Shown here: positions 1-64,000 of the stretch, in pieces | How the letters are laid out: every line of letters starts with the position of its first letter | Position numbering within the stretch: the first letter of the stretch is position 1 | From: a virus | Reading direction: 5' to 3' (one strand) | IMG/VR virus record: IMGVR_UViG_3300035704_000393 | Location: 1 to 64,000 of that record | Length of the DNA: 64,000 bases | Position numbers and translations under genes: made by a program | Notes under the pieces: generated by a model | Seen by the model: the letters and a program-made list of their open reading frames with translations, nothing else | Told to the model about the DNA's origin: nothing | Databases searched by the model: none

Positions 1-21
1 CTGCCGCGCCTGCCCCCGGGA

Positions 22-691
22 GTGGCGATGACCAGCTGGGATACTGACCCGTTCGGCGCGCCCCGCGGCTACCGGCCCTACCACGACCCCGGCGGGAAGA
101 AACGACCGCCCTGCCCCGCCCGCGATCCCAACGTCCCCGTAAGCCGGCTCACCCTCGATGACGACGGCTACGTGGTCACCGTGATGATCTGCACGTGCGG
201 CGGCCTGGACAAGCCCGCCTGGGAGTCCGGCGACGTCCCCGCAGGAGCGTCCCGGTGACCGCCCTGATCAACCCGGACAGCCCGGTAGCCGCCTACTGTG
301 CCCCCGGCCTGAAGGCGTACGCCACCCGGCTGCTGGAGGACCGCGGCGAGGTGGTCCGCGAGGTGATCGAGCACCCGTGGATGGCCGGCCGCACCGACAT
401 CATCCTCGCCACCGACCCCGGCTGGCACACCCGCCCGCACCAGCCCGGGGACCCGGCGTGACCGGGGACTGCGGCTGGCTGGCCCGCCGCCGCGCGCTCG
501 CCGCGGTCGTCCGCGCCTTCGGGCAGGCCATGACCGAGCACGGCATCGCCCCCCACCCGGACGGCGCCTGCCCCGGCCCCGGCTGCCGCTGCCAGGAGCT
601 GGAGGATCAGGTGACCAGCCGCGCCATCGACCTCGCCGCCGCCGAACTCGGCGTCACCCCCGAATCACTCGACCCCGGGACAGGCCCGTGA
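22..691 (+). CDS. Three small translationally coupled hypothetical phage genes (22-258, 255-461, 458-691)
   Basis: Successive GTGA stop/start overlaps at 255-258, 458-461 and 688-691; high-GC3 codon use. Confidence 0.6.
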
Positions 692-1662
692 CCGGCCGCC
701 TGGAACCACCCGACTGGTACCCCGACGGCCACCGGGCCATCTGGGCCGACACGGTAGCCCGCCTCACCGACTCCGGCGGCGTGTTCCGCGCCGACCCGAT
801 GATCCTCGACACCTACGTCTGCGCCCACGTCAACCACACCAAGGCCGCCAGGCTCGCCGCCGAGACCACCCCCGTCCTCATCCGCAACGGGCAGCCCGTC
901 GCCAACCCCGCCCTCGCCGAGCAGCGCAGGGCCGCCGAAGCCCTCGCCCGCGCGTCCCGCCACCTCGGCCTCGACCGCAACCCCATGAGCGTCGCCATCG
1001 GCCAGCACCCCATGAGCGGCGACGGCCGCCGCTGGTGCGAGACCCACCAGCGGGACGAGTGCAAGCACAACCGCAAGGACGGCTCGCCGTGCCACCAGTA
1101 CCAGCTGATCCCCGGGATGGGGTCGTGCAAGCGGCACGCCGGGATGACGCTGGAGCAGGCCCGGGCGCAGGGGCAGGCGAACATCGCCCGGCTCTACACG
1201 TCGGAGGCGATGGACATCGACCCGGCCAGTGCCTTGCTCTGGGAGATCGGGCATTCGGCGGCGCACGTGGCGGACCTGCGCGCGGAGGTCCAGCAGCTCG
1301 CCGCGGAGCCCGGGCCGGACGGGCAGCCCGGCAGCGGCTTGTTCTACGGGGTGTACCGGGAGCTGTGGCGGGACGGGGAGCTGGCCGAGCGGGAGCTGCG
1401 GCCGGGTATCCACCCGAAGCTGAAGGCGTACGACACCGAGCGGGACCACCTGGTGAAGACGGCCGCGGCGGCGCGGACGACCGGCGCGCAGGAAGCCGCG
1501 GTGAACGTGGCCCGGGCGCTGGGCGCCGGGGTGCACGCGCTGATGACCGCGATCTTCAACGACCTGGAGCTGGCGGAGTGGCAGTGGGAGCGGGTGCCGC
1601 GCGTGGTCCCGGCGCGGCTGGCGGAGTTCGACCCGGACACGAGGGAACTGGAGGCACCCTGA
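688..1662 (+). CDS. terS: Terminase small subunit, P27-like N-terminus fused to a Cys/His (HGGxSTG-like) domain and helical C-terminus
   Basis: N-terminal PPDW...AIW...D..ILDTY..A...GQPVANPAL.EQRRA...LGL is typical of P27-family TerS; then CKHNRKDGSPC...GSCKRHAG. Confidence 0.65.
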   Translation: MTGRLEPPDWYPDGHRAIWADTVARLTDSGGVFRADPMILDTYVCAHVNHTKAARLAAETTPVLIRNGQPVANPALAEQRRAAEALARASRHLGLDRNPMSVAIGQHPMSGDGRRWCETHQRDECKHNRKDGSPCHQYQLIPGMGSCKRHAGMTLEQARAQGQANIARLYTSEAMDIDPASALLWEIGHSAAHVADLRAEVQQLAAEPGPDGQPGSGLFYGVYRELWRDGELAERELRPGIHPKLKAYDTERDHLVKTAAAARTTGAQEAAVNVARALGAGVHALMTAIFNDLELAEWQWERVPRVVPARLAEFDPDTRELEAP

Positions 1663-1664
1663 CA

Positions 1665-1934
1665 ATGAGCGAGCGGGAACGGCGTCTTGACGTCGAGATA
1701 CCAGGCTGGGAGGGGTCGATCGGGCCGGGGCCGGGCCAGTACGGCCGGCTCCACGTGTACGCCCGGGATACCGGGTCCGGGGTCGGTAACTGCCGGTGCG
1801 GCCACGAGCTGGGCCACTGGCTGCACGTCCAGGCGGCGCCGGGCGTCCCGGTGCCCGATTCGCTGCGCCGGGCCGGCTGGCAGGACCGCCAGGAACAGGC
1901 CCGCCGGCGGTCCGCCGGCACGAGCAGCGGGTGA
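1665..1934 (+). CDS. Hypothetical protein (CRCGH..H..H metal-binding motif)
   Basis: ATG at 1665 two bases after previous stop, GGAGG upstream. Confidence 0.55.
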   Translation: MSERERRLDVEIPGWEGSIGPGPGQYGRLHVYARDTGSGVGNCRCGHELGHWLHVQAAPGVPVPDSLRRAGWQDRQEQARRRSAGTSSG

Positions 1935-2614
1935 GGCGGGTGCCCGACGGCGAGCAGGACATCCGCGATCAGGTCTGGAATCTGTGCCAGCAGCTCGCCG
2001 ACTACCTGGAACGCCTCGAAGGGCTCACCGTGCAGCCCCCGGCGCCGCACGGCGCCCCGGTCCGGCCGCACCGGCCCGCGATGATCCCCGAACCCTACGG
2101 CAACGCCGGCCGGGTCCTGATGACCATCTGGGAAGGCATCCGCCGGCTGGAGGCGTCGCTGCGCCGCCAGGCCCTGGGCCACCTCGGCATGCGCCGCGGC
2201 GGCAGCCCCGGCAACACCGCCGACACCCTGGCCATGATCGGGAAGTTCACCTCCCGCGCCGATGAGCGGTCGGCCCGCAAGACCGCCCGGCTGCTGGGCC
2301 GGTGGATCGGCATGGCCCAGGCCGTCGAGGGGATAGACGAGGCCCGCCGCTGGCGGCACCTGCCCCGCCAGCCCGGCGAGGCCCTCCCGCCGCAGTGCCC
2401 GTTCTGCAAGACGTTCTTCCTGCTCGCCGACGTCGAGGCGCTGATCGTCGCCTGCTCCTACCCCGACTGCCCCGGCGACACCCAGGGCAACCCCGCGTCC
2501 GGCGCGATGGCCATAGACGAGCTGCGCCGCCCGCTCATCACCTGGACCGACGGGACAACCCAGATCGCCCCGTCACTGGTCCAGGTCGCCCCCGACCTTG
2601 ACGCCGCCAGCTGA
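1931..2614 (+). CDS. Zn-ribbon protein (CPFC...CSYPDC), possible late-transcription regulator
   Basis: GTGA overlap; two Cys pairs; position before the structural operon. Confidence 0.55.
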   Translation: MRRVPDGEQDIRDQVWNLCQQLADYLERLEGLTVQPPAPHGAPVRPHRPAMIPEPYGNAGRVLMTIWEGIRRLEASLRRQALGHLGMRRGGSPGNTADTLAMIGKFTSRADERSARKTARLLGRWIGMAQAVEGIDEARRWRHLPRQPGEALPPQCPFCKTFFLLADVEALIVACSYPDCPGDTQGNPASGAMAIDELRRPLITWTDGTTQIAPSLVQVAPDLDAAS

Positions 2615-2761
2615 ACCGCCCCGTTACCGGCCGGTTCGGCTGCCGCCTTGTCACGGCGGCGTGTAAGGTCCACAATCCAGGAGATCGAGGCCGCGCGGGG
2701 CGGCCGGCCCCGGGACCGCACGGCCGCCCGCGCACCTCGGGGGAGGGATGCTGACCCGCCG

Positions 2762-3163
2762 ATGAACCGTGACCTTTCACGCCCGGGCGCCCTCGCCCGG
2801 CTTGCCGCCGGGCTAGCCGGCGTCCACCGGCGCATGGCCGACCGGGTAGACCCCGGCGGCGCGCCGCGCACATCCACCCTGTCCTTCACCATCGAACCCG
2901 GCATCGGCATCGTCGTCCGCGACGACGGCCGCGGCTGCCGCCTCGGCTGGGCCGGCGGCGACTTTGACCGTGCCCGCGCCGACGCCGGCCAGCCCGCCGA
3001 CGGCGCCACCCGGGTCTGGCTCCCCGCGATCGCCGGACCCCGCTGGCCACCCGACGGGTACACCCCGCTGCCCGCCGACCCGCCGCTGATGTCCTGGCCC
3101 ACCACCGAGGGCCACCGCGGCAACCTGTCCGCCGTCGTGCTGCACAACGGGACCACAGAGTGA
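2762..3163 (+). CDS. Hypothetical protein
   Basis: GGGAGGG upstream of ATG 2762; coupled to next gene by GTGA. Confidence 0.5.
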   Translation: MNRDLSRPGALARLAAGLAGVHRRMADRVDPGGAPRTSTLSFTIEPGIGIVVRDDGRGCRLGWAGGDFDRARADAGQPADGATRVWLPAIAGPRWPPDGYTPLPADPPLMSWPTTEGHRGNLSAVVLHNGTTE

Positions 3164-3360
3164 CCCCGCGGCCACGTGGCCGCTGCCCGTTCTGCCGCCG
3201 GGTCGTCACCGGGCGCCCCGCCGGGCAGGAAGACAGCACCCGCTACGTCATCCTGCTGCCACACAACAAGGCCCGCCGGTCCCGCAACCCGCAGGTCTGC
3301 CAGTCCCGCGGCGAGCACCGCAAAGTCGAACGGCTCCCCGACGACACGCCCACCAGCTGA
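3160..3360 (+). CDS. Small Zn-binding hypothetical protein (CPFC...H...C)
   Basis: GTGA overlap with upstream gene; Cys/His pattern. Confidence 0.55.
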   Translation: MTPRPRGRCPFCRRVVTGRPAGQEDSTRYVILLPHNKARRSRNPQVCQSRGEHRKVERLPDDTPTS

Positions 3361-3485
3361 GAGAGGACCACCGCGCACGCGGGACGCGTGGGCCGACGCG
3401 TGCCGTTGATGCCAAGGTTCAGATTGTTATCTTCGCCGGCCGGTAAACCTGGCAACCCCGCTGCGCGTCTGGATACTGTCCGAGC

Positions 3486-3809
3486 GTGCAAGCGACACTG
3501 GGGCGTGACCAGGCAGGACCCGATGCTGACGGTGAACCGATGTGGACGGTCGAGCAGGCCGCCCAGTACTTCACCGAAAGCGGATTGCCGATCCGGGCGG
3601 AAAGGCTCGCCATGATCCTTCAGGGGCTCGAATGGGAACCCGACGGGTGGATGCCGTCCGGCCCCAAAGGCGGACGCGGCAAAGCGCTCTACGGCATGGG
3701 CCACGTGATGTGGCTGCACGCTACTTTGCAGGAGGGCATCATCCGGCGCGGCATCCGGCGCCGCGCCCGGTTAGGAAAGGGCGCGCGGCCCGCCGGCCGC
3801 GTCCGCTAG
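3486..3809 (+). CDS. Small MerR/excisionase-like HTH DNA-binding protein (start uncertain)
   Basis: MWTVEQAAQYF...GRGKALY..GHVMWLH pattern. Confidence 0.55.
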   Translation: MQATLGRDQAGPDADGEPMWTVEQAAQYFTESGLPIRAERLAMILQGLEWEPDGWMPSGPKGGRGKALYGMGHVMWLHATLQEGIIRRGIRRRARLGKGARPAGRVR

Positions 3810-4049
3810 CGGGGGCGGGGGCCTGCCTCTGACGCGGGGGCTGCGGCGGGCCGCGCTCTGGCGCCGCGGCCAGGGCCGGGCGCGACCATTGAGCGGGGAC
3901 GGCCAGCACCTGGCCCGTGACGGCCGCGGCCAGAACAGCCCACGATACTCCCGGCCGCGGCGGCCCGCGGCTACCCCGGGAAAATCACGGGGAAGCCGAG
4001 CGTATTTCACGGTTCGGGTTGACGCGGAGGGGTTCAATCCGGTGAACTA

Positions 4050-4090
4050 GCGGGCAGGACCCTTCTGCCTACTGGGCGGGTCCTGCCCGT
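4050..4090. terminator. GC-rich stem-loop between converging transcription units
   Basis: cgggcaggaccc ... gggtcctgcccg 12-bp inverted repeat. Confidence 0.55.
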
Positions 4091-4210
4091 TGCCTGGCCG
4101 CGAACGAGCCCCGCGACTGGCCCACCCCCCCAGGGCTGGCCCGGGACAAGCTGAGGACGGGAATCACAGGCCCCGGATCGCGGGCGACCCACACCGCCCC
4201 GGACCGGGGC

Positions 4211-5148
4211 CTACCCGCGCAGCCGCCAGCGCGCCACCCACCGGTACCACCGGAACCGGCGCCGCACCAGCGCCTCGGCCGCCTCGACCGGATCTTGCTG
4301 CGGGACCTCCCACGGCTCCCCGTGCTCCGGCAGGTACCACCGCGTCGTCACCGGCCGGCCTCCGCCCCGGCCCGGGCGCGGATCTCATCGAGCCGGCAGG
4401 CCATGCACACCCACCGGCGCGTCTTCCCGTCCGGCTGGAGGATACCGACGATCTGCCCGCCCGCCAGCACCAGGTGATCGCAGCCGCTCGCCGTCTGCGA
4501 GAACCGCGCCTGCATCACCCGCACCGGCTTCAGCGCCCGCGGCATCAGTTCAGCTCCGCCGGGTCGACCACCACTTTGGTGAGCTGCTTGCCCTGCTCCG
4601 CGGCCTTCGCCTGGGCGTACCGGTACACCCGGCAGCCCAGCGAGCACGGCCACATGATGAACGCCTCCCCGGTGACCCGGAACGCGCACCCGCACGGCGC
4701 CCGCTGCCACGGGTCCGGCCGGAGCCGCCGCCGGTTACTCACCGCGCCCTCGCCGGGTCGACCACCACGCCGGCGAACCGCCGGCCCGTCCGGCTGGCCA
4801 GCGCCTGCGCGTACCGCCACACCCGGCACGACGGCGAGCACGGCCACATGATGAACGCCACCCGGGTGACCCGCCACGCGCAGCCGCACGGCTCCCGCTC
4901 CCACGGATCGGCCCGCAGCGCCCGCCGGCTGCTCATCCCGGCGGCCTGCCCGTCGCCCGGAACGCGACCTTCCACTGCCCGTCGCGCACCGCGCCGAGCG
5001 ACTGCCACTCGATGTCCTCGTCAGTCACGACATGGCCGCAGCCCTCGCCGTCGAACCCGCCGCACGTCCACCGGCTCATCACCGGCTCGTACCGCATCTG
5101 GCCGTGCTCGGGGCATTGCGGCTGGTGCGCGAACCAAACCTCGCCCAT
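4211..5148 (-). CDS. Antisense cassette 1: five tiny coupled genes (5148-4933, 4936-4739, 4742-4545, 4545-4348, 4351-4211), mostly Cys-rich
   Basis: Chain of ATGA/GTGA/TGATG overlaps; 4936-4739 and 4742-4545 are clear paralogues. Confidence 0.7.
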
Positions 5149-5177
5149 GCCCGTACGATAGCCCGCCGGAGCGCCCC

Positions 5178-5486
5178 ATGCCTGCCGTCCTGATACAAGG
5201 GTTTACCGACTGGGAATGCCCGAATTGCGGGCGGGAACAGCAGACCGGGCCGCACCCGCCGAACTCCGCGCTGATGCACACCTGCCCGCGGCTGCACATG
5301 CTCACCGCCCCGATGGTCCGCAAGGGCACCCGGTGCAAGGTCTGGGCCGGGCTCCGCGAGGACTGGCAGGGCAAGGAGATCACCCAGGACGGCGACGACG
5401 GCCGTCCCTACATGCAGGTGGTGACGACGCGGGACAATGGTCAGGACGTGGCTGTGCTCGCGCCCTGCGCCCAGTTCTACGGCTAG
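5178..5486 (+). CDS. Hypothetical Zn-ribbon protein (WECPNC...HTCP)
   Basis: GGAG upstream of ATG 5178; phage-like composition. Confidence 0.65.
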   Translation: MPAVLIQGFTDWECPNCGREQQTGPHPPNSALMHTCPRLHMLTAPMVRKGTRCKVWAGLREDWQGKEITQDGDDGRPYMQVVTTRDNGQDVAVLAPCAQFYG

Positions 5487-6544
5487 AGCCCGGCCTGGTC
5501 GTAGGTCACCGCGTCACGCACCCCAAGCTCGCGCGCCCGGGCCACGTCGGCCTCGGTCTCGTACAGCACCGGCCCGCCCTGATCCCCGCCGCCCTGCTCG
5601 TCCAGGAACCGGTCGACCTGGAGGTCGCCGTGATCCGGGCACCCCGCCGGGTGCAGGTACGGGTGCCGCCCGTCGGTCCGGTACAGACCGCACCCCGGGC
5701 AGGCCCCCACCCGGCGCGGGTTCGGCTCCGGGATGACCGTCACTGGCCCAGCGCTTCCCGTAGCTTGCGGTTCAGCTCGGCGGTGAACTCGCCCAGCCGG
5801 GCCTGGGCCGCGTCGACGGCGGCCTGTGCCTGGTCCGGCGGCAGGTCCCAGATCGAGCAGCCAGGCAGCGGGGACCAGCTGCTCGCGGCCCGGTGCCACT
5901 CCAGGCCGCCGCAGTCGCAGCCCTGCACCTGGCTGATCTCTAGCGGCACGTCGATGGTCCGCAGCGGCAGCGGCTCCGGCACGTCCATCATTCCGGCCGG
6001 GCGCCGATCCGGGCCGGCCCGGACACCGGCAGCCCGCCGCACGGGTCGCGGTCCATGCCCCGGCGCCCTGACCGGCGCCCCTCGCACTGGGTCGCGTACC
6101 CGGCCCCGGCCAGTGCCCGCTCCATCTCGACCAGCTGGCCCGCCAGGTCCGGCGGCAGCCGCCCGCGGTCCAGCATCGCCCGCACCTCCACCGCGGCGGC
6201 CCGCAGGCCCCCGGTCATGTCCTCGGTGAACCGCCGGAACAACCCCGTCATGTCCGCCGTCATGGCGACCGGATATCCCGGACGAGTGTCTCCTGGACCC
6301 CGCCGGGCGGGCCGGCCACCTTGAACGCCGGCCCCAGGAACGCGGCGAGCTGGTCAATGCACGAGCCGCACAGCTCCACCGGCCTGTGCTCGTCCTCGCC
6401 GACGACCTCGGCCTGGCTGGTGCGGTGCACGACGGTCATGTGCAAGTACCCGGTGCGGGCCTCGCACTCGCTGCCGTCCCGGTCGCAGAACACCTTGTGC
6501 ACGATCCACGCTCCCTTAACCGCCGGCCCGCCGCCAGGCGGCAT
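5483..6544 (-). CDS. Antisense cassette 2: four small coupled genes (6544-6260, 6263-5988, 5991-5740, 5743-5483)
   Basis: ATGA/GTGA overlaps; CxxC motifs in most. Confidence 0.65.
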
Positions 6545-6576
6545 CTCGCTACCCTAAGCCCCCTGGAGGCTCAGCC

Positions 6577-6771
6577 GTGGCCGTTCCGCAGACTGCCCCG
6601 CCCGGCTACGCGTACCGGTCCCCGTGGTTCGTGTTCCGGTTCTTCTGCCTGATCGCCGCGATCTGTGAGTTCATCGCCGCGCTGTGCCTGTCCGGCATCA
6701 CCCACGGCCCCGCGCTGGCCTGGGCGGCGGGCGGCCTGTCCGCGTTCTTCCTCGCCTGGGCCGCGCCCTAA
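6577..6771 (+). CDS. Small two-TM membrane protein
   Basis: GGAGG RBS; two hydrophobic segments. Confidence 0.65.
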   Translation: MAVPQTAPPGYAYRSPWFVFRFFCLIAAICEFIAALCLSGITHGPALAWAAGGLSAFFLAWAAP

Positions 6772-6967
6772 ACCGCGCGGGCGCCGGCCGCGCGGCGGGC
6801 GCCACCCGCGCCGCACCGGCGGGCACCGCTGCGGATCATCCCGGCCGCCCCACGGCGCCCACGGATGCGCCGTACCGAACAAGCACACCCGGCAGAACCG
6901 CCTGGCGTGACGCCTGCGCCGCCGCATAGCCACCCACCCTAACCACCCCGTCCCCGAGGGAGGCCAG

Positions 6968-7417
6968 ATGACCGAGGCACCCGGCGGCGGCGGAGCCGCA
7001 CCCGCCCCGCGCGCCGAGACCAACGGCGGACCCCCGGCGATCACCGCGGCCGACCTGCCCGCCGAGATCGCCCAGCTGCTCCCCGAGGGCTTCGAGCTGC
7101 CCCCCGGGTTCGCGTTCATCCAGGTCCCCGAGCCCAGCCCCGAGCAGAAGGTCCTGGGCGCCGCCGAGCACGCCGCGATGCAGCGCGGCCTGCTGGAAGC
7201 CGCCCAGGCCGACCTGGAGATTACCCGGCAGCGGGCCGCCGGCCTGATCGAGGCCGCCGAGGCAGGCGTCGAGAAGCTCCGCGGCGAGGCCGCCGAGGCC
7301 GAGCAGCGCGCCGAGCGGATCGCCGCCGAGCAGGGCCTGGAGCTGCCACCGCCCGGGCAGCGACCCCGGCTGACTATCTGGGATACCCCGCCTGCGGATG
7401 AAAGCGAGCAGGGCTGA
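6968..7417 (+). CDS. Hypothetical coiled-coil protein
   Basis: GAGGGAGG RBS; Ala/Glu-rich helical segment. Confidence 0.65.
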   Translation: MTEAPGGGGAAPAPRAETNGGPPAITAADLPAEIAQLLPEGFELPPGFAFIQVPEPSPEQKVLGAAEHAAMQRGLLEAAQADLEITRQRAAGLIEAAEAGVEKLRGEAAEAEQRAERIAAEQGLELPPPGQRPRLTIWDTPPADESEQG

Positions 7418-7737
7418 TGCTCCAGCTGCTCACGTACCTCCTGGAGCCGTCTGGCGCCCCTGGCGCGGAGCCGCACGGGGTCAGCCTGCCGAGCTGCGAC
7501 GGCCCGTTCGACATCGAGGTCACCGCCGTCCAGGGGCCGGTCGCAGTGGCCACGTCGTACATCGACCCGGTGCCGCTCGCCAGCCTCACGGAGTCAGGGA
7601 GCTACCCGTTCGCCGTGGTCACGGAGGGCGACACGAGGCGTTTCACAGTCCGGGGCAGCGGGACCGTGTTCGTGGCATCGGTCAATGCCACGGCTGACGG
7701 GCCGTCTATCGCCAGCGTGACCATCTCGACCAGGTGA
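7417..7737 (+). CDS. Hypothetical small beta-rich protein
   Basis: TGATG overlap with upstream gene. Confidence 0.6.
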   Translation: MLQLLTYLLEPSGAPGAEPHGVSLPSCDGPFDIEVTAVQGPVAVATSYIDPVPLASLTESGSYPFAVVTEGDTRRFTVRGSGTVFVASVNATADGPSIASVTISTR

Positions 7738-7753
7738 AAGGGCGGGTGACCTG

Positions 7754-8254
7754 ATGGCCTTCGGTGCCCTGTCGGCGATCTTCAACGTGTGGCAGTACAG
7801 CGTCGCCTATTCGGGCGCGGTGGCCAACCCGAAGCTCAACAGCACCACGTTCAAGGCGGCCCTGTTCAACAACACGACCACCCCCGACAACACGGTCGCC
7901 GCGGCCACCGCCGCGTACAACACCGGCCAGTGGGTGGTCGCCAACGAAGTCACGGATGCCACCAACTGGGTCGCTGGCGGCCGGGCCATCGGCACCCCGT
8001 CGGCCCCGCCGGGCGCGTACGTGGCGCAGAACTTCGTCATGCTCGACGCCGCCGACACCGCAGGCGGCGGCAACGTCACGCTGAGCAACGTCTACGGCGA
8101 CCTGGTGTACGACACCGCCGTCACCACCCCCGTTACCAACCTCGCCATCGGCTACCACTCCTACGGAGGCTCAGCCCAAGGGGTCACCGCAGGCACGTTC
8201 ACCATAATCTGGCACGCCAACGGGATCGTGCGGTGGACGCATACGCCAGCGTAG
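7754..8254 (+). CDS. Small virion structural protein (fibre/decoration subunit type)
   Basis: FKAALF...NEV....W.AGG...DAAD...LVYD...VTAGTFTI.W..NGI pattern of small phage fibre/virion subunits. Confidence 0.65.
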   Translation: MAFGALSAIFNVWQYSVAYSGAVANPKLNSTTFKAALFNNTTTPDNTVAAATAAYNTGQWVVANEVTDATNWVAGGRAIGTPSAPPGAYVAQNFVMLDAADTAGGGNVTLSNVYGDLVYDTAVTTPVTNLAIGYHSYGGSAQGVTAGTFTIIWHANGIVRWTHTPA

Positions 8255-8306
8255 CTGGCCGGGGGTCTCACGGCCGCCGCGCCCGGACGGGAAAGGAGGG
8301 CAGGTC

Positions 8307-8642
8307 ATGACCGGTCAGCGGGTGGGCGGCATCGACCCCGGCGGCCCGGGCGACTCGCCGTGGGTGTGGATCGCGCAGGACGCGCACGGCGAGGCCATCG
8401 AGATCGACGTCGACTTCGACCCCGGCACCCTGGCCCTGCTCGACGCCAACGTGTTCCGGCAAGCCGACTGCCTCTACCGCCACATCTACATCGGGACCGG
8501 GCCGAACGGCCGCCCCGAAACCTCCAGGAACGCCTACGCCGTCCCGGCCGGGCAGACCACGATCACAGCCGCGCAGCTCGCCGCGAACGGCCTGCACACC
8601 ATCACGGACATCCTGGCCTTGCAGATCACCGCCGGCCCCTGA
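8307..8642 (+). CDS. Hypothetical protein
   Basis: AAGGAGG RBS before ATG. Confidence 0.7.
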   Translation: MTGQRVGGIDPGGPGDSPWVWIAQDAHGEAIEIDVDFDPGTLALLDANVFRQADCLYRHIYIGTGPNGRPETSRNAYAVPAGQTTITAAQLAANGLHTITDILALQITAGP

Positions 8643-8666
8643 CCCCCTGCCACCCGGAGGTACCTG

Positions 8667-10739
8667 GTGGCTACTGTCACACCCGACGCCGCCGGCCCCA
8701 GTTCCGCCGGGACCGCGTTCACCGCCACCTCCGGCTCCTGGACCCACGTCAACGGCGGCAACGGCATCCTGGTCGGCTGCACCGTGTTCACCGGCAGCTC
8801 GGATACCATCACCGCCGTCTCCTACGGCGGGGTGGCCCTGACCCATCTCGGGTACATCGGCCCGAACGGCGCCGGGGGCGTCTCGTTCTGGGGGCTGGCC
8901 GGCCCGTCCTGCCCCACCGGGTCCAACACGGTCCAGGTCACCAAGACCGGCACGAGCAACTGCAACGCCGGGTCGGTCAGCGTGGCCGGGGCGGGCTCGT
9001 TCGGCTCGCTGTTCAGCGCCCAGAACGGCGGCAGCGCCACCAGCCAGGCCATCACGGTCACCGGCACCACGGCCGGGGGGCTCATCGTGTCGGTGGCCGC
9101 GTGGGGCGGCGGCGGCACCAGCTCGGTCAGCTCGCCAGCGACCCAGCAGTGGTCCCACCCCAACTCGTCGTCCTCCGGCGCGGACGGCGGCGGCGGCGCC
9201 ACCTGCCCGTCTCCCGGCGGCGGCGCGTCCCAGACGATCACCTGGACCGAAACCGCCGCCGACGAGTGGTACGTCCTCGCCGTCGAGGTCCTCCCGCCCG
9301 CGCCGTCCGGCCCGGGCGGGGTCACCCAGGACCCGTCCACCCCGGCCGCCGTCGATGCCACCGGCTCGGTCTCCGCCACCGTCGTGACCGCCAGCTTCTC
9401 CCCGCCCGCCGGGTCGCTGGCCGTGGTCACCGTCAACATCGGGTTCGCCGCCACGCAGGCCACCGCGCCGAACGTGTCCGTGGCCGACTCGGCCGGCAAC
9501 ACCTACACGCCCGGTCCCGGCGTCTACGACGGCGTGTTCGACGGAACCTGGCACTTCACCTGGTACTACGCCGCCGCGCCCGGCGCGGTCACCGTCACCG
9601 CGACCCGCGACCAGACCGCCGCCGCGCTGTACGAGCTGTACCCGCGGGTCCTGGCCGGCGCGGCCACCAGCCAGGCCGCCGCTGCCGCCGCCGCCGCATC
9701 ATCAGGCACGCCGATCACGACCGGCTCCCTGGCCGGCGGGACGATCACCCCCGCGGCAGCCGGGTCGCTGCTGGTCGTCGGGGCCTGCATCGGGGCCACT
9801 GAGAACGCCTGGCTCCCCGCAGGCGGCGTCGGCACCGACCTGACCCACCAGGACACCACAGACGGCATCCAGTCGTTCAACGGGCACCTGATCGCCGGCC
9901 CGCACCCGGCTGCGCCCGGCTGGAAGCCGCTGTCCAACGCCGCCGAGTACTCCTGGGCCGCCCTCGAAGTCCTCGCCGCGGCCCCGCCGTCCATCCCGGT
10001 CATCCAGGCGGTCACCGCCCCGAACGCCACGACCGTCACGCTGCCCTACCCGACCCGGGCCGGCTCGGCGCTGATCATCGGGATCTCCCTCGCCGACGGC
10101 GTGAACGCCCCGCCCTCAGTGACCGGCGTCACCACCGATACCGGCACCGCGGCCCTGGCCATCGCCGAGACCACGGTCACGAACACCGCCCAGAACGGTT
10201 ACTACGCCGCCATCTGGTGGGTGGCCGACTGCCCGGCCGGCACCACCACCGTGACCATCGCCACCACCGCGGGCCTGTCGAACTCGACGGGCTTCTCGGT
10301 GGTCGAGGCGCCCGTCACCCTCCTGGACGGCACCAGCGCCGGCGCGGCCAGCGCGAACGCTTGGAACAGCGGCGACGCGGCCATGTCCTGGCCCGCGGAG
10401 CTAGTCGTCGGCGTGATCGGCGGCGGGTTCGGCAACGGCTCCTACTCGTTCCTGACCGGCGCCACCGCCCACCCGGCCACCGGGCTGCTGCTGCTGAACC
10501 AGAGCGCCGAAGGTACGGCATACCTGATCACCGGGACCGGCGACGGGGCCACCGCCCAGTTCAAGGGCGCGATCACCGGCGCCAGCTCCTACAACACGGA
10601 CTGCGTAGTCGCCACATTCGCGGCGCCCGCCTTCCCCGCCGCCGCAGCCGACCTGCACGACACCGGGCAGGGCTCCTGGGTCAGCCCCGGCGCGGCCACC
10701 GCCGACGACGGCGCGGCGGCCACCTGGGCGGTGACCTGA
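8667..10739 (+). CDS. Putative virion surface/adhesin protein, three tandem Thr/Ala/Gly-rich beta-sandwich-like modules
   Basis: GGAGG RBS; recurring G.L.V.V/I...S and W..A.EVL motifs. Confidence 0.65.
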   Translation: MATVTPDAAGPSSAGTAFTATSGSWTHVNGGNGILVGCTVFTGSSDTITAVSYGGVALTHLGYIGPNGAGGVSFWGLAGPSCPTGSNTVQVTKTGTSNCNAGSVSVAGAGSFGSLFSAQNGGSATSQAITVTGTTAGGLIVSVAAWGGGGTSSVSSPATQQWSHPNSSSSGADGGGGATCPSPGGGASQTITWTETAADEWYVLAVEVLPPAPSGPGGVTQDPSTPAAVDATGSVSATVVTASFSPPAGSLAVVTVNIGFAATQATAPNVSVADSAGNTYTPGPGVYDGVFDGTWHFTWYYAAAPGAVTVTATRDQTAAALYELYPRVLAGAATSQAAAAAAAASSGTPITTGSLAGGTITPAAAGSLLVVGACIGATENAWLPAGGVGTDLTHQDTTDGIQSFNGHLIAGPHPAAPGWKPLSNAAEYSWAALEVLAAAPPSIPVIQAVTAPNATTVTLPYPTRAGSALIIGISLADGVNAPPSVTGVTTDTGTAALAIAETTVTNTAQNGYYAAIWWVADCPAGTTTVTIATTAGLSNSTGFSVVEAPVTLLDGTSAGAASANAWNSGDAAMSWPAELVVGVIGGGFGNGSYSFLTGATAHPATGLLLLNQSAEGTAYLITGTGDGATAQFKGAITGASSYNTDCVVATFAAPAFPAAAADLHDTGQGSWVSPGAATADDGAAATWAVT

Positions 10740-10740
10740 C

Positions 10741-13700
10741 GTGACGTTCCCGACGATCCCGGACTCCGCATCCGGGCGGATCATCTTCAGCCTCCAGGCC
10801 AACACCACCGCGACCCGCACCTTCCCCAACCTGGGGACGCTGACGAAGAACCCCGGCGACCTGCTCATCGCCATCTGCGTCTGCTACCAGTCGAGCCTGA
10901 CCGCGAACGTGTTCTCCGGCTGGGGCACGGGCTGGACCGAGTTCCACGACTCGGCCGGCTCGTCGCTGATGTGCGTCGGCATGGCGTACAAGTGGTCCAC
11001 CGGGTCCGAGACCGGCACCTTCTCGGTGACGCAGGGCGGCACGATCACCGGGCACGCCGCGCTGCTCGTCATGTCCATCCCCGGCGCGCACGCCACCAGC
11101 CCCCCCGAGGCCGGCTCCCGGGCGTCCGGCACCAGCACGGCCGCCGACCCGGCCGCGTTCTCCCCGTCCTGGGGCGCGGACGACAACCTGTGGATCGCGG
11201 TCGGCGGCGCGGGCGAGACCTCCACCACCGGGTCGTTCACCGGGCTGAACACCGCGCCGACGAACTACGCCGGCTACTTCGGGACGAACTTCACCTCCGA
11301 CGTGGTGGGCGGTACCGGGCAGGCGGTCGCGTTCCGGCAGCTCAACGCCGCGTCTGAGGACGTGGCCGGGTTCGGCGTTGACACGTCCAACGCGCGCAAC
11401 GCCGCGGTCGTCATCGCGGTCCGCCCGGCCCCCGCCGCCGTCCCGGAGGACAGCCCGGGCCTGGAGGCCAGCGGGTTCGGCTCGTTCGACGGCATCGCGT
11501 CCGGCGACACCATCACCTCGGTCACCGCGACGGTCGGCCAGTGGCAGTCGGCCACCGCCGGCATGAGCGCGCCGACCTACGAGCTGTGGGACGGCACCAC
11601 CGCCCGGATCGGCTCCGCCCAGGCCGGGTCCGTGGCCACCGCCACCACTAACACCGACTCGGTGACCTGGACCGGGGTCGCCTACGCCCAGCTCGCCGAC
11701 CTGCGGCTGCGGGTGTACGCCCACTCGGCGTCGGCGCCGTCCGGCACGGTCCAGAACGTTGATTTCGTGGCCTTGTCGGTCGCCTTCGTGCCGGTTCAGG
11801 GCGGCACGGCCGTCACCGCGGGCCTGCCCGCAGGCACCGGGACCGCGCCGCCGTCGGCCGGCCACCTGGCCGCGGCTCCCGCGGCGGGCGCGCCAGCCGG
11901 AGCCGGCACCAGCCCGCAGCCGAACGGATCACCGGCCGGCACGCCAGTCGCGGGCAGCCCGGCAGGCGCCGGGACAGCACCCCGGCCCGCCCCGGCTGCC
12001 GCCGCCGCCGCCGCGGCCGGCCTGCCCGCCGGAGCCGGCGCCAGCCCGCCGCCGCAAGGCCACCCGGCCTCGGCTCCCGCTCCGCCCGTCCCAGCCGGGA
12101 CCGGCACCGCGCCGCCGCCGTCCCGCGGTATCACGGTCCAGCCCGGCGCAGCGCAGGGCACCGGCACCGCCAGCTCGCCGGCACCGGCCGCCGCAGCCGC
12201 CGCCGGGGCCGCGCAGGGAACCGGCCAGGCGCCGCGGCCGTCCCCGGCTGCCGCCGTCCGCGCCGGACCCGCCCAGGCCGCCGGCGCCGCACCCGCAGCG
12301 GCCCCCGCGGTCACCGTCAGCGCGGGCCTGGCCGCCGGGACCGGCACGAGCCCGCCGCCCGCCGGGACCGCGGCCACCGCACCCGCGCCGCCCGCCCCGG
12401 CCGGGACCGGCACGGCGCCGCCGCCGTCGCCGGCCGCCGCAGCCGCGCCAGCGGCCGGACCCGCCCAGGGCGCCGGGCAGGCGCCGCCGCCATCCCGCGC
12501 CGTCACGGCCAGCGCCGGGCTCGCAGCGGGCACCGGGACGGCCCCGCCATCGTCGGCCTCCACGCTGACCGCCGGGCAGGGCCAGGCTGGCCCGGCCCAG
12601 GGCACAGGGCCGGGCCTGCCACCTCAAGGTAGCCCCGCTGCCTCGATCACCGCCCCGCCAGCCCAGGGCGCTGGTACGGTACCAGGACCGGTCCTGGCCG
12701 TGGCCGTCCGCGCAGCCGCAGCGGCGAGCGGCACCGGCCAGGCACCGGCCCCCGCCGCCGGCGCCGGAACCGTTGCAGGCGCACCAGCCGGCGCCGGCGC
12801 GGCGCCCCGCCCCGCAATCGGCATCGCCGTCCCGGCCGGAGCCGGCCAGGCACCCGGAGCCGGCCAGGCACCCCAGCCCGCGATCGCCGCGATCGGCAAC
12901 GGCACCGGCACCGCAGGCCAGGCAGCGGGCGCCGGGACCGCACCAGGACCGGCCCCGTCGCCCGCTGTCCCCGCCGGCCCAGCAGCCGGGCAGGGCCAGG
13001 CCCCGGCCCCGCAGGCAGGCGCCGGAGCGCTCGCCGGCCAGGCCGCCGGAACCGGGACAGCCCCGGGGCCGCAGCCGGGCGCCACCAAGACTGTCAGCGC
13101 AGGGCTGGCAGCCGGCACCGGCCAGGCATCTGCACCGGCCCCAGCCGGTGCCGGGCAGCCCAGCCCAGGCCCCGCGGCCGGGACCGGGACCGCGCCGCCA
13201 CCGCAGATCCTCGCGCAGGGCATCGGCCTCGGCCAGCCGCAGGCCGCCCAGGGCGCCGGCCAGGCACCGGCATCCGCGGCCCAGCCCGCCATCACCGTCC
13301 AGCCCGGACCCGCAGCCGGCGCCGGCACGGCCGCAACCCCGGCCAGCGGCGCCGCCGTCCAGGCCGGACCCGCAAGCTCGGCGGGGCAGGCGCCGCGCCC
13401 GGCCGCGGCCCTGGCGCCCGTCGCACCGGCCGCCACCGGAACCGGGCAGGCACCCGGCCCGCAGGTGTCCACCGTCCCGCAGGCCACCGTCCACCCAGGA
13501 CCCGCCACCGCGGCCGGGCAGGCGCCCGGACCAGCACCCGCCACGACCGCGGCCGTCCACCCCGGCGCCGCAGCCGGAACCGGCCAGCCACCCGCCCCGA
13601 CTACCGCGGGCGCGTTCACCGCCCGCCCAGCCACCGGAACCGGCACCGCGCCGGTCCCCGGTCTGCTCGCCGCCGTCGCGCTTCACCCGCTCACGGCGGC

Positions 13701-14064
13701 CGGTGCCGGCGCAGCCCTCCCGGCGACAGGACAGGGCGCCTACGCCGTCACCGCCGGGCCGGCCAGCAGCCAAGGCGCCGCGCTGACGGCCGCGCTGACG
13801 CTGGCCGCCAGGGCGCACGCACTGGCCGCGCTCGGAACCGGCACCGCCCCGCCACCCGTGGCACGGGCGACGTCAACCGTCTCGCTGCTCACCGGCGTGA
13901 CAGCCCGCCCACCCGAAACCGCCTGGGCCGCCGGGCCGCCAGCCGGCGGCGCCTGGGCGGCACGCGAACCCGCGGCCAGGTGGGCGGCAAGAAACCCGGC
14001 CAGCCGCTGGAGTGCGCGGACAGCGGTCAGCCGGTGGGCGGCCGGACCGCCGAACAGCGAGTAG
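10741..14064 (+). CDS. Putative fibre protein: N-terminal beta domains, long array of ~20-aa AGxAxG(T/A)GxAPxP repeats, C-terminal WAA repeats
   Basis: Repeat array ~11810-13860 visible in translation; C-terminal WAAGPP/WAAREP/WAARNP/WSARTA/WAAGPP. Confidence 0.7.
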   Translation: MTFPTIPDSASGRIIFSLQANTTATRTFPNLGTLTKNPGDLLIAICVCYQSSLTANVFSGWGTGWTEFHDSAGSSLMCVGMAYKWSTGSETGTFSVTQGGTITGHAALLVMSIPGAHATSPPEAGSRASGTSTAADPAAFSPSWGADDNLWIAVGGAGETSTTGSFTGLNTAPTNYAGYFGTNFTSDVVGGTGQAVAFRQLNAASEDVAGFGVDTSNARNAAVVIAVRPAPAAVPEDSPGLEASGFGSFDGIASGDTITSVTATVGQWQSATAGMSAPTYELWDGTTARIGSAQAGSVATATTNTDSVTWTGVAYAQLADLRLRVYAHSASAPSGTVQNVDFVALSVAFVPVQGGTAVTAGLPAGTGTAPPSAGHLAAAPAAGAPAGAGTSPQPNGSPAGTPVAGSPAGAGTAPRPAPAAAAAAAAGLPAGAGASPPPQGHPASAPAPPVPAGTGTAPPPSRGITVQPGAAQGTGTASSPAPAAAAAAGAAQGTGQAPRPSPAAAVRAGPAQAAGAAPAAAPAVTVSAGLAAGTGTSPPPAGTAATAPAPPAPAGTGTAPPPSPAAAAAPAAGPAQGAGQAPPPSRAVTASAGLAAGTGTAPPSSASTLTAGQGQAGPAQGTGPGLPPQGSPAASITAPPAQGAGTVPGPVLAVAVRAAAAASGTGQAPAPAAGAGTVAGAPAGAGAAPRPAIGIAVPAGAGQAPGAGQAPQPAIAAIGNGTGTAGQAAGAGTAPGPAPSPAVPAGPAAGQGQAPAPQAGAGALAGQAAGTGTAPGPQPGATKTVSAGLAAGTGQASAPAPAGAGQPSPGPAAGTGTAPPPQILAQGIGLGQPQAAQGAGQAPASAAQPAITVQPGPAAGAGTAATPASGAAVQAGPASSAGQAPRPAAALAPVAPAATGTGQAPGPQVSTVPQATVHPGPATAAGQAPGPAPATTAAVHPGAAAGTGQPPAPTTAGAFTARPATGTGTAPVPGLLAAVALHPLTAAGAGAALPATGQGAYAVTAGPASSQGAALTAALTLAARAHALAALGTGTAPPPVARATSTVSLLTGVTARPPETAWAAGPPAGGAWAAREPAARWAARNPASRWSARTAVSRWAAGPPNSE

Positions 14065-14346
14065 GACCTCCTACGCGCCACGGCGGTCCGGCCAATCACC
14101 TCACCTCAAACCGGACCGGAAAACATGAACGACGGCTTCGCGATGGTCCCGCTCGGCCCGTTCAACGCCGCCGACGGCCGGTGGTGCTGCGGGCTGCGCT
14201 GCACCGGCCGCGTGCCCGGCGTCCCGTGCCCCTACGGGCTCAGGGTCCGCCCGACAGCCAGCAAGGGAGACACGCCGCGTGCTAGCACTAGCCCAGTGGG
14301 TCACGGACTGGCTGAACCGCCGGCGCCGCCGGAACAGGAGGAACCG

Positions 14347-14825
14347 ATGGACACGAGCCCGGACACCTGGACCGCGCCATAGCCGACCTCTCCTGGGTCA
14401 CCACCAGGCTCGCCGTCGGCGCCGCCCTGGACGGGGCCGCTGACATCCGCCTGCTGCCCGCAGCCGGGATCACCCACTGCGTCGACGTCCGCGCCGAAGC
14501 CGACGACACCACCCTCATGACCGCCGCCGGCCTGGCCTACCTGCACCACGGCACCGCAGACGACCTGGTGGACGACAAGCCCCCGGAATGGTTCCGGCCC
14601 GCCGTCGAGTTCATCCTCGACGCGACCGCCCTGCCCCGGTTCAAGACCCTGATCTACTGCGCCGCCGGCTTGTCCCGCGCCCCGTCCCTGGCCTACGCCG
14701 TCATGCGCGCCCAGGGCTGGCCGGCCGACCTCGCCGAAGCCAAGGTCTGCCTGGCACGGCAGCTCACCGGCCTGACCTACAAAGACTCCGCCGACCGGGC
14801 CGTGCACCAGCTCGGCTACACCTAA
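14347..14825 (+). CDS. Dual-specificity/tyrosine phosphatase (CX5R), with frame discontinuity near 14379
   Basis: Frame from 14379 reads IADLSWVTTRLAVGAA...GITHCVDVR...DD...IYCAAGLSRAPS; the RBS-bearing ATG at 14347 is in another frame that stops at 14382. Confidence 0.75.
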
Positions 14826-14936
14826 GACCCCCCGTTCGCGGCGGGAACACGCGGGGGCGCCCGGGCCTGGCACCTCCGGCAGGCCCGGCCGCCCCCGCGC
14901 TAATAAATTTAATAAGTCCCAGGTCAGGAGGCCGCC

Positions 14937-15107
14937 GTGGCTCTCATCGTCATCGGGATCATCTGCATCATCCTGGCCGTCGTCCTCCCGCTGGCCGTGC
15001 TGTGGACGATCGGCGTCATCCTGATCGTCATCGGCCTGATCCTGGTCGCCCTGTCGTTCGTGCCGTCCTACTCCGGCCGCTGGTACGGCCGCCGCCGCTA
15101 CTGGTGA
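14937..15107 (+). CDS. Small two-TM protein resembling DUF6131
   Basis: AGGAGG RBS; LIVIGIICIILAVVLPLAVLWTIGVILIVIGLIL...GRRRYW (below ORF-track size cutoff). Confidence 0.7.
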   Translation: MALIVIGIICIILAVVLPLAVLWTIGVILIVIGLILVALSFVPSYSGRWYGRRRYW

Positions 15108-15352
15108 CCGCGATGCTCACCGACGATGACCGCCGCGCCCGGTACGCCCGCCAGGCCGGCCCCGGAACCCGGCCGCTCACCGGCCCGCAGCGCCGCAGGA
15201 TGAAGCACAAGGCCGCCCGCGCCCGCGACGCCGCACCGCGACGCGACGCCGCCGCCGCCGCCCGCACCGCCCGCGACGCCGCCGCCGCGCAGGCCCGCGA
15301 CGCCGAGCTGCTCGGCCGCAGGCTCCCGCTCCAGCTGCCCCCGCTCGGCTGA
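15104..15352 (+). CDS. Small basic hypothetical protein
   Basis: GTGA overlap; LTGPQRRRMKHK. Confidence 0.5.
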   Translation: MTAMLTDDDRRARYARQAGPGTRPLTGPQRRRMKHKAARARDAAPRRDAAAAARTARDAAAAQARDAELLGRRLPLQLPPLG

Positions 15353-15365
15353 CGGGACGGCCGCG

Positions 15366-15665
15366 GTGCGGATACTGGCAACCTCCCGGACCTACATGTA
15401 CATCGAGATCGACCCGCCGCCCGAGATCGGCGACGTCACCCAGTACCCGCCCGAGGCCGCGCTGATCGCCGACAACGGAACCGAGCCCGCCGACACCGAC
15501 TACAGCGCCGCGTCGTGGATCTCCGGCAAGGTCGCCCTGCTCGTCGGACCCGGCGGCAACGGCGCCGTCTCCTACCCGGCCGGGGACTACTTCGCGTTCG
15601 CGCGGATCACCGCCGGCGTCGAGCAGGTCGTGCTCCCCTCCGGCCGGGTCCGCATCGGCCTGTGA
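15366..15665 (+). CDS. Hypothetical small beta-sandwich virion-associated protein
   Basis: ALLVGP...GDY..FARIT...EQVVL.SG pattern. Confidence 0.6.
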   Translation: MRILATSRTYMYIEIDPPPEIGDVTQYPPEAALIADNGTEPADTDYSAASWISGKVALLVGPGGNGAVSYPAGDYFAFARITAGVEQVVLPSGRVRIGL

Positions 15666-15716
15666 ACACACGGAAGGCCCGGCCAACCCGCCCCACACCC
15701 CCGGCCGGAGGCCGCC

Positions 15717-16010
15717 ATGAAAGTCTTCCGCTACGAGGTCCCGGACGACGACCAGTGGCACGAGATCACCCTGGCCGGCCCGATCGTGCACACGGCCATC
15801 CGCGACGGCGCGTTTCACTTCTGGGCGCTCGCCGGCGCCGGCAGCTCCGCCGCCGCGAAGCTGCGCCTGTTCGGCACCGGGGACGAGGTGCCCGAGGACA
15901 CGATGTACCGGGGCACTGCCATCACCGAGTCGGGGCGGCTGGTCCTGCACCTGTTTGAGGCGGCCTTGATGGCTAAGGACCAGCGCCGGACTACGGAGAC
16001 GACGCCGTGA
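15717..16010 (+). CDS. Small conserved phage protein (DUF7352-like)
   Basis: VFRYEVP...FWAL...FGTG.EVP...YRGTA...LVLHLFE. Confidence 0.6.
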   Translation: MKVFRYEVPDDDQWHEITLAGPIVHTAIRDGAFHFWALAGAGSSAAAKLRLFGTGDEVPEDTMYRGTAITESGRLVLHLFEAALMAKDQRRTTETTP

Positions 16011-16040
16011 CGGCGTAGGTACTAGAACACAAGAGGGACA

Positions 16041-17642
16041 GTGACCGCGTTCGCCCCGACCGACTGGCGGCGGCACACCAGCGAGGCATGCCAGCCCCAC
16101 CCGCGCACATGGCCCACCCCCGGCGCCCTGGCCCGCGCCCTCGACCACACCACCCGCGACTCCCTCGCGCTCCAGGTGATCGACCGGGAACTGGTCAAGA
16201 CAGCCGACCACCAGGTCGACGCCGGCGGCCTGATGATCTTCATGAGCCCCCAGGAAGGAAAGAGCCAGCGGGTCTCCCGCCGTTTCCCGCTCTGGCTGCT
16301 GGCCCACGACCCGTCGCTGCGCATAGCGATCGTCAGTTACGAGCAGGAATCCGCGGTCAGGTGGGGCCGGCAGATCCTCCGGGACATCCGGAGCGCGGAC
16401 CCGGCCGTGCTCGACGTCCAGCTGATGGCCGACAGCTCGGCCGCCGGCCGGTGGGACACCCGCGAGGGAGGTGGTGTCTACTGCGTCGGCGTTGGCGGTG
16501 CCTTGACTGGCCGTCCCGTCGACGTGTTACCCCTGCTTATTATTGATGACCCAGTGAAAGGCCGCGAGGAAGCCGAATCGGAGATCATCAGGTCCCGCGC
16601 CTGGGACTGGTGGGAAAACGTAGCACTCACGAGACTCGCGTCTAACGGCGTGGCGATCCTGATGATGACTCGCTGGCACGAGATGGACCTGGCCGGCGCC
16701 ATCCTGGCCCGGCCCTCCCCGATGCAGTGGCGCATCCTGAAGATCCCCGCCATCAGCCACGGCAAAGGCGACCCGCTCGGCCGCCCCGAAGGCGCCGAGA
16801 TGCCCTCGGTCCGGGACCGCCCGCCCGGCTACTTCACCCACCGCCGGGCCACGACCACCCCCTACGTCTGGTCCTCGATCTTCGACCAGCAGCCCACCGC
16901 GGCCGTCGGCAACTTCTTCCGCCGCCAGGCGTTCCGCTACTGGCGGACCGTCACCGGGCAGCCCGACCCGGCGCTCATCCTCGGCCGGCCCCACATGACC
17001 GGCGCGTGGATCGAGCTGGAAGGCCGCCGCCGCGTCGACCTCACCGACCCCGGCGTGTGGCGCTTCGCGACCTGCGACGTCGCCGCATCGGAGAAGACCT
17101 CCGCGGACTACACGGTGGTCTCGGTGTGGTGCATCGACCGGGAAGGCGACCTGATCCTGCTCGACCGGGCCAGGGGCCAGATCGAGATGGCCAACCACTT
17201 CGACATGGCCAAGCCGCTCCGGGACCGCTGGCACTACGACGTCCTGTACGTCGAGCACTCGTTCTACTCCAAGACCCTGGTCATCGACGCGCGGACCAAC
17301 GGCGTCCCGGTAGCCGAAGTCCAGGCGGACACCGACAAGGTGACCCGGGCCATCCCCGCGGCCGGCCGGCTCCACTCCGGCAAATGCTGGTTCCCCGCAG
17401 CCGCGCCCTGGCTCAGCGAGTGGGAAGACGAGCTGGCGTCGTTCCCGCGCGGCGCCCATGACGATCAGGTCGACTGCTTCTCGTACGCCGCCCGGATCGC
17501 CGCCGCGCACTGGACGCCGCCCCCGCCGCCGTCGCGGCCCGCCCCGGTCGGCCCTGACCTGGAGCGCATCGCCAGCGCCTACGCCGCCGGCACCGGGAAC
17601 GGCGACCACCACGTCGACATCATGAAACTGCCGCTGGGCTGA
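16041..17642 (+). CDS. terL: Terminase large subunit (Terminase_6-type ATPase plus RNaseH-like nuclease)
   Basis: Walker A PQEGKS, GVGGALTG, Walker B IIDDPVKG, motif III MTRWH, nuclease CDVA...DYT, FPRGAHDDQVD. Confidence 0.95.
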   Translation: MTAFAPTDWRRHTSEACQPHPRTWPTPGALARALDHTTRDSLALQVIDRELVKTADHQVDAGGLMIFMSPQEGKSQRVSRRFPLWLLAHDPSLRIAIVSYEQESAVRWGRQILRDIRSADPAVLDVQLMADSSAAGRWDTREGGGVYCVGVGGALTGRPVDVLPLLIIDDPVKGREEAESEIIRSRAWDWWENVALTRLASNGVAILMMTRWHEMDLAGAILARPSPMQWRILKIPAISHGKGDPLGRPEGAEMPSVRDRPPGYFTHRRATTTPYVWSSIFDQQPTAAVGNFFRRQAFRYWRTVTGQPDPALILGRPHMTGAWIELEGRRRVDLTDPGVWRFATCDVAASEKTSADYTVVSVWCIDREGDLILLDRARGQIEMANHFDMAKPLRDRWHYDVLYVEHSFYSKTLVIDARTNGVPVAEVQADTDKVTRAIPAAGRLHSGKCWFPAAAPWLSEWEDELASFPRGAHDDQVDCFSYAARIAAAHWTPPPPPSRPAPVGPDLERIASAYAAGTGNGDHHVDIMKLPLG

Positions 17643-17680
17643 CCGGGATTTTACGAAAAAACGCAACGTAAAAACCCCGG
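17643..17680. terminator. Stem-loop immediately after terL, possibly bidirectional terminator
   Basis: ccggg-a-ttttacg ... cgtaaaa-ac-cccgg. Confidence 0.6.
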
Positions 17681-17682
17681 CG

Positions 17683-18323
17683 CGGGGAGGGTAGCTAGTC
17701 CTCCCCGGCCGGGCCGTCACCGTACGCGCCCGGTGTCCACGGCGCCAGGACATCAGCGGACCGGGCTCGCGCCTGGTCACTCTTCACCGGTAGGCCGCGG
17801 TAGCTAATCCCCGCAGCCGGCTGCCGGCCTGGACGATCTGAAGTTGTAGGGACCGGCGAGAGGCTGAGGCCACGACGTCCCGTGGTCCCCTCCCGGCCGC
17901 GCGTCCTGAACGCCGGCCCCAGGTCTGTGTCAGTCAGAGGACCAGAGCGGGGCACCGGCCGGGATTATTGTCAGCTACCCTCCCCGGGTCGTGGCCACTC
18001 ACCGGATGCTCTCACCTATCGTCGTCCCGTTCGCAACGTTCGCTCCCGGTTTCGCTTTCACCGTTCACGCTCCGCAAGCCTTCGTTCAGGGATCGCCCTC
18101 CGCCTGTCGTTGCTCCCAAGTCCATGTTGGGGTCGTGGCGTCTGGGTCGTGGTCGTTAGCCGTCAGGGCTGTTTCATAGCGCTACTCTGCGGGCCGGGGC
18201 ACCTCCGTAGTCCGGTGCCCCGCTCTGGTCCTCTGTTGAGTTGTGACGGCCGGGGCCGGGGGGTTCCTTCAGCGGTGGTGTCCCGCTGCGGCTGATCCCG
18301 GTTCCGGGTTGTTCCCCGGCCGT
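17683..18323 (-). ncRNA. Candidate large structured non-coding RNA (or invertible DNA element); strand tentative
   Basis: No credible ORF; 24-bp perfect IR 17935-17958/18212-18235; 14-bp IR 17683-17696/17973-17986; 10-bp stem 18246-18255/18314-18323; promoter-like TGTTATACC on - strand just upstream. Confidence 0.45.
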
Positions 18324-18646
18324 TCACTAGGTATAACAAACCACCGCGGATTTAATTCCCGGTGACGGGAGAACATTTCCGGCCTGCCCCTGCAAGGCCG
18401 GGCTACGACGACCACGCCCAGATCCAGTTCTTCGGCCACCACCGCCACCGGAACCGCAGGCACGGGCACCCCGGCGCCGAGCACTCAGTCGGCGGCCGGC
18501 CCCCCGGCGACCGGTAATGCAGGTGACCCGCCCGGCGATCCCGGCACACGCAGACACGGTTCACGCTCGTCCCCTCCCTGGCCCGGGATCGTAACGGCCG
18601 CCGTGTCCCCCCCGCCGCCGAACCGCTGAAAGAGAAGGGGCTCCCC

Positions 18647-19354
18647 GTGCACGACCCCCTCGTGGTGGCCCACACCATCGTCCGGCCCTGGCCGCAGCGC
18701 AGCTCCCTGCCCGCCACCGGCAGCAGCGGCGACGGCGTGCGCTGGCAGATCCGCCACCACCACACCTGCACCAGCTACTGCCGGGACAACGACCCGCCCC
18801 ACCGGCCCGGCCCGTTCCCCTGGTGGAAACCCCGCTCCTACCGGCGGTTCTGGCGGCTCGCCGGCCGCGACTGGTACTGGCCGCCCCTGGTCACCATCTG
18901 GCACTCCGAGCCCGGCGGCGCCGACGCCCTCTCGGTCTGCCAGCGCCGCTACCGCGACTCCCGCGGCCAGTGGCGGTACTCCAAGGGCTGGAGGTGGCAT
19001 GTCCACCACTGGCACGTCAAGATCGAGCCGTTCACCACCTGGCGGCGGCGGCTGCTGACCCGCTGCGCCTGGTGCGGCGGCCGGTCCCGCAAACGCGACG
19101 AGGTGAACCACTCGTTTTCCTGGGACGGCCCCCGCACCCGCTGGTGGCAAGGCGAACCGGGCCTCTACCACCGCGACTGCTCGTCCGCCGCCTCCGCCCA
19201 CCGCCAGTGCGGCTGCGCCGAGCCCGCCCCGGCGCACGGCACGTGGGGCCACTGCCTGCGCTGCGACAAGCCCTACCCGTACGGCCGCACCCCGGAGCAG
19301 CTCGCCGTCATCCGGGCGATGGCCGCCGTTCCCGAGGGCACCCGGCCCGGGTAA
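18647..19354 (+). CDS. Hypothetical Trp/His/Cys-rich phage protein
   Basis: GAAGGGG RBS; CAWC, HRDC, CLRC motifs. Confidence 0.65.
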   Translation: MHDPLVVAHTIVRPWPQRSSLPATGSSGDGVRWQIRHHHTCTSYCRDNDPPHRPGPFPWWKPRSYRRFWRLAGRDWYWPPLVTIWHSEPGGADALSVCQRRYRDSRGQWRYSKGWRWHVHHWHVKIEPFTTWRRRLLTRCAWCGGRSRKRDEVNHSFSWDGPRTRWWQGEPGLYHRDCSSAASAHRQCGCAEPAPAHGTWGHCLRCDKPYPYGRTPEQLAVIRAMAAVPEGTRPG

Positions 19355-19534
19355 GCCCGGCGGGGCCAGGCCCGGCGCACGCCGGCAGGCCCCCCGGCGG
19401 CGCGCGGCATGGACGGGACCGCAACGCGCGCCGCCGCTTCCCTCAGCGCCACGCGCAACCGGGCCTGGCTGACCATCTCATGCCCCGCCTGTGGAGGCGT
19501 CATGCACAGGCTGTGAAGAACCTGTGGAGACCGC

Positions 19535-20212
19535 GTGGACGACGCAACCGCCAGGCCGCTCGTAGCGCTGCTCGCCGCCGCGATCTTCCACCAGGGGCAG
19601 GGCTGGCCGCCCGAGACCCTGATCGCCGACGCGGACCGGTTCCTCGCCTGGCTCACCCCACCCGGCCCGGCCGCACACCTGACCCTCACCGTCGAAGGAG
19701 ATCCCATGCCGCTGACCATCGACTCGGCAGGCGCCAAGGCCGTCCTGGAGTTCGCCGACCGGGAAGGCGAACCGGTGAACCCGCCGTCCGGCACCCAGGC
19801 CACCGCCACCTCGTCCGACCCCGCCGTGCTGGCCGTCGGCCCCGCCCAGGCCGGCACCGACACGGCCAGCGGCGCGGCCACCATCGAGTTCCCGCTGACC
19901 CCGGCCGGCGCCGGCACCGCGACCCTGACCGTGCACGCCACCGACGCGTCCGGCAACCCGCTGCTCGGCCCGGACGCCGCCACCCCGATCACCGACGCCG
20001 CGCCGGTCAACGTCACCGTCAACCCCGGCGCCGCCGCAACCGAGCGGTTCACCGTCCCGGACGCCGCACCCGGCCCGGTCGGCGGCGGCCTGGGCTCGGC
20101 GACCGCCGCGCAGGGACAGCCCGGCACGGCCCCGCCTGACGCCCAGCCGCCCGGCGACCCGCAGGACGCCGGCCCCGCCCTCACCCAGCAGGACGGCCAG
20201 CCCGGGCAGTGA
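19535..20212 (+). CDS. Ig-like domain protein with possible internal in-frame start at 19706
   Basis: ATATSSDPAVLAV...GTATLTV Ig-like motif; GAAGGAG before internal ATG. Confidence 0.6.
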   Translation: MDDATARPLVALLAAAIFHQGQGWPPETLIADADRFLAWLTPPGPAAHLTLTVEGDPMPLTIDSAGAKAVLEFADREGEPVNPPSGTQATATSSDPAVLAVGPAQAGTDTASGAATIEFPLTPAGAGTATLTVHATDASGNPLLGPDAATPITDAAPVNVTVNPGAAATERFTVPDAAPGPVGGGLGSATAAQGQPGTAPPDAQPPGDPQDAGPALTQQDGQPGQ

Positions 20213-20637
20213 CCAGGATGCAGCAGCACGCCCCGTACCCGGCCGACCTGGCCAGCCTGGTCGACGCGCTCGGGTACAAGCCGGACTGGCGGATCTGGCT
20301 GTCGGACATGGAACGCGACCCGGGCTGCGGCGGGCTGACCCTGGTCATCCAGCGGCACGGCCCCGACACCTACAACCCGGACCAGGCCATGCGGGTCAAC
20401 CACTACTTCCCGGTGCCCGCCGCGTCCTACAACCGGCGTTCCTGGCAGATGTGGCTGTTCCGCCGGTTCCTCGACGTCGAGCAGCACGAGGCCGCCGAGT
20501 TCTTCCAGATCGGCGGCCACCGCCCCTACGCGCCGGTCCACAAACCAGGCTGGGACCCCTACCTCGTGGCCGAACTAGCCACTGATGAGGAACGTCGGAC
20601 GTCGTACCTCGGCGAGCTACAGCCCGACAGTCCGTAA
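20209..20637 (+). CDS. Hypothetical phage protein
   Basis: GTGA overlap; YKPDW...EQHEAAEFF...PYAPVH. Confidence 0.7.
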   Translation: MTRMQQHAPYPADLASLVDALGYKPDWRIWLSDMERDPGCGGLTLVIQRHGPDTYNPDQAMRVNHYFPVPAASYNRRSWQMWLFRRFLDVEQHEAAEFFQIGGHRPYAPVHKPGWDPYLVAELATDEERRTSYLGELQPDSP

Positions 20638-20728
20638 ACCTGTTCGATAGACTGGGCAAAAGCGTCCCCGCACCTGCTGTAACAGGCCGGGGACCGGACG
20701 GAACCTACCGACGACTTGAGGTCCCGAC

Positions 20729-21235
20729 TTGCCCGATGCTACGCCTGGCCTATGCCAGTGCGGCTGCGGCCAGCCCGCGCCGATCGCCCCCCGCAACTAC
20801 CACGGCCGCGGCATCGTCAAGGGCCAGCCGTTCCGGTACATCCACGGGCACTCGGCCGGCTGGAAAGGCGATGACGTCGGCTACTACGCGCGGCACGCGT
20901 ACCTGCGCCGCCACTATCCCAAGACCGGGATCTGCGAGGAATGCCGCAACGAGGCCCGGACCGACTACGCCCTGATCCACGACCACCCGCCATCACGTAG
21001 CCGCGAAGACTACCGGGAGCTGTGCCGCGCCTGCCACAAGCAATACGACGGCGGCGGCGAGCGCAACTACCGGGCCAAGCTCACCGACGACGCGGTGAGA
21101 GACATCAGGCGCCGCGCGGCCACCGAGACAGTCTCGGCGCTAGCGCGTGAATACGACGTGGCCCGGTCGGCAATCCAGCGCGTCATTGACGGCCGCGGCT
21201 GGCGCCATCTGCTCTATCCGGAGGAACTAGGATGA
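20729..21235 (+). CDS. HNH-type homing endonuclease-like protein with N-terminal CxCGC and C-terminal HTH
   Basis: LCQCGCGQ...YIHGH; WKGDDVGY..RH; CEEC...LCRACH; AKLTDDAVRDIR...LAREYDV. Confidence 0.7.
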   Translation: MPDATPGLCQCGCGQPAPIAPRNYHGRGIVKGQPFRYIHGHSAGWKGDDVGYYARHAYLRRHYPKTGICEECRNEARTDYALIHDHPPSRSREDYRELCRACHKQYDGGGERNYRAKLTDDAVRDIRRRAATETVSALAREYDVARSAIQRVIDGRGWRHLLYPEELG

Positions 21236-21552
21236 CCGCTCAGGTCGAGCTGCCCGGCGTGGGCAAGGCAACGACGTGCGAAGCCTACGGGACCCACCGG
21301 CCGCAGCCTCTCCGGTTCGTTTGGCATCACGTCTTGCCGCAAGCATGCGGTGGTAAGACGGAACGTGACAACCTGGTATCTCTCTGCGACGGGTGTCACT
21401 ATTCCTGCCATGTCATCATGTGGTTGTTCGGCCACGGCGGCCTGCTCGGCGGGACCCCGCACGGCACCAAGGGGCAGCGGGCGATCGCCCAGCGCGGCTA
21501 CGACGAGGCGCTCGCCGCGGGCACCGCGGACAAGATCCCGAAGGAAGCCTGA
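21232..21552 (+). CDS. HNH endonuclease (possible packaging-associated)
   Basis: HHVLPQACGGKTERDNLVSLCDGCH. Confidence 0.8.
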   Translation: MTAQVELPGVGKATTCEAYGTHRPQPLRFVWHHVLPQACGGKTERDNLVSLCDGCHYSCHVIMWLFGHGGLLGGTPHGTKGQRAIAQRGYDEALAAGTADKIPKEA

Positions 21553-22445
21553 CCGGCCTGCACCGCAGGCCCGGCCCGGCCCGGCGGAAGATGCTATCTC
21601 GAAGTTCCGGGCCTCGGTCTCGGGACGTGCCCGTAGGAGCCAGAGGCGAGCGGCGCCACCAGGTAGCGTACCGCTTACGGCCCGTTACCGCCAGGGGCCG
21701 GGCGGCGCCACGCGAGCCAGGCCGGCAACCGCCCGCCGCGGGGCCGGCACGGCCCGGCCTGGTCCGAGCCGCCGCACACGAACCCCCGGTACTCGCAGCC
21801 GGTACCGGTGCGCAGCACGACGGCCCGGTAGCCGCACTGGCGGCCGGCCGGGCACGGGCTCCGCGCGCCGATCCGGGTGACCGCGGCTCCCTCGACCATG
21901 AGGAACTCCGGGCTCACGTCGGCCTTGGCAAGCTCAGCGCTCAGGTTCACGGGCGTCACGCTCCCGTCAACCCCCCCGAGATGTTGTGGGACTGCCGTAA
22001 ACCGTACTACGGCGCGGGGACGGCAGGCGTGACAACCGCGGGGTTTCGCGAGCCGGGCCGGCGGCGGGCCGGCAGGAAAGCCAGCCCGCCGCCGCACGGT
22101 TCCTCCGGGCCGACCTGCCGGGTCAGCCGTATAGGTGCGTGAACTCCGCGTCGTACTCGTGCATCGCCCGTCCTCCCATCTGGCCTGTCCGGCCCTGGCC
22201 GCCGGAGGCCGGGGCCGGACACCGGCACCGTAACAGCGCCAACCCGCGGCGGTCAACACGTCACCCTCCGTGACAGCCGTCGGTTCGCGATAACAGCCCG
22301 GGACCAGGCGCGGATGCAGGGTAAACCCAGGCCCGGGGCCGGCAGCGGCGCGGTGACACGCCAGCGAGCGGTGAAACTTGCATCGCCCGGCCCAGTGGAT
22401 TACGGTAACTGCGACCCTACCGCGCACAGAAGGTCACAGACCGTA

Positions 22446-23288
22446 ATGGCCGCCGAAAACTCGTCCGCCCGCCTGCTCGGCGCCGAGCTGCGCGGCTGGC
22501 GCGACCGCCGCGGCCTGACCGGCGATGCCGTCGCCGGCCGCCTCAGATGGTCCCCGTCCAAGGTCTCCCGCGGCGAGACAGCCACCACCCGGCTGATCCG
22601 CGCGGCCGACCTGGACAAGCTCATCGTCCTCTACCGGATACCGCCCGAGGACGCCGACCGGCTCCGCGGGCTGCGCGAAGCCGCCGCCGACGGCCTGGAC
22701 ATGACCGGCCCGGGCCAGGACCCCCGCATCGCCGAGCTGCTCATCTGGGCGCCCGACGTGTTCCCCTCTGCGTTCCGCACCGAGCTGTACGCCCGAGCCC
22801 TGATCCGGGCGATGCGCCGCATCCGCCGCTACACCCCGTCCGAGATCAAGGCGGAGATCACCGCCGACCGCGACCTGCAAGCCCGGCTCCGCGGCGACCG
22901 GGCCGCGGACAACGACGGCGACCCGCTGCCCCGGCTGCCCGTGACCTGCGTCCTGGACGAAGCCGTGCTGACCCGCCGCCGCGGCGCCACCTCGGTCATG
23001 GAAGGCCAGCTCGGCCGGCTCGAAGAGATGGCCCGCCTCGGCGGCGTGGAGATCCACGTCCTGCCGCTGGAGGCAGACGGCCCCACCAGTGCCCCGTTCG
23101 CCCTGCACGGCTACGACGACGAATCCGCCGATACCGTCCTGCTCACCAGCCCGTCCGGGACCGAGTACGTCACCGACGAGAAAGCCGTCACCAGTTACCG
23201 GTTCCTGCACGAGGACCTGGTAGGCGCCGCCGCCGACGTCGAAGAGACACTCGCCATCATCAAGCAGGCGAGAGGCCGGTGGGAATGA
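22446..23288 (+). CDS. XRE-family HTH plus DUF5753-type actinobacterial regulator
   Basis: LGAELRGWR..RGLT...VA..L.WS.SKVSR.E; C-terminal VLDEAVL.R..G...VM..QL..L. Confidence 0.85.
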   Translation: MAAENSSARLLGAELRGWRDRRGLTGDAVAGRLRWSPSKVSRGETATTRLIRAADLDKLIVLYRIPPEDADRLRGLREAAADGLDMTGPGQDPRIAELLIWAPDVFPSAFRTELYARALIRAMRRIRRYTPSEIKAEITADRDLQARLRGDRAADNDGDPLPRLPVTCVLDEAVLTRRRGATSVMEGQLGRLEEMARLGGVEIHVLPLEADGPTSAPFALHGYDDESADTVLLTSPSGTEYVTDEKAVTSYRFLHEDLVGAAADVEETLAIIKQARGRWE

Positions 23289-23944
23289 CCCCGATCGTCA
23301 CCGAGATCCGCGAAGGCGCCGTGATCACCGGCTGGGAAGTAATCCGCACCGGGCTGCGCCAGAGCGGCCAGCCCGCGGCCCGGTGCCGCTGCCCGGAATG
23401 CCAGGCCCAGCGGGTCATCCGGACCAGCACCCTGCGCGGCGGAGGCACCCGCCCCTGCCGGCACCGCAAGCCCGGCCGGGCGGCCCGCCGCGGCCTCGTC
23501 CGGCCGCCGCTGGGACGACCCGGCCCGTCCCGAATCCACGCCTGGGCCACCCAGCACGCCGCCGGCCGGACCTTCACCACCGCCGAAGCCGCCTCCGCAC
23601 TGGACATGAGCCGGCCCGCCGCCGCCCAGCACATCGGCGACCTGATCGAGGCCGGACACCTCGTCACCGTCCGGTACGCCTGCTACGCGCTGCCCGGCGC
23701 CGGCCCGTTCCCGCCGGCAGACCAGGCCGACCGGGAGAAGATCACCCTGTTCCTCGCCGCCGACGGCGGCGGCGCGTTCGCAGAGATCCGCGCCGCCACC
23801 GGGTACAGCTCCAGCCAGCTGACCGCCCTGCTCACGAAGATGGCCGACGACAGGCAGGTGATCCGCCTCGATGAGGGCCGCGGCGGGTTCTACCTGCTGC
23901 CCGGCCAGGAACCCGGCCAGGTCCTCGACATGCCCGGGACATGA
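23285..23944 (+). CDS. DNA-binding protein: NUMOD-like N-terminus and two winged-helix domains
   Basis: ATGA overlap; CRCPEC; FTTAEAASALDMSRPAAAQHIGDLIEAG; second wHTH EIRAATGYSSSQLTALL. Confidence 0.6.
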   Translation: MTPIVTEIREGAVITGWEVIRTGLRQSGQPAARCRCPECQAQRVIRTSTLRGGGTRPCRHRKPGRAARRGLVRPPLGRPGPSRIHAWATQHAAGRTFTTAEAASALDMSRPAAAQHIGDLIEAGHLVTVRYACYALPGAGPFPPADQADREKITLFLAADGGGAFAEIRAATGYSSSQLTALLTKMADDRQVIRLDEGRGGFYLLPGQEPGQVLDMPGT

Positions 23945-24162
23945 AACCGCCGCCGACCGGTCCCGAACCCGAGCCGCTCCGCGGGCTGGCCGGGTTCCTC
24001 GGCCTGATGTTCGCGATGTGGGCGTTCGTCGTCGCCGCGACCCTCGCCGGCACCCACCACCTGTGGCCCGTCATGGGCGTCTGCGCCGCCGGGGCGGCCT
24101 GGTCACCGTTCGCCATGTACCAGCACGCCCGCCGCACCGACTCCCGCAACCCTCCCGGGTAA
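23941..24162 (+). CDS. Small two-TM membrane protein
   Basis: ATGA overlap; hydrophobic segments. Confidence 0.55.
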   Translation: MKPPPTGPEPEPLRGLAGFLGLMFAMWAFVVAATLAGTHHLWPVMGVCAAGAAWSPFAMYQHARRTDSRNPPG

Positions 24163-25513
24163 CGCGCGAGCCGCCCTGATCATGTCGACGCACCACGCCC
24201 CCGACACCCGGCCGATCCGCCCGCAGCCCCGGCACTGCCACGCGTCCAGCTCGACCGCGAGGTCGCCCACCCCGTCACAGCCCGGGTGGGCCACGCCGAT
24301 CGCGGCCTGACCCGGCCCCGGGTAGACGGCACCGCCCGGCGGGATGACCAGCTCGCACTCGTCCCCGCCGATCGGGTCCGTGAACGCGTGCCGCGCCTCA
24401 GCCACCCTCGGGCTCGGGCTCGGGGTCGTGCTCCAGCGCGCCGACCGGAATCCCGAACACCACCGGCCCGTGCGGCTGCTCGTACACCGGAACGTGCCCC
24501 GTGGTCAGCTCCAGCGTCCCGGCCTCGACCCAGAACCGCTCGCCCGCCTCGATGTCCCGCGGCCGGACCCCCGGCGCCGGCGTGTTGAAGTCCCTGCCCA
24601 CCGGCCCGGACGTCCGCACCCTGGTGAAATCAGCCATCACGGCCACCCCTCCGGGCGGGCACCCTCGGCCCGCGCCGCCCGCAGCGTAACCCGGCCCCGG
24701 CCCGGCCGTCCGCCGTTTCCCGCGATAGCACCTCCCGCCGCCGTCCAGCAGCGCCAGGGCCAGCAGGATCAGCCCGATAACCACGGTCGCCGCGGTGACG
24801 ATGACCACCTGGCCCACCGTGTCGCCCCACCACCGGTCGCCGTAGCTCACCGCCGCGACCGCCTGAGCAGCTCCGCGGCCAGCACCACGATCAGCAGCGG
24901 CAAGCAGACCAGCGCCCCGGCTGCGAACCCGGCGGCCAGCATGAACAGCGAATCGGTCACCAGGCCCTCACCTGGCCGTAGACAATCAGCTGGAGCACGG
25001 CCAGCGCCGCCGCGAACAGTACCGCGGCGACCACCAGGATGGCCAGCTCGATCAGCCGCATCCGCCACCACCGGCTCACGGCCCGGCCCCGCTGAAACTC
25101 CAGCCGCGGTTCAGCGCGTACGGGTACGGGCAGTCGTCGCCGTGGCCGCACCCCTGGATCTGCCGCCGCCACTCCGCCCGGGCCGCGACCGCCGCCGCGG
25201 GCCGCGGACCGTCTGGCATCCCCGGCAGCGCCTGCTCGAAGTCGAGCACCACCAGCTCCGGCGGACCCGGATACTCGTCCGGGTCGTAGTACTCGTGCAG
25301 CTCCCCGAACGGCCCGCCGGTCAGCACGCAGTGCACGTACGGCCGGCCGGGCCGCAGCGGCGGCCAGAACCGGGGCCGCCGCGCCCCGTGCGCGTTGACC
25401 CCGCCGGCGCCCTGCTCGACGCAGGCCGCCCGGACCTGCCAGATGATCTCGCCGCGTGAGCCCAGCAGCTGCCACACCCCGGCGTCCCGGTCCAGGACCC
25501 ATCCCTTATCCAC
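24103..25513 (-). CDS. Antisense cassette 3: small coupled genes (25513-25076, 25079-24957, 24960-24847, 24850-24398, 24405-24103), three with single TM helices
   Basis: GTGA overlap chain; first GTG 6 nt downstream of TACGAT. Confidence 0.6.
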
Positions 25514-25541
25514 GGCGGCATCGTAGCGGAAGGAGGCGGTC

Positions 25542-28500
25542 ATGCCGGCCCGAACGCGGATGAACGGCGTGCCGACCACCCCCGTCGGCCGCCCCGATGT
25601 GGTCTGGGGGCTCCCCGGGCAAGGGGGATTGCTCACCGAATGGGCCGAGACAGTTCCGGATCTGACGTGGCCGGAATCAATCCGGACATACGGGAGAATG
25701 CGCCGGGACAGCAAAATAGCAGCCGTTCTCAGCGCATTCTTCATGCCCATTCTCCGCACAAACTGGGCGGTCGACCCGGAAGGCGTCACCAAGGCTAAGG
25801 CGGTCGACCTGGTAGCCGCGGACCTGGGCCTGCCCGTGCTCGGCCAGAAGGGGCCGCCGCCCGCGATGGCCACCGTGCCCGGGTTCCACTGGGGCGAGCA
25901 CCTGCGGCTGGCGCTGCTGCACTACATCTACGGGTTTTTCCCCTTCGAGCGCTGGTACAACGCCAAGTCCAAGGACGGCCTGACCCATCTGGCCGGCCTG
26001 GACGAGCGGCTGCCGCACACCATCGCGCTGATCGACCTGGCCGACAACGGGCAGATCAAGTCGGTTACGCAGAACACCCAGCTGAACCCGCTTACCGCTA
26101 ACCGCCTTTTGTGGTACGTGAATGAGCGCGAAGGCGCGAACTGGGCGGGCGTGTCAATGCTCCGCGCGGCCTATACCCCGTGGGTTCTCAAGCACGAGAC
26201 AATGCGCGTTCATGCCACCAGCATCCGCCGGTGGGGAATGGGAATGCCGGTCGTCAAGGCGCCCCCCGGCGGCACCCCCGGCCAGGTCTCCCAGGCGCAG
26301 CAGCTCGCCTCGGGGATGCGGGCCGGGGACACCGCCGGCGTCGGCCTGCCCGACGGGTTCAGCGTCGAGATCGCCGGGATGACCGGCTCCGTGCCCGACG
26401 CGCTCGGGTTCCTGAACTACTGCGACCAGCAGATCGCCTCCGCGGCGCTGGCCGTCTTCCTGGAACTCGGCCTGTCCTCCGGCGGCGCCCGCGCCCTCGG
26501 CGACACGTTCCTGGACATGTTCCTGCTGTCGCTCCAGGCAGCCGCTGACGCGATCGCCGACACCATCTCGTACGGCGTGCCCGCCATGCCGGGCATCGCC
26601 CGGGCGCTGACCGACATCAACTTCGGCGAAGACGAGCCGTGCCCGCGGATCGTCGCGACCGACGTCGGCGACCGGCACGAGATCACCGCCACCGCGATCC
26701 AGCAGCTCGTCATGTGCGGCGCCGTCCAGCCCGACGACGGCCTGGAAGCGTTCATCCGGCAGGCGTGGGACTTCCCCGCCCGGACCACCCCGCGGACCCC
26801 CCCGGCACCGCCCAAGGCCCCCGGGGCGCCCGGCGGCCCGCCGAACCCGGCCGCGCCGTCCAGCCCGAATCCGGCCGCGCCCGGCCCGCAGCCCGGCGCG
26901 CCCCGGCCGCTCACCGGCCCGCCCGGCCGCCGCGGCGGGCAGCCCGCCACCGGCCCGGCCCGCTCTGCCGGCGGACCGACAGCAGCCGCCGGCGTGGAAG
27001 CAAGCGCCGGCGGCGGCCTGCGACGCCCTCTGACGGAGCTGGAGGCCGCCGCCGGGCTCGACCCCGAAGCCATGCGCGCCGACCTGGAAACCGCCACCAG
27101 CCGGGTACTCGGCCAGTGGGGGTCCGTGCTCCGCGCGCAGCGCGCCGACCTCGCCGACCAGGTAGCCGCCGCCGTCGATGACGGGCAGCTGCACCAGCTC
27201 GCCGCCCTCCAGGCCCCGTCCGGCGACGCCGCCGACGTGCTGTACCGGGCGATGGCCGCAGTCGCCGCCCGCGCCGCCGGCCGGATGGTCGCCGAAGCGG
27301 CCGGGCAGGGCGTCACCATCAACCTGGCCGACGTCGCCATCAACCACCCCCGGCTCCGGCAGCTCGCCACGGCCCGGGCCTTGATGGCCGGCCAGACGCT
27401 GGCCACCGCCGCGTCCCGCCGTGCCCTCCAGGTCGTCACCGCCACGGCAGGCACCGACGCCGCCCGCGAAGTCACCGCTGTCCTGGCCGGCCTGTCACCC
27501 AAGCCGCTGGCCGACCAGCTGACGGCCGCGATGCACTCCGCCGCCAACGAGGCCCGCTTCGCCGTGCTCGACGCCGGCCCCGGCGCCACCTACACCGCCA
27601 CCGAGCTGGCCGACGACCCGAACTGCTGCCAGCCCTGCCACGACGTCGACGGCCACCAGTTCGCCAGCCTCGCGGATGCGCGAGCGTCCTACGCCAACGG
27701 CGCCTACATCCACTGCCTCGGCGGGCTCCGCTGCCGCGGCACCGTCGTCGCGTCCTGGCCCGAGGAAGGCGGGCAGCCCGCCGAGCCCGGCTGGCCGCAC
27801 AACCTGACCCCGCCGCCCGACCTCACCATCGGCCCGGGCGTGGCCGCCGGGTTCGACCCCGGCGAGCGACGCGACCCGCACACCGGCCAGTGGACCGGAG
27901 AAGGCGGCAGCACGGCCCGCACCCTGACCCGCAAGGGCCACGGGAAGCTATCCGCCGTCGACCGGCTCGGCGCCATCCGCGCCGACGGCACCTTTGAGCC
28001 CATCACCGCCGCCGAAGGCGCCCGCGGCGACTCCCGGCCCGTGTCGATGGCGGAGTTCCAGCGGCTCGCCGCCGAAGGCCGCGAGAAGCTCGCCCGGTTC
28101 CGCGCCGAGTCCGCCGCACCCGCCGGCCTGGACGCCAAATGGGACACGATCAAGAACGACGCGTGGGCCGAGGTGCAGAAGCCCTGGGGCGGCGCCACCA
28201 TCGACGCGCACACCGGCGAGCCCCTCCAGACCGCCGCCGCGCGGTACGCGCTCACCGTCAAACCGGTCGACCTGGACCCGGTGTCGGTCCCGGAGAAGGC
28301 GTCCGAGGCCCAGTTCAAGGCCGCGATGGACGAAGCCCGGCGGCGGTTCGCCGACCAGCTCGCCGCCCGGCAGGCATACCTCGGCGTGTTCCACGACGAC
28401 GACCAGGGCCGCATCGACATCGACCCCACCCTCGTGGTCGACAACCTGCACGACGTCGAGACCATCGGCGCGTTCACCCACGCCATCGGCGGCGCGTACA

Positions 28501-31500
28501 ACTTCGCCGACGGCAACGGCTACTGGCCACCGCACGTCGCCGAGCAGGCCGGGCTCGCCCCGGCCGCCGCCGCCAAGGACGACGAGCAGGGCAAGCCGGT
28601 CCCGTTCAAGGGACCCGGCCAGTGGCGCACCCAGGCCGACAAGGCCCGCCGCGACGCCCTCAAACGGCTCCAGGAGCAAGGCGGCAGCGACGAGCACGCC
28701 GGGCCGGACACCACCACGGCCACCGCGGTCCGCATCGACGTCACCCTCAACCCCGGACACGACCTGCCGGACTGGCACCAGCCCGACCACGGCACCCTGG
28801 CCTCCGCCCAGGACGAAATCGGCAGGCTCCGCGACTGGCCGGGCGGCGGCGCGGCGATCCGCGAGGTGGTGGTCCGCCCAAAAGGTGAAGCCGCCCACGC
28901 GGCGGCCGACACCCCAGGCGGGGCCTGGACGGTCCGCTACGTCTTCGCCCGCTCCCGGCCGGCGTTCGACCCCCGCGAGGCCCGCGACACCGCCGGCCGG
29001 TGGACCAGCACCGGCCTCAAAGAGGCCCTCCGCCTGCCCGGCGCCCACCGCATCGACGCCGCCGACCAGCCCGGCCACGCCATCATCGCGTTCGGCGACC
29101 CGGCCACCGCCCGCCACGTGGTCACCTACGTGCCCGGCGTCGGCGACGACAAGGGCCTGCCCGGCGAGGCCCGCCGCGCGCTGGCCACCAGGCGCGCCGC
29201 CGACGCCGAACACAAGGGCGACTCGGCCGTCATCCTCTGGCAGGGCTACCACCGGCCCGGCAGCTTGCACGACGCACTGTCCAAGACCGACGCCCTCGGC
29301 GGCGCCCCCGGCCTGGCCGCCTTCGAGCAGCACCTACGGCAGATCAACCCGTCCGCACACCAGACGGTCATCGGCCACTCCTACGGGTCCGTCGTCGCCG
29401 GCGAAGCCGCCCGCCTGCACCACATGCGCCCCGACGACCTGGTATTCGTCGGCAGCCCCGGCACGACCGCCCGCACGGTCACCGACCTGGGTATGGACCC
29501 ACGGCACGTGTGGGCCGGGGCACACACCCAGGACCCCGTAGCCCGCCTCGCCCCGGTCCTGTCCGAGGACTTCCACGGCAGCCCCACCAGCCTGGACTAC
29601 GGCGCCCAGCCGTTCGCCGCCGACACACCCGGCCAGGAGTTCCCCGGCGTCTTCCACGGCGCCGCGCACTCGTCCTACTGGTCCGGCACGAGCCAGGCCC
29701 TGCCGAACATGGCGGCGATCGCCGCCGGAGACTACGGCAAGGTACTCCGCAAACGACCCGCCCCGGTCACTGTCTCGGCCAGCCACGCCGAAGCCGCCAC
29801 CCTAGTCACCGCCGCACTCCGCCAGGATGACGCCGCCCCTGTCGCGGCCGGCTCCGACTTCGACCTGAAGCACCCCCGCGGCTACCACGGCCGGTTCGGC
29901 CACGGCGTAGGACCGCCCCGCAAGACCCGCATCCCCGCCGGCCTGGACAGCGGCGACCGCAAGATGATCGCCGACCAGCTCACCGCCTGGGCCAAGGCAG
30001 AGAAGGACGACAGCCTCAAAACCGCCCTGGGCATGGTCGCCACGAGCTACGCGGACGGCGACTACCCCGGCGCCGCCTACCGCCTCCGCCTCGCCGCGGA
30101 CCGCGCCGCCCAGCTCGGTCGCCCCCTCGACCACGACCAGATGAACACCATCGCCGGGCTGATCGGCAAGCTCGGCACCGGCGGCGGCGGCGAAGGCTAC
30201 CCCGGCCAGCACCGAGACCAGATCAGCAGCCACTGGCGGGCCGAAACCGACCCCGAAGCCAAACAGCACCTCAACGTGGCCGGCGCCGCCTACGGCAACA
30301 ACCAGTACGACCAGGCCGCCGACGAACTCCGCGAGGCCGCCGGCCGCGTCGGCCCCCTCGGCCGCACCGCCGACCGGGACACCTACCTCGCCCTGGCCGA
30401 CGCGATCGAGCAAGAAGGCCAGGACAACGGCATCAGCCACGCCGCCCAGCTGCTCACAGCCATCGGCACCGAAACCGACGCCACCAACGTCGGAACCATC
30501 GCCGACCAGCTCAGCTACGCGCACCGCGTCATCGAAGCCGCCCACCAGGGCACCCGGTGGCGTTCCCAGGCCGCCGGGTACCTCCGCCAGGCCGCCGACC
30601 TCGCCCGCGCCACGGGAGACAGCCAGGCCGCCAACCGGTACGAGAACCTCGCCCACCGGGCAACACACCTGCCCGACGAGCAGGCACCCGGCGACCGCGA
30701 CGTCACGGCCCTGCTCGCCAGGGCCGCACCCGACGTCCCGGAGCTGCTCGGCGGCGGCGACCAGCGGTGGAACGGCCGGCTCGGCACGTTCACCAAGACC
30801 GACCAGCCCGACTACCTCGGGTTCACCTACCCCGACGGGCACATCGAGTTCCGCACCGACGTCGTAAACGGCCTGCTCGACGCCCAGGCCCACCCCGGCA
30901 AGGTAATGCCCGAACCCGACAACCTCGACGTCGTGCTCCACGAGCTGATCCACGACACCACCGGCGGTCGCACCGAGCAGGACAAGAAAGACTGGGCCGC
31001 GCTGCCCCCCGCCGAGCAGAACGCCCTGGGCGGCATCCACGAGATGGATCAGCACGACGACCCGTCCGGCCGCGGCAACCCGATCGCCCGCGCCCCCAGC
31101 CAGATCCAGCGGGTCCACCTGTGGATCACCAAGGCGCAACTCGACTCGCTCGTGTCCCGCGGGCTGATGGAGAAAACCGGCACCAGCAGCGGCGGCGGGG
31201 ACGGCTCGCTGGAGCCCGACATCCGGCTGGCAGGCAAAGCCCTCCGGATCATGCCCCATGCCGACAGCGCCGCCGACGGCGACGCTTACACCTCCGTGAC
31301 CGGCCACGACATCGAGGAAGGGTTCACCGAGCTGGGCTCCACCCAGCACATGGAGCAATTCGCCAAGGACCAGGGATTCGCCCAGGTGATGACCCCGCGG
31401 CTATCCGTCGCGCCGCTGGGCACCCCGCCCACCGAGAAGCAGGTCCTCGACGTCCAGGACGACCTGAAAACCCTGTACGACGACGCCGGGAAGGTCGGCG

Positions 31501-34500
31501 GCCAGCCCGGGTCGCTGGAAGCCTACGTCACGCTCAGCAACGCCATCCACGAGATGGAGTCGATGACCGGCCCGGACGCTGACACCACCGCCTACGCCGG
31601 GTACCTCGCCCAGGCCGCCCGCACCCAGCCAGACCCCCTCATCCGCAGGCGGATCAACGACCTGATGACCCGGCTCGGCATCACCGGCGGCGGCACCGTC
31701 GACAACCCGGCTTACGACCGGGCTGTCACCCGGCTGATCGGCGACCTCCAGAAGCAGTGGGCCAAGCTGTCCGGCGACCAGCGCCCGCCCTACCAGCAGG
31801 CCGCCGAGCACCTCGGCGGCATGATCGAGGACCTCAAAGCCGACCACGCCCAGCTGGCCGCCTACGACTTCACCGGCCGCGACTTCTCCACCACCGGGCA
31901 CGCGCTGGCCGAAATCCAGCACCTGGGCGACCCCGGCCTGGCCAAGTGGGCCATCAAGATGAAAGCCCAGGCGGCCAAGGCCCAGCAGATCCCGGCGGCC
32001 CGGCACGACACCGTACCCGAGTACGCCCACGGGCTCGCCGCCCCCGCCAAACTCGCCTCCAGCGGGTCGTGGGGCCACTACCCGATCCTGACCGCCAACG
32101 CCCAGCAATGGGTCCAGTCGATCGCCCGCAGCGAACACAAAACCGGGCTCGGCAAGCAGGGCACAGCCGGGTACAAGCGGACCGTCGAGCTGGCCGACGA
32201 GATCAACCGGGAAGGAACCGCCGGGAAGATCACCGCGATGGCCCGCCAGGTCCTCCGCAACCAGGGCATCGACCCCGACACCGCCGACCCCTCCGTGCTC
32301 GCCGACGTCCGCGACGAGATCATCGCCACCTACGGCGACCCAAGCTCGGCCGGGCACGGCGCCGCCGCCGCCTACAAAGCCGCCCGCCGGGTCGCTAGGC
32401 AGCGGCAGCAGGGATACCAGCGGCAAGGCGGCACGATGGTCAAATTCGGCGCCGCCGCCGACGACGCCGACGACGAGGACGCCCAGCCGCCCGTCAGCGC
32501 CACGCTGACCCCGGCCGGCGCGCAGGCCGAACGGATCAGGGCCTGGGCCTGGCACGACCCCGGCGCCCGCCTCGACCAGGCCAGGGCGCAGGTCCGCCAG
32601 CTCGCCGAGCAGACCACCGACCCGGCCGCCCTGCGCCAGGTCCAGGACGCCGGCCGCAGCCTGGCCACCCTCGCCGCCCTCCGGCAGCCCGCCGCCGGCC
32701 CCGCCGCGGCGTTCCGCCCGGACGAGGCGCGCGACCCGCACACCGGCAAATGGACGGGCGGCCCCGGCAGCACCGTCACCGCCCGCGAGCGTGTCACCGG
32801 CGCTAACGGCGCAGTACAGCCATCCCTGACCACCGCCCAGCAGCAGCACCTGGCGGCAGCCGCCAGGGCCGCGAAAAAGACCATGACACCCGCCCAGCGG
32901 CACGCCGTCGAGCAGTGGACCAGCGCCCGCGGCATGGTGCACCGTATCCAGGCCGGCCAGGTCTCCGACGCCACCGCCACCGCGTTCGACCAGGCCATGC
33001 ACGCCGCCCCGAAAGTCGACGGCCTGGTCTACCGCGGAGTGCTGCCCGGCAGCCACGGCGCCCAGGTCGCCGAGCACCTGACCCCGGGCGACATGCTGAC
33101 CATAGACAAGCCGGTATCGACCTCGGCCGACCCCCGGCAGGCGGTCTCATTCGGCAACGACCTGTACGAAATCGACTCGCCAGCGGCGGCCTACGTCTCC
33201 GGCGTCGCCCCCGGCTACGCCTACGAGAAAGAAGCCGTCCTGGCCCCCGGCCGGTACCAGGTCGTCAGCACGGAAACCGGCAAGATCAACTACCTCAGCG
33301 TCCGCAAGACCGGTCCCGTCCGCATCATCCGGCTCCGCGACGTCACCACCGGCGACCGGACCTGGCGGCCATCCGCCACCGCAGCCACCCCGGCCGCCGC
33401 GGCGCCGCCCGGCGGCGAGGACAACCGGGCGCACCGGTTCCTGGACGGCGCCGGCACCGGCGAGTTCACCCCGGCCGGCACCCTCGCCGCAGCCGGCGTG
33501 GTGACCGCAGACTCCGACTTCGAGCGCAAGCACCCCCGCAGGCCCGACGGGAAGTTCGGCCACGGCCCCGGCGGAACCGTCCGGCCCGACAACGACCAGC
33601 TGATCACCGACAGCCTGTACCGCCTGTACCAGGCCGAGCAGGACCCCGACGCCCGCGCCGCCGTCCAGCAAGCCGGCCGCGCCTACGCCGACCACGACCT
33701 GCCCGCCGCCGCCCGCGCGCTCCGCGACGCAGCAGGCCACGCCACCAACCCCGGGATCTACACCTACCTCGCCGGCCGCGTCGAGGACCGCCACGCCGCC
33801 CAGGCCAGCGAACCCGCCAGGGCGATCGCCGTCGCCGGCCCGGCCGCCAGGGCCACCGCCGCGGCCCTGGACAAGGCCCTGGCGTCCGGCGGGGAACACG
33901 ACACCAGGCCCGGCGAGGACCTCCCGGCAGGCTCCGACGAGCGGCGCTTCTTCGGGAACACCGCCGACACGGCCATCGTCACCTACGCCGACGGGTCCAA
34001 GTGGGTCCGCAAACGCGGCAACCGCCTGCACCCCTTCACCAACGATGACGTCAACCACGAAGTCGCCTACGCCCGCGTCGCCCGCGCGCTCGGCATCCCC
34101 GCCCCCATCGCCATCAAGCACACCGGCCCCGACGGCCGGCCCGAACTGTACGAGCCGTTCGTCACCGGCGGCATCCCCGCGATCGAATGGACCGGCGGCC
34201 TCGACCCGACCGAAGGCGACGACCCCGAACCCGGCCGCGACCCCGCCCAGCTGTACGACACCCGCGAAGGCCGCATGATCGGCCTGGCCGACTCGATCGC
34301 CGGAACCTCCGAACGGCACCTCGGGAACTGGCTCGTCGTCCACGACGCCGCCGGCGACCACCCCGTCCCGATCGACAACAACGACGCCACCTTCGGCCCC
34401 GTGTTCGGGTCGATCACCCCGTTCGCCGACTTCGACCCGCCCCAGCTCGCCGCCGAAACCGACGCCGACGAGTGGGCACAGTGGCAGGCCGGCCTGGAGG

Positions 34501-34598
34501 CCCTGCAACCCGAGTTCGCCCAGCTCGGCATGACCACCGAATGGCGCAACGTGATGAGCAACTACACCGAGGCCAAACGCCAGGCAGGCGAGACATGA
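25542..34598 (+). CDS. Giant portal (DUF935/Mu gp29-like) - MuF head morphogenesis - multi-effector polyprotein, 3018 aa
   Basis: AAGGAGG RBS; portal motifs (YGRMRRD.KI, NWAGVSMLR, RWGMGMP); MuF C-terminal CCQPC...CLGGLRCRG; hydrolase GHSYG; HELIH; ART YRG/STS/EKE; kinase-like ERHLGN...IDN. Confidence 0.85.
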   Translation: MPARTRMNGVPTTPVGRPDVVWGLPGQGGLLTEWAETVPDLTWPESIRTYGRMRRDSKIAAVLSAFFMPILRTNWAVDPEGVTKAKAVDLVAADLGLPVLGQKGPPPAMATVPGFHWGEHLRLALLHYIYGFFPFERWYNAKSKDGLTHLAGLDERLPHTIALIDLADNGQIKSVTQNTQLNPLTANRLLWYVNEREGANWAGVSMLRAAYTPWVLKHETMRVHATSIRRWGMGMPVVKAPPGGTPGQVSQAQQLASGMRAGDTAGVGLPDGFSVEIAGMTGSVPDALGFLNYCDQQIASAALAVFLELGLSSGGARALGDTFLDMFLLSLQAAADAIADTISYGVPAMPGIARALTDINFGEDEPCPRIVATDVGDRHEITATAIQQLVMCGAVQPDDGLEAFIRQAWDFPARTTPRTPPAPPKAPGAPGGPPNPAAPSSPNPAAPGPQPGAPRPLTGPPGRRGGQPATGPARSAGGPTAAAGVEASAGGGLRRPLTELEAAAGLDPEAMRADLETATSRVLGQWGSVLRAQRADLADQVAAAVDDGQLHQLAALQAPSGDAADVLYRAMAAVAARAAGRMVAEAAGQGVTINLADVAINHPRLRQLATARALMAGQTLATAASRRALQVVTATAGTDAAREVTAVLAGLSPKPLADQLTAAMHSAANEARFAVLDAGPGATYTATELADDPNCCQPCHDVDGHQFASLADARASYANGAYIHCLGGLRCRGTVVASWPEEGGQPAEPGWPHNLTPPPDLTIGPGVAAGFDPGERRDPHTGQWTGEGGSTARTLTRKGHGKLSAVDRLGAIRADGTFEPITAAEGARGDSRPVSMAEFQRLAAEGREKLARFRAESAAPAGLDAKWDTIKNDAWAEVQKPWGGATIDAHTGEPLQTAAARYALTVKPVDLDPVSVPEKASEAQFKAAMDEARRRFADQLAARQAYLGVFHDDDQGRIDIDPTLVVDNLHDVETIGAFTHAIGGAYNFADGNGYWPPHVAEQAGLAPAAAAKDDEQGKPVPFKGPGQWRTQADKARRDALKRLQEQGGSDEHAGPDTTTATAVRIDVTLNPGHDLPDWHQPDHGTLASAQDEIGRLRDWPGGGAAIREVVVRPKGEAAHAAADTPGGAWTVRYVFARSRPAFDPREARDTAGRWTSTGLKEALRLPGAHRIDAADQPGHAIIAFGDPATARHVVTYVPGVGDDKGLPGEARRALATRRAADAEHKGDSAVILWQGYHRPGSLHDALSKTDALGGAPGLAAFEQHLRQINPSAHQTVIGHSYGSVVAGEAARLHHMRPDDLVFVGSPGTTARTVTDLGMDPRHVWAGAHTQDPVARLAPVLSEDFHGSPTSLDYGAQPFAADTPGQEFPGVFHGAAHSSYWSGTSQALPNMAAIAAGDYGKVLRKRPAPVTVSASHAEAATLVTAALRQDDAAPVAAGSDFDLKHPRGYHGRFGHGVGPPRKTRIPAGLDSGDRKMIADQLTAWAKAEKDDSLKTALGMVATSYADGDYPGAAYRLRLAADRAAQLGRPLDHDQMNTIAGLIGKLGTGGGGEGYPGQHRDQISSHWRAETDPEAKQHLNVAGAAYGNNQYDQAADELREAAGRVGPLGRTADRDTYLALADAIEQEGQDNGISHAAQLLTAIGTETDATNVGTIADQLSYAHRVIEAAHQGTRWRSQAAGYLRQAADLARATGDSQAANRYENLAHRATHLPDEQAPGDRDVTALLARAAPDVPELLGGGDQRWNGRLGTFTKTDQPDYLGFTYPDGHIEFRTDVVNGLLDAQAHPGKVMPEPDNLDVVLHELIHDTTGGRTEQDKKDWAALPPAEQNALGGIHEMDQHDDPSGRGNPIARAPSQIQRVHLWITKAQLDSLVSRGLMEKTGTSSGGGDGSLEPDIRLAGKALRIMPHADSAADGDAYTSVTGHDIEEGFTELGSTQHMEQFAKDQGFAQVMTPRLSVAPLGTPPTEKQVLDVQDDLKTLYDDAGKVGGQPGSLEAYVTLSNAIHEMESMTGPDADTTAYAGYLAQAARTQPDPLIRRRINDLMTRLGITGGGTVDNPAYDRAVTRLIGDLQKQWAKLSGDQRPPYQQAAEHLGGMIEDLKADHAQLAAYDFTGRDFSTTGHALAEIQHLGDPGLAKWAIKMKAQAAKAQQIPAARHDTVPEYAHGLAAPAKLASSGSWGHYPILTANAQQWVQSIARSEHKTGLGKQGTAGYKRTVELADEINREGTAGKITAMARQVLRNQGIDPDTADPSVLADVRDEIIATYGDPSSAGHGAAAAYKAARRVARQRQQGYQRQGGTMVKFGAAADDADDEDAQPPVSATLTPAGAQAERIRAWAWHDPGARLDQARAQVRQLAEQTTDPAALRQVQDAGRSLATLAALRQPAAGPAAAFRPDEARDPHTGKWTGGPGSTVTARERVTGANGAVQPSLTTAQQQHLAAAARAAKKTMTPAQRHAVEQWTSARGMVHRIQAGQVSDATATAFDQAMHAAPKVDGLVYRGVLPGSHGAQVAEHLTPGDMLTIDKPVSTSADPRQAVSFGNDLYEIDSPAAAYVSGVAPGYAYEKEAVLAPGRYQVVSTETGKINYLSVRKTGPVRIIRLRDVTTGDRTWRPSATAATPAAAAPPGGEDNRAHRFLDGAGTGEFTPAGTLAAAGVVTADSDFERKHPRRPDGKFGHGPGGTVRPDNDQLITDSLYRLYQAEQDPDARAAVQQAGRAYADHDLPAAARALRDAAGHATNPGIYTYLAGRVEDRHAAQASEPARAIAVAGPAARATAAALDKALASGGEHDTRPGEDLPAGSDERRFFGNTADTAIVTYADGSKWVRKRGNRLHPFTNDDVNHEVAYARVARALGIPAPIAIKHTGPDGRPELYEPFVTGGIPAIEWTGGLDPTEGDDPEPGRDPAQLYDTREGRMIGLADSIAGTSERHLGNWLVVHDAAGDHPVPIDNNDATFGPVFGSITPFADFDPPQLAAETDADEWAQWQAGLEALQPEFAQLGMTTEWRNVMSNYTEAKRQAGET

Positions 34599-36247
34599 CG
34601 ACCCTCGCCGTGTACTCCGCCACCCGCCTCCTGGGCGAGATCACCCTCGACGGCAAGAGGCTGACCGGTTCCACCCCCGCGCTGCAAAACGTCGCCGACG
34701 TCGTAGCCCAGCGGGCCGGCGGCGACGTCGCCAAGGCATACGCCGCGCTGACCGGCTGGACCAACGGCTACCTCACCATCACCACCGCCCCGGCCGCGGC
34801 AGGCGGCGGAGCACAGGCCGCGGCCTGGGACCCGGCCAAACACCGGCGCAAAAACAGAGGCCAGCCCGGCGGCGGCGAGTTCACCGACACGGACGGCGCC
34901 GGCCTGCCGCCGGTCCCCGACCTGTCCAAGATGAGCCGCGACCAGCTCATCACCCTGCTAGCCGACCAAGCCGGGTGGGTTGTCGACCATAATCTCGGCG
35001 GCCACCCGGAAGCCAGGGAACGGCTCCGCGCGATACGAGACGCGCTGCACGCCGGACCCGCCGGCCAGGCGCCCGGCGGCCCCCGGCCAGGCACCCCCGA
35101 GGCGCTGCTCGCCAGCATGACCGGGAACTACGACATCGAACCCGGCGTGCCCGCCGCGCAGAAACAGCACATCGCCGCCGCGCTCGCCCGGCTCCCCGCC
35201 CCGGTCCGCCAGGACATCAAGAACTACGGGACGATGCGGCAGGTCTCCATCCGCCAGCACAACTGGCAGACCGAGGCCCCCGAAGGCACCGTCACCGCGA
35301 TCGGCAGCTACAACACGGACAGCCGCACCCTGACGATCTCCGCCGACTCCGGGGACGCAGCCCAGACAGCGGTCCACGAATCGCTGCACGCCTGGGACCG
35401 GGGACCAACCGGCGCCCCCGGCCGGTTCTCCCGCCAGCCAGACTTCACCGCGATCGCCGGCCTGATCCGCGACGCCGCCCGCCGCCACCCCCGGCTGGCC
35501 GACCCGCACTACGCACCGGCCGGCGCCCCGCCCGGCCGCCTGGGCCAGCGGCTGCTCGACGCGGGCAACGCGGAGATGTTCGCCGAACTCGGCGCCGACT
35601 ACCTCGCCGGCTACCCGTACAACCTCCATGACCGGGGCTCGGCGACCGGGGCGCTGCCCCCGCCCATCCGCGCCAGACTGGACGCCTACTACACCGGCGT
35701 CTTCCACATCCCCCGCAAGCCCGCCCGGCGCACGACAGCCGCCGCGGCGGACGCCGCCGACCTGACGGCCCTGTCCTGCGTCAGGACAACCAACCCGCCC
35801 AGCTGGCTCTTTACCACCGCCGACGGCACGGCAGTCAGCCCCGAGACCGGCGAGCCCGCAGCGCCCGGCGCTGCCGCCGCGGCATCCCGGACCGACGAAG
35901 CCCGCGGCCCGGATGGCCGGTGGATAGGCGGCGACGCTCACGGCCGGTTCTTCCACGGCACCCGGGCCACCTACGAACCAGGCCGGGTGCTCAGCGGCCA
36001 AGTGCACTACTACACCGGGTACCGGCCCCAGGCGGCGAGCTACGCCCAGGGCGCCACACAGCACGGCCCGGCCCGCGTCTACCAGGTCGAGCCCATCGAG
36101 GGCCACGAACGCGACCCGGAGTATCCCGACACCGGCGAGAAGGTCCAGTGGCCGCCGGGCGGCGCGTGGCGAGCCCGCAAGGTCCGCGTGATCCGCGAGG
36201 TCAGCCACTCGGAGATGCCCCAGCCGGAGGACACCCCCGCGGTTTAG
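34595..36247 (+). CDS. Head-associated multidomain protein: Zn-metallopeptidase plus Arr-like ADP-ribosyltransferase
   Basis: ATGA overlap with portal; HESLHAWD...EMFAE; FFHGT...HYYT...RVYQVEP...DP. Confidence 0.75.
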   Translation: MTTLAVYSATRLLGEITLDGKRLTGSTPALQNVADVVAQRAGGDVAKAYAALTGWTNGYLTITTAPAAAGGGAQAAAWDPAKHRRKNRGQPGGGEFTDTDGAGLPPVPDLSKMSRDQLITLLADQAGWVVDHNLGGHPEARERLRAIRDALHAGPAGQAPGGPRPGTPEALLASMTGNYDIEPGVPAAQKQHIAAALARLPAPVRQDIKNYGTMRQVSIRQHNWQTEAPEGTVTAIGSYNTDSRTLTISADSGDAAQTAVHESLHAWDRGPTGAPGRFSRQPDFTAIAGLIRDAARRHPRLADPHYAPAGAPPGRLGQRLLDAGNAEMFAELGADYLAGYPYNLHDRGSATGALPPPIRARLDAYYTGVFHIPRKPARRTTAAAADAADLTALSCVRTTNPPSWLFTTADGTAVSPETGEPAAPGAAAAASRTDEARGPDGRWIGGDAHGRFFHGTRATYEPGRVLSGQVHYYTGYRPQAASYAQGATQHGPARVYQVEPIEGHERDPEYPDTGEKVQWPPGGAWRARKVRVIREVSHSEMPQPEDTPAV

Positions 36248-36438
36248 TCCTCGGCCTGGCGGAACAGGGTCCCCACGCCGCCGTCCCCGGGCGGATTATC
36301 TCCCCCGCGGACGTCCCGCTGGTCCAGCTCCAGGCAGGTCACGCAGACGAACCCCCGGTAGAACGGCTTCCAGAAGCCCACCCCGGCGCAGCCAGGACGC
36401 CGCCTCCGGCACTCGCCAGCTACCTGCTCGATGAACAT
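36244..36438 (-). CDS. Single antisense small Cys-rich gene (leaderless)
   Basis: C-x6-C...CVTC; ATG 5 nt after TAAGCT. Confidence 0.5.
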   Translation of the reverse strand: MFIEQVAGECRRRRPGCAGVGFWKPFYRGFVCVTCLELDQRDVRGGDNPPGDGGVGTLFRQAED

Positions 36439-36485
36439 GCCTCAGCTTAAACCGCCGGGGCCGAAGCGCACACGGGAGGCCGCTG

Positions 36486-39400
36486 GTGCCCTACACCACC
36501 GCTGGCGGCTGGGCCAGCCTCGACCTGGCCGGCCCGCCGCCCGACCTCACCGGGTGGCTAACCGGCGCCGCCGCGATACCCGGCAGGCCCTGGCACGTGG
36601 TGATCGAGAACCACCCCGGCTGCACGCCCGACAAGCCGCATGGCATCGTGGCCGGCGGCGAGCGGCTGCTCGCCTGCCACGCCACCCCCGAAGAGGCCCG
36701 GGCGATCGCCGAGAAGCTCGACCTGTCCGAACCATCCGGCGTCGGCGACAGCAGCACCGGCGGGACCAGCGCGGCGTTCGACCCGGCCAGGCACCCGCGG
36801 ATCGAGCACGGCCACGGCGGCGGCGAGTTCACCCACAACCCGTTCGGCATCCCCGCGCCGACCCCCGGCACCGCCGGGCACCTGCACGACGGGATCACCG
36901 ACCCGCCCCCGTCTCAGGCGCTGAAAATGAAGGGCGCGTTCACCCTCGCCGGCCTCGGCCCGGACGACAAGCTGCTCGGCAAGGTCAACGCCAAGCTCAC
37001 CCGGCCGCTGATGGGCGCCGGCCCGAACAAGGGGAAAGTCCGCCGCCCCGCCGTCCCGCCCTACCGGCAGTCCGTCACGAAAACCTCCGCCGCGATGATG
37101 GCCCTGATCGAACAGCAGGGCACCCTCGAAGAGGGCAAGAAGTGGTACCCCGACGAGCACGAGATGAACCACCGCCGGGCGCTGGCCTACCACGTCCCGA
37201 TCGACCGCGCGATCGGCGTCGAAGCCGCCACCTGCCCCCGCGTCCAGTGGATCATCAACCAGCGGGTCACCAACGAGCTGCTGGACGAGGTACCCAAAGC
37301 CGGCCGCACCATCGAGAAGATCAAGATCGCCCACCACTTCGGCGGCGGCGTCATGGCCAGCTTCCGCGACGAGGGCGTCGACATCATCCTGAACGGCGAC
37401 GTCGACCACGTGCTCGGCGGCACCAAACGCCGCAACTTCTACAACAACATCATGTGGCCCGGGCAGACCGATTCGGTCACCGTCGACACGTGGATGCTCC
37501 AGGCCCTCAAGCCGCTCGGCCTGAACGACCAGCAGGCAATGGCGCTCGGCGAGCAGTCCGTGGCCGGGCTGGCCGACGGGCTCGGCAAGGTCATCGTCGC
37601 CGACGCGCTCCGCGACGCCACCGCCCGCTACCGCGCGCAGGGCGTCGACATCACCCCCGACGGCGTGCAGGCCGCCGCCTGGATCGCGATCCAGAAGCAG
37701 CTCGGCCTGTCCGACCCCTCCGCCCACGACAACCCCCGCGACACCGCCTACATGCTGCACGCCGCGTTCCGCAGCGAGCTGCACCCCCGCACCGGCAAGG
37801 GCCAGAAGGGCGCCGGCGAGTTCGCCAGGCTGGAGCTAGGCGGCGGCGGCAGGCACACCGGCCCGGGCTCGTTTGAGCACATCCGCTCGATCGAGCACCT
37901 CGCCGACGAGATCGACACCGCCAACCTGGCCGGCGGCGGCGGCCGGTCCGAGACCGCAGCCGCGCTGCGGAACGTGGCCCGGCACGTCGGCCTGCGGCAG
38001 GTCGACGTGGCCAGGCAGCACATGGCGGTCGCCCTGGCCGCCGCGAAACGCGACAAGCTAGGCGACCTCCAGATGCGCGACCTGCGCGCCATTGCCGCAA
38101 GCCTGGACAACATCCCCAAGGGCACCTACCCCGAGCCCGGGTTCGGCGAGCGCGCCAAGGACGAGGAAGCGCCCCCGTCGATCCAGCGGCACCGCCGCCA
38201 GGGGCCGGGCTACTTCCCCTCCCGGGTCCACCAGGCGGCAGCCCAGCCGGACCCGGACGACGACGGCGGCGAGCTGACCGACGACCAGTGGGACGCCGAG
38301 CTGCTGCTCCAGTACCTGGAGTGGCTCGCCGAAGCGGTCCCCGGCGGCGTCGACCTCGGCTCGCCCGGCTCCGCCCGCCTCACCGGCGGGCTGGCCGCGG
38401 ACAACCCGGCCGCCTGGAAACTCGCCCTCGCAGACCCACGTTTCGGGAGGCTCGGCATGACCACCGCCCAGGCCAGGCAGGCCGCCCGCGGCACCGCGCC
38501 GCCACCGCCAGCCGCACCGCAGGCCGCCTGGAACCCGCTGAGGCACCCGCGTAACAAGCAAGGCGAATGGACCGCGGACGGCGCCGCCAAAGACATCGCG
38601 ACGTCGGCGAAGTCCGTACACCCGAACGTCTGGAACATGGGCGGGGGCGGCGCCGTCGACGCCCTGCACCGCGGCGACCTGCGCGAAGCCCAGGCCAACC
38701 TGGCCCGCGCCCGCGACTTCGCCGCGCTCACCCACCGCGACCAGGACCAGGCGGTGATGCAACGGCACCTCGATGCCGTCACCGAGCACCTCAAGACACC
38801 CGCCCAGCGGGTCGCCGAGATGGAGCAGGCAGACAAGCCGCTGATCAACCGGGCCGAGGTCACCGCCGAGCCGAACTACCCCGGGTCGGCCGCCAAGAAT
38901 GTCCACGACAGCGACGGCAACCTCGTCGGCATGGTGTTCCCGCACCCGGACGGCAAGGGCGGCTACCAGGCCACCGACGATCAGGGCGCCAAGATCGGAC
39001 TAGACCGGATGCCAAGTGAGGACGCGGCTATCGGCGAGGTGGTCGCCGAGCGGAACCGCAAGCAGCTGACCGCCGCCGCCGCCAGCCAGCCCGCCGGCCC
39101 GGTCACCGTCCGGGAGAACCACCCGGAATGCCCGGCGCACGCCCCGCACGGCACCGTCGACTCCCGCACCGGCGAGCTGGTCATGTGCCACCGCACCAAG
39201 GACCAGGCCCAGGACCTGGCGCTCACCCTGAATTTCCCCGACGCCACCCCGGTCACGCCCGGCGCCGTCATGCAGGTCGGTGCGGCCAAGGGCGGCTTCC
39301 GGGAGGACCTGCACCCGCGCCGCGGACGCGGCAAGGGCGGCGGGGAGTTCGCCCCCAAGGGCCAGGGCGGCGGGCAGCCCGCCAGCCAGCGCACCCTCCA

Positions 39401-39857
39401 GCGGCGGCGGCAGGCCGAGGTCCGGCGGCACCCCGGCAGCCCGCCGGCCAGGCCCGGGCAGCCCCCGCCCGGCGCCGCTGGGATGATGGCCGCCCCGCAG
39501 GCCCAGCTTGCCGCAGCCGACCTGTCCCGGCTGATCAGCGATCAGGTCGCCCAGGCCACCGACCGGCTCTCCCGCGAACAGCACGAGCAGCTCCGCGAGG
39601 TCAGGGCCGAACTGGAGCGCAGCCAGGCCGAGCTGGCCGAGCTGCACAAGACCGAAGCCAAAACAGAGGAAGCGGCCAAGGAAAAAGGCAAGACCGTCCG
39701 CAAGCTGATCCACCACGTCCTCGCCCTGGCGGCCGTCGCTGTCCTGACGTTCATCGGGGTCAAGACCGGCAACCTGGAGAACCCGATGTTCGCTGGCCTG
39801 GCCGCCACCGGCCCCCTGTTCCTCCAGGAGGCCCTCGACGCGGTGAAGCGGGTCTGA
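36486..39857 (+). CDS. Head-associated multidomain protein: DUF7178-like domain, two NHPxC repeats, C-terminal coiled coil and hydrophobic helices
   Basis: GGGAGG RBS; WY...ATCP..QW..N...KRRNFYNNI...VTVDTW; ENHPGC...CH and ENHPEC...CH repeats; LALAAVAVLTFIGV. Confidence 0.7.
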   Translation: MPYTTAGGWASLDLAGPPPDLTGWLTGAAAIPGRPWHVVIENHPGCTPDKPHGIVAGGERLLACHATPEEARAIAEKLDLSEPSGVGDSSTGGTSAAFDPARHPRIEHGHGGGEFTHNPFGIPAPTPGTAGHLHDGITDPPPSQALKMKGAFTLAGLGPDDKLLGKVNAKLTRPLMGAGPNKGKVRRPAVPPYRQSVTKTSAAMMALIEQQGTLEEGKKWYPDEHEMNHRRALAYHVPIDRAIGVEAATCPRVQWIINQRVTNELLDEVPKAGRTIEKIKIAHHFGGGVMASFRDEGVDIILNGDVDHVLGGTKRRNFYNNIMWPGQTDSVTVDTWMLQALKPLGLNDQQAMALGEQSVAGLADGLGKVIVADALRDATARYRAQGVDITPDGVQAAAWIAIQKQLGLSDPSAHDNPRDTAYMLHAAFRSELHPRTGKGQKGAGEFARLELGGGGRHTGPGSFEHIRSIEHLADEIDTANLAGGGGRSETAAALRNVARHVGLRQVDVARQHMAVALAAAKRDKLGDLQMRDLRAIAASLDNIPKGTYPEPGFGERAKDEEAPPSIQRHRRQGPGYFPSRVHQAAAQPDPDDDGGELTDDQWDAELLLQYLEWLAEAVPGGVDLGSPGSARLTGGLAADNPAAWKLALADPRFGRLGMTTAQARQAARGTAPPPPAAPQAAWNPLRHPRNKQGEWTADGAAKDIATSAKSVHPNVWNMGGGGAVDALHRGDLREAQANLARARDFAALTHRDQDQAVMQRHLDAVTEHLKTPAQRVAEMEQADKPLINRAEVTAEPNYPGSAAKNVHDSDGNLVGMVFPHPDGKGGYQATDDQGAKIGLDRMPSEDAAIGEVVAERNRKQLTAAAASQPAGPVTVRENHPECPAHAPHGTVDSRTGELVMCHRTKDQAQDLALTLNFPDATPVTPGAVMQVGAAKGGFREDLHPRRGRGKGGGEFAPKGQGGGQPASQRTLQRRRQAEVRRHPGSPPARPGQPPPGAAGMMAAPQAQLAAADLSRLISDQVAQATDRLSREQHEQLREVRAELERSQAELAELHKTEAKTEEAAKEKGKTVRKLIHHVLALAAVAVLTFIGVKTGNLENPMFAGLAATGPLFLQEALDAVKRV

Positions 39858-42800
39858 TGGCCGCCGCACCGCCCCCGGCCGACCAGGCGAAGGCCGCGGC
39901 GGGACTCCTGAAGCTGTTCACCGGCGCAGGCGCCAGCCAGGCCGACGCGCAGGCCGCCGCCGACCACTACGTCGCCGCAGCCGAGAAGATGATCACCTCC
40001 GGCGACTACGCGCTCCCGGCTGGCGGTGCCAGCACCGCCGCGGCCTGGAACCCGGCCGCGCACCCGCGCGCCCCGGCCGGCGGCCCGGCCGGCGGTCAGT
40101 TCGCCCCCGGCGGCACCGGAGCGGCGCCGACCAACGCCAAGCCGGTCGGCGAGGGCGCCAAGGGGCCGCAGGTCCGCCAGCTCCAGGCCCGCCTCAAGGC
40201 GCTCGGCTACAACATCGCCGTCGACGGCATCTTCGGCCCGCAAACCCTCGCCGCGGTCAGGCAGTTCCAGGCCAGCCACCTGGACGCCAACGGCAAGCAG
40301 CTGAAAGAAGACGGCCTGGTCGGCCCCCTGACGACCAGCGCGCTCCGGCAGAAAACCCCCGCCAAGTCCGGCGCCAAGGGCCGGACCTCCAAGACCGGCG
40401 GCACCACGAAGACGAGGACGACGCCGAAGCCCGGGACCGCCAGGACGACCACAGGCAAGAAGACCACAGGCAAGAAGTCCCCCACCACGGCCAGAGCGAT
40501 CACCCGGGGCAAGGCGCAGATCGCCAAGACCGCCAAGACGAAGACGACCAGCCCGGCCACGACCGGCGTGGCCGCCAACGACGTCCCCGGGTCGGTCACC
40601 AAGCCGCAGCAGGCCGCGGTCACCAACGAGCTGACGCTCCGCAAGATCCCCCCGGCCCAGGCCCAGGCGTTCAAAGCCGACCTGACCCGCCTGTCCCGCA
40701 ACGACGCCACCGCGCTGCTGGCCTACATCCGGAACACCTACACCTTCGCCAGCGCACCCTCCGGCGACGTGTCGGCGCTGTCCGGCTTTGACGAGAACGA
40801 GACCCGCGACACCCACGGCCGGTGGACTACCGCCGAAGGCGGCCCCGGCTCCCCGGCCGCCCGGCTCCACGGCAAGCAGGTGCGCGGCCACACCCCCGAA
40901 GGCAACGACGTCCGCGGCCGGTACGACCACAACACCAAGGAAGTCCTTGACCGGTTCGGCGGCCGGCACAAGGTCACCCGGGTCCGGGAAGAAGACCCGG
41001 TGTCCGCCGCTGGCGGCCAGTCCAACCGGGGTAACGCCGAGACCCTGCACCGCTACTGGGGCACCGGTGAAGGCGCCGCGAAGATCCGGTGGGGCACTGA
41101 CGGGGACCACATGCGGTGCGTCCGCCAGCTCATGGAGCACGGCCACTTCACCGAAGAACAGGCCCACGGCTACTGCAACTTGATGGAAAAGCGGGTCACC
41201 GGCGAATACCCCGCCCAGCACGCCCACCGGGAGAAGGCCGCCGCCGGTGACACCCCGGCCGGCCTGCCCGCGCTGGTCACCATCCCCGGCGTGGACATCC
41301 TCGCGGCCGGCACCTGGGCCTTGTCGACCGGCAGGCAGACGTTCACCGCCGCCGACCTCCAGTCCGCCATCGACGCGTCCGAATGCCCCGCCGTCGGGCA
41401 GCCGGTGATCAAGATCGGCCACCTGGACCCGCGGTTCGCGCCGCAGCCCGAGCACGACGGCGAACCCGCCATCGGCCGGGTGATGAACCTGCGGCTGTCC
41501 GGCAACGGCGCCAAGATCGTCGGCGACCTGGCCGGGATGCCCGGCTGGCTCGCCGGCATCGCAGCGTCCGCCTTCCCCCGCCGCAGCGTGGAGGGCAAAT
41601 ACAGGTTCAGGTGCCAAATCGGGCATCAGCACCCCTTCGTGCTGACCGGCCTCGCCCTACTGGGCGTCACCCCACCCGGCGTCGGCGTGCTATCCGGCCT
41701 GCCGGACGTCGCAACCCTTTACGGCCTCACCGCCGCTGCCGCGCAGGCGGGCCAGGCGTGGCGCACCGAGCAGGACCAGGAAGGAACCGTGATGGCCGTC
41801 ACCGAAGAGGATGTCCGGCGGCAGTACTACGCCACCGCCGGCGCTCCCCAGTCTTGGTGGATCACCGAACTCCAGATGTTCCCGCCGCAGCTGATCGTCG
41901 CCGACGAGCAGTCCGGCAAGATCTACCGCGTCGGATACCGCATCGACGGGTCCGCCGTCGCGTTCGACCAGGCCCAGGAGGTGGCCTCCTACGCCGACGT
42001 CGCCGCTGCCCGCGGCACCGGCCCGGTCGTCGCCTACGCCTCCGCGGCCGACTCCCGGGCCGTGATCCTGGCCGCCTGGGACGGCGCCGCAGCGGTCCGC
42101 CAGCTCGGCGACAACCCCTCCAGCGGCACGCTCAGGGCCATGTTCGCGATCCCCGGCACAACCAAGTCCGACAGCTCCCTGCCCCACCACGACGTGTCCG
42201 GCGGGAAGGTCGGCGCGGCCAACCCGGACGCCTGCTCCGCCGCGATCGCCGCGCTGAACGGCGGCCGGGGCGGCATGAAGGGCGTCTCCGCGTCGCAGGC
42301 CAAGGCCGCCTACAGCCACCTGGCCTCACACCTGCGCACCGCCGGCCGGACCCCGCCCGACTTCTCCGGCGCCCAGGACGGCGACGGCGACGGCGTGGAC
42401 TGGCAGACCGAGCCGGCCGAGCAGATCGGCTGGCAGTTCGCCTACATCGCCGCGACCTACGGCGGGCAGGACCCGCCCGGCGCAGAACCGGACGGCGGCC
42501 AGGAGCCCGGCACCGAACTGGAGCCGGGCTCTCTTGCTGCCCGGTGGCAGCGGCTCCTGGAGATCCGCGCCGCGGCCACCGACACCGACGCCGACGACAC
42601 GGTGCAGGGCCTGGTCGCCAGCCTCGACGCCACCCTCGACCAGGCCGCCGCCCTGGCCGGCCAGGTCGACCCCAAGGCGGTCCCCGAAGCCGCCGGGCAG
42701 GTCCTCGCCCTCGTCGTCGCGGCGGAGGCCCTGGTCGACCAGCTGATGGACAAGCTCGGCATCTACGACCCCGACGACACCGACAGCGACACCAGCGCCG

Positions 42801-43621
42801 CCGCCGAGCCCGACGAGGACGGCGGCGAGGGCGTGGCCGCAGCCGGGGACACGGTGCACGAGCCGATCCACGGCAACTTCGACGGGTCCCACTCCCACCC
42901 GCACCGCGCGTACGGCACGCAGGGCTCCGACGAGACCCACGAGCACAAGCACACCCACTCCGGCGACGGCCGGCACGATCACGCGCACGCAGAAACCCAA
43001 GCCGCAGCAGACGCGGCGGCCACCCAAGAAGAAGGGAACCCGGGCATGGGCTACGAGTTCACGACAGCACAGATGGCCGCGATCCGTGCGCGGCTCGGCA
43101 AGCAGGAAGGAGAGGAAGTCGCCGCCGGCGACATCGCCGCCGTGTTCGGCGCGCCGCAGCCCCCGTGGCCGGTCCAGGCCGCCGCGGCAGGCACCAGCGG
43201 CGACGGCCCGGTCGAGGTCCCGGTCATCGCCGACGGCGTGCACCTGGTCGAGGCCAACATCCTCCGCAAGTACCAGGAGGAAGCCCTCGCCGGCCAGCGG
43301 GCCGTCCGCGCCATGCACGTCGCCCAGCGCGACGGCATCCTCGCCGCGGCGATCAAGGACGGCAAGTTCGCGCAGTCCCGGCTGGAGCACTTCCAGACGC
43401 TGTGGGACCGGGACCCGGACGGCACCCGCAAGCTCGTCGCCAGCCTCGCCGGCGGGCTGGTCCCGATGGCCGCGGTGGGGTCCAACGGCGACTGGGCCAG
43501 CGACCCGGACATGCCCGGCGACTTCGACGCGCAGAGGGCGTACCGGGACCTGTACCCGGAAGACACGCAGGGCGGCGTCAGCCCCGCTCCGGGCGTGAGG
43601 GGCGGCGCCTACAGTGGCTGA
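39857..43621 (+). CDS. Prohead protease/scaffold polyprotein (Mu-like protease) with N-terminal peptidoglycan-binding domain
   Basis: TGATG overlap; G..VRQLQARL..LGY..AVDGIFGPQTLAAVRQFQ; ILAAGTW...IKIGH...GEPAIGRV...RRSVE...LALLG..PPGV; scaffold-like AAIKDGKF C-terminus. Confidence 0.8.
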   Translation: MAAAPPPADQAKAAAGLLKLFTGAGASQADAQAAADHYVAAAEKMITSGDYALPAGGASTAAAWNPAAHPRAPAGGPAGGQFAPGGTGAAPTNAKPVGEGAKGPQVRQLQARLKALGYNIAVDGIFGPQTLAAVRQFQASHLDANGKQLKEDGLVGPLTTSALRQKTPAKSGAKGRTSKTGGTTKTRTTPKPGTARTTTGKKTTGKKSPTTARAITRGKAQIAKTAKTKTTSPATTGVAANDVPGSVTKPQQAAVTNELTLRKIPPAQAQAFKADLTRLSRNDATALLAYIRNTYTFASAPSGDVSALSGFDENETRDTHGRWTTAEGGPGSPAARLHGKQVRGHTPEGNDVRGRYDHNTKEVLDRFGGRHKVTRVREEDPVSAAGGQSNRGNAETLHRYWGTGEGAAKIRWGTDGDHMRCVRQLMEHGHFTEEQAHGYCNLMEKRVTGEYPAQHAHREKAAAGDTPAGLPALVTIPGVDILAAGTWALSTGRQTFTAADLQSAIDASECPAVGQPVIKIGHLDPRFAPQPEHDGEPAIGRVMNLRLSGNGAKIVGDLAGMPGWLAGIAASAFPRRSVEGKYRFRCQIGHQHPFVLTGLALLGVTPPGVGVLSGLPDVATLYGLTAAAAQAGQAWRTEQDQEGTVMAVTEEDVRRQYYATAGAPQSWWITELQMFPPQLIVADEQSGKIYRVGYRIDGSAVAFDQAQEVASYADVAAARGTGPVVAYASAADSRAVILAAWDGAAAVRQLGDNPSSGTLRAMFAIPGTTKSDSSLPHHDVSGGKVGAANPDACSAAIAALNGGRGGMKGVSASQAKAAYSHLASHLRTAGRTPPDFSGAQDGDGDGVDWQTEPAEQIGWQFAYIAATYGGQDPPGAEPDGGQEPGTELEPGSLAARWQRLLEIRAAATDTDADDTVQGLVASLDATLDQAAALAGQVDPKAVPEAAGQVLALVVAAEALVDQLMDKLGIYDPDDTDSDTSAAAEPDEDGGEGVAAAGDTVHEPIHGNFDGSHSHPHRAYGTQGSDETHEHKHTHSGDGRHDHAHAETQAAADAAATQEEGNPGMGYEFTTAQMAAIRARLGKQEGEEVAAGDIAAVFGAPQPPWPVQAAAAGTSGDGPVEVPVIADGVHLVEANILRKYQEEALAGQRAVRAMHVAQRDGILAAAIKDGKFAQSRLEHFQTLWDRDPDGTRKLVASLAGGLVPMAAVGSNGDWASDPDMPGDFDAQRAYRDLYPEDTQGGVSPAPGVRGGAYSG

Positions 43622-43991
43622 CTACGCCCCCGTCTACGGCCGGCCCCAGCAGGTCAGCTTCACCGCGGGCGCGGCCATCACCGGCGGCCAGCTGCTGTCG
43701 TTCTCGGCTGCCGACACCGTGATACCGGCCGCGAACAACGCCGCCAACTACGCGGGCGTCGCCGGCCACGACGCGGCCTCCGGCGCCCCGGTCACCGTGC
43801 TGATGGGTTCCGGTGTCGTGCACGAGACGCTGGCCACCGCCGCCACCGCGGCCGGCGCGCTCGTGTTCGCCGGGTCGGCAACCGCCGGCCAGCTCGGCGC
43901 CACCAGCACCGGCTACGGCGCGGTCGGCGTGGCCGTCCGCGCCACCGCAGGCGCCAACGGGCTGCTGCGGTGGAAGGCCCTGGTGGGGTGA
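43614..43991 (+). CDS. Capsid cement/decoration protein (DUF2190-like), paralogue 1
   Basis: DY.P.Y...FTAGAAITGGQL...GVAGHDAASGAPVTV; immediately after scaffold. Confidence 0.75.
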   Translation: MADYAPVYGRPQQVSFTAGAAITGGQLLSFSAADTVIPAANNAANYAGVAGHDAASGAPVTVLMGSGVVHETLATAATAAGALVFAGSATAGQLGATSTGYGAVGVAVRATAGANGLLRWKALVG

Positions 43992-43994
43992 GCC

Positions 43995-44369
43995 GTGGCC
44001 GACTACGAAGCGACATACGGCCGCCCGCAGCACCTCCAGGCCACGGCCGGGGCAGCCATCACCGGCGGGCAGGTGCTCGTCTACTCCGCCGCTGACACGG
44101 TGATCCCGGCCGCCGGGGCCTCGTCCGCGTTCGCCGGCGTGGCCGGCCACGACGCGGCGAACGGCGCCCCGGTCACCATCCTGGCGGGCTCGGGGATCGT
44201 GCACGAGACCCAGACCACCGCCGCGGCGGTCGCCGTCGGGGCGCTGATCCAGTCCGCCGCAGGGGGCCTGGTAACCGGCGGCGCCGCGGCCGGCGCTGAG
44301 ATCGGCGTCGCGATCCGGGCGGTGTCAGGTTCCGGCGGGGTCCTCCGCTGGAAGTCCACCAGGGGCTAG
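43995..44369 (+). CDS. Capsid cement/decoration protein, paralogue 2
   Basis: Highly similar to paralogue 1. Confidence 0.75.
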   Translation: MADYEATYGRPQHLQATAGAAITGGQVLVYSAADTVIPAAGASSAFAGVAGHDAANGAPVTILAGSGIVHETQTTAAAVAVGALIQSAAGGLVTGGAAAGAEIGVAIRAVSGSGGVLRWKSTRG

Positions 44370-44373
44370 GCCG

Positions 44374-45093
44374 GTGGCTGACTACGCGCCGGCCTACGGC
44401 CGGCCGCAGGACGTTACCTTCACCGCCGACGCCACCATCACCGGCGGGCAGCTGCTGTATTTCAGTGCGGCTGACCGGGTATCGCCGACCACCGGGCCGA
44501 CCGCCGCGTTCGCCGGGATCGCCGGTCACGACGCCACGCCCGGCGCTCCGGTCACGGTGCTCGCCGGCTCCGGTGTCGTGCACGAGACACCCACGGCCGC
44601 GCAGCTGAACGCGCCGGCCCAGCCCGTCCCGACCACGGCCGCGGCCGGCGGCACAGTCGCGGACGGCACCTACAAGGTGGCGGTCTCCTACGTCACCGCC
44701 TCCGGTGAGACCACCGCCTCAACCCAGGGCACGATCGTGACGGCGGGCGGCGGCACGTCCACGATCACCGTCCCCTCACCCTCGGCGCAGCCCGGCGCGA
44801 CCGGGTGGTTCGCCTACGTCTCCCAGGCTGGCGGCTCCACCCTGACCCGCCAGCAGGCCCCCGGAGCGCCGACGAACATCGGCACCGGCCTGACCCTGAC
44901 CGCGCCGCCCACCTCGGGCGGCGCCCAGCCGCCCGCGGGCAACACGACCGGGATCACCCCCGGCGAGCTTGTCTCGGCCGCAGCCAGCGGCCAGATCGCC
45001 GGCACCACCGCAGCCGGGATGGACATCGGCGTCGCCATCCGCGCCAGCCCCGCAGCCGGCGGGCTCGTCCGGTGGAAAACCACCCGCGGCTAG
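44374..45093 (+). CDS. Capsid cement/decoration protein, paralogue 3, with inserted ~110-aa beta domain
   Basis: Same N- and C-terminal motifs; insert GTYKVAVSYVTASGET...ATGWFAYVS. Confidence 0.75.
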   Translation: MADYAPAYGRPQDVTFTADATITGGQLLYFSAADRVSPTTGPTAAFAGIAGHDATPGAPVTVLAGSGVVHETPTAAQLNAPAQPVPTTAAAGGTVADGTYKVAVSYVTASGETTASTQGTIVTAGGGTSTITVPSPSAQPGATGWFAYVSQAGGSTLTRQQAPGAPTNIGTGLTLTAPPTSGGAQPPAGNTTGITPGELVSAAASGQIAGTTAAGMDIGVAIRASPAAGGLVRWKTTRG

Positions 45094-45203
45094 CGCCGGG
45101 ACCCCCCGGGCTACATGGATACCCGGGCGCCCCGGCTGGGGCGCAAGCGCCATGCTCGCCGCTCACCCGTAACCCCGAACCCTAGCAAGCCGCGGGAGGC
45201 CCG

Positions 45204-45605
45204 GTGCCCGACTACACGCCGGTATTCCTCCCCGGCCTGACCATCACCCTCATCGCCGCCGCCGGCCTGACCGGCGGCGACCCGGTGGAAGTCGGCGGGT
45301 CCGGAACCGTCCAGAAGGTCACCGCCGCCGGGTCGATGCGGTACGTCGGCATTGCCGCCCACGACGCCATCGCCGGCTACCAGGTCACCGTGATCCTCGA
45401 CCGGGCGGTGCACGAGGGCGCCGCCGACGGACCCATCAACGCCGGCGACCAGCTCGCCGCCTCACCCAGAGCCGGCCACCAGGTCACCCAGCTGCCCGCC
45501 GCGCTCACCGCCGCCGCGGCGGACGTCAACCTGGCCCGCGCCGTCATCGGCGTGGCCCTGACCTCCGCGGCCGACGGCACCACCGTCCGCTGGATGCAGC
45601 GGTAA
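45204..45605 (+). CDS. Capsid cement/decoration protein, paralogue 4 (more divergent)
   Basis: GGGAGG RBS; DYTPVF...LTGG..VEV...VGIAAHDA...IGVALTSAADG. Confidence 0.75.
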   Translation: MPDYTPVFLPGLTITLIAAAGLTGGDPVEVGGSGTVQKVTAAGSMRYVGIAAHDAIAGYQVTVILDRAVHEGAADGPINAGDQLAASPRAGHQVTQLPAALTAAAADVNLARAVIGVALTSAADGTTVRWMQR

Positions 45606-45721
45606 CCCCCCACCCGCACAACGAGCCAACCACAGGCCCGCCCGGGCCTGCGGGCTGCACTGATACCCCACCGCGCCGGGGGTCGGCAGGCACATTCCCT
45701 CACGAAAGGAAATGACGGGAA

Positions 45722-46663
45722 ATGCCCCACATTTATCCTCCGGCTGCGCCGACTCTTTCCGGCGACATTCTCACCATCAGCCGTTTCCTGAACAGCCCCG
45801 CGCTGGTTCAGAGGCGGCTTCGGACAATCGCCGAGGCGCGATTCATCGCGGACAGCATTTTGTCCGGCAGGTACGAGACGAGTGGGGGCGCTTTGCTTTA
45901 TGAGCAGACCGAATCCATTTACACCAGTAAGCCGCCCGAGGCGGTAAATGCGGGTGCAGAATACCCGCGTTCGCCGGCGGCTCCCGGTCCCGCGGCATTG
46001 GCGGGAATTACAAAATGGGGCCAGGATGTGCCCATTACCGATGAGCATGTTCACCGGTACGGGAGAAGGGCAGTGGATGTCGCGCTGCTCAAGATCGTGA
46101 ACTTCCTCGTCAAGCAGGTCGACACCACCGCCCTGGTGGCCATCGGCGCGGCCATCCCCGTCGGCAACCAGATCGCCGCCACGGCCGGATGGGACACCCC
46201 CGCGTCGTCCAACATTCTGTTTGACCTGATGAGGGCCAAGGCGCAGATCGAGCAGTTCGACCAGGGATACACCGCGGACACGGTGATCACCACCGACCTC
46301 GGCGTCGCCCGGATCGTCGCCGACCGGAACATCATCGCCGGACTGGCCCGCGAGGGCGCGACCACGGTCACCTCATCGGGTGAGCTGCGGGAAATCGGCG
46401 GCCTGCGGATCATGGCCACCAATAATATCCCCGCCCTGTCCAGCTATAAGGCGTTCGTGGTCGACTCCACCATGCTCGGCGGCCTCGCATACGAAAGGCT
46501 GGAAAGCCCGGAATACGCCGGCGATCCTGCCAACGGCGTGGAGTCCTGGACCCGCCGCGACCCGTCCGCAAATGACCAGTGGCTGGTCCGCGGAAGGCGC
46601 CCTGTCGTGCCGATCATTCAGGAGCCGAACGCGGCCGTCGCCATTACCGGCACCACCGGCTGA
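45722..46663 (+). CDS. Major capsid protein
   Basis: 313 aa after protease/scaffold/cement; PE.V..GAEYP, KWG....ITDE, P.I.EP.A motifs of actinophage HK97-fold capsids. Confidence 0.85.
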   Translation: MPHIYPPAAPTLSGDILTISRFLNSPALVQRRLRTIAEARFIADSILSGRYETSGGALLYEQTESIYTSKPPEAVNAGAEYPRSPAAPGPAALAGITKWGQDVPITDEHVHRYGRRAVDVALLKIVNFLVKQVDTTALVAIGAAIPVGNQIAATAGWDTPASSNILFDLMRAKAQIEQFDQGYTADTVITTDLGVARIVADRNIIAGLAREGATTVTSSGELREIGGLRIMATNNIPALSSYKAFVVDSTMLGGLAYERLESPEYAGDPANGVESWTRRDPSANDQWLVRGRRPVVPIIQEPNAAVAITGTTG

Positions 46664-46734
46664 ACCACCCGGGAAAGCCACCCGGATAAGTCCCCGAAAA
46701 GGAATCTAATTCCCGCAGGAAAGGTATATCAGCC

Positions 46735-47472
46735 ATGCCAGCAATGGATCAGGTGGCCTGGGCGAACGCCAATGTCACCGTCGGCGGCGACACCACGCCG
46801 TACGCCCGCGGCGCGCTGCTGCCCGAGCCGACCAGCCCCGAGGAAGCCGCCGAGCGGTCTACGCTACGGCTGATCGGCGCGATCCGCAGCGTCGAGGTCG
46901 TCTACACGGCGGAGGAACTCGCCGAGCAGGCCCGGGCGCGCGGCCAGGCATCCGCGGCCCGCGAAGCCGCCCTGGACGTCGACCCGGCGGCCCCGCTGGG
47001 CCAGCAGGTCGCCGGCTCGGCCCAGTCCGGGCCGCCCACCCTGGTCGAGCCGTCCGGGTCGCCCGTCGTCATCGGCGACGAGGACCTGCGCTCCGAGCAC
47101 CAGCGGCAGCAGCGCGACGCCCAGCAGCGGGCCGACCAGGCCCAGGGCAAGCCGCCGGCCACGAACGCGACCAAGCAAGCCTGGGTCGACCACGCCGTCA
47201 GGCAGGGCGCCGACCGCGACGAGGCCGAGGGCCTGACCCGCGACCAGCTCCGCGAGCGGTACCGGGCACCGGACGAGACCGACACCGGGCCGCCCACCGC
47301 GATGGACCAGGCGGGCGCCGCCCAGTTCGCCGACAAGCAGGCCCGGGAGCAGGGCAGCCAGGCCCAGGCAGCCCAGCAGCAGGGCCAGGCCGCCGAGAAG
47401 CAGGGGCAGGCGGGCCAGCAGCAGGGTCAGGGAAGCCGGCCGTCCGGGGCGAAGCCCGGCGCCTCGGGCTGA
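46735..47472 (+). CDS. Hypothetical post-capsid protein with small helical (HeH/LEM-like) motif
   Basis: GGAAAGG RBS; PP.TNATKQAWVDHAV..GA...EAEGLTRDQL. Confidence 0.65.
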   Translation: MPAMDQVAWANANVTVGGDTTPYARGALLPEPTSPEEAAERSTLRLIGAIRSVEVVYTAEELAEQARARGQASAAREAALDVDPAAPLGQQVAGSAQSGPPTLVEPSGSPVVIGDEDLRSEHQRQQRDAQQRADQAQGKPPATNATKQAWVDHAVRQGADRDEAEGLTRDQLRERYRAPDETDTGPPTAMDQAGAAQFADKQAREQGSQAQAAQQQGQAAEKQGQAGQQQGQGSRPSGAKPGASG

Positions 47473-47475
47473 CCA

Positions 47476-47982
47476 GTGGCCGAGTCATGGCAGCCCGCGC
47501 TCGATGACGTGGGCCGGCTGATCCCCACCAGGACCCGTGACGCGGCAGACCCGGGCTCGGACGAGATGCTCGGCACGTTCACCACCACCACCACGCCGTC
47601 CGCCGACCAGGCCCAGGCCATGATCGACGCCGCAGTGCGCGACGTGGTGTCCCAGACCGGGCCGATCGACGCCTACCACGACGTCGAGCTGACCGATGCC
47701 GCGCGGAACGCCGCCGCCTGGCGGGCCGCCGCCGACATCGAGCTGAGCTACCCCAACAGGGACGCCGACGTGCAGGTGTACGAGGCGCTCGACGCCCGGG
47801 CCAAGTACGAGATGACCGTCGTGCTGCGCCGCCTCCAGATCCAGGGCGAGGGCGCCCCGGAGGCGGTGCCGTTCTGGTCCGCGCCCGACCCGCCGCCGTA
47901 TGCCGACGCCGACCCGGGCGACTACACCCGCCCGCTCGGCGTGTGGTACTGGGGCGGCGTCGACCCCGGCCCGATCCTGTGA
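47476..47982 (+). CDS. Head-to-tail adaptor
   Basis: Synteny; W.P..DDV..LIP.RT...FT..TTP...Q...IELSY. Confidence 0.7.
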   Translation: MAESWQPALDDVGRLIPTRTRDAADPGSDEMLGTFTTTTTPSADQAQAMIDAAVRDVVSQTGPIDAYHDVELTDAARNAAAWRAAADIELSYPNRDADVQVYEALDARAKYEMTVVLRRLQIQGEGAPEAVPFWSAPDPPPYADADPGDYTRPLGVWYWGGVDPGPIL

Positions 47983-48184
47983 CCGTCGCGCTGCTGGTCG
48001 CCGCGTACTACTGCCGGCGGTGCGACGTGGCCGGCCGGACCGCTGAGACCCAGCCCGGCCGGGCGGAGTGCTGGTGCTGCGGCCAGCCCGCGACCATCAC
48101 CGCCCGCGTCACCCCTACCGCGAACGCGTGGCCTGCGGTGATGCCAGGGGTCTTATACAAACGCGACCAGAAACGAGGCACCCG

Positions 48185-48655
48185 ATGGCGCGAGTCCAGG
48201 TGTACTGGGACGACGCCGCGATCAAGCTCGCCACCGCCCAGCCCGGCGGCCCCGTCGACCGGGCCATGTCCCGGCTGGCCGACGAGGCGATGGCCGTCAT
48301 GAAGCAGCTCGCCCCCGTCTACGCCGGCCCCGAACGCGGACCCCGGCCCGGCCACCCGCGGCAGCGAGCCCGCCGCTCCGGCACCCTCCGCGCCTCGATC
48401 CGCAAATTCAGGCAGCAGGACGGCTCCTACCTGATCGGCCCCACCGACCAGGTGGCCCCCGGCACGTTCCTGGGCGCCCTGATCGAGCACGGCACCCCGC
48501 CGCACTACATCCGGTCGACCGGCCGGTGGCCCCTGTACAACGCCGCGACCGGCCGGGCGTTCGGCCGCCTGGTCCGCCACCCCGGCACCCGCCCGCACCC
48601 CTTCATCAAGCCCGCGGCCCGCTCCCTGAACGGCCGCACCATCCACATCAGCTGA
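48185..48655 (+). CDS. HK97 gp10-like head-tail/tail completion protein
   Basis: APV...SGTLRASI...IEHGTPPHYI...VRHPGTRPHPFI.PA. Confidence 0.8.
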   Translation: MARVQVYWDDAAIKLATAQPGGPVDRAMSRLADEAMAVMKQLAPVYAGPERGPRPGHPRQRARRSGTLRASIRKFRQQDGSYLIGPTDQVAPGTFLGALIEHGTPPHYIRSTGRWPLYNAATGRAFGRLVRHPGTRPHPFIKPAARSLNGRTIHIS

Positions 48656-48719
48656 CCAGCCCCCTGCCCCCTCCCGCCCAGCACCGTCATGCTCACCGCG
48701 CACCCCTGGAGGCCCGGCC

Positions 48720-50570
48720 ATGCCCGCAGCCAACCCCGACATGACCCGCCGCAACCTGCTCCGCCTCGGCCTCGGCGCCGCCGGCACCGTCGTCCTGCTC
48801 CGCGGCGGCGGACGCGCCCTCGCCGGACCCGCCTCGGCCGCCGTCGGCGCCACCCCCGTCCCCGGCCAGGACGGCGACCTGGCCATGTTCGGCCGCATGT
48901 TCCCCAAGCTCAAGCCCTTCACCCCGGACACCAGCCTGCCCGCCGCCCTGTCCGACCTGGCCGCCCTGTCCGACGCCATGCTCCAGCCCGGCGGCCGGTT
49001 CGACACCACCCACGGCGCCGCCTACACCTACCTCGGCCAGTTCATCGACCACGACATCACCCTCGACCTCCAGCCCCAGCCGTCCGCGTTCTTCTCCTTC
49101 GCCCAGCCCAACGCCCGGTCCCCGCTGCTCGACCCCGGCGGCAACGTCGTGTTCGACTTCGAGTCCAAGAAGCTGAACCTCTCGCAGATATACGGCGGCG
49201 GGCCGGGGATCTCCCCGCAGCTGTACGCCGCCGACGGGCTCCACTTCCTGATCCCGAAGAACGTCAACGGCGTGGTCGACCTGCCCCGCCGCGCCGACGG
49301 CAGCGCCATCCTCGTGGAAACGCGGAACGACGAGAACCAGATCCTGAGCCAGCTTCACGTGGCCATGCTCAGCTTCCACAACAACCTGGTCGACGCGCTC
49401 GGCATCCGCAACTTCACCCGGGCGATGAACACGGTGATCAAGTACTACCAGTGGGTCATCCTGCACGACTTCCTGCCGCTGTTCTGCGGCCAGGCCACCG
49501 TCGACGCGCTGCTGGCAGGGAAGGGCAAGGTCTACGACCCCGGCGCCGAGGTGCGCAAGCCGATCATGCCGGTCGAGTTCTCCACCGCCGCCTACCGGTT
49601 CGGTCACTCGATCATCAGGAACGCCTACTCGATGAACCCGGTCATCTCGCCGAACAACCGCAACGCCCGCAACACCCTGTTCGCCGGCGTCGGCGGCGCC
49701 ACCGGCCCGGCCGGCGGGACCGGCACCGCGCTGACTCCCGTCGGGGACCTGCACGGCGGCTACCCCTTGACGCTCGACCACCAGATCGACTGGCGGAACT
49801 TCCACGAGGACCTGTTCGACCCGGCCGTGCCCGGCGCGTCCCTCCAGGTCCTCAAGCAGCCCGGCGCCGACGGGCTCGGCATGATCGGCCAGTCCATGTT
49901 CGGCCAGCCCCCCGGCGCCCCCGCCGTCGGCAACGGCGCCGGCATGCCGATCGGCGGCCCCGCCGGGGTCCAGCCGGCCGGCTCCAACTCCGTCCAGTAC
50001 CGGGACTTCGTGCGCGGCCACTTCTACCTGCTGCCCTCCGGGCAGGACGTCGCCGCCGCCTACGGCCTGACCCCCATCCCGCCCGGCACCGCGATCCCCG
50101 CCTCGATCCCCGGCTTCGGCCAGGGCACCCCGCTGTTCTTCTACGTCCTCTACGAGGCATTCGTGCAGAACCAGGGCTCGCCCTCGGCCGACAACTTCGA
50201 CAACACCGGGACGAACGCCGACTTCACCAACGTGCTGCTGGGTCCGGTCGGCGCCCGGATCGTCGCGGACGTGCTGCTGCGGCTGATGAAGATCAACGCC
50301 AACGGCGTGTTCTCCGGCGGGTTCTCACCGGCCCCGCCGATCGCCCCGGCCCCCGGCCAGTTCGGCCTCGCCGACCTGCTCCGGTTCGCCGGCGTGGTCC
50401 CGTCCGGCGCCAGCCCGGCGCCCGCGCTCGGCCAGAACGCCGGCCCGCAGCCCAGCACCGCCAGCCCGAGCCCCAGCGCGACCAGCCCCGGCCCGGCCGC
50501 CACGACCCCGAGCCCGTCCCCCAGCCCGAGCGTGACCGGGACGCCGAGCCCGTCACCGACCGGCACCTGA
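48720..50570 (+). CDS. Tat-exported animal-type (peroxidase-cyclooxygenase superfamily) heme peroxidase
   Basis: TRRNLL Tat signal plus hydrophobic stretch; YLGQFIDHDIT (distal His), RNDEN, EFSTAAYRFGHS (proximal His), PL..Y.L.EA, LGPVGARIVA; Pro/Ser/Thr tail. Confidence 0.85.
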   Translation: MPAANPDMTRRNLLRLGLGAAGTVVLLRGGGRALAGPASAAVGATPVPGQDGDLAMFGRMFPKLKPFTPDTSLPAALSDLAALSDAMLQPGGRFDTTHGAAYTYLGQFIDHDITLDLQPQPSAFFSFAQPNARSPLLDPGGNVVFDFESKKLNLSQIYGGGPGISPQLYAADGLHFLIPKNVNGVVDLPRRADGSAILVETRNDENQILSQLHVAMLSFHNNLVDALGIRNFTRAMNTVIKYYQWVILHDFLPLFCGQATVDALLAGKGKVYDPGAEVRKPIMPVEFSTAAYRFGHSIIRNAYSMNPVISPNNRNARNTLFAGVGGATGPAGGTGTALTPVGDLHGGYPLTLDHQIDWRNFHEDLFDPAVPGASLQVLKQPGADGLGMIGQSMFGQPPGAPAVGNGAGMPIGGPAGVQPAGSNSVQYRDFVRGHFYLLPSGQDVAAAYGLTPIPPGTAIPASIPGFGQGTPLFFYVLYEAFVQNQGSPSADNFDNTGTNADFTNVLLGPVGARIVADVLLRLMKINANGVFSGGFSPAPPIAPAPGQFGLADLLRFAGVVPSGASPAPALGQNAGPQPSTASPSPSATSPGPAATTPSPSPSPSVTGTPSPSPTGT

Positions 50571-50589
50571 CCCGGAAGGTGGTGCGGCC

Positions 50590-51027
50590 GTGGCCGTCTC
50601 CGCGTCGACCGCGATCCGCGACTGGATCAACGCCCGGCCCGGCCTGACCGGTAAAGGGAACCCGCTGGCCCGCGGTGCCTACCTCGACGGCGAGGCCATC
50701 CGGTCTCCCGCCCACGGCGCCTACGCCCTGATCGTCCGGGACCCCGGCGTCAGCGCCACGGCCACCGCCGAGGACTACGCCGTGTCCCTGGCCCGGATCA
50801 CCGCGCACGTCAAGGCCGGCACCATCCAGTCCGCCGAAACCGCCGCGGGTGCCCTGTGCGACGCCTTCCAGGCGCTCACCGGCTGCCCCGAGCCGTGCGG
50901 CGACACCGGCGTCATGGTCCTGGTCGCCGACAACTTCGCCGAGCCCGGCTACGTCCCGATGCCCGGCACCGGCGGCGAGCAGCACGAGTTCACCTGCGGA
51001 GCAACCTTCATGCTCACCGCCCGATAA
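50590..51027 (+). CDS. Tail terminator
   Basis: Synteny before tail tube; ~145 aa. Confidence 0.65.
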   Translation: MAVSASTAIRDWINARPGLTGKGNPLARGAYLDGEAIRSPAHGAYALIVRDPGVSATATAEDYAVSLARITAHVKAGTIQSAETAAGALCDAFQALTGCPEPCGDTGVMVLVADNFAEPGYVPMPGTGGEQHEFTCGATFMLTAR

Positions 51028-51063
51028 GCCGCGCGCCCAACCATCCAGGGAGGCCCACCGCCT

Positions 51064-51399
51064 ATGGCTGCACGCACCCCGGACGTGGTGACCCGGGCCG
51101 GGGCCACGCCCACCGTCATCAGTCCCCCGACGAACGGGGACACGTTCCCGGCCGGCCCGAGCACCTATCTCCGGCTCACCACCACCGGCACCGTCGTCAC
51201 GGTGACCATCACGCCACCCGCCGCCGGCGGCCCGCTGGGCCTGAGCGTCTCCGCGTACACGTTCACGATGCCCGCCACCGGGACCAGGGAGATCGGGCCG
51301 TTCCCCGCCTACCCATTCGCCGACCAGAACGGAAACGTCACCATGACCTTCTCGGTCACCACCGGGCTGTCCCTCGAAGTCAAGAACTACGCGGGGTGA
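51064..51399 (+). CDS. Small tail-associated structural protein
   Basis: GGGAGG RBS; NGD.F...T.T.PATG...IGPFP...F...G.V pattern. Confidence 0.6.
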   Translation: MAARTPDVVTRAGATPTVISPPTNGDTFPAGPSTYLRLTTTGTVVTVTITPPAAGGPLGLSVSAYTFTMPATGTREIGPFPAYPFADQNGNVTMTFSVTTGLSLEVKNYAG

Positions 51400-51404
51400 C
51401 CGTG

Positions 51405-51836
51405 ATGGCACAGTCACGCCAGGCCCAGGGCAAGGCCAACCCGGACGCCCCCGACGTCGACGCCGAGCAGGCCGAAGCCGGCCCGCCCGCCGACCATGCC
51501 GCTGACCCCGAACCCGAACCCGCCGCCGCGCCCGAGCCCGGCGGCGACACGACCGCAGGGCCGGTCACCGCGCAGGGCGGCCAGGTGCGCGGCGGGCGCC
51601 TCGCCGACCTCGCCCAGCCGTCCGCGATGCCCGAGGGCGTGCCCTACGCGATCGCCCGCGAGCCGCTGTTCATCGTCAACCCCGAGGCCGCGGCGGCCCC
51701 GGTGCGGGCCTTCAACGCCGGCGACCGGGTGCCCGCCGAACTGGTCGAGAAGTTCGGCTGGCATTCGCTGACCGACCTACCCGAGTGGGCAACCGCGCCG
51801 CCCGCTCCCGCACCTGACAGCGAGGGAGCAGAATAA
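51405..51836 (+). CDS. Hypothetical acidic protein
   Basis: Coupled to upstream gene; C-terminal YAIAREPLF...RAFNAGDRVP. Confidence 0.6.
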   Translation: MAQSRQAQGKANPDAPDVDAEQAEAGPPADHAADPEPEPAAAPEPGGDTTAGPVTAQGGQVRGGRLADLAQPSAMPEGVPYAIAREPLFIVNPEAAAAPVRAFNAGDRVPAELVEKFGWHSLTDLPEWATAPPAPAPDSEGAE

Positions 51837-51839
51837 CCA

Positions 51840-52397
51840 ATGGCACGCGGTAATGCGTCAGCTCTCGGCCTCGGCCCGGGCTATTTGTATTTCGCACCCC
51901 TGGGCACATCCGAGCCCGTCGACCTGACAACCCCGTGGGCGACAGTTTCCGCTTCCTGGGTTGCGGTCGGATATACGGAAGACGGCTCGGAGCTGTCCTA
52001 CAACCCGTCCACTTCGCCGGTGGACGTGGCCGAGGAACTGGACCACCTCCAGGTCGTGACCACCGGCCGGGACTCGTCCGTGCAGTTCTCCATGTCGCAG
52101 ATCACCAACACGAACATGAAGCTCGCATTCAATGGCGGGGTGATCACGGCGGGCACCGGAATTGTCACATTCGAGCCGCCGGACCTGGGCACGGAAGTGC
52201 GGACAATGCTCGGCTTTGAAAGCGAGGACCACACCGAGAGGTGGGTTTACCGGCAGGCATACCAGACCGGGACAATTACCCTTGCCAGGCGCAAGGGCGC
52301 GACGAATGCGACGATCGCCGCGCAATTCTCCCTGGAAAAGCCGGCGACCGGCTCGCGGCTATTCAAGGCGATATTCCAGACGCCGCTGAGGACCTGA
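51840..52397 (+). CDS. Major tail (tube) protein
   Basis: GPG.LYFAPLGT.EP...W...GYTEDG siphovirus tube motif. Confidence 0.85.
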   Translation: MARGNASALGLGPGYLYFAPLGTSEPVDLTTPWATVSASWVAVGYTEDGSELSYNPSTSPVDVAEELDHLQVVTTGRDSSVQFSMSQITNTNMKLAFNGGVITAGTGIVTFEPPDLGTEVRTMLGFESEDHTERWVYRQAYQTGTITLARRKGATNATIAAQFSLEKPATGSRLFKAIFQTPLRT

Positions 52398-52422
52398 CCT
52401 GGCCGCTCCGCCGTGACCTGCC

Positions 52423-52566
52423 GTGCCTGCCGTCTACTTCTGCTGGGTCTGCGGCCAGCTCTGGGACCGGTCCCTGGGCGCCATGCCGCACTACGAGACC
52501 GGCCGGCCCGTGCACTTCTGCTCCCGCGCGCACCGCGACGAGTACGAGTGGCTCGCCAGCCAGTAA
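52423..52566 (+). CDS. Tiny YHS/TRASH-like metal-binding protein (47 aa)
   Basis: VPAVYFCWVCG...GRPVHFCSRAHRDEY; below ORF-track cutoff. Confidence 0.45.
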   Translation: MPAVYFCWVCGQLWDRSLGAMPHYETGRPVHFCSRAHRDEYEWLASQ

Positions 52567-52600
52567 CCCCCCGAAACCAGGAAAGAGGCATACCCGCGCC

Positions 52601-53616
52601 ATGCCCAAGAGCTACACCAGCAACGCCGCTCCCGACGGTGACCCGGCCCTCATCTCCACCGAGGGCGTCAGCTTCGACCTGGACGGCGTGACCTTCACCC
52701 TGCACGGCGAGATGGACGAGAACGACCTGGTGGACCTGGCCGTGCCGCTGATGGACGCCCAGGAGGGGTTCCTCGACCCGGAGGCCCTCGCCGCGGTCGG
52801 CAGATTCTACAAGCTGATCATGGGCGACGAGACGTACCGGGCGTTCCAGGCCCACCGGCGCCGCCACCGCACCCCGCCGCCGGTCATCGCCGAGATCATG
52901 ATGGACCTGCTCCAGGAGATCACCGCCCGCCCCCCGGTCAGGTCCTCGCCCTCGTCGGCTGGGCCGGCGAGAACCGGGGACTCGTCGCCGGCCGGCTCAC
53001 CCTCGCCCGTCTTGCCGGCTACCAGGCCGCTGATGGGCGCCCAGGAGATCATGGCGGAGCTGGCCGCACAGCAGCCCCCGGTGCGGGCAGCGAGGTCCCC
53101 GGCCGGGCCGGCGCTGGACCCGGAGGGCATCATCCCGCCGGACTGGGCGGACGACGTGGACGTGGTGCTGGCACCGCCGCCCGCCCAGGTCCCGGCGGCG
53201 ATGGTACGGCCCGACGCCGCAGCGGGGACGCACCGGACGATCAACCTTGGCCGGCCCGGCCCGCCGGCGGTCCGCCCGCTGACCCCGGACGAGCAGGCCC
53301 GGCTGGCCGCGGCCAGCTGAGCGCCCGCGCCTGGCTCGACTGCGTGTACTGCATCTGGCTGGACGAGACCCGGGCACGCGCCGCCCTCCAGCTCGCCCAC
53401 GCCACGTGGGCGCAAGCCGCGTCCGCGGCCGGCGCTAAGTCTCACGAGATCGGCGACTGGGACGACCCGGCCGACGTCCTGGACGACATCGAGGACACCG
53501 CCGGGACCGGCCGCGCAGCCGACCCGGCCGCCCGCGCCGAGCAGATCCGCGCGTTCCTGGCCACCGCCGGCCAGGCCGCTGACGCCACCATGACCGCACC
53601 CCGGAGGGAGGGCTAA
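52601..53616 (+). CDS. Tail assembly chaperone pair (52601-53320, with probable -1 frameshift product to 53616)
   Basis: Between tube and tape measure; C-run at 52930-52935; -1 frame open through VLALVGWAGENRGLVAGRL...LSARAWLDCVY to 53616. Confidence 0.7.
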
Positions 53617-53619
53617 CGC

Positions 53620-56600
53620 GTGCCACCGCCGGCGGACGGCTGGGCCAGGGCCATGATGGAGCTGGTCCTGCACGTCAACAAGGACCAGGCCCAGCGCGAC
53701 ATCAACAGCCTCGACGGCGGGCCGGCTGGCCGCAAGACCGGGCAGCAGTTCGGGCAGTCGTTCAGCCGCGAGCAGCTGACCCGGATGAACGCCGGCATGG
53801 ACCGGTTCGGCAGCGACGCGGCCCGGTCATCCGACCGCGCCGGGCAGCAGTCCGGCCGCAGCTTCGGGTCCGCCTTCAGCGCGCTCACCCGCGGCGTCCT
53901 CACCTCGTTCTTCACCCGGGACGCCGCCGAGGGGATACGCGCCGCCGAGCGGTCCGGCGACGACACCGGCACCCACTTCGCGTCCGCGTTCGGGCAGCTC
54001 ACCAAGGGCATCGTCAGCTCGTTCTTCACCGGCGCGGCGGCCAGCGTGGCGGCCCGCCACGCAGCCGACTCGGGCAGCAGCTCCGGCCGCGGCTGGGGCG
54101 CGGCGTTCAGCCGCGACGCGACCTCCGCGGTCAGCGGCTTCCACAACCGGATGAAAGCCGACTCCGCCCGGGCCGGCACCGACGCGGGCACCGAAGCCGG
54201 CCGCGGGTTCGGCGCCGCGTTCCTCAACCTCACCCGCGGCCTGCTCGGCCGCGCCGACCTCGGCCGCGTCAACCTGACCGGCGCCGGCGGCGGGGAACGC
54301 GGCCTGCTCGGCGGCATCGGCCCTGGCATCCTGGGCCTGTCCACCCGGACCGCCGGGATCGTCGGCCTCGGCGGCGCCGCGCTCGGCGCGGTCCCCGCCC
54401 TGGCCGCCGGCGGGCTCGGCGCGGGCGTCGCCGCCGGCGGAGCCGGCGCCCTGGCCGCCGGGTTCGGCATCGTCCAGTCCCAGGTCACCGACGCGATGAA
54501 GGCCCGGACCCAGGCCCAGCAGGCCGTCAAGAGCGCGACCACCCCCGCGCAGCAGCAAGCCGCCCAGGCCAAGCTCACCCAGGCCAACGCCCAGATCAGG
54601 CAGCTCTCCCCCGCGCTCCAGTCCATCATCGCGTCCGAGACCAAGATCCAGGACACGTGGGAAAAGTTCGCCAAGGGCCTGGCCCCGCTGGTCGCCGGCC
54701 CGCTCGCGCAGGTCGCCCGGCTGTTCACCTCCCTGACCCCCGTCCTGCACCAGTTCTTCGCCGCCGCGGCCACCCTGGCCCAGCCGCTGATCGGCGGCCT
54801 CGCGAACCTCGCCCGGCAGGTGCTGCCGCTGCTCGGCGACGCGTTCCGCGCCGCCGCGCCGCTGCTGCGCCCGGTCCTGGACGGGCTGACCGGGATCATC
54901 ACCGGGCTGCTGCCCGGCCTGATCGCCCTGCTGCACGCGGCCGGGCCGGCGGTGGAGGCGCTGTTCGGCGGGCTGGCCCGGCTGGGCACCAGCCTGGGCG
55001 ACATGTTCGCCCTGTTCACGCCCGTGGTCACGGCGTCCGCCCAGATCCTCGGCTCGCTATTCAGCGTGATCAACTCGCTACTGCCTGTCATCGCGCAGCT
55101 CGCTGGCGTTTTCGCCGTCGCGCTGGCCCCGGTATTCTCCCAGTTCGCCGGGATCGTCGTCTCCCTGCTGCCGTTCCTGGTCACCCTCGGCCGGATCGTC
55201 GCCTCCCTGGCGGGCGCCATCCTCGGCGACCTGGTAGCCGCCTTCGGCGCCGTCGCCGCCCTGTTCCGCACCATAGGTCCCGCCCTTAACACCTTCGCCA
55301 AGGCCATCTCCGGTGTCTTCACCGTGCTGGAAAACTCGGGTGTCTTCGCGGTCCTCGGCGATGCCGTCGAGCAGCTGGCCAAGCCGCTGGGCGCCCTGAT
55401 CGTCGCGCTGGTCCGCGGGCTCACCCCGATCATCCCGCCCATCGTCGGCCTGATCGCCCGGCTGGCCGCCATTTTGACCGCCGGCCTGGCCAAGGCCATC
55501 GCCGCGCTGCTGCCGCCGCTGACCCTGCTGGTCAATAACGTCCTGGCCGCCCTCATCCCTCTCCTGCCAGTCGTCATCCCGCTGCTGACCGTGTTCACGC
55601 AGATTTTCACGCTCGTCCTCGTCCGGGTCATCACCGACCTGGCCAAGGCCCTCAACGAGGTCTTCAACGTCGTCCTCACCCCCGGCGTGCTCCGCGCCGT
55701 CGCCGTCGGCATCACCGCGATCTGGCTGGCCTTCAAGCTGTTCGGCCTGTACAGCCTGGTCACCAACCCGATCGGCCTGATCATCGTCGCGATCGGCCTG
55801 CTCGTCGTCGGCATCGTAGAACTCGCCACCCACTGGCACCAGGTGTGGACGGCGATCACGGCGGCAGCCCAGGCCACCGGCCGGTTCTTCACCAGCCTGT
55901 ACCGCAACCAGATCGTCCAGGACATCCTCGCCGTCTGGTCCCTCGGCCTGATCCCCCTGGCCCAGCACTGGACCCAGGTCTGGGCCGCCATCTCCAGGAC
56001 GGCCGTCGCCACCTGGCACGCCATCTACGGGGCTGTCCTGGCCCCGCTGATCAGCTGGTTCACGGTCTCCCTGCCGCACGGCCTCGGAGTGGCCACCAAC
56101 CACGTGCACCAGTGGTGGTCCGACGTCGCCAACGCGTTCTCCGGCGGCTACCACACCGTGTTCAACAACACGCTGGCCCCGTTCATCCGGTTCTTCACCA
56201 CCACCATCCCGCAGATTTTCGCCTCGTCGCTAGCCGGAGCCCGGCAGTGGTGGGCCAACATCGGCGGCGCCTTCCGCTCCGGGTGGAACGCGGTATGGAA
56301 CAACGTCATCGTCCCGATGCGCAACCTGTTCACCCGGGACCTGCCCAGCTGGTTCTCCACTGCGGTCTCCGCGGTCGGCCGGTTCTGGTCCAACATCTAT
56401 AACTCGATCCGCGGGCCGGTCGTCCGGGTGGTCGACACCGTGCTCAACGGCATCATCAGCGTCTTCGACTGGATCACCAGCCACGTCGGCCTCGGGAAGC
56501 CGATCAAGCCCATCCACCCGTTCGGCCTCGCCGCCGGCGGCAAGGTCGGCAAGGTCCTGTCCGGCACCGGCCCGACCGCCGACGACGTGATCGTCCGGGT

Positions 56601-58002
56601 CTCCCGGGATGAGACCGTCGTGTCCGCAGCGGACTCGGCGGTGCTGGCCCCGGCGTTCGCCGCGCTCGGCATCCCCGGCTACCAGGCTGGCGGGAAGGTC
56701 GGGCAGAACCCGCCGGTCTCGGCGGCGCAGGCGCGCTTCGGTCCCAGCGTCAACGCCGGCGGGCCAGCGCTCGGCCCGCTGTCCGGGATACTCCACAAGG
56801 CCGCCGACGTCGTGAAGATCACCGCGGCGTTCGCCACCCAGAACGCCAAGGCGCTCAGCAACGCGTTCTCCGACCTGCTCGGCGTCGGCTCCGGCGCGAC
56901 CGGGGTCCTCGGGCAGATCCTCACCGCCGTCCCCAAGACACTGGTCAAGGACCTGGTGGGCTGGCTGATCGGCCAGGGCGGCGCGTCCGGCTCCGCGATC
57001 GCCGACTACGCCATGACCTTCCTCGGGAAGATCCCGTACACCTGGGGCGGCGCGACCCTCACAGCCGCCGACTGCTCCGGATTCGTCCAGGCGATCTACA
57101 AGCACTTCGGTATCCAGGCGCCCCGCACGTCCGAGGAACAGGGCGCGTGGGTCAAACGGACCGGCCCGCAGCCCGGTGGCCTGGCCTTTTACCACTCGCC
57201 GCCGGGTGGAGCCGACCCGGGACATGTTGCTATTGTGCGTAATGCGCTCCAGGTGATCAGCCAGGGCGGCGGCATGGGGCCGCAGCTGATGAACATCCAC
57301 GCGATGCCGCTGCTGTGGACCGGCATCCCGCCGGGCGGGCTCGGCGCGGCGAACAAGGGCGGCCTCTACCTCGGCCCGGGCGGCTCCTACCAGAACGATA
57401 TCCAGACCGTGCTCCGGTCGCTGGGCCTGCCGCTGACGCTGACCCGCAACTGGCTCCAGCAGATCCAGACAGAATCAGGCGGGTCGCTCACCGCGGTGAA
57501 CAGGACCGACGCGAACGCCCGGGCCGGCCATCCCAGCGTCGGACTGCTTCAGCTAGTACCTTCGACTTTTGCCGCCTACGCTGGGCCTTACCGCAACGCC
57601 CAGCCGCTCGTGAACTACGGCGGCGGCCCGGTCTCCCTCAACGCGATGGCCCAGATTTACGCCGCGATCCACTACGCCAACGCGGTCTACCACGGCGCCG
57701 CGATGGACCAGATCATCGGCCACGGCCACGGCTACGCCAACGGCGGCTGGGTCAACGAGCCCGTCACCGGCGTCGGCAAGTACTCCCGGGCGCTGTACCA
57801 CTTCGCCGAGTCCGGCCCCGAGTACGTCATGCCCGAAGGCCAGGTCCGCGGCGGCGACGGCACCGCGGCGCTGGCCGGCCGCCTCGACCGGGTGATCGCC
57901 CTGCTCGACGCCGCCCCCGCCCGGACCAGCGCCGGCGTCGCGCAGGCCGTGACCGCGCCGCAGCGGACCCTGGCCACCGCCGCCCGGATCGGCGCCCGGT
58001 GA
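53620..58002 (+). CDS. Tape measure protein with C-terminal NlpC/P60 peptidase and lytic transglycosylase domains
   Basis: Long amphipathic and Trp-spaced repeats; PYTWGG...DCSGFV...PRTS...GHVAI; QTESGG...SVGLLQ...AAIHY. Confidence 0.9.
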   Translation: MPPPADGWARAMMELVLHVNKDQAQRDINSLDGGPAGRKTGQQFGQSFSREQLTRMNAGMDRFGSDAARSSDRAGQQSGRSFGSAFSALTRGVLTSFFTRDAAEGIRAAERSGDDTGTHFASAFGQLTKGIVSSFFTGAAASVAARHAADSGSSSGRGWGAAFSRDATSAVSGFHNRMKADSARAGTDAGTEAGRGFGAAFLNLTRGLLGRADLGRVNLTGAGGGERGLLGGIGPGILGLSTRTAGIVGLGGAALGAVPALAAGGLGAGVAAGGAGALAAGFGIVQSQVTDAMKARTQAQQAVKSATTPAQQQAAQAKLTQANAQIRQLSPALQSIIASETKIQDTWEKFAKGLAPLVAGPLAQVARLFTSLTPVLHQFFAAAATLAQPLIGGLANLARQVLPLLGDAFRAAAPLLRPVLDGLTGIITGLLPGLIALLHAAGPAVEALFGGLARLGTSLGDMFALFTPVVTASAQILGSLFSVINSLLPVIAQLAGVFAVALAPVFSQFAGIVVSLLPFLVTLGRIVASLAGAILGDLVAAFGAVAALFRTIGPALNTFAKAISGVFTVLENSGVFAVLGDAVEQLAKPLGALIVALVRGLTPIIPPIVGLIARLAAILTAGLAKAIAALLPPLTLLVNNVLAALIPLLPVVIPLLTVFTQIFTLVLVRVITDLAKALNEVFNVVLTPGVLRAVAVGITAIWLAFKLFGLYSLVTNPIGLIIVAIGLLVVGIVELATHWHQVWTAITAAAQATGRFFTSLYRNQIVQDILAVWSLGLIPLAQHWTQVWAAISRTAVATWHAIYGAVLAPLISWFTVSLPHGLGVATNHVHQWWSDVANAFSGGYHTVFNNTLAPFIRFFTTTIPQIFASSLAGARQWWANIGGAFRSGWNAVWNNVIVPMRNLFTRDLPSWFSTAVSAVGRFWSNIYNSIRGPVVRVVDTVLNGIISVFDWITSHVGLGKPIKPIHPFGLAAGGKVGKVLSGTGPTADDVIVRVSRDETVVSAADSAVLAPAFAALGIPGYQAGGKVGQNPPVSAAQARFGPSVNAGGPALGPLSGILHKAADVVKITAAFATQNAKALSNAFSDLLGVGSGATGVLGQILTAVPKTLVKDLVGWLIGQGGASGSAIADYAMTFLGKIPYTWGGATLTAADCSGFVQAIYKHFGIQAPRTSEEQGAWVKRTGPQPGGLAFYHSPPGGADPGHVAIVRNALQVISQGGGMGPQLMNIHAMPLLWTGIPPGGLGAANKGGLYLGPGGSYQNDIQTVLRSLGLPLTLTRNWLQQIQTESGGSLTAVNRTDANARAGHPSVGLLQLVPSTFAAYAGPYRNAQPLVNYGGGPVSLNAMAQIYAAIHYANAVYHGAAMDQIIGHGHGYANGGWVNEPVTGVGKYSRALYHFAESGPEYVMPEGQVRGGDGTAALAGRLDRVIALLDAAPARTSAGVAQAVTAPQRTLATAARIGAR

Positions 58003-58043
58003 GCCGAGATCGCCCTTTGACCTGACCGGGAGGTAGCGCTGCC

Positions 58044-59786
58044 GTGTCGGTGACAACCGAGCTGTTCGCCAACCCGGCCACGGCTAACCCCGTCGTCACC
58101 AGCGGCGGGTCGACCACCCCGGTCTCCGGTACGTCGGAGTCCTGGACGGTCACCGGCCTGGCCGCGTTCCCCGCCGTCTCCAGCGCGGCGACCACGCCGA
58201 CGTACTGCCGGTGCTGCGACCCGGCCCAGCCGTCCGAGGTCCTGTGGATCACCAACATCTCCGGGACCACGGCGACAGTCACCCGCGGCGCCGAGGGCAG
58301 CACCACCGTCAACCACGGCACCGGCTTCGCCCTGGAGCTGCTCATCACCGCCGGCGGGCTCGGGAACTTCACCCAGGGCTGGCCCGGCCTGATCAGCACC
58401 CTGGTCGCCAAGTCGGCCGCGTACACCGCGACCGCCGCAGACAACGTGATCGTCTGCAACTCGACCACGGCCGCGTTCACGGTCACCCTGCCCACCGCGG
58501 TGGGCGCGCTCGGCCGCACCTACACGGTCAAGAAAACCGACAGCTCAGCGAACGCGGTCACCGTCGACCCGAATGGCGCCCAGACCGTCGACGGCGCGGC
58601 CACCTACACGCTGGCCAAGCAGTGGCAGTCGGTCACGGTCGTCTCAGACGGCGCCAACTGGCAGATCGCCGGGAACTCCCTGGCCCTCGACACCACGAGC
58701 ACGGACATCCAGCCGCTCGGCACCCAGGCCGCCGGCGCGCAGGGCATGGCCGCCGACGCCAAGCACGTCCACGCGATGCCCCGGCATGACCAGCTGCTCG
58801 CCCCGACCGGCGCGGTCGCCTGGGGCAGCCAGAAAATCACCGGCCTCGCGAATGGCAGCTCGGCCAGCGACGCGGCGGCGTTCGGGCAGCTCCCCTCCAT
58901 CGCCGGCCTGGCCGCGCTGTCCGGGGCCACATTCACCGGCCCGGTCACGGTCACCTCGCTGACCACCGAGACCACCAGCGTGACCAGTAACTACAGCGCC
59001 GGCTCGGGGGACTCGGTGATCCTGGCCGACGCGACCAGCGCGGCGTTCACGGTCACCCTGCCGACCGCCGCCGGGGTCGCCGGCCTGGCCTACACGATCA
59101 AGAAGACCGACTCCAGCGCGAACGTCGTCTCCGTCGTCTGCACCGGGGCGCAGACCATCGACGGGACCGCCGCCTACGCCCTGACCGCCCGCGCCTGGGT
59201 CGAGGTCGTCTCCGACGGCACCAACTGGCAGGTGACCGCCGAACCGGACCGCACCGTCATCGACATGACCTCGGTCTCGATGACGACCCAGACGCTGCCG
59301 ACCGCGATGTCTCAGGTGATGAGCATCATCGCGAACGAGGCCCGGGCCGGCATGGAATTCGAGATCGAGATCGACGGGGTTATCACCGCGCCGACCTCGG
59401 GCACCGGCCTGCCGGCGTTCACGTTCGGGCTCTACGTCGACGGGACCAGCACGCAGATCGGGGATAACACCGGGCTGGGCGGGGTGTACCTGACCCCGGT
59501 CGGCTCGACGTTCTCCTTCACGATCTGCTACCGGGCGCAGATCCTGGTTGTCGGCTCGTCCGGGACATGCACCGTCGTCTCAGCCGGCACCTCCCAGAGC
59601 CGCGGCTCTAACGCCGGGAACACCGGCCCGCAGGCGTCCGTCGCGCTCGGGTCCAACCACAACGGCGCCGCGACGCTCCACACCAACTCCGCGCACACGC
59701 TGCGGATCTGCGCCGCGTGGGGCTCCACCACGGCCACCGGCCACCATGCGGGCACCAACCGGACCCGGATGACCCGGCGGTACTGA
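58044..59786 (+). CDS. Minor tail/fibre protein with duplicated ~85-aa module
   Basis: GGGAGG RBS; two copies of AAFTVTLPTA.G..G..YT.KKTDSSAN.V...GAQT.DG...VVSDG.NWQ. Confidence 0.75.
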   Translation: MSVTTELFANPATANPVVTSGGSTTPVSGTSESWTVTGLAAFPAVSSAATTPTYCRCCDPAQPSEVLWITNISGTTATVTRGAEGSTTVNHGTGFALELLITAGGLGNFTQGWPGLISTLVAKSAAYTATAADNVIVCNSTTAAFTVTLPTAVGALGRTYTVKKTDSSANAVTVDPNGAQTVDGAATYTLAKQWQSVTVVSDGANWQIAGNSLALDTTSTDIQPLGTQAAGAQGMAADAKHVHAMPRHDQLLAPTGAVAWGSQKITGLANGSSASDAAAFGQLPSIAGLAALSGATFTGPVTVTSLTTETTSVTSNYSAGSGDSVILADATSAAFTVTLPTAAGVAGLAYTIKKTDSSANVVSVVCTGAQTIDGTAAYALTARAWVEVVSDGTNWQVTAEPDRTVIDMTSVSMTTQTLPTAMSQVMSIIANEARAGMEFEIEIDGVITAPTSGTGLPAFTFGLYVDGTSTQIGDNTGLGGVYLTPVGSTFSFTICYRAQILVVGSSGTCTVVSAGTSQSRGSNAGNTGPQASVALGSNHNGAATLHTNSAHTLRICAAWGSTTATGHHAGTNRTRMTRRY

Positions 59787-59789
59787 GGC

Positions 59790-62700
59790 ATGGCCGCGCT
59801 GACCGACGCGGTACCCGGCCGGGCCGTCCAAGGACTCACCAGCCCCGGCCGGCTCGCCCCGTCCGCCCCCGCCACCGTCACAGCCGGCCTGGCCGCCGGA
59901 ACCGGAACCGCGCCAGCCCCGTCCTCCGCACCCGCCGGCGGACCGCCGGCGGGCTCGCCCGCGGGCTCCGGCACAGCACCCCCGCCCGCCGCGCAGGCAG
60001 CCTTCACGGTCACAGCCGGCGCCCCGGCGGGCTCGGGCACAGCACCCCGGCCGTCCCTCGCGGTCCAGGTCCTGGCCGGCGCCGCGCAGGGCACCGGAAC
60101 CGCCCCGGAACCGTCCGCAGCCACCGCGGTATCCGGAACCGGCCACGCCGGGCAGGCCGCCGGGACCGGCCAGGCACCCGCCCCGGCCGGCCAGCCGGCC
60201 AGCAGCCAGCACCCCGGCTGCCCCGCCGGAACCGGAACCGCGCCGGCGCCGTCGATCGCGACGGCCGCCGCGGGTTCCGGCCAGCCCGGCCCGGCCGCCG
60301 GCACCGGGCAGGCCAGCCCGCCGGCCGCCACGGCCGCCAGCAGGCCAGCCCCGCCCGCGCCCGCCGGGACCGGCACGGCGCCCCAGCCCGCAGCTGCGGG
60401 CGTCACCGCCGTCACCGTCACGGCCGGCCTGGCCGCCGGAGCCGGGTTCGCGCAACCCCCCGCCCTCTACACCGGCCAGGCCCGCGCCGGGCTCGCCGCC
60501 GGGACCGGTACCGCGCCCCAGCCCGCCGTGCTGGCCTACTCGGAGGTGGCAGGACTCTTGACCGACAGCCTCGTGATCGGCGGCGCCATCGAGCTGCTCG
60601 GCGGCGGCGTCGCAAGTACCCTGCCGCAATGCGCCGGCGCGATCTTCCGCCTCGGCCGCGGCTACGACCTCGGATCACCCCAGCCCGTCGTGGACCTGCT
60701 CACCACCCTCATGGGCGACGGCTCCCGGCCCACCGGGTGGCGGTACGACAACCGCACCGTGACCCTCCCGGTGACCATCGTCGTGCCGTCCACCGGCGAC
60801 CTGCCCGGCGACCGGCTCACCCTGGCCGGCGCCCGCGAGCTGCTGCTCGAAGTCATCGCCGCCGACGAGTTCACCCTCACCTGGGCGCCCGACGGGCAGA
60901 ACAACCAGCTCAACCTGGTCTGGGACTGCTTCCGGGCGCACGCCGCCACCGTCATCCACGACGTGCTCATGGCCCGGCAGCTGGTCTCCGAGCTGACCAT
61001 CACCTTCGACGCCCTGCCCTACGGCCGCAGCGACACCGCGGTCGCGCTCGCGTTCGACTCCCCCGTAGTCGGGCAGGCCCCGCCGCTCGGCCCGGTCACC
61101 ATTGACGACTACACCACGGTCGCCAGCCTCACCCAGGGCACCGCCGGCGGCACGTCGTACGACACGGCCGCGGCCAGCCCCGCGCCGGCCGCCTGGTGGA
61201 GGCTGGAGGACACGGCCGGCTCGGCCACGGCCGCCGACTCATCCGGCGGCGGCCACGCCGGCACCGCCACGAACGTGACCTTCGGCACCGCCTCCGGCGG
61301 CAACGCCCCGGCCGCCACCGCCGCGTCGTTCAACGGGACCAGCTCCCGGATCACCAGCACCTACAACCCGTCCGGCGGCGGCGCCTGGACGGTGCAGGCG
61401 TGGGTCAACCTGCAAGGCTCCGTGCCGCGCGGCAACCCGCGGATCATCTCCAACAGCCACACCGACGTCGCCGGGGACCGCAAGGGCTTCGAGCTGCTCC
61501 TGGCCAACGGCCGCTGGCCGCAGGTCTGGTTCGGCAACGGCGTGTCCTCAGCCGGGGCCAAGGCCCCCGCACCCATCCCGCTCAGCGGCTGGGTGTACCT
61601 CGTCGGCACCTGGGACGGCGCCACCATCCGGCTCTACGTGCAGAACACCCTGGCCGCCACCGCCTTCCTGAACGGCACCCTCGCCGCCGGCGCCGCGAAC
61701 ACGGCCATCGGGTACAACCCGACCAACTCACTCGACTGGATGGACGGCCTGGTCAGCGAGGCAGCCGTCACCGCCGCCACGCTGACCACCGGGCAGATCG
61801 CCGCGAACTACCAGGCCGGCCAGCCGTGGTGGTCCCAGGCGACGGTCACCGCCCTGTACTCCACCTCGGCCCAGTGGCACCACGACGTCGCCGGCGCCTA
61901 CCAGCCGCTCCAGTACACCCGCACCCTGCCCGCCCAGGTCAACCTGACCGGCTACGGCAAGATCCTGTTCTGGCTCGGCCTGGCCCAGGACACCACCGAG
62001 TACTGGCGGCCGAAAACCCCGGTCACCGTGCTGCTCATCCTGACCGACGCGCTCGGCCAGACCCTGAAGTTCTCCACCCGCACGCCCAGCTACGCCTCCA
62101 AGAACACAGCCTGGCCGGTGTGGAACCAGATCACCCTGACCATCCCGCAGGGGCGGGCGTTCGCCTATGACCAGGTGGTCTCCTACCAGATCACCGCGTA
62201 CAACGAGGTGCACCAGGGCGGGGCGCTGGAACTGGACGCGGCCGGGTTCCTGTCCGGCCTGACCGCCGCCGTCATCGCCAGCCCCAAGAGGCCGGCGAGC
62301 ATCAGGGGCGGCACCTACGTGCTGTATGACGTCGAAGGGTCGGCGCCGGCGCCGCTGAACGTGCACTGCCAGCTCGGCCTCGTCACGCAGACACCCTCCA
62401 CCCAGGTCATCACGCTGCCCGGCACCCCCGGCACGGTCAGCCAGTACACCGCGCCGCCGGAGAACCCGTCCTGGCTGCTGGGCGACAGCAACGACTTCGA
62501 GGGCGGCACGACCGGCGGCTGGGTCGGCGTCAGCGACGGCGCCGCGGCGAACGCCACCATCGCCGCATCCACGACGCAGGTGCTCTCCGGCACCTACTCC
62601 ATGTCGATGACCCCGGTCTCCGGCGGCTCCAGCATGACCGCCGCGGCCTCGACCATCGCCAACGTCGGCAGCCAGGGCGTGCCCGCCAGCGCGGGGGACC

Positions 62701-64000
62701 GGATCGCCGTCCGGGCCTGGATGCGCGCCGGCACCACCGGCCGGAACGTGACAGTCGGCGCTGAGTTCTTCAACGCCTCGGGCACCAGCCTGGGCACCGT
62801 GTCGCTCGGCGCGATCGCGGACAACAACTCGTCCTGGACGAAAATCGACGGGCGGGTCACCGCGCCGGCGAACTCGGCCAACGCCCGGCTGGTCGTCACC
62901 GTGGCCACCCCGGCCGCGGGTGAGATCCACTACCTGGACGCCCCCTACCTGGCCTACGCGATCCAGGCCCAGGTCGTCACCCGGGCAGCCGGCGGCGGCG
63001 GCGGCTCGGTCGTCTACAAGGCCGGCGGCGGCGGCGGCGGCGCGGGCGAGATCGCGTGGGAAACCAACCTCGACCTGACCCCGGCCGCGAACCACGCCTA
63101 CTCGATCGGCGCCGGCGGCCAGAAGGGCGCCGACCCGACCAACGGCGCGCCCGGCGGCGACTCCTACTTCACCGGCACGACCACCACGGTGCGGGCGCAC
63201 GGCGGCGGAGCCGGCCTCGGCCGGAAGACCGCGAACGGCAACGGAGCGGGCGGTTCCGGCGGGTCCGGGAGCACGAACGGCCACCACTTCTCCGGGGGCT
63301 CGGGCTCGGCGGGGGACTACACCCAGGATGAGGGCGGCGGCGGCGGAGGCTCGCCCGGCGACGGCGGGTCCGGCGGAAACGCGGGCTCGGGCGGCCAGCA
63401 TGTCCCGGGCGCGGCCGGCGCGGCCGGCGCGCTCGGCCTGCCCGGCGCGCCCGGCGGCGGCGGCTACGGCGGCCTGGCGGTCGGCGCGGCCTACAAGAGC
63501 GGCGACGGCACCCGCGGGAACACGCCCGGCGCGGGCGGCGGCGGCGCCGGGTCGAGCGCGGCGCTGCGCGGCGGCGGGTTCGGCGGCAGCGGCACCATCC
63601 GGCTCCAGATCACCACCTACTCCAGCTCGCCCGCGTTCGGCGCGCTGGTCGTGCACCGGCCCAGCACCCGGACCCCGATCCTGGCCAAGCCCGTCCTGGA
63701 CATCGGCGGCGGCGGCGACCCGCCGGACGGCCGGGAATACACCATCGCCCAGGTCGACGGGCAGAACGCCCGGTACGCCGGCACCTACACCGTCATCCTG
63801 GCCAACTTCTCCTGGGACGGCACCGCCGCGCGGACGGTCACCGCGACAATCCGCCAGTACACCAGCGGCGGCGCCGCCTCGGCCGCGGCCACGCTGACCG
63901 CCACGGTCACCCCCGCCCAGGTGACCAACGGCCTGGTCGTGCTCGGCGAGGTCACCCTTCCCGTCACCGACATGGCCGCCGACAACACCGACGCGTTCTT
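59790..64000 (+). CDS. Large tail-tip protein (truncated by window): AGxAxGTGxAP repeats, Dit-like domain, LamG-like domain, CBM-like domain, Gly-rich domain
   Basis: ATG 59790 after previous stop, no stop noticed to window end; DGS..G.RYDNRTVTLP...FDALPYGRSD; WWRLED.AG..AADSSG; NDFEGGTTGGW; GGGGGAG. Confidence 0.75.
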   Translation, partial: MAALTDAVPGRAVQGLTSPGRLAPSAPATVTAGLAAGTGTAPAPSSAPAGGPPAGSPAGSGTAPPPAAQAAFTVTAGAPAGSGTAPRPSLAVQVLAGAAQGTGTAPEPSAATAVSGTGHAGQAAGTGQAPAPAGQPASSQHPGCPAGTGTAPAPSIATAAAGSGQPGPAAGTGQASPPAATAASRPAPPAPAGTGTAPQPAAAGVTAVTVTAGLAAGAGFAQPPALYTGQARAGLAAGTGTAPQPAVLAYSEVAGLLTDSLVIGGAIELLGGGVASTLPQCAGAIFRLGRGYDLGSPQPVVDLLTTLMGDGSRPTGWRYDNRTVTLPVTIVVPSTGDLPGDRLTLAGARELLLEVIAADEFTLTWAPDGQNNQLNLVWDCFRAHAATVIHDVLMARQLVSELTITFDALPYGRSDTAVALAFDSPVVGQAPPLGPVTIDDYTTVASLTQGTAGGTSYDTAAASPAPAAWWRLEDTAGSATAADSSGGGHAGTATNVTFGTASGGNAPAATAASFNGTSSRITSTYNPSGGGAWTVQAWVNLQGSVPRGNPRIISNSHTDVAGDRKGFELLLANGRWPQVWFGNGVSSAGAKAPAPIPLSGWVYLVGTWDGATIRLYVQNTLAATAFLNGTLAAGAANTAIGYNPTNSLDWMDGLVSEAAVTAATLTTGQIAANYQAGQPWWSQATVTALYSTSAQWHHDVAGAYQPLQYTRTLPAQVNLTGYGKILFWLGLAQDTTEYWRPKTPVTVLLILTDALGQTLKFSTRTPSYASKNTAWPVWNQITLTIPQGRAFAYDQVVSYQITAYNEVHQGGALELDAAGFLSGLTAAVIASPKRPASIRGGTYVLYDVEGSAPAPLNVHCQLGLVTQTPSTQVITLPGTPGTVSQYTAPPENPSWLLGDSNDFEGGTTGGWVGVSDGAAANATIAASTTQVLSGTYSMSMTPVSGGSSMTAAASTIANVGSQGVPASAGDRIAVRAWMRAGTTGRNVTVGAEFFNASGTSLGTVSLGAIADNNSSWTKIDGRVTAPANSANARLVVTVATPAAGEIHYLDAPYLAYAIQAQVVTRAAGGGGGSVVYKAGGGGGGAGEIAWETNLDLTPAANHAYSIGAGGQKGADPTNGAPGGDSYFTGTTTTVRAHGGGAGLGRKTANGNGAGGSGGSGSTNGHHFSGGSGSAGDYTQDEGGGGGGSPGDGGSGGNAGSGGQHVPGAAGAAGALGLPGAPGGGGYGGLAVGAAYKSGDGTRGNTPGAGGGGAGSSAALRGGGFGGSGTIRLQITTYSSSPAFGALVVHRPSTRTPILAKPVLDIGGGGDPPDGREYTIAQVDGQNARYAGTYTVILANFSWDGTAARTVTATIRQYTSGGAASAAATLTATVTPAQVTNGLVVLGEVTLPVTDMAADNTDAF

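Follow-up and report, generated by a model that had tools for sequence, protein, structure and literature searches.

The window, by which we mean the whole stretch of DNA analysed here, covers positions 1 to 64,000 of an IMG/VR provirus record that is 73.7 kb long and has a GC content of about 72%. It carries a large terminase gene, terL, recognised by the Pfam domains Terminase_6N and Terminase_6C and by PHROG 38 (E 2.6e-79), and a portal gene that starts at 25542, the 7.9 kb from terL to portal being taken up by an island of accessory genes that include p235, p225, p142, an HNH endonuclease, an XRE/DUF5753 regulator and others. All genes to the right of terL, up to and including portal, lie on the plus strand. 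Actinophages of cluster EC carry gene sets between terminase and portal (PMC7302621). The p235 product is Cys/His-rich and belongs to an unnamed family, for which a search at E ≤ 0.001 gave 253 cluster representatives and whose position relative to terL varies, the gene lying upstream of terL in locus L041 and in another setting in L110; considered as a possible homing endonuclease, p235 gave an AlphaFold model with a pLDDT of 84 and no fold match (best Z 2.5). Between terL and p235, at the left (terL-side) edge of the island, lies a non-coding gap with a GC content of 63–67%, against about 72% in its flanks. The features of this region are the following, in order of position.

16041 to 17642, plus strand: terL, the large terminase gene
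17638 to 17642: left-hand GCTGA of the direct repeat at the junction, formed by the final bases of terL and lying within CCGCTGGGCTGA
17649 to 17673: AU-rich hairpin UUUUACG / CGUAAAA just past the terL stop, which gives the U5 and U6 runs of the minus strand
17670 to 17713, minus strand: predicted intrinsic terminator, leftward, with a 14-bp GC-rich stem, one bulge and a 9-nt loop
17683 to 17696: repeat arm A, within the terminator hairpin (loop and 3′ arm on the minus strand)
17714 to 17929, minus strand: GC-rich helical stretch from the terminator to the long stem, as seen in the fold of 17660–17934
17930 to 17958: arm B of the long stem, 24 perfect pairs and 3 more
17959 to 18211, minus strand: 253-nt loop closed by B:B′, purine-rich on this strand
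17973 to 17986: repeat arm A′, inside the B:B′ loop, 14 nt from arm B
17991 to 18179, plus strand: candidate toxin ORF of 62 aa (57 aa from the ATG at 18006), inside the B:B′ loop
18212 to 18239: arm B′ of the long stem, the inner part of which pairs alternatively with 18195–18203 (local 9-bp hairpin)
18246 to 18323, minus strand: irregular hairpin domain with a 10-bp closing helix (18246–18255 / 18314–18323)
18309 to 18337, plus strand: sigma-70-like promoter, rightward, TTGTTC (18309–18314), 17 nt, TATAAC (18332–18337)
18362 to 18629, plus strand: right end of the insert, coding-like in one frame (GC3 0.87) with two in-frame stops
18625 to 18629: right copy of the junction direct repeat GCTGA, within CCGCTGA (18623–18629)
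18647 to 19354, plus strand: p235, the first real gene to the right of the gap

Read from the sequence, the gap looks like an indel of 987 nt. The two GCTGA copies delimit 17643–18629, and in-silico removal of these 987 nt leaves the terL stop separated from the p235 start by 17 nt, in which the p235 ribosome-binding site lies. Relatives were compared in a set of 109 loci around related terL and p235 genes, the best identity in terL scans of viral, genome and metagenome collections being 69%. In 30 high-GC relatives with 46–69% terL identity the insert is absent after terL, and coding signal is back within 0–350 nt of that gene; where portal was mapped in relatives it follows terL by 0–1.5 kb, sometimes after a p142 homologue, against 7.9 kb here. 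In one relative the C-terminal part of terL (361 aa) is 90% identical and the p235 homologue (236 aa) 81% identical, and the longest recorded contig for either protein measures 1820 nt. Because 361 plus 236 aa need 1797 of these 1820 nt, some 17–20 nt are left between the genes, with no space for 1 kb, and this relative thus appears, judging from the sizes of the 1820-nt contigs alone, to have terL and p235 adjoining and no insert between them. The insert is real, bears repeats and was found in this phage lineage only.

An earlier, sequence-only reading had described about 680 nt after terL as lacking a credible ORF, which is borne out by the third-position GC (GC3) signal: this periodicity marks every gene here, is lost from the terL stop at 17643 to about 18361, and is missing from no longer stretch in the window. 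Among the small ORFs of the gap none combines a ribosome-binding site with codon bias, and two of them, of 137 and 51 aa, have no homologue among 5.8 billion clustered proteins. By exact look-up, none of eight gap ORFs has ever been called as a gene in the protein collection, which does hold terL, p235 and p225 of this phage. At the right end a weak frame of 51 codons (18362–18517, GC3 0.87) is followed by two in-frame stops just past its end; protein searches with the frame of 18362–18629 returned no homologue, and this part may be what is left of a dead gene, or else an orphan ORF of 51 aa. No tRNA or tmRNA was found.

The clearest regulatory signal in the gap faces terL. On the minus strand a hairpin spanning 17713 to 17676 is followed by one G, a U5 run (17674 to 17670) and then a U6 tract, so that a GC-rich stem-loop is joined within 1–2 nt by a U tract, as in intrinsic terminators; on the plus strand the same hairpin has no U tract. 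Its energy is −31.9 kcal/mol, it is by far the strongest of 9 hairpin-plus-T-run sites in the 64 kb (both strands), and a separate terminator scan flags it as well. We read this hairpin as a working leftward terminator. Of the 30 relatives, 29 have no leftward terminator after terL, the remaining one (L058) having a weak site. A T-rich hairpin at 17643–17680, to which attention had been drawn before, is real, but the adjoining 14-bp GC hairpin with its U5 run is the more telling element. Since the genes rightward are on the plus strand for many kb, a leftward terminator at this position implies a leftward transcript across the gap, and judging by these signals the gap probably gives rise to a minus-strand non-coding transcript.

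The start of such a transcript is less clearly marked. The rightward promoter listed above lies in the only AT-rich patch of the gap and is its sole sigma-70-like site; it is one of 6 such sites in the 64 kb (both strands) and has the best −10 of them. Promoters of the sigma-70/HrdB type have a TTGACA-like −35 and a TANNNT −10 at a spacing of 16–19 nt, and TATAAC here is without the final T. The minus-strand box TGTTATACC, formerly put forward as promoter-like, turns out to be the reverse complement of this better rightward promoter. No minus-strand site in the gap passes the sigma-70-type scan, there is no TANNNT from 17725 to 18587, and the minus-strand TATACC misses the conserved final T.

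The second conspicuous feature is a pair of crossing inverted repeats, both of which had been noted from the sequence and both of which are there. The perfect 24-bp repeat (17935–17958 / 18212–18235) is longer than anything that 100 dinucleotide shuffles produced, and the 64-kb window contains no other long perfect inverted repeat; a third copy was not found in the record. Past a 2 × 1 internal loop the stem gains 3 further pairs (17930–17932 / 18237–18239), and the B:B′ duplex amounts to −60 kcal/mol with a pairing probability of about 0.99 on either strand (0.996 on the plus strand). The perfect 14-bp repeat (17683–17696 / 17973–17986), which crosses the longer one in A-B-A′-B′ order, is marginally significant, about 1 in 100 shuffles attaining 14 bp, and its arm A′ is part of an approximately 40-nt degenerate inverted partial copy of the terminator hairpin (17955–17994, 76% identical). 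In both repeats every pair is Watson–Crick, with no wobble, so that they fold equally well on both strands, and this fits a recent DNA-level origin as well as it fits an RNA role. The local hairpins held to compete with the long-range pairings also exist, one at 18195–18203 / 18214–18222 (−22 kcal/mol) and one at 17683–17690 / 17700–17707. Short motifs recur locally within the gap in both orientations, and the gap as a whole has subterminal imperfect inverted repeats (17667–17691 / 18572–18596, 72% complementary); no significant complementarity to the rest of the window was found for the gap.

Folding of the region adds rather little to the long stem. The z score of the whole region is −3.1 on the minus and −2.5 on the plus strand, mostly owing to that stem, and the 253-nt loop folds worse than its shuffles on both strands (z +2.4). 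On the minus strand the loop is purine-rich and U-poor, being composed of A 26, G 35, C 28 and U 11%, and it contains three CCACGACCC motifs together with GCGAA(A)C-type motifs, the latter read by eye. The left-hand domain (17660–17934) folds with z −3.2 (−145 kcal/mol) on the minus and z −1.5 (−133 kcal/mol) on the plus strand and is the only one to favour the minus strand, by 12 kcal/mol. To the right of the stem, the separate domain proposed between 18246 and 18323 does fold as a hairpin domain, but its closing helix is no better than chance, helices of at least 10 bp occurring in 37 of 100 shuffles. This right-hand 110-nt domain adopts the same fold on both strands (−51.4 and −50.9 kcal/mol); its z of −3.2 (minus) and −1.9 (plus) with 200 shuffles, or −4.8 with 40 shuffles, is to be set beside about 4% of background 110-nt windows at z −3 or lower, these having been scored with fewer shuffles per window, and as the native energies are equal the strand difference in z stems from the shuffled background.

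Searches for relatives of the gap were negative throughout. Rfam 15 at permissive thresholds gave no match with E up to 1 in 3 kb, the best E for the 1 kb of the gap was 0.94 (12–17 bits), and no site in the whole window reached a gathering score, so that the gap matches no known RNA family. No homologue was found by blastn against phage and plasmid records or by blastn and tblastx against the 109 related terL/p235 loci, including the positions downstream of terL where the sequence-only reading had proposed to collect them; an exact search of IMG/VR with four 20–25-mers of the gap returned no match, and 401 sampled Actinomycetota genomes gave only chance-level GC-rich matches of 30–70 nt. With no homologue in anything searched there is no covariation to test, and with no relatives of the gap found a new structured RNA cannot be claimed. 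The structure is genuine and stands out in this genome, yet as an orphan: it is no known RNA family, no invertible switch with its own recombinase and no demonstrable mobile element.

The reading we favour, while giving it somewhat less than an even chance, is that the 987 nt were inserted in the manner of a moron and carry a leftward non-coding transcription unit. Phage morons, in the concept of Juhala and Hendrix, are additional transcription units, each equipped with a promoter and a terminator of its own, set between genes that are adjacent in related phages; here the cargo would be an RNA rather than a protein. We infer a leftward transcript of about 0.65–0.9 kb that would start near the AT-rich patch, within approximately 18330–18590, and end at the strong intrinsic terminator. 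Because that terminator adjoins terL, the transcript would not run antisense into the packaging gene, and the rightward promoter in the same AT-rich patch would drive the accessory genes. Within the leftward RNA, or within late mRNA that reads through, the stem of 24+3 bp would close the little-structured, purine-rich 253-nt loop and offer a double-stranded substrate of the kind cut by RNase III, for which some 20 bp or more of regular double-stranded RNA suffice and 24+3 pairs are predicted here. The 14-bp repeat, as an inverted partial copy of the terminator hairpin, might compete with it as a long-range antiterminator. In favour of this reading are the lost GC3 periodicity and the unsupported ORFs, the position specific to this lineage, the GCTGA boundaries together with the 1820-nt contigs, the GC content below that of the flanks, the leftward terminator, the purine-rich minus strand and the 12 kcal/mol by which the left-hand domain favours it, the rarity of the rightward promoter-like site, and the strength of the long stem and of the A′:A duplex. 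The repeats, the want of coding, the position and the build of the terminator are observed; the transcript, where it starts, its processing and any switching are inferred. Four points count against such a leftward unit: a canonical minus-strand promoter was not found, the collections searched gave no homologue and with it no covariation, perfect strand-symmetric repeats suit a DNA-level origin too, and the loop is less structured than random sequence while the overall z reflects mostly one stem.

The alternatives are taken here in falling order of probability. The main rival, which is possible though on balance unlikely, holds that the gap is DNA-level debris in a mosaic junction, that is, captured foreign intergenic DNA of which only the terminator and the promoter work, the repeats being young foldbacks made by template switching or inverted duplication and having no RNA role. 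Much of what is described above is as expected of such debris: the perfect Watson–Crick repeats equally stable on both strands, the location of A′ within a degenerate inverted copy of some 40 nt of the terminator hairpin, the short motifs repeated locally in both orientations, the 253-nt loop less structured than shuffles, the want of a homologue in any searched collection, the right end resembling a dead gene fragment, and a 5-nt junction microhomology typical of illegitimate recombination. Against it, the 24-bp perfect repeat is unique in 64 kb, so that such repeats are not made routinely in this genome, and the leftward terminator implies a leftward transcript that crosses the repeats.

The long stem could instead act on the plus strand. 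As terL and the genes through portal are all on the plus strand, late transcripts may cross the gap, and the stem, with its probability of 0.996 and −60 kcal/mol on that strand, could then be an RNase III site in terL read-through mRNA that uncouples the terL message from the downstream accessory and portal messages, in the way of the T7 R sites or of retroregulation by lambda sib. We consider this improbable, given that two hairpins just past the terL stop may already end the transcript, that relatives manage without such a site, and that the leftward terminator is left unexplained.

Hardly better placed is the proposal that a non-autonomous mobile element, either of MITE type or derived from a palindrome-associated IS200/IS605 element, inserted into non-coding DNA and makes up the B–B′ segment of 301–310 bp. 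Its size and its terminal inverted repeats of 24–27 bp fit a MITE, and the subterminal imperfect inverted repeats of the whole gap can be added to these. Yet there is no target-site duplication, the flanks ...TGTGTCAGT and TTGAGTTGTG sharing none at either boundary; the 73.7-kb record, phage and plasmid records, exact searches of IMG/VR and the 401 Actinomycetota genomes yielded no further copy; and no remnant of TnpA or TnpB was found in the gap (PF01797, PF01385, PF07282). We rate the suggestion of a MITE-like element as quite improbable. The closest known counterparts besides MITEs are the MPME, ultra-small mobile elements of actinophages with 11-bp repeats and an ORF of their own. The segment resembles MITEs and mycobacteriophage MPME in being about 300 bp long, in having terminal inverted repeats and in residing in a phage of Actinobacteria, and it differs from both in having neither a target duplication nor another copy in what was searched, and from MPME also in its far longer repeats and the missing MPME ORF.

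The possibility that had been favoured from the sequence, a large structured RNA of unknown class or a conformational switch, fared poorly. Against the former stand the lack of an Rfam match and of homologues, the z of +2.4 of the loop and the strand-symmetric repeats; the minus-strand transcript itself is plausible, on account of the terminator and the purine-rich strand, but its membership of a structured class is unsupported. For the switch there is a sole computed point in favour, the A′:A duplex coming out at −32.6 kcal/mol against −31.9 kcal/mol for the terminator hairpin, where the former value is a bimolecular duplex energy and takes no account of what it costs to close a loop of some 280 nt. 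Very doubtful in our judgement, and backed by thermodynamics only, is a large phage RNA of a new kind in which a 27-bp stem would present the 253-nt loop and A′ would unzip the terminator about 270 nt downstream, as a long-range pseudoknot antiterminator that would decide on antisense transcription into terL and so gate packaging in lysogens. The arrangement is similar to that of terminator/antiterminator attenuators and riboswitch platforms in that two partners, about equally strong by computation, are open to the terminator's 3′ arm; it departs from them in the distance of the competing A′, some 270 nt upstream, in the pseudoknot that its pairing would create with the long stem, and in that no aptamer or leader peptide is recognisable in the insert.

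A slimmer chance is given to a type I toxin–antitoxin-like unit, with a plus-strand toxin ORF in the long stem and the leftward RNA as its antisense partner. The ORF at 17991–18179 is accommodated in full by the loop, a hand calculation puts the first 19 residues of its product at the border of hydrophobicity (mean Kyte–Doolittle about 1.6), and long-range closure combined with competing local hairpins recalls hok mRNA, which has both. However, ORFs of 57–62 aa are expected by chance in DNA of 65% GC, and this one has no ribosome-binding site, a GC3 of 0.63 (hand count) where genes here have about 0.9, three prolines in the hydrophobic stretch and no usable protein-atlas match. Lower still we place a decayed protein-coding gene: the base skews do resemble a transcribed minus strand, but GC3 stays level in every frame and shows no peaks that switch from one frame to another, tblastx and protein searches gave only low-complexity noise, and the minus strand has G > C, opposite to coding strands in this genome. 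Least probable of all is an invertible DNA switch or shufflon-like element, another suggestion made from the sequence, for although inverted repeats flank some 250–280 bp and two pairs are interleaved, the profiles of serine and tyrosine recombinases (PF00239, PF00589) had no match in the 73.7-kb record, where positive controls did match, and the segment has no directional cargo, there being neither a promoter-like site nor a credible ORF in 17959–18211.

Returning to the moron-like insert with its leftward non-coding unit, the leftward RNA, if real, would exemplify non-coding morons in high-GC prophages of actinobacteria, of which we know none described. The terminator/antiterminator geometry, if true, would be one possible means by which a prophage could protect its packaging gene or keep it silent. 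With a single unconserved sequence from an uncultured host the general importance is low, and the useful results are mainly negative. As to RNA processing, the 24+3-bp stem brackets a long segment as do established RNase III stems (the T7 R sites, lambda sib, rRNA precursor stems), although those are conserved, often have internal loops and have mapped cleavages. From enterobacterial prophage ncRNA cassettes (DicF and STnc100, in Rfam) the insert is set apart by having no sequence or Rfam relationship to them, by its high-GC actinobacterial host, by its far greater length and by the single perfect stem, itself very long, that encloses an unstructured loop; with them it shares an ORF-free, hairpin-rich make-up, a terminator and a place in the late region. 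Compared with morons, it has cargo without an ORF, no promoter found for the leftward unit and no second known occurrence; as morons do, it sits between terL and genes that are next to terL in relatives, has a GC content below that of its flanks and possesses a strong terminator of its own, directed against the late operon.

The terL gene of the window (16041-17642) is intact. Many close relatives, 75-90% identical to it, are called as a C-terminal ORF of 361-363 amino acids starting exactly at V172, within the motif DDPVKGREE, and separate N-terminal products of at least 150 amino acids are found among the relatives as well. Other terL relatives carry an intein (PF14528, PF14890) and reach 893-923 amino acids. 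The proteins concerned are P0024, P0030, P0043, P0107, P0123, P0125 and P0136, together with P0008, P0019 and P0022. The conserved position of the break suggests an intervening element at the V172 site in the phages whose terL is called in pieces. Two small genes precede terL in the window:

15717-16010, + strand, small gene directly upstream of terL
15366-15665, + strand, small gene just upstream of terL

One of the two is a DUF7352 gene, and the other, encoding 99 amino acids, is kept upstream of terL in most relatives; either could be the small terminase.

To the right of terL, the interval up to the portal gene holds a 7.9-kb accessory island, versus 0-1.5 kb in relatives, with the following features:

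18647-25541, accessory-island genes between terL and the portal gene
18647-19354, + strand, p235, first real gene right of the insert, unnamed family
21232-21552, HNH endonuclease
22314-23288, XRE-type HTH_31 and DUF5753 regulator
within ORF 22547-23944, MarR-like winged-helix stretch

The right end of the non-coding insert that follows terL (18362-18629, + strand) has a coding-like third-position GC of 0.87 in a single frame, the same as that of p235, broken by a TAA at 18515 and a TGA at 18524. A search for a homologue of this stretch returned none, and it may be a dead gene fragment brought in with the insert. The p235 family comprises 253 representatives (50% clustering) with invariant residues W85, H86, P89, C98, H118, C140, C143, H175 and C178, and its placement relative to terL varies from phage to phage. 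The AlphaFold model of p235 is confident (pLDDT 84); compared with the PDB (Foldseek, VIA-align) it gave no fold match, the best Z of 2.5 covering a RING-like zinc-knuckle region only.

The whole 73.7-kb record (G000) is classed as a provirus with an estimated completeness of 94%, yet no tyrosine or serine recombinase is detectable in it. The second-largest non-coding stretch of the window, at 45556-46155 (~600 nt), contains terminator-like hairpins that converge, one at ~45858 (+) and the other at ~46015 (-), each with a T run, and a promoter-like site, TTGATG-16-TATCTT (3406-3433, + strand), sits in a 375-nt gap of low third-position GC.
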